12,509 bases of DNA. Origin: Promethearchaeia archaeon. GTDB lineage: Archaea; Asgardarchaeota; Lokiarchaeia; Sigyniarchaeales; SOKP01. Shown piece after piece: positions 1 through 12,509 of this stretch. The notes under the pieces are model-generated. The model saw only the letters and a list, made by a program, of their open reading frames with translations, was not told the DNA's origin and ran no database searches. The position numbers and the translations under genes are program-made. The stretch's first letter is position 1; the number at the start of each line of letters is the position of its first letter. Location of the stretch: NCBI GenBank assembly GCA_029856105.1, contig JAHQWH010000237.1, positions 1 through 12,509 of the forward strand, written 5' to 3'.

Positions 1-419
1 ACGGCAACAAAAGCTCCTGTGATCGAGGCACACCTTGTACCGCCATCGGCTTGTATGACGTCGCAATCAATTCTAATCGTACGTTCGCCAATTTTGTCGT
101 AATTGAATGCGGCTCTCATACTCCTCCCTATTAAACGCTGAATTTCGTGAGTTCTACCCTTTACACTTCTTTCTCTTTCTCTTGAGTTTCTATTTTGGGT
201 TGCTCTTGGCAACATATTGTATTCAGCGGTTATCCAACCCGTTCCAGTATCTACTAAAAATCTCGGAACATTTTCCAGAACGGAGGCGGTAACGATTACT
301 TTTGTGTTTCCTTGAGTGATTAACACGGAACCTTCGGGGTACTTTAAGAAGTTACGTTCGATAGTTGTTTTCCTAATTTCATCAAAAGTTCTTCCATCAA
401 ATCTTGCATTTCCAAGCAT
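1..419 (-). CDS. rph: Ribonuclease PH (bacterial-type), N-terminal ~139 aa; runs off the left edge of the window
   Basis: Not in the ORF track. Manual translation from ATG at 419 gives [47 protein letters not shown]...[17 protein letters not shown]...[17 protein letters not shown]...[29 protein letters not shown], containing the RNase PH signature motifs. Confidence 0.95.
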
Positions 420-451
420 TTAGATAAAACCAGATTTTTCTCAATAGTATT

Positions 452-459
452 ATTATAAA
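452..459 (-). promoter_or_regulatory. Candidate archaeal TATA box for rph
   Basis: TTTATAAT on the minus strand, about 32 nt upstream of the ATG, with no SD before the ATG. The AT-rich background makes this weak. Confidence 0.35.
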
Positions 460-471
460 CACTTACTTAAT

Positions 472-487
472 AAAAGAAAAAAAAAAA
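472..487 (-). terminator. Oligo-U archaeal terminator candidate after pheA
   Basis: Minus strand reads T11-C-T4 about 60 nt downstream of the pheA stop. Confidence 0.5.
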
Positions 488-547
488 TGATTAAAATACT
501 TTTAGAAAAGCGAAGAGAAATACACAACTGGTATTTTTATAGGAATT

Positions 548-1657
548 TTATTTAATAGGGTATGTTCCTAAGATTTTTTGCCAAATAACGTTTGATTTCA
601 TTTGCTCAAGCGCTTTTTTCGCGCTAGGATCGTTTTTGTCAGCTTCAAAATTCATAAAAAAGATGTATTCCCACCTTCCTTTTTTTCTTGGTCTAGATTC
701 GATTTTTGACAAATTGATCTTAGCGTCTGAAAATATTTTTAAAACCCAATATAGAGCTCCTGGTATGTGTTTAGTTACAAACACGATTGATGTTTTCATT
801 TTTTCAGCTTTTAATGGGTTTTCTAGTTTAGAAATAATTAAAAATCTTGTGAAGTTAGAGGGGTCATCTTCAATATTCGAGTTTAGAACTTTCAAATCGG
901 ATATGCTCGCAGCAAATTCAGTACCAATCGCCGCATAAGATTTATCTGCTAACTCTTTAATTCTTCGCGTAGCTTCGGCAGTTGAGCTAATATCCATTAA
1001 ATTTGCATTTGGTAAGTTGCTTTTTAGCCACGACTTGGCTTGAGCAAATGCTTGGGGGTGTGAAAAAACATTTTTTATGAGAGAAATTTCTGATTCTTTT
1101 AAGCCTATTAAATTCTGGACGACTCTCAGCTCGACTTCTCCGTAAATAAATAGTTCCTTTTCAATTAATAAATCGAGCGTCTCTCGTACGGTTCCATAAA
1201 AGCTATTTTCAATCGGGACAATCCCGTAATCTAATATTTCTTTTTCAATATTATCAAAGATTTCTGAAGTTGAGTTGCACGGAATGAATTCCGTTCCAGC
1301 TTTAGCAAAAGACTCAAGGGCAGCTTGGTGCGTGAAAGTGCCCATTGGACCTAAATATCCGACTTTAGTAACCGTGTCTTGAATAGCTTTACTTGCACTA
1401 ATAATTTCTTTCCAGATGGCTTCCATACTTTCTTTTTCGAATATTGTTGATTTATCTTTGATTCTCTCGATTATTTCAATTTCCCTTTTGGGTTGAAATA
1501 TTTCTAAATTCAGATTTTTCTTTAAATTTCCAATTTTAATTACGATGTTTCCTCTTTTATTCAACAGATCAATGATTTGATCGTCAATTTCGTTAATCTT
1601 TTTTCTGGTCTCTTCTAAATCTTCTTTATAATTCTGTTCTTTGCTCAATTTAACCAC
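548..1657 (-). CDS. pheA: Bifunctional chorismate mutase / prephenate dehydratase (P-protein) with C-terminal ACT domain
   Basis: AroQ-type chorismate mutase domain (RKKINEIDDQIIDLLNKR...PKRE); prephenate dehydratase motifs YLGPMGTFT, VPIENS, SHPQAFAQ and NFTRF; ACT motif NLSKIESRP. GTG start. Confidence 0.96.
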   Translation of the reverse strand: MVKLSKEQNYKEDLEETRKKINEIDDQIIDLLNKRGNIVIKIGNLKKNLNLEIFQPKREIEIIERIKDKSTIFEKESMEAIWKEIISASKAIQDTVTKVGYLGPMGTFTHQAALESFAKAGTEFIPCNSTSEIFDNIEKEILDYGIVPIENSFYGTVRETLDLLIEKELFIYGEVELRVVQNLIGLKESEISLIKNVFSHPQAFAQAKSWLKSNLPNANLMDISSTAEATRRIKELADKSYAAIGTEFAASISDLKVLNSNIEDDPSNFTRFLIISKLENPLKAEKMKTSIVFVTKHIPGALYWVLKIFSDAKINLSKIESRPRKKGRWEYIFFMNFEADKNDPSAKKALEQMKSNVIWQKILGTYPIK

Positions 1658-1703
1658 ACTATAATTATAATAATTATTAAATAAGTATTTACAAAATAAA
1701 TAA

Positions 1704-3380
1704 TTACAAAAGTTTTTGCAAATTTAATTCTAATCCCGCAACGGGGAACTCCAGTTTAAAGTTTAACAATACTTCGGGATGGATTTCTCCAATCTCTCCA
1801 ACCTTTTCACCATTTACATAGATATCCCCATAACGACCGTTAATATAACTAGGGTTCTTCTCAGGCTTAATTTCGTATTTATCGTAAAGCCCAAGTGCAA
1901 TCATTATGAAATCTAAAGTCGACCTTATTTCTGTAAAATCAGCGTCTTCGTGGTACGATGTCGCTGAAAGGTGAATTTCTCTTTTTGCACCTGTTTCCTC
2001 TTCTTTCGAAAGTAAAACGACATCTCCAACTTCAAAGATTCTAATTGGTTTCTCTTCGGATATGTTAAATCGTATCGTTTCCATTAATTTAGGCAGTATT
2101 GAAGTCCGCGTGGTATTGTATTCTTTTGATACAGGGTTTGCAATTTGAATTAACTTGGATTCATCCATCTTTTTGTTCATATAATCGAATTGTTTTTCAG
2201 AATTTGATAAAATGAAATTAAGAACTTCTAAATATCCTGCTCCGACCATAATTCGTCTTATTTTATTAGAAAACGATTGAATAGGGTGATATTCTCCTAC
2301 GCATCCTTCTCGAATGGTTTTTGGTAAATTAAAATAACCATAACCGATCGCAACTTCTTCAGTGAAATCAACTGGATGCATTATGTCACCTCGAAAGGCA
2401 GGAACATAAATGTCTAAATATCCCTTTTTATTGGATCTTTTAGCCCCCATCCTACATTTCTGAAAACATTTAATCATTTCAGCGGCAGATAAATTCAGCC
2501 CAATATAATCGTTAACATAATCAATTTCAACTTCCCATTTTTTTGAATCTAAATTTGGGGTATTAATTTCTTTTTCTCCTTCGTAATTTACTTTTACACT
2601 TTCAATTTTCGCTCCCATGTCTGATAATGTCGTAGATAAGATGTTTAGAGCAAGATTTACGGCGTTAAAATCGGTACCAGTCAAATCTAAGAATAAATTT
2701 TTCGTTTTTTCAGTTACAGTTGTAAGAACTCCGTTTATTATTGGAGGAAACGAAAGAACTTCGTTATTGCTATCAAAAATTACCGGGTAAACGTCTTTCC
2801 CTTCTAAAATGGGAGCGTATTCAATGCCTTTATCGTGAAGTAGTAAAATCTCTTCTAAATTCATGGAATACCCATCTCCATGCAAAGGTGTAAAACTTAC
2901 TGAACCTGGTTCCACGGCAGTATATCTGTATGGGGGTTTTACTTTGTCTAAATCGTGTACTCCAATCGCAACTTTCTTTCTATCTCTTCCAACGGCCCAG
3001 TGAAGGTGCTCTTGAATGGTCATTAAGGTCGCTACCTCGTCCTCATCTAAATCAATATCCCGAACTATTCCACATACGATGTAAGGTCTTACTTTTTTTA
3101 CGCTGGGGTCTACATTCATCACAATGTCGCTTGGTGTTACGTCGAATGAAGGTACACCTAGTTCAATTTCGTAATAACCTTTAAGAGTTCTCGCTATACC
3201 TTCTGGACTAGAAAAATCAGGTCGATTTGGATTATATTCAACTTTGACTTTTTGTTCTTCCTCGTTAATATCTTCTAAATCTAAACCTATCCACTGCAAA
3301 TCGTACTCTAATTCTTTTAGATCTAATTTTTTTCCAACTAATTTTTCTAGTCTTTCAATTTTTAATTCGAGTGTTGGTAT
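1704..3380 (-). CDS. pheT: Phenylalanine--tRNA ligase beta subunit (archaeal type); start extended to ATA at 3380
   Basis: Motifs NRPDFSSPEGIAR, GRDRKKVAIGVHDLD, SFPPIING, RGDIMHPVDFTEEVAIGYG and GEIHPEVL. The frame stays open 27 codons upstream of the TTG at 3299 and gives (M)PTLELKIERLEKLVG, a typical MPT N-terminus, 7 nt after SD-like GAGGCG. Confidence 0.96.
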   Translation of the reverse strand: MPTLELKIERLEKLVGKKLDLKELEYDLQWIGLDLEDINEEEQKVKVEYNPNRPDFSSPEGIARTLKGYYEIELGVPSFDVTPSDIVMNVDPSVKKVRPYIVCGIVRDIDLDEDEVATLMTIQEHLHWAVGRDRKKVAIGVHDLDKVKPPYRYTAVEPGSVSFTPLHGDGYSMNLEEILLLHDKGIEYAPILEGKDVYPVIFDSNNEVLSFPPIINGVLTTVTEKTKNLFLDLTGTDFNAVNLALNILSTTLSDMGAKIESVKVNYEGEKEINTPNLDSKKWEVEIDYVNDYIGLNLSAAEMIKCFQKCRMGAKRSNKKGYLDIYVPAFRGDIMHPVDFTEEVAIGYGYFNLPKTIREGCVGEYHPIQSFSNKIRRIMVGAGYLEVLNFILSNSEKQFDYMNKKMDESKLIQIANPVSKEYNTTRTSILPKLMETIRFNISEEKPIRIFEVGDVVLLSKEEETGAKREIHLSATSYHEDADFTEIRSTLDFIMIALGLYDKYEIKPEKNPSYINGRYGDIYVNGEKVGEIGEIHPEVLLNFKLEFPVAGLELNLQKLL

Positions 3381-3396
3381 TTTTTTTCGCCTCTTT

Positions 3397-4932
3397 TTAA
3401 TATGGTTGTTGTCTTAGCCATTTGATTGGATTAACGTACAAATCTCTAATGTCCTTCCGACCGTAGTATAACATTGCTATACGCTCAAGTCCTTGACCCC
3501 ATGCTAAAACTCGAGTGGGTTCTTTGATGCCCCAAGGATACGTTACTTCTGGCCTAAATATTCCCGAACCTCCCATTTCTAACCATTCTCCTATTTTATC
3601 GTAATACACAGAAACTTCCATACTTGGTTCGGTATACGGAAAAAACCCTGGTCTAGTAATAATTTTTTCAAATCCCATTTTCTTGTAAAATTCTGATAAT
3701 AAACCAATTAAGTCGCTTAAATTTACATGGTCGTCAATTACAATACCTTCTACTTGAGTGAATTCAGCTAAATGTGATTTATCTAATTTTTCGTTTCGGA
3801 AAGTTCTATCGATGCAAAAGACTTTTACAGGAGTTTTTTCGTTGTCTCTATAAAATTTAGCCAAACGCCTTATAGTTGTGGAAGTTGTATGGGTTCTTAA
3901 TACTGTTTGTTTTGCAACATTTTCGTCCCATTTATAACCCCATCCAAGCGAATTAGAATCGCCCCCATTTTCGTGCGTAGCTTTAACAGCCATTACTCTA
4001 TCTTTTTCCGGTAATTTCGCGATTTTTGGATTGTTTAAATAGAAAGTATCTTGTAGTTCGCGGGCCGGATGGTCTTGCGGTTGAAATAACGCGTCAAAGT
4101 TATAAAATGCGCTTTCTACGATCGGTCCTCTTATTTCCGTAAAACCCATCGAAATAAAAATCTCTCTGATTTCGTTAATGAGATTAACGAGAGGATGGTA
4201 TTTTCCCCCTTTCAATGAAGGTCCTGGTTTGGTCACATCAAATGCTTTTAAATTGTAATCTTTCCAAGAGCCAGAGCTAAGCATTTCCGAGGTGAGTTTG
4301 CTTACTTGCTTTAACTCTTTAATCTCAGATAATTTTACATCTCTACCCTTTTTTGTTAGAAAAATAATTCGATGCGTTTTTTTTGATTTTCTTATTAATT
4401 TCCTTTTATTTAGAAGGTCTAAGCATTTCAATTCATATTTTGATAATTTAGAATAGTCGATTATTGGACTCTTTTCGAATTTTTTCAAAAATTTTTCGTC
4501 TTCTGTTGCGGGGAACTCTTCAGCAACGATGAAGATCTTGTTTTCTCCTGTAGCCTTACTTTGAGCGATCCAACGACTCTTCTTCATGTTAGAAAGACCA
4601 ACGTAAAAAATCTTTTTGTCTAGTTTAGATTTGGTAAGGAATTTTGTTATATCAATCTCTTTAATGTCAGATTCAATCAATAAATCAAGCAATCTACGCT
4701 CCGGAAACCCGATCTCTAAATATTTTAACCCCTCATCGTTTAAAGATATTTGATTTAATTCTTCTTCTCTGAACCCACCTAAATTTTGATCGATGAGATC
4801 GTTAATAGCTGCCATGAGTACTATATAATCAACATTTAATTCTTTTGCTAATTCTATTGCCATAAGCTCTGTGCTTTTACTCTTCAGAACTTTGAGAATT
4901 TCAATAACCTGTTTCTTTAATTTAATTGTCAT
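3397..4932 (-). CDS. pheS: Phenylalanine--tRNA ligase alpha subunit (long archaeal/eukaryal type)
   Basis: Motifs FYNFDALFQPQDHPARELQDTFY, LRTHTT, FRNE..D.SHLAEFTQVEG, FPYTEPS, GSGIFRPE and AWGQGLERIAM, with an N-terminal winged-helix-type extension. Confidence 0.98.
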   Translation of the reverse strand: MTIKLKKQVIEILKVLKSKSTELMAIELAKELNVDYIVLMAAINDLIDQNLGGFREEELNQISLNDEGLKYLEIGFPERRLLDLLIESDIKEIDITKFLTKSKLDKKIFYVGLSNMKKSRWIAQSKATGENKIFIVAEEFPATEDEKFLKKFEKSPIIDYSKLSKYELKCLDLLNKRKLIRKSKKTHRIIFLTKKGRDVKLSEIKELKQVSKLTSEMLSSGSWKDYNLKAFDVTKPGPSLKGGKYHPLVNLINEIREIFISMGFTEIRGPIVESAFYNFDALFQPQDHPARELQDTFYLNNPKIAKLPEKDRVMAVKATHENGGDSNSLGWGYKWDENVAKQTVLRTHTTSTTIRRLAKFYRDNEKTPVKVFCIDRTFRNEKLDKSHLAEFTQVEGIVIDDHVNLSDLIGLLSEFYKKMGFEKIITRPGFFPYTEPSMEVSVYYDKIGEWLEMGGSGIFRPEVTYPWGIKEPTRVLAWGQGLERIAMLYYGRKDIRDLYVNPIKWLRQQPY

Positions 4933-5109
4933 GTCTTAAAATCAAAGTCATTTTACTTTTCGTTATATTTTTTCTAAATCATTAACATTTTTAAATCTTT
5001 CGTGGAATTAATCGTTTTAAATTGCTCGTTCATGAATTAGAACGATAACTTGGGATTAAATAAAGTATACAATTAATTATAAAACGATCTACTCTTTTAT
5101 ATAACCGCA

Positions 5110-5151
5110 GCCAAGGGAAGGAAATTAAAATAATTTAGTTATTCCCTTGGC
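5110..5151 (-). promoter_or_regulatory. GC-rich stem-loop upstream of pheS (candidate attenuator/pause hairpin)
   Basis: Perfect 10-bp inverted repeat GCCAAGGGAA (5110-5119) / TTCCCTTGGC (5142-5151), plus an inner 6-bp stem AAATTA/TAATTT (5122-5127 / 5131-5136), in an otherwise very AT-rich intergenic region. Confidence 0.7.
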
Positions 5152-5228
5152 CAATTAAAGAAGTTAATGATAAATGAATCTTTATAGAATTGTTTTGAAT
5201 TGAGTAATAAATAATTAAAAAGCTTCAT
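5139..5228 (-). CDS. Putative Phe-rich leader peptide, 29 aa: MKLFNYLLLNSKQFYKDSFIINFFNWPRE
   Basis: ATG preceded by GAGAGGAG with a 6-nt spacer; 5 Phe, 2 Tyr and 1 Trp; tandem Phe23-Phe24 immediately before the hairpin; same strand as and upstream of pheS-pheT-pheA. Confidence 0.65.
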   Translation of the reverse strand: MKLFNYLLLNSKQFYKDSFIINFFNWPRE

Positions 5229-5234
5229 AATATA

Positions 5235-5242
5235 CTCCTCTC
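5235..5242 (-). promoter_or_regulatory. Shine-Dalgarno site of the leader ORF
   Basis: GAGAGGAG-TATATT-ATG, one of the clearest SD sites in the window. Confidence 0.7.
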
Positions 5243-5292
5243 AAATATTCAATAACTATAAAATAAATATCAATATTCACTAAAAAATTTTC

Positions 5293-5733
5293 CTACGATA
5301 ATTTTTCGCGAATCGCTGTCGAACTTAAGATATTTTTGTTCCGATCTTTTATCATAGGTATAACAATAATTATTAATGGTGTGAAACTCTTGCTTTCTCT
5401 GATTTCGTTTATTTTTAAGGCGTTTTTATAAGTCTCTTGACTAGCAATGATTCCTTCATATTCTGGTTCGTGAACTGGAGGGCCATATGGGTCGTTTAAC
5501 GGAACTATCTCAACACGATTCAAATATCCTATTGAATCTATAAAAGTTTTCAGGTTTTGTTCCCTTATTTGGTAGTTTTCGATTTTTGTGGCGTGCTTTT
5601 TTTTTTTAAGTAAATTTTCTGTTGCTAAACCTATAACAATCTTTTTAGAAAATAATAACGCCGTTTTAATTAGAAACTTATGTCCATCATGGAGATGGTC
5701 GAAAGTTCCGCCCATTCCGACTTTATTAAAAAT
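5293..5733 (-). CDS. coaD: Phosphopantetheine adenylyltransferase (archaeal/eukaryal type); probable ATT start at 5733
   Basis: GGTFDHLHDGH (HxGH motif), DPYGP, IIASQET, INEIR and LSSTAIR. The first beta strand (NKVGM) lies upstream of the ATG at 5715. There is an in-frame stop at 5746-5748, and SD AAGGTG (5742-5747) lies 8 nt before ATT. Confidence 0.92.
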   Translation of the reverse strand: MFNKVGMGGTFDHLHDGHKFLIKTALLFSKKIVIGLATENLLKKKKHATKIENYQIREQNLKTFIDSIGYLNRVEIVPLNDPYGPPVHEPEYEGIIASQETYKNALKINEIRESKSFTPLIIIVIPMIKDRNKNILSSTAIREKLS

Positions 5734-5758
5734 TTGGGAAACACCTTACTATAAAGCA

Positions 5759-6196
5759 TTAGGACTTAACTTTTTCTTCTACTTTCTTCTTTTTTTCGTC
5801 AGGTTTTTTAGTTTGTACCGTAGGCTTTTTTAACTTGACGTTGTAAATTTGTTTTATTCTCATTGTTTCGTTGCATTTATCGCATGAGCCAATTTCTTTA
5901 AACACATAATCTCCATGTTCGTAATGTCTTACATTAGTTATATTACACAAATTACAAGTAAGTATCGTTAATGTTTGTCTAATTGGCTCTGTTGTCCGTT
6001 TTTGAATTTGAATTAATGAAGTACCTAAACAGATTAAAGAAAAACCTATCATAAAATTGGTCATTTGATTTTCTCCACCTAGGTAGATAAATAAAGCGCC
6101 TACGCCTATTAATAAAATTAATAAAATATTTTTCAGTACTTTCTTGAGAGAAACGCTCTTATTTAAGATGTCCTCGTCATTTTCATCATCAATCAT
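5759..6196 (-). CDS. Archaeal membrane protein with 2 TM helices and a C-terminal zinc ribbon
   Basis: Two hydrophobic segments, then CNLC...HGDYVFKEIGSCDKC, then a Lys-rich tail. Divergent from DUF1512. Confidence 0.8.
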   Translation of the reverse strand: MIDDENDEDILNKSVSLKKVLKNILLILLIGVGALFIYLGGENQMTNFMIGFSLICLGTSLIQIQKRTTEPIRQTLTILTCNLCNITNVRHYEHGDYVFKEIGSCDKCNETMRIKQIYNVKLKKPTVQTKKPDEKKKKVEEKVKS

Positions 6197-6301
6197 GAAT
6201 ATCTTTATCCTTATGAGTTATTAGTGATATCTAATAATCTATTCTCTATAATAGAAAAGAATATAAGATTAAATAAATTTTGTTATTATGAAAACTTAGT
6301 A

Positions 6302-6417
6302 GGTTTAATTTTTCAATTATAATTTTTATTAAATAATCAAAAAAGGATACAAATGATTGTACAATTAATGCAGTTAGGCCAAACGGAGACCGACCCTCTC
6401 GGTTTAATTTTTCAATT
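6302..6417 (+). repeat. 17-nt exact direct repeat GGTTTAATTTTTCAATT (6302-6318 and 6401-6417)
   Basis: Read directly from the sequence. The copies are 99 nt apart, one intergenic and one inside the DUF1512 CDS. Confidence 0.8.
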
Positions 6418-7507
6418 GCTATGGTTTCTCTTAATTTTTATGTCTATGTTTTATGGAACTAAATTACAGGCGTATCGCTCACGAAAAGAGATAGAATCCG
6501 GATTAGCTAAACTTAAAAAATGGGACGATGAATGCAAACAGATTTTACTTTCTAACTTTAGAAAATATGCTGATAAAAAAGAAAATGATAAGGACTTAAT
6601 GCTAAAACTTGAAAATTTCTTAACCTTTGTTACCATATCACCCGTTTCCCTCGATCCATATGGGATAATCCCCAAAATCGATCAAATTATTAACGTTAGA
6701 GATAGTCGATTTAAAGAAGAAGTTAAAAGATTAGCCCCAAATGTGGAACCAGGAGACCCTGATGCGCAGAATCTAGAGAATACCCTTGAAGCCGTAATGG
6801 CTGTAGACTTTGTTTATAGGCTTGTAAAACACTTTTTAATATTAGGCAAGAAATCCAAATCTTACATAATTCTGATGCAGATTTCCATGCAGATGTCGAT
6901 CATACTTGCTTTGGCCAAGACTTATTACAACGCAACTAAAGCTTTTGCAGAAGGGAGCCCAATTGGCGATGCTCTTGGTCCTATGGTCGTGGGTACTTTT
7001 GTACGAGATGTTACAGGAAGAGACGATACGGAAGCTATCGAAATCGCGAAAGAAACAATTGTTCAAGTAGTAAATTTCGAAGATAGAACCGTTTATGTCG
7101 TTCGAGCAAAAGGTCCTGGAGGAACCGTTGGGAAACCAGGCACAGCAATAAAGAAATTGGTCGAAGAACATGGAAAGTCTATTTCCCGGATAATTATGAT
7201 TGATGCGGGATTAAAACTTTCTGGAGATAAAACAGGTTCTATAGCGATTGGAGTCGGTGCTGCAATCGGAGGAATTGGGGTTGAAAAGTTTTATATTGAA
7301 CAATCGTCAACTAATAAAGCAATTCCAATTGACGCCCTCATCTGTAGACAATCTTTAGAGAATGCGATAACGACGATGTCGCGATCAATTACCCAAAGCG
7401 TTCATCCTATTGTTGAAAAAATTAAAATGGGAATCCGGAAGCGAACTGAGAAGGGAGCAAAAATTATTGTTGCTGGTATAGGAAATACCATAGGTATAGG
7501 GGTTTAA
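6353..7507 (+). CDS. DUF1512 family membrane-anchored protein; putative GPR/HybD-fold peptidase domain
   Basis: N-terminal TM; PVSLDPYGI, PIGDALGP, VRAKGPGGTVGKPG, IIMIDAGLKLSG, GVGAAIGGIG and terminal GIGNTIGIG match my recollection of archaeal DUF1512 proteins. AGGA SD before the ATG. Confidence 0.85.
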   Translation: MIVQLMQLGQTETDPLGLIFQLLWFLLIFMSMFYGTKLQAYRSRKEIESGLAKLKKWDDECKQILLSNFRKYADKKENDKDLMLKLENFLTFVTISPVSLDPYGIIPKIDQIINVRDSRFKEEVKRLAPNVEPGDPDAQNLENTLEAVMAVDFVYRLVKHFLILGKKSKSYIILMQISMQMSIILALAKTYYNATKAFAEGSPIGDALGPMVVGTFVRDVTGRDDTEAIEIAKETIVQVVNFEDRTVYVVRAKGPGGTVGKPGTAIKKLVEEHGKSISRIIMIDAGLKLSGDKTGSIAIGVGAAIGGIGVEKFYIEQSSTNKAIPIDALICRQSLENAITTMSRSITQSVHPIVEKIKMGIRKRTEKGAKIIVAGIGNTIGIGV

Positions 7508-7651
7508 TTACGCTTTTTCTTTTTAATAATTAAATTTTAACTTTCTTTATGTTTTATCTCTGCTAATTTTTGTATTTATTAAAAATTAAATTTAATTACT
7601 TTCAAGTAATAATATTCATATTAAAAATTAATTTCTAAAAAAAAATAGAGT

Positions 7652-8119
7652 GTGAGAAATTTGAAAGTATTTTCTGAAGAATGGGCTCAAGAATATATGA
7701 AGGCTCTCAATGCCAATAAAAATTACGCCGCCGCTGCGTCGTGGTGGGTTGGAGATTTTATGTTTATCTACGAACCTAGCGGAAATTTAGATCATGAAAT
7801 AAAAATATTTATTGGACTATATAAAGGGGAATGTACAGGTGTGAAAGTCTTAAAGGAAGGCGACGAATACGAACTTTTAGCTGCAAATTCAGAACCAAGA
7901 CCTTTGAAAGAAGGAGAAAAGATTGGGGTAGAATTTGTATTTTCTGGGACTTATGACAACTGGTTAAAAGTATTGGGTAAAGAATTGGACCCCATTCAAG
8001 GTTTAATGGCTGGTAAGTTTAAACTTTTAGGCAATATGGCAAAGGTCATGCGTGCTACAAAGGCAGCTCAAGAAATGGTTGTAGCGACCACTATGGTCGA
8101 AGACACCGAATTTTTATAA
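7652..8119 (+). CDS. SCP2 sterol/lipid-binding domain protein (start GTG 7652 or TTG 7661)
   Basis: FSEEW...LNAN..YA.AA..W.G at the N-terminus, and FSGTYDNWLKVLGKELDPIQGLMAGKFKLLGNMAKVMR, the SCP2 C-terminal signature. Confidence 0.9.
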   Translation: MRNLKVFSEEWAQEYMKALNANKNYAAAASWWVGDFMFIYEPSGNLDHEIKIFIGLYKGECTGVKVLKEGDEYELLAANSEPRPLKEGEKIGVEFVFSGTYDNWLKVLGKELDPIQGLMAGKFKLLGNMAKVMRATKAAQEMVVATTMVEDTEFL

Positions 8120-8127
8120 ATTTAACA

Positions 8128-8152
8128 TTCTTTCTTTTTTTTTGCTTTTTTT
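8128..8152 (+). terminator. Oligo-U terminator candidate after the SCP2 gene
   Basis: Long T tracts starting about 9 nt after the stop codon. Confidence 0.55.
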
Positions 8153-8278
8153 AAATTACATTCACTGAAGATCTCATTTGAATTTGGACGATTTTCTAAA
8201 AAATAAATATTGGACTATAGTTAATTTTAATAGTTCGTTTTGTCTGTTTAATAAATAATTAATCTATTTAAAAAAAAT

Positions 8279-9295
8279 GTGATAAATTTGAGCTTGTCCA
8301 AAAAAGAATATTTTGTAAAAGATTTAATAATAGACGACGAGTACGGCGTTATAGATTCTAAGGCAACGATTGAGGAAGCCGCTAAAAAGATGAAAGAAAT
8401 AGGAGTACCCGATTTGGTGGTAGTCGAAGGAGAAAAAGTTCTTGGAGTTATAGCAGATTTTGACATCATTCAAAAAATCGTAGCAGAAGGAACAGACCCT
8501 AAAGGTGCAAATGTTATTACTACCATGTATAAAATTGAATCCGTCACACTTAACAGCCCCGTTACAGAAGCATTCACAAGAATGCGTGATTTGGAGGTTA
8601 ATGTAGTACCCGTGGTGGAAAATGGAAAACTCGTGGGCGTATGTACTATACAAGATTGTTGGAGTTATATTCCAGACGAAGATGTTGACGAAGTAGGGCT
8701 AATTCCCGTTTCTAATACGAGAACTGCCGAATTCTGGTTTGCTACTATATGTACGATATTAGCTTTTGTTTTTGGTATTGTATTGCCTTTTGGAGGGTTT
8801 TATGGGTATTTTTCAGGTAATCCTACAGATCTCCTAAGTTTTTTTGGGGTAGCTGATATTCAAGGAAATATAGTTACATTTCACCTATTTGAGGCGCGAG
8901 GTTTCAATCTTCTTGTACCCTTTCTTGATTTAATTGGAAGTAACGGAGCTATTTGGCTTTCAGTAGTCGTATGTAGCGTTTTCCTATTTGTCTTTGGTGT
9001 TTTAGGGCTATTCTCATTAATATATGCGAGTTTTTCAGATGCTAAACATATTTTTAGTAGTCAAATTATAAAAACAGTTATTCCTTGGTTACTTGTATTT
9101 TTCATGGTTCTTGAGTGGATTTTACTTGGTATTGCTTTTGCAACTACGGTTCCCTCTACAAACGTGGTGCCTAACGCTATAGGTTTGACAATGTCTATTA
9201 TATCTATGGTTTTAATTATCGCAGCTATTTATCGAGATTATATCTTCCGTGGAAAAGACGCATCTCAATCTATTAAAGATGGGGTGTCAATGTAA
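8279..9295 (+). CDS. CBS-pair (Bateman) domain fused to a four-TM membrane domain
   Basis: TIEEAAKKMKE.....LVVVEGEKVLGVI...DI and VTEAFTRM......VVPVVENGKLVGVCT..D are two CBS repeats, followed by four hydrophobic helices. Confidence 0.85.
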   Translation: MINLSLSKKEYFVKDLIIDDEYGVIDSKATIEEAAKKMKEIGVPDLVVVEGEKVLGVIADFDIIQKIVAEGTDPKGANVITTMYKIESVTLNSPVTEAFTRMRDLEVNVVPVVENGKLVGVCTIQDCWSYIPDEDVDEVGLIPVSNTRTAEFWFATICTILAFVFGIVLPFGGFYGYFSGNPTDLLSFFGVADIQGNIVTFHLFEARGFNLLVPFLDLIGSNGAIWLSVVVCSVFLFVFGVLGLFSLIYASFSDAKHIFSSQIIKTVIPWLLVFFMVLEWILLGIAFATTVPSTNVVPNAIGLTMSIISMVLIIAAIYRDYIFRGKDASQSIKDGVSM

Positions 9296-9297
9296 AA

Positions 9298-10749
9298 GTG
9301 CCCCGTGGTGGAGGTGGAGGTTTTAGAGGCGGGGGGTTTAGTGGTGGCGGTTTTAGAGGTGGCGGATTTCGTGGAGGCTCCGCATCATTTCGAATGGGCG
9401 GATCTAGGTCAAGTGGAACGCCATTTGGCAGAACTGGTGCCACGCGAGTAACCTCAAGAGCTCCAAGCGGCCCTTACCGTCACTCTTATTATAGGCCTCA
9501 TAGGAGATATTCTCGGTTCGGCTATCGGCCATGGTATTGGCATGCGTGGTACAACCCCTGGTGGGCGGGACACTGGTATAGACCGTGGTATTATTCCCCT
9601 GTATATGTTGGAGGAGGTATTACAATTGCCATCGTTTTAGGTTTAATCTTGTTGCCTTTAGCTGGTATTGCTCTATGGTTTCCTTTTAGCACTGCAGATA
9701 CAGATGGCTACGTAAATTATCGTTCTACTGAAACCCTTTATTTCAACGAATATTGGTACGAATACGAGTACACTAAATCGGGAAACGATATTACCTACTC
9801 TGTGCAATCGTCTCCGAGTCTTATCAGTTTTGCAATATGGGATCAACCATTTGAGTCTTTACCAACTACGACGAAAGTGGGTATCGATAGCGATCAGCTT
9901 TCTCTTGTGAATAACTATTACGAGTATATATCGTATTTTCTAAAACCGGGTTCTTCGATTCATTACAATTATAATGCGTCAGGTCAGATTGATTTCTTCA
10001 TTGCGAACGGATACGATTTTTACGAGTGGAATCAGGGAGGTAGTCCATCATTTTACGTATTTGAAGATAATGTGAACCAAGGTAGCGGAGGTTATTCAGT
10101 TTCAGAAGCAATGGATTATTATCTCGTTTGGTACAACGAAGGTGTATCTACGGTTAATGTTAACATTACAATCGATTACTCCGCTTCTAATGTAGTAGAT
10201 CTAACGGAAGCAGATTATTATGTTGAAGGTGTAGATTCAATATCGAATACTTTTCAAGTTCCGAACGATGGAGATTGGTATTTTTTCGTCTACTTTGATC
10301 CCATGTTATCTCCAGAAGAAACTACGAGTATTACGTTTGATGTATCTTACGATACCGGAGTTACTTCTACTGATAGGTGGGTAAGTATTCAACCTATATT
10401 GATTACAATAATAGTGGTTGCTGGTATCGTAGTTGTTGCCGCACTTATTGCTCGAAGTGGACAAAAGAAATTGAAATCAAAACCATCAAAACCATCATCT
10501 AAAGCAATTCCTGCAAAAAAGCCTGTAAAAGTAGCTAAATCGTCAACTTCTAACTGTATACGCTGTGGCTCTGTGGTCCGGAAAGACGCCCAGTTCTGCC
10601 CGAACTGTGGAGGTAAAATTGAAGGTAGAAGCGTTGGAACTCCTTCAAAAATTACCCCCGCTAATTCTAGATCGTGTTCTTTATGTGGCAGTAAACTATC
10701 AACGAGTGACAAATTCTGTAAATGGTGTGGGACTGAGATAGAATCGTAA
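9298..10749 (+). CDS. Two-TM membrane protein: N-terminal RGG/GGF low-complexity tail, extracytoplasmic beta-sandwich region, C-terminal double zinc ribbon
   Basis: (GGGF[R/S])x4; a Y/W/R/H/P-rich segment; TM ITIAIVLGLILLPLAGIALWFPF; an aromatic/acidic beta-rich region; TM ILITIIVVAGIVVVAALIA; then CIRC-CPNC and CSLC-CKWC. GTG start 2 nt after the upstream stop, with SD GGGGTG inside the upstream gene. Confidence 0.88.
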   Translation: MPRGGGGGFRGGGFSGGGFRGGGFRGGSASFRMGGSRSSGTPFGRTGATRVTSRAPSGPYRHSYYRPHRRYSRFGYRPWYWHAWYNPWWAGHWYRPWYYSPVYVGGGITIAIVLGLILLPLAGIALWFPFSTADTDGYVNYRSTETLYFNEYWYEYEYTKSGNDITYSVQSSPSLISFAIWDQPFESLPTTTKVGIDSDQLSLVNNYYEYISYFLKPGSSIHYNYNASGQIDFFIANGYDFYEWNQGGSPSFYVFEDNVNQGSGGYSVSEAMDYYLVWYNEGVSTVNVNITIDYSASNVVDLTEADYYVEGVDSISNTFQVPNDGDWYFFVYFDPMLSPEETTSITFDVSYDTGVTSTDRWVSIQPILITIIVVAGIVVVAALIARSGQKKLKSKPSKPSSKAIPAKKPVKVAKSSTSNCIRCGSVVRKDAQFCPNCGGKIEGRSVGTPSKITPANSRSCSLCGSKLSTSDKFCKWCGTEIES

Positions 10750-10787
10750 ATCCTTAAATTCTCAAAAAACAAAACCAAAATTCTTAT

Positions 10788-10806
10788 ATTTTTACTTTTT
10801 TTTTTT
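10788..10806 (+). terminator. Oligo-U terminator candidate
   Basis: T-rich run TTTTTTACTTTTTTTTTT about 40 nt after the stop at 10749. Confidence 0.45.
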
Positions 10807-10845
10807 AATTTAAAGCCGTAAAATATTTTTAGTTGCATTATTAAA

Positions 10846-11508
10846 ATGTTAAAGTTGTTTTTGAGCTTATGTTTTAAATTTAAGTTGAGAAGAATTTTAT
10901 CATATTGTATACTATTTAGTATTGTAACTTTTTTTTTAGAGATATTCTTTGAGATTCCATGGTATTTTTTTTTAATTTTTTTCGTTTGTAGTATTGTAAT
11001 TGCTGTATTTTATCTACAAAATAAACAAAATAAAATCTGCGTTATTTTAGATACAAAACTGATGCAAGAAAGGTTTTTGAATGAGAACGGTATTAATGCA
11101 TTAAAAAATAAGAAATTTAGTAAAAAATATAGAATTTTGCTATTAAAAAATGCAGAAGAGAATGATATAGAAATATTATTTAAACCGTCATATATCTTTA
11201 ATCTACAAGAATTTTGCTTGTTATGTTATTTTAGTATATTACCGATATTAATATTCTTTATGTTTTCCACCATTTATCTGTCCTCAACCCAAACTATTGT
11301 GATAATCTTGCTGTTAATTATCGGCTTAATTATTTTTCTCGTCATATTAGAAAAGAGATCGATTGACCAAAATTACAAATATATTGATTCAGAAATAAAG
11401 CAAATCCTATTTGAAGAAGAAATCGGTTATAAACCTATAGTCAAGGGAAAATTTACTTTTAAATATAAGGCTTGGTTAATGTTAAACGAGAGGAAAAAGG
11501 AAAATTAA
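10846..11508 (+). CDS. Hypothetical membrane protein (two TM hairpins)
   Basis: 220-codon open frame in very AT-rich DNA with four hydrophobic segments. No recognisable motif; start uncertain. Confidence 0.6.
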   Translation: MLKLFLSLCFKFKLRRILSYCILFSIVTFFLEIFFEIPWYFFLIFFVCSIVIAVFYLQNKQNKICVILDTKLMQERFLNENGINALKNKKFSKKYRILLLKNAEENDIEILFKPSYIFNLQEFCLLCYFSILPILIFFMFSTIYLSSTQTIVIILLLIIGLIIFLVILEKRSIDQNYKYIDSEIKQILFEEEIGYKPIVKGKFTFKYKAWLMLNERKKEN

Positions 11509-11605
11509 TTATTTTGAAATTAGTAGGGACTAATTTATTTGATACGAGTAATTAATTAATTTAAAATAATAGAAAAAAATCGTGAATACTTTAAAGTAAA
11601 ATATT

Positions 11606-12436
11606 ATGAATCCCATTAAAGAAGATTTATCTGAACTAATAAAGAAAAAAGTTTATTTCTTTGATTTAGATGGTACAATATATATAGGAAACCAATTATT
11701 CGAGGGTGTTATCGAATTAATTGATGTTTTGAAAAGAAAAGGTAAAAAATTCTTTTTTCTTTCGAATAATTCAAGTAAATCTACTTCAGATTATATTAAA
11801 AAGTTAAAAGATTTAAACCTAAATGTAACCCGTGAAAATTTAATACTATCTCAACACCCGACCATAGATTATTTAAAAAAGAAAAATTACGAAAAAATCT
11901 TTCTATTAGGTACAGAATCTCTTAAAAGAGAATTTCGCCAAGAAGGTTTTATTTTAACTGAAACCGATCCTGAAATCATCGTTCTCGCTTTTGATCAAGA
12001 AGTGACATATGAACGCTTAGTAAAAGCTTCGTACTTACTTCAGAACAATATACCTTATATTGCTACGCATTTAGACGATAGATGCCCAACTAAAAAGGGA
12101 TATATTCCCGATGCTGGCGGAATAGCTGCTCTTCTGTATAAAGCAACAGAAAGAATGCCAAAAGTTTTTGGAAAACCGAATAAAGAAATGCTTCTATTCA
12201 AACTTGAGGAGCTTGGGATACATCCTAAAGACGCAGCAATTTTTGGAGATAGGTTATATACAGACATAAAAATGGGAATAGATGTGGGTGTGACAACTTG
12301 TTGCGTATTGTCTGGAGAAGCAACCTTAGAAACGATCGAAAAAAGCAAAACTTCTAAGCCAAATTTTATAATCGAAGGGATTTGGAATTTTTTAGAAGCT
12401 TTGAACAACCATGTCCTAAAGGATATGGATTTGTAA
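11606..12436 (+). CDS. HAD-superfamily subfamily IIA hydrolase (NagD-like phosphatase)
   Basis: Motif I FDLDGT, motif II LSNNSS, motif III GKP and motif IV GDRLYTDI, plus VLSGE. Confidence 0.95.
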   Translation: MNPIKEDLSELIKKKVYFFDLDGTIYIGNQLFEGVIELIDVLKRKGKKFFFLSNNSSKSTSDYIKKLKDLNLNVTRENLILSQHPTIDYLKKKNYEKIFLLGTESLKREFRQEGFILTETDPEIIVLAFDQEVTYERLVKASYLLQNNIPYIATHLDDRCPTKKGYIPDAGGIAALLYKATERMPKVFGKPNKEMLLFKLEELGIHPKDAAIFGDRLYTDIKMGIDVGVTTCCVLSGEATLETIEKSKTSKPNFIIEGIWNFLEALNNHVLKDMDL

Positions 12437-12437
12437 G

Positions 12438-12509
12438 TTAAACTTTCAACACTACTGGATGGTTCAAGCACCCTCTATCCCCTATCCCGAAGGATTTAGG
12501 GACTTCTTT
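12438..12509 (-). mobile_element. Probable 3' end of a tnpB (IS200/IS605-IS607 family RNA-guided endonuclease) gene entering from the right edge
   Basis: Minus frame reads KEVPKSFGIGDRGCLNHPVVLKV*, resembling the ...K..P..F..GI...G....P..L C-terminus of one TnpB clade. GC content rises abruptly and there is a cUUCGg hairpin at 12478-12502. Only 24 codons are visible. Confidence 0.55.

Follow-up and report, generated by a model that had tools for sequence, protein, structure and literature searches.

The window analyzed herein, a stretch of 12,509 nt from an uncultured Loki-type Asgard archaeon, contains the genes of both subunits of phenylalanine–tRNA ligase next to each other, and all features described below lie on its minus strand (Table 1). 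The alpha subunit gene pheS matches NF003210 with 541.8 bits, aligned over residues 4 to 510 of 511. It is preceded by an A/T-rich, TATA-like box approximately 30 nt before its ATG, and no Shine–Dalgarno (SD) site is found upstream of this ATG. Downstream of pheT follows the gene of a pheA-type P-protein consisting of chorismate mutase, prephenate dehydratase, and ACT domains. A scan for sigma-70 promoters and intrinsic terminators, models that are not applicable to archaea, gave nothing above shuffled sequences.

Table 1. Features of the pheS–pheT junction and its surroundings in window coordinates.
Feature	Coordinates	Strand	Remarks
pheS, phenylalanine–tRNA ligase alpha subunit, 511 aa	3397..4932	(-)	ATG 4932, TAA 3399-3397; NF003210
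In-frame TAA closing the pheT frame on the upstream side	3414..3416	(-)	window sequence
In-frame ATT overlapping the pheS stop	3399..3401	(-)	rejected as start
Shine–Dalgarno site GAGGCGA	3387..3393	(-)	one mismatch to perfect GAGGTGA
ATA, proposed pheT initiation codon	3378..3380	(-)	profile position 1 of both TIGR00471 and PF18262
pheT, archaeal-type phenylalanine–tRNA ligase beta subunit, 558 aa from ATA	1704..3380	(-)	TIGR00471
TTG, codon 28 from ATA, first canonical start codon	3297..3299	(-)	rejected as start
pheA-type P-protein, GTG start, downstream of pheT	548..1657	(-)	PF01817, PF00800, PF01842

Judged from its full-length profile match, its domain order, and the adjoining partner gene, the product of pheT is the predicted archaeal phenylalanine–tRNA ligase beta subunit. 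Read from the ATA, residues 1 to 558 align with positions 1 to 551 of the 551 positions of TIGR00471 (pheT_arch) at 581.2 bits, compared with a cut-off of 282.65. The domains are arranged in the order B1, B3/4, B5, and catalytic-like module (PF18262, PF03483, PF03484, and PF17759). Herein, B1 (PF18262) spans residues 1 to 69 with 23.6 bits, just below its cut-off of 26.8. Both TIGR00471 and the B1 model begin with profile position 1 at the ATA codon, and pheS ends 16 nt upstream of it.

The pheT frame is shifted by +1 relative to pheS and is open in the window back to position 3413. Its in-frame codons from 3413 to 3300 read GAC AAC AAC CAT ATT AAA AAG AGG CGA AAA AAA ATA CCA ACA ... GAT, and no ATG, GTG, or TTG occurs among them. 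This listing agrees with an earlier, sequence-only reading of the DNA, according to which the frame lacks a canonical start codon between the upstream stop and the TTG at 3299. The TAA of pheS is followed by AAA, the SD site (3393–3387), a run of A to position 3381, and then the ATA (3380–3378), which directly follows an A8 homopolymer. Counted along the strand, 3 nt thus separate the pheS stop from the SD site, and another 6 nt separate the SD site from the ATA. The same reading had placed the ATA at this position, 16 nt past the pheS stop and 7 nt after GAGGCG, and these coordinates hold, the 7 nt becoming 6 nt when counted from GAGGCGA. The peptide encoded from the ATA is IPTLELKIERLEKLVGKK, as had been quoted for the frame. 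The 3′ end of the 16S rRNA of this genome, the source of the anti-SD, reads GGATCACCTCCT.

An alignment of orthologous pheT starts, proposed as a check by the sequence-only reading, shows the ATA in 16 distinct relatives that form one clade (support 95–99), where it is kept in about 15 related species. Over all distinct relatives, the codon aligned to the window ATA is ATG in 49, ATA in 16, TTG in 12, ATT in 8, GTG in 4, and CTG in 1. The eight ATT sequences fall into two clades, and CTG occurs in one genome. Outgroups from other families exhibit ATG throughout, and in other Promethearchaeota the codon at this place is an ATG, with PT encoded next. Counted across the ATA, ATT, and CTG lineages, these sequences indicate at least four switches to a near-cognate codon at the pheT start. 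Within the ATA clade, the codon is invariant in 15 to 16 sequences, compared with 8 to 10% of comparable synonymous codons that are identical across the clade.

This conservation bears on the reading that the ATA is a sequencing or assembly error for ATG, or that the gene is decaying. An error might be suspected since the codon stands right behind the A8 homopolymer in a metagenome-assembled genome. However, the ATA is found in 16 distinct sequences of independently assembled genomes, and over 3100–3700 the window is matched without a difference by DNA contigs of two other studies, although the runs behind them may be the window's own source. Decay is contradicted by the intact full-length frame and its score of 581 bits against TIGR00471. 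With the ATA present in related genomes, error and decay are both refuted, and their probability is negligible.

Contigs assembled from RNA runs, which carry no information on RNA ends, expression level, or translation start, add to the description of the junction. One RNA-library contig covers 3243–3465 and crosses the pheS–pheT junction; it shows no difference from the window and reads ATA, at a depth of 2 and possibly from contaminating DNA. A related strain, seen in a second RNA run (X16), carries a T in the SD, giving GAGGTGA, and a 1-nt deletion in the A run between the ATT at 3401–3399 and the ATA. Since the deletion lies just upstream of the ATA, the stretch concerned is non-coding.

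In the window alone, the open frame back to 3413 and its +1 relation to pheS would allow ribosomes to shift by +1 at the end of pheS and so to add PheT to PheS, or to start at the ATT, leaving the ATA as an internal isoleucine codon. The relatives speak against both. In most of them, an in-frame TGA lies 2 to 4 codons upstream of the start, inside GAGGTGA, so that neither a start farther upstream nor a fusion with pheS is possible, and their open pheT frame measures 560 to 562 aa compared with the 558-aa match. The spacer deletion of the related strain contradicts these readings as well, and the ATT is without an SD upstream. Fusion and ATT start are hence rejected as barely credible.

A start farther downstream, at the canonical TTG of codon 28, would yield a PheT shortened by 27 N-terminal residues and leave the upstream part of the frame untranslated. 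Such starts were chosen by the JGI and ENA gene callers for relatives, where PheT is given with 531, 544, or 553 aa. Codon 28, however, is CTG, CTA, or TTA in relatives, and a TTG at codon 6 is missing from the window. In species with ATA and ATT, codons 2 to 27 show a pS of 0.60 and a pN of 0.08 (ratio 0.14), and 13 columns herein exhibit synonymous change only; this stretch is thus under purifying selection. Residue 1 is already covered by the alignments to B1 and TIGR00471, and a start at the TTG would lose a third of B1. Because the TTG is unconserved, has conserved codons upstream of it, and would cut B1, it is rejected as the pheT start, and a downstream start is very improbable. NCBI annotation of relatives already takes the ATA as the start of pheT: in the record of relative P0007, PheT has 558 aa, begins with MPTLEL, and starts at the ATA.

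The SD is the second constant element of the site. In 23 of the 24 relatives with ATA, ATT, or CTG, GAGGTGA is located 5 to 7 nt before the start. The window itself deviates from this motif by its mismatch (GAGGCGA), a point against initiation at its ATA. The SD is stronger at weak start codons with P=1e-5 in a raw Mann–Whitney test, and the tree-aware paired test has only two to four independent contrasts. A compensation of weak start codons by a stronger SD is not claimed, since two to four contrasts cannot reach significance.

These observations combine to the features of a near-cognate initiation site: no canonical start covers the conserved N terminus, the frame is closed upstream, an SD lies at working distance, and the codon is conserved amid varying synonymous sites. 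Hence, pheT is very probably translated from the AUA at 3380–3378 by near-cognate initiation directed by the SD on an internal cistron. The earlier proposal that pheT initiates at AUA through SD guidance or re-initiation gains support from the conserved ATA/ATT, the selection on codons 2 to 27, the upstream in-frame stops of relatives, and the unconserved TTG. The pheT gene is the second of a one-strand pheS–pheT–pheA cluster. In the proposed mechanism, the small ribosomal subunit would be placed by pairing of the 16S rRNA 3′ end (GGAUCACCUCCU) with GAGGCGA (GAGGUGA in relatives), 5 to 7 nt upstream of the start. The initiator Met-tRNA would then pair with the AUA under a third-position mismatch, so that PheT would begin with Met-Pro-Thr as in the ATG relatives. 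The sequences show the anatomy of the site, its conservation, the selection on its N-terminal codons, and the genome-wide recurrence of such starts, whereas this initiator tRNA, the first residue, the efficiency of the start, and any alpha:beta tuning are inferred. With 3 nt between the pheS stop and the SD, initiation of pheT may also draw on ribosomes that have just terminated on pheS.

A stronger form of this contribution would be that the AUA is used mainly by termination–reinitiation, with pheS ribosomes staying on the mRNA, moving 16 nt, and restarting, and with free subunits hardly using the site. In favor of such a coupling, PheS and PheT are subunits of one alpha2beta2 enzyme, the SD begins 3 nt past the pheS stop, and the spacer is short (ATA clade, 16 to 17 nt; ATT clades, 11 or 16 nt). 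As in known cases of coupling in archaea and bacteria, the two subunit genes adjoin on the same strand, and an SD is located where the upstream gene ends (PMC6728339, PMC10666635). In H. volcanii, spacers of 13/14 nt still gave 40 to 60% of the native level, whereas coupling was lost at 22 to 23 nt (PMC10666635). Coupled pairs, however, normally overlap by 4 or 1 nt, and at the 16 nt of the pheS–pheT spacer coupling in H. volcanii is already much reduced (PMC10666635). No stop–start overlap or gap of a few nucleotides is found here, the spacer being 16 nt in the window and 10 to 17 nt in all ATA, ATT, CTG, and GTG relatives; pheS and pheT overlap in 0 of about 100 loci. In addition, the other ATA/ATT/ATC starts of the genome track SD spacing and not an upstream stop. 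Use of the AUA mainly by re-initiation is thus unlikely, and re-initiation is compatible with SD-led initiation at the AUA and not exclusive of it.

The recurrence of such starts was assessed by a codon scan of this one genome, in which ORFs of at least 80 codons without a nearby canonical start were searched for codons behind GGTGR by spacing. At 6 to 7 nt behind GGTGR, 24 occurrences of ATA/ATT/ATC stand against 26 of the remaining 58 codons taken together, whereas the ratio at other spacings is 31 to 180. This corresponds to an approximately fivefold enrichment at the best spacing (odds ratio 5.4, P=1.4e-6). Several of these starts are confirmed by Pfam boundaries: in DeoC, HAD, GD_AH, and a RagA-like GTPase, the first canonical start comes only after the domain has begun. 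ATA/ATT/ATC starts thus recur across the genome, with pheT not being a special case.

Because the assembly lacks the initiator tRNA, a special reading of the AUA might be considered, namely A-to-I editing to AUI or decoding by a separate initiator tRNA whose anticodon is altered. In this assembly (92% complete, 20 tRNAs only), no initiator was found by ARAGORN with and without introns, by an anticodon-stem pattern, or by RF00005. Such readings are opposed by ATG being the commonest start behind an SD in this genome, by the RNA-library contig, which reads ATA at its depth of 2, and by the ATT and CTG of sister clades, which cannot become AUG by A-to-I changes. Special reading of the AUA is accordingly given next to no weight.

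Weak start codons of this class are known from bacteria. The infC and pcnB genes of Escherichia coli start with AUU, and infC is autoregulated since IF3 itself rejects such codons. They resemble pheT in being real, conserved genes with a weak, AUU-class start. The infC feedback has no counterpart here: the product of pheT is the PheRS beta subunit and not an initiation factor, and since PheT is without a known role in start-codon choice, no infC-like loop is expected. Closer in anatomy are infC (AUA), ccpN (AUA), cvfC1 (AUU), and citZ (AUA) of Staphylococcus aureus, where, as in pheT, a near-cognate start directly follows an SD that is long and well spaced, relatives keep both the odd codon and this SD, and no canonical start is present in the conserved N terminus (PMC13009471). 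In reporters in this bacterium, AUA or AUU combined with an extended SD yielded approximately 10 to 30% of the AUG output (PMC13009471). The S. aureus starts belong to a bacterial system with IF3 as proofreader and were mapped by ribosome profiling and reporters (PMC13009471), whereas the pheT start is archaeal, would operate with aIF1, aIF1A, and aIF2, and is known from sequence. The pheT gene further differs in encoding an essential housekeeping enzyme subunit and in being one of many such starts in its genome. In Deinococcus deserti, non-canonical starts are used and affect annotation, as they do here, with proteomic proof in that bacterium (PMC2830850) as opposed to sequence in the present case.

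Full-text literature searches turned up no account of Asgard archaea with ATA or ATT starts; in Prometheoarchaeum, SD motifs seemed not to be prevalent according to a review. For annotation, the finding means that common gene callers shorten the essential PheT in many public records, to 531 to 553 aa compared with 558. Further genes of these genomes that start at ATA, ATT, or ATC will be miscalled likewise, which distorts protein families derived from Asgard metagenomes.

Start choice in archaea combines the eukaryote-like factors aIF1, aIF1A, and aIF2 with bacterial-like SD pairing. A eukaryote-adjacent lineage that tolerates AUA and AUU in essential genes would be a natural system for the trade-off between SD strength and proofreading by factors. 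Herein, the pheT site is a clean test case, with four independent near-cognate switches, a fixed SD, and ATG sister species as controls. More tentatively, and at somewhat less than even probability, a genus-level group of Lokiarchaeia may have relaxed its third-position discrimination of start codons. AUA, AUU, and AUC (occasionally CUG) behind a long SD would then be regular starts of housekeeping genes, among them pheT and the genes of uS4 and the fidelity factor aIF1, and selection would have held the AUA of pheT throughout the 16-sequence clade, for example by balancing beta against alpha output. If true, close archaeal relatives of eukaryotes would have undergone a natural shift of start-codon stringency across a whole lineage.

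The ATA codon that follows pheS is very probably the initiation codon of pheT. Read from this codon, pheT encodes a 558-aa archaeal PheRS β subunit, which matches TIGR00471 with 581.2 bits (residues 1–558 onto profile 1–551 of 551) and contains the B1 domain (model PF18262) in residues 1–69, the alignment beginning at model position 1. After the TAA of pheS, the product of which comprises 511 aa (NF003210, 541.8 bits), the minus strand reads AAA-GAGGCGA-AAAAAA-ATA-CCA-ACA. No ATG, GTG, or TTG occurs in the pheT frame between its closing upstream TAA and the TTG at codon 28; this observation of the sequence-only reading was confirmed, and its coordinates and spacings were all found correct on re-reading the minus strand.

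Coordinates of the pheS–pheT junction and of further features. Positions refer to the window, or to contigs (C) of its own genome assembly (G000).
Feature	Position	Strand	Remark
Phenylalanine-themed cluster (pheS, pheT, P-protein gene)	548-4932	minus	
pheS ATG (4932) and upstream region	4932-4975	minus	
In-frame TAA closing the pheT frame upstream	3416-3414	minus	
pheS stop TAA	3399-3397	minus	
ATA, proposed pheT start	3380-3378	minus	
TTG, first canonical codon of the pheT frame	3299-3297	minus	codon 28 from ATA
coaD-like cytidylyltransferase gene, start region	5731-5748	minus	TAA 5748-5746; candidate ATT 5733-5731; ATG 5715
uS4 gene (locus L131)	G000:C7:10303-10806	minus	ATC start, then GDPRRLKKK
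SUI1/aIF1 gene (locus L141)	G000:C34:9092-9448	plus	only one in genome
72-nt tRNA-like copy	G000:C71:6359-6430	minus	
72-nt tRNA-like copy, identical	G000:C163:24160-24231	plus	

The window derives from marine sediment, from an uncultured Loki-type Asgard archaeon (Promethearchaeota) whose assembly consists of 238 contigs and is ~92% complete. pheT is followed, likewise on the minus strand, by the gene of a P-protein that combines chorismate mutase, prephenate dehydratase, and ACT domains. This gene starts with GTG 46 nt past the pheT stop; hence, the cluster is pheS-pheT-pheA. No Shine–Dalgarno (SD) site is found ahead of the pheS ATG, and an A/T-rich TATA-like box is located ~30 nt upstream of it, which suggests that pheS, the first cistron, is leaderless or has a very short leader; pheT is thus an SD-led internal cistron.

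To compare the start, pheT was located in 30 genomes from the order of this organism and at 80 additional public Promethearchaeota loci, and the codon aligned with ATA was read. Of the 90 distinct sequences that are full or nearly full, 49 have ATG here, 16 ATA, 12 TTG, 8 ATT, 4 GTG, and 1 CTG; every sequence from the other families of the order has ATG, with Pro-Thr, Pro-Ala, or Pro-Ser after it. In a protein tree of PheT, built with the first column left out, all ATA sequences group in a single clade (support 95–99), the ATT sequences split over two, and CTG occurs once. Hence, a near-cognate start must have replaced a canonical one at least four times. The alignment of orthologous starts proposed by the sequence-only reading thus shows ATA kept in a clade of 16 sequences. 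One ATA-starting, Loki-type pheT, 82% identical to that of the window, sits on a contig titled 'Candidatus Nanopelagicaceae bacterium' (L038, DATKTW010000169.1), probably through mis-binning; a pheT 77–80% identical to the window's is also found in several records under Hod-, Hermod-, or Odinarchaeota names.

Most relatives have GAGGTGA as their SD, the TGA of which lies in frame 2–4 codons ahead of ATA, and the open frame comprises only 560–562 aa for a 558-aa match. An upstream start or a PheS–PheT fusion is thereby excluded; the frame of the window extends further upstream solely because of the C in its SD, GAGGCGA. A contig from a related strain (metatranscriptome run X16; window 3380–3389) has GAGGTGA for GAGGCGA and a spacer shorter by one A, a deletion that a coding region would not tolerate, so that the start lies 6 or 5 nt behind GAGGYGA in the population. 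Codons 2–27 evolve under purifying selection, with pS of 0.60, pN of 0.08 (ratio 0.14), and only synonymous changes in 13 of 26 columns across 14 species in the first set that have ATA or ATT. Codon 28 is CTG, CTA, or TTA in several relatives, and codon 6, TTA in the window, is TTG in some; hence, no canonical codon is conserved within the first 30. As for ATA being an error, contigs from two other studies equal the window exactly over 3100–3700, although these contigs may be its source, and an RNA-library contig (depth 2, 3243–3465) reads ATA; the stronger counter-argument is the 16 related sequences with ATA from independent assemblies. Initiation at AUA is thus supported by the conserved ATA, the selected codons 2–27, and the upstream stops of relatives. 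Within the ATA clade, ATA is shared by every member, which holds for only 8–10% of conserved codons with synonymous alternatives; this is a hint (P roughly 0.1) that the weak codon itself may be retained.

The 3' end of the 16S rRNA in this genome is GGAUCACCUCCU, for which GAGGUGA is a perfect 7-nt partner and the GAGGCGA of the window has one mismatch. Of 24 near-cognate pheT starts, 23 follow an SD that matches over 6 nt or more, at a distance of 5–7 nt (9 nt in one), versus 57% of ATG starts (spacing 3–13 nt). This is suggestive of a stronger SD compensating for the near-cognate codon, although the near-cognate cases come mostly from four clades, which give a tree-aware test too few contrasts. 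Initiation at the AUA would be SD-directed, with initiator Met-tRNA reading the codon; we infer both the tRNA identity and the first residue. The sequence-only reading had named SD guidance or re-initiation as the probable route. Members of the ATA clade have 16–17 nt between pheS stop and pheT start, and those of the ATT clades 11 or 16 nt, without overlap in any locus examined. In H. volcanii, re-initiation drops to 40–60% at 13–14 nt and to nearly zero at 22–23 nt (PMC10666635). Coupling to pheS may contribute but probably does not explain initiation by itself.

Near-cognate starts extend beyond pheT. The whole assembly was scanned for ORFs of at least 80 codons that lack a canonical start within 15 codons and are closed upstream by an in-frame stop. 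At 6–7 nt behind a GGTGR core, ATA, ATT, and ATC together count 24 and the 58 remaining sense codons 26, compared with 31 and 180 at other spacings (odds ratio 5.4, P=1.4e-6); ATG, TTG, and GTG peak within the same range. Ten candidates were searched against Pfam, where model position 1 falls at residue 22 in a DeoC aldolase (first canonical codon 26), 10 in a HAD hydrolase (20), 7 in an altronate-dehydratase-like protein (80), and 2 in a RagA-like GTPase (16). In the gene for ribosomal protein uS4, GGTGA precedes the ATC by 6 nt, a TGA lies two codons ahead of the start, and the first canonical codon is at position 22. For SUI1/aIF1, in-frame ATG, GTG, or TTG codons are absent between the preceding stop and about residue 109 in the 118-codon open frame, and the start is likely an ATT at position 4 or 9. 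The coaD-like gene appears to start at ATT, four codons after an in-frame TAA and with AAGGTG 8 nt upstream, since its only ATG, directly ahead of the GGTFDHLH motif, would remove the first strand of the fold. The assembly also holds two tRNA-like copies whose 3' ends leave the acceptor stem unclosed; they could represent a split tRNA, the remnant of an integration site, or the duplication of a contig end.

The best precedent is found in S. aureus, where AUA or AUU with an extended SD initiates infC, ccpN, cvfC1, and citZ at ~10–30% of AUG output (PMC13009471), although this system is bacterial and pheT archaeal. The NCBI annotation of relatives begins PheT at the same ATA (P0007, a relative's record of 558 aa, MPTLEL...), other pipelines give 531–553 aa, and genetic code table 11 lists ATA among possible starts; a literature search found no paper on ATA, ATT, or ATC starts in Asgard archaea. 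The type of site is hence already known, and the ATA of pheT is a further, well-supported case, the added value of which is its phylogenetic depth: a clade of 16 sequences keeps ATA, and near-cognate starts arose independently at least four times at one site.

Follow-up and report, generated by a model that had tools for sequence, protein, structure and literature searches.

A putative phenylalanine-sensing leader peptide upstream of pheST in an Asgard archaeon and its relatives

Upstream of the phenylalanine-charging and phenylalanine-making genes of a Promethearchaeia (Asgard) archaeon lies a 29-codon mini-gene whose phenylalanine codons sit 5 bases before a conserved RNA hairpin, an arrangement shared by over 100 relatives that resembles the ribosome-read amino-acid sensors of bacteria and that we could not find described for archaea. 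The stretch of DNA analysed (hereafter the window) comprises 12,509 nucleotides of contig JAHQWH010000237.1 (assembly GCA_029856105.1). The organism is a Promethearchaeota (Asgard) MAG, and near-identical DNA occurs in marine and subsurface sediment metagenomes. All elements that the original prediction had described, i.e., a 360-nt gap before pheS, a small Phe-rich ORF with a strong Shine-Dalgarno sequence, and a perfect 10-bp GC-rich hairpin enclosing its stop codon, are present where they had been placed, and the observation is therefore confirmed. Its interpretation as an attenuator that controls read-through into pheS-pheT-pheA is only partly supported, as the sensor half is strongly supported by comparison with relatives, while the output half (termination and read-through into pheS) is plausible but unproven, and weakest in this particular window. 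The features of the locus, all on the minus strand, are the following:

5715-5293: cytidylyltransferase-like gene, whose stop at 5293 leaves a 360-nt gap before the pheS ATG at 4932.
5280-5291: AAAATTTTTTAG, about 55 nt upstream of the small-ORF start, candidate BRE/TATA of the leader's own promoter, which could also be the oligo-T terminator of the upstream gene.
5235-5242: Shine-Dalgarno-like GAGAGGAG, followed by a 6-nt spacer and the ATG at 5228.
5139-5228: leader ORF of 29 codons plus TAA (5141-5139), MKLFNYLLLNSKQFYKDSFIINFFNWPRE, with 5 Phe and 8 aromatic residues.
5157-5174: Phe-codon cluster at codons -11 to -6 (counted from the stop), reading TTT ATC ATT AAC TTC TTT, with the tandem TTC-TTT at 5162-5157.
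5152-5156: 5-nt spacer (AAUUG) between the last Phe codon and the stem.
5110-5151: hairpin H1, consisting of GCCAAGGGAA (5151-5142), a 22-nt loop whose first triplet is the stop codon, and TTCCCTTGGC (5119-5110).
5101-5109: conserved tail, UGCGGUUAU here and UGCGGAU in most relatives.
5024-5042: conserved block TTCTAATTCATGAACGAGC with partial dyad symmetry (TCTA..TCGA..TAGA in relatives), candidate transcription-factor site or RNA 5' end, of unknown function.
4960-5004: pheS-proximal core-promoter-like block, CACGAAAG-ATTTAAAAA (BRE/TATA), then GATTTAGAAAA, then ATATAACGA.
3397-4932: pheS (PheRS alpha subunit; Pfam tRNA-synt_2d, E = 2e-88).
1704-3380: pheT (PheRS beta subunit; Pfam B3_4, B5 and tRNA_synthFbeta), with its first canonical start a TTG at 3299 and the frame continuing upstream to an ATA at 3380.
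548-1657: pheA (chorismate mutase, prephenate dehydratase and ACT domains; Pfam CM_2, PDT and ACT).

The AGGAG of the Shine-Dalgarno sequence matches the anti-SD of this genome's own 16S rRNA, the 3' end of which reads ...GGATCACCTCCT. The local fold has a free energy of -18.7 kcal/mol (z = -3.0), with 1 of 200 shuffles folding as well. Searches of the window against Rfam gave no match at E up to 1, including to Phe_leader and other leader families, and a tRNA scan gave no match either. The hairpin arms occur together only once in the genome, which rules out a repeat or mobile element. One sequence alone would not exclude chance, since we estimate from the base composition that about 7% of 30-codon frames stay open, but the comparison with relatives does exclude it. 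All 23 same-genus pheS loci that include the upstream region keep a gap of nearly the same length, in which the hairpin arms, TTCTTTA before the stem and GGCTGCGG after it are almost invariant, while the loop varies. A strict hairpin pattern was found in single copy in 95 of 134 genomes of the family (about 0 for the reversed-pattern control), and a covariance model found the element in 99 of 126. In every locus examined it lies 175-230 nt upstream of pheS, also where the upstream neighbour is not the cytidylyltransferase-like gene. A GC-rich sister family and five metagenome contigs carry clearly homologous leaders with other stem sequences. By contrast, in the two loci that we read of another family (f2; L029 and L030, with genome G038 being a single-contig assembly), the PPAT-like gene lies 39-47 nt from pheS and there is no leader, and no equivalent element was found in the pheS upstream regions of Thermoplasmata, DPANN and other archaea. 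Loci L026 and L145 (family f4, genus g6) show an F-rich frame (FSFIFIIFFTT) without a start codon or a clear hairpin, and were left unresolved.

The small ORF is real and under codon-level selection. Counted from the first stem nucleotide, its frame is open for at least 20 codons in 53 of 58 non-redundant leaders, versus 8 and 19 of 58 for the other two frames. A canonical start codon is present in 55 of 58 (38 ATG, 17 TTG; absent from leaders L003, L093 and L096), giving a median length of 29 codons, and a CTTGAG(A/T)AG motif lies 9-16 nt before the start codon in most leaders, although translation itself was not measured. The in-frame stop is kept as TAA, TGA or TAG. Phe occupies codon -6 in 98% of the leaders (always TTT), -7 in 82%, -9 in 79%, -11 in 64% and -10 in 43%, and codons -14 to -5 hold 3.8 Phe on average, against 1.5 and 1.8 in the other frames, 1.9 expected from local base composition, and 1.1 in the 15 codons before them. 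This cluster persists in lineages of 43-51% GC, where TTY codons are not favoured by composition. The N-terminal two-thirds, however, cannot be aligned, and the C-terminal residues are not conserved as amino acids: they read PRE in the family, but GPGN, CPGH, GPGF or GPRN where the frame is shifted by one base relative to the stem, and are absent where the stop precedes the stem. The codon before CCA is always NNG, the G being kept for pairing while the amino acid is free. No amino-acid sequence is thus conserved beyond the Phe positions, which is the signature of a leader peptide and not of a functional small protein.

The hairpin is an RNA structure on the pheS-sense strand. Overall, 95.6% of the alignment cells are paired, one pair reads GC in 31, GU in 10 and AU in 7 sequences, and G-U pairs occur only when the pheS-sense strand is read. 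The single 5'-arm change is a synonymous AGG to AGA, with a compensating C to U. Stem variants in other lineages are CCCCGGGAA/TTCCCGGGG, CCCCGGGC/GCCCGGGG, CCCCCGG/CCGGGGG, GCCAGGGCAAT/ATTGCCTTGGC, CCCAAGAGA/TCTCTTGGG and GCCAAGGAAT/ATTCCTTGGC, each arm with its exact complement; AA:UU changed to CC:GG between families, and a G-C pair is flipped to C-G in genus g12. The loop sequence is free.

The most telling regularity concerns spacing. The last Phe codon ends 5 nt before the first paired nucleotide in 15 of 16 representative lineages, and 6 nt before it in genus g12, whatever the stem sequence, the reading frame relative to the stem, the GC content (20-51%), or the stop position, which is stem nucleotide +11 in most lineages and -1 or -2 in two. 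The conserved variable is therefore the Phe-to-stem distance and not the stop-to-stem distance, so that release at the stop codon, which the original prediction had considered as an alternative to stalling at the Phe codons, cannot be the critical event. Archaeal ribosome footprints extend about 15 nt 3' of the P-site codon (PMC7261190); a ribosome waiting for Phe-tRNA at codon -6 would then cover the spacer and the first 4-5 stem nucleotides, which are the three G-C pairs at the base, a reach that follows from published footprint sizes and was not measured here. In this window, the tail CGGUUA (5107-5102) also pairs with UAAUUG, the spacer plus the last U of the Phe codon, such that the helix starts right at the Phe codon. 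Across the family this 4-bp extension (AUUC with GGAU, columns 42-45 with 97-100) is pairable in 65-96% of cells, with one pair changed on both sides in 5 sequences, which is weak support, but would explain the nearly invariant tail. Pairing of the tail with the Lys-Phe codons or with the Gln-Asp-Ser codons was also considered, but both were dropped, as only 61-66% of cells were paired and there was no clear covariation.

The evidence on the output of this element is more contrasted. In many family members the tail GGAU runs straight into U5-U7, and T5+ runs occur within 25 nt after H1 in 38% of leaders, against 19% of random intergenic windows, yet this enrichment in the AT-rich family is only about 2-fold and the sequences are related to each other. 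In GC-rich lineages, where T-runs are informative, there are 10 T5+ runs in the 110 nt after H1, against 0.71 expected, and in one of them (L190) TTTTT follows the stem immediately, and two more hairpin-plus-T5 units follow. This window, however, has no T5+ run between H1 and pheS, only a T4 at +24, so that the presence of a terminator of the hairpin-plus-U-tract type between the leader ORF and pheS is left undecided by these observations. No conserved second hairpin or antiterminator was found by RNAalifold on genus g22, where only H1 is predicted, or on the pheS-proximal 125 nt, and constrained folds show the downstream hairpins unchanged when the 5' arm is masked; mutually exclusive pairings are thus not supported, although a single-hairpin variant does not need them.

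The possibility raised at the outset, that pheS may have its own proximal promoter, is borne out. The block at 5004-4960, a complete BRE/TATA-like core promoter conserved in every lineage just upstream of pheS, is the most conserved primary sequence in the gap, RNAalifold predicts 0 base pairs in it, and the GC-rich lineages have AATCCTTAAAAATA at the equivalent place. pheS can therefore be transcribed without the leader. The putative leader promoter element at 5280-5291 is nearly invariant across the family as well, including at loci where the upstream gene is different, and the GC-rich lineages have a conserved CAATCATTTATTC element at the equivalent place, although its function is inferred. 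The block at 5024-5042 is conserved in sequence, without conserved RNA pairing. A contig from an RNA library of a 97%-identical relative covers 4775-5023, and another reaches 5034, upstream of the pheS-proximal TATA; a fold-back RNA contig turns at about 5034. This is compatible with longer transcripts, but is a weak hint only, as it rests on contigs, DNA carry-over is not excluded, and amino-acid-dependent read-through was not measured. Of the RNA runs, X17, X18 and X20 are probably DNA, and in X19 the small ORF and the hairpin have no cover, which says nothing either way.

The original prediction had named the absence of conservation of the small ORF, the Phe codons or the hairpin in relatives as grounds for rejecting it, and the comparison gave the opposite result, since all three are conserved across two families and in metagenome lineages. 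It had also proposed to look for cognate leaders before other amino-acid operons. In this 92%-complete assembly, trpA (PF00290) and hisG (PF01634) were not found, so that sister leaders cannot be sought in it, and the single HMGL-like gene has no Leu-rich leader; a generic scan of the genome for amino-acid-rich mini-ORFs gave only chance hits, the best of which (W-, T-, H-, M-, V- and F-rich) lie before unrelated genes. In relatives that carry a trp operon, however, we found, just upstream of its first gene, mini-ORFs ending in WQWPW, WFWVWCW, WFWAWRW or WPW, each running into a hairpin that encloses the stop. Only Phe and Trp were examined in this respect, and for both the enriched codon matches the genes downstream.

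We propose, with reasonable though not high confidence, that this element is a ribosome-read phenylalanine sensor acting in cis on pheS-pheT-pheA. In this view, the leader is transcribed from its own promoter (around 5291-5256) and the 29-codon ORF is translated. When charged tRNA-Phe is scarce, the ribosome would stall with one of the last Phe codons (TTC-TTT) in its A site, its leading edge covering the spacer and the base of the stem, so that H1 and its short basal extension could not form. When Phe-tRNA is plentiful, the ribosome would run to the stop and leave, and H1 would fold and, together with the U-tracts that follow it in many lineages, most likely stop or destabilise the archaeal RNA polymerase, either intrinsically or through aCPSF1/FttA. 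A stalled ribosome would therefore let transcription run across the spacer and the pheS promoter into pheS-pheT-pheA, the leader adding a regulated stream of read-through transcripts to those of the proximal promoter. What the analysis itself demonstrates is the conserved translated frame, the cognate codon cluster, the fixed codon-to-stem geometry, the RNA stem with covariation and the cis linkage to pheS, whereas stalling, hairpin occlusion, termination as the output and the direction of the response are inferences, for which there is no expression, ribosome-occupancy or mutational evidence. Archaeal RNA polymerases terminate at oligo-T without needing a hairpin, so a role for H1 in termination has no precedent.

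Other explanations seem less likely. The sensor could be the same but its output different, with the stalled ribosome and the hairpin gating the access of aCPSF1/FttA to the nascent RNA (a Rho-like polarity mechanism), controlling the processing or stability of a leader-pheS transcript, or modulating the downstream pheS promoter by read-through transcription. The lack of a U-tract in this window and of any antiterminator, a stem and a UGCGGAU tail more conserved in sequence than a plain terminator hairpin would need, the possible RNA 5' end near 5034 inside a conserved block, and the coupling of FttA/aCPSF1-dependent termination to translation in archaea all fit this scenario. Yet the U-tracts directly after the helix in many lineages and the three tandem hairpin-plus-T5 units in L190 look like terminators, and no candidate protein-binding or cleavage motif was identified; we consider this possible but rather unlikely. 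More doubtful still is an independent small transcription unit, with its own promoter and terminator hairpin, making a peptide or small RNA that acts in trans or not at all while pheS-pheT-pheA is expressed only from its proximal promoter. Promoter-like elements are indeed conserved upstream of both the small ORF and pheS, the hairpin plus U-tracts could simply end the small transcript, and bacterial attenuator RNAs and leader peptides can act in trans (PMC7968998, PMC7298713), but the peptide is not conserved apart from its Phe codons, its C-terminus changes with the frame, the element is strictly linked to pheS, the enriched codon matches the gene downstream with a Trp equivalent before trp operons, and an invariant 5-nt codon-to-stem distance has no explanation for a simple terminator.

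That the hairpin is an RNA or DNA operator bound by a protein, such as PheRS in an autoregulatory loop or a transcription factor, with an incidental ORF, is very unlikely. The stem and tail are highly conserved within the family, the arms form a DNA palindrome, and aminoacyl-tRNA synthetases can bind their own mRNA (E. coli thrS). However, G-U pairs and compensatory changes point to RNA pairing and not to sequence recognition, the stem sequence differs completely in other lineages while the Phe codons and the spacing persist, and the frame-specific openness and Phe periodicity would remain unexplained. The loop is not conserved, so there is no anticodon mimic; mimicry of tRNA-Phe was not assessed, as ARAGORN found 7 tRNAs in the genome and no tRNA-Phe. 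Finally, Phe codons are common at 32% GC, as the original prediction had cautioned, and F-rich mini-ORFs do occur upstream of unrelated genes in this genome, but a chance ORF and a chance hairpin are already refuted by conservation across more than 100 genomes, two families and GC-rich lineages, with frame-, codon- and distance-specific constraints.

Among described systems, the E. coli pheM-pheST and pheL-pheA attenuators (Rfam Phe_leader; PMC3082878 for pheL) share with this element a short upstream ORF with a run of Phe codons near its end, an RNA stem that overlaps or abuts the end of the ORF, the same target genes (here the PheRS genes and pheA are in one unit), and presumably the same logic, in which a ribosome stalled at Phe codons changes the RNA fold and raises downstream expression. 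They differ in that there is no sequence or structure homology, that one conserved hairpin replaces the 1:2, 2:3 and 3:4 alternative pairings, that about 200 nt including a second conserved promoter separate the hairpin from the gene, that the U-tract is lineage-dependent, and that the polymerase is archaeal, so the termination chemistry must differ. In architecture the element is closer to the E. coli pyrBI leader, in which the leader ORF runs into the 5' arm of a single terminator hairpin that a closely following ribosome occludes. pyrBI senses UTP through polymerase pausing and it is the translating ribosome that blocks the hairpin, whereas here it would be one stalled at cognate codons 5 nt before the stem, a comparison that was not tested here. 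The cysteine-codon leaderless short ORFs that attenuate operons in mycobacteria (bioRxiv 10.1101/834739) and Rho-dependent leader systems such as tnaC likewise combine a cognate-codon mini-ORF with the matching pathway without the classic three-hairpin switch, and their output may depend on a termination factor or on translation effects, but these systems are bacterial and neither has a conserved hairpin at a fixed distance from the codons; the factor in this archaeon, if any, would be aCPSF1/FttA, which was not tested. Archaeal oligo-T terminators with aCPSF1/FttA-assisted termination resemble the T5-T7 tracts that follow the hairpin in many lineages, but need no hairpin and are not reported to be gated by a leader peptide.

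Leader-peptide attenuation is a textbook feature of bacterial gene control that depends on a ribosome following the polymerase, and our full-text literature searches returned only bacterial leader-peptide systems, with no report of it in archaea and no paper describing this element. A conserved, cognate and geometrically constrained example would be strong comparative evidence that transcription-translation coupling is exploited for regulation in Asgard archaea, and would show that an RNA hairpin can influence an archaeal polymerase or its termination factor. The element is compact (about 120 nt) and can be tested in vitro or in a model archaeon, and it gives a rule (cognate codons, a few nucleotides, then a stem) for finding further leaders in uncultured archaea. 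It seems somewhat more likely than not that Promethearchaeia use a set of such leader-peptide attenuators, shown here for Phe and also seen for Trp in relatives, in each of which a ribosome stalled at cognate codons a fixed few nucleotides before a single hairpin gates termination by a eukaryote-like RNA polymerase. That would be ribosome-coupled transcription attenuation arising in the archaeal lineage closest to eukaryotes, built differently from the bacterial three-hairpin switch.

The window carries three further features on the minus strand:
3380-3297, minus strand, an upstream continuation of the pheT reading frame
4960-5004, minus strand, the pheS-proximal promoter-like block
5024-5042, minus strand, a conserved, partly dyad-symmetric block preceding it

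The pheT reading frame continues for 27 codons upstream of its first canonical start (TTG at 3299) and reaches an ATA at 3380, which lies 4 nt after a GAGGCG motif and 16 nt after the pheS stop. As this extension encodes I/M-PTLELKIERLEKL..., pheT probably starts at a near-cognate ATA. The promoter-like block contains a direct repeat (AGATTTAAA ... GATTTAGAAA), and the dyad-symmetric block reads TCTA..TCGA..TAGA in relatives. Together they look like a core promoter plus a transcription-factor site, which would mean a second layer of control of pheST-pheA. In the one true RNA library compared with the window, a 71-nt contig folds back on itself with its turn at about 5024-5034 (within a region of about 5023-5034), the kind of artefact made at the 5' end of an RNA during cDNA synthesis. 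It may mark a transcript or processing 5' end inside the conserved block CTAATTCATGA. The conserved tail of the leader hairpin (5101-5111), GGCUGCGGAU, shares the words CUGCGG and GGAU with the 3' region of the 16S rRNA (CCUGCGGCUGGAUCACCUCC, on contig C34 of this genome), but this is probably coincidence.

Natural variants of the leader were found among the pheS upstream regions of relatives. In locus L003 (genome G009), about 76 nt covering the leader promoter and the ORF start are missing, and the upstream gene ends 284 nt before pheS; in this deletion variant the Phe cluster, hairpin and tail are intact, but there is no canonical start codon. In loci L095 and L096 (genus g12) and in L192, the leader stop codon lies just before the stem rather than inside it, and the Phe codons are moved to -2 to -5, which keeps the 5-6 nt distance to the stem. 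The ATG of L095 reads ATT in L096.

Trp-rich mini-ORFs (3-4 TGG within 7 codons) lie upstream of the first trp gene in relatives from four genera, at the following loci:
L207, 5713-5775
L208, 5986-6069
L211, 5860-5985
L212, 5932-6027, reverse strand
The distance to the first trp gene is about 150-390 nt in L207, L208 and L211, and about 300 nt in L212, which has only two TGG. Each mini-ORF is followed by a hairpin that encloses the stop codon.

A tRNA search of the genome under study with ARAGORN found only 7 tRNA genes in 3.66 Mb and no tRNA-Phe; the tRNA genes are either largely unassembled or of a form missed by the program, for example intron-containing or split genes. In this 92%-complete assembly, trpA (PF00290) and hisG (PF01634) were not found either, and trpA is also missing from almost all of the 26 same-genus genomes searched. 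Yet pheA is kept and placed under the Phe leader, and the genus may be auxotrophic for Trp and His but not for Phe.
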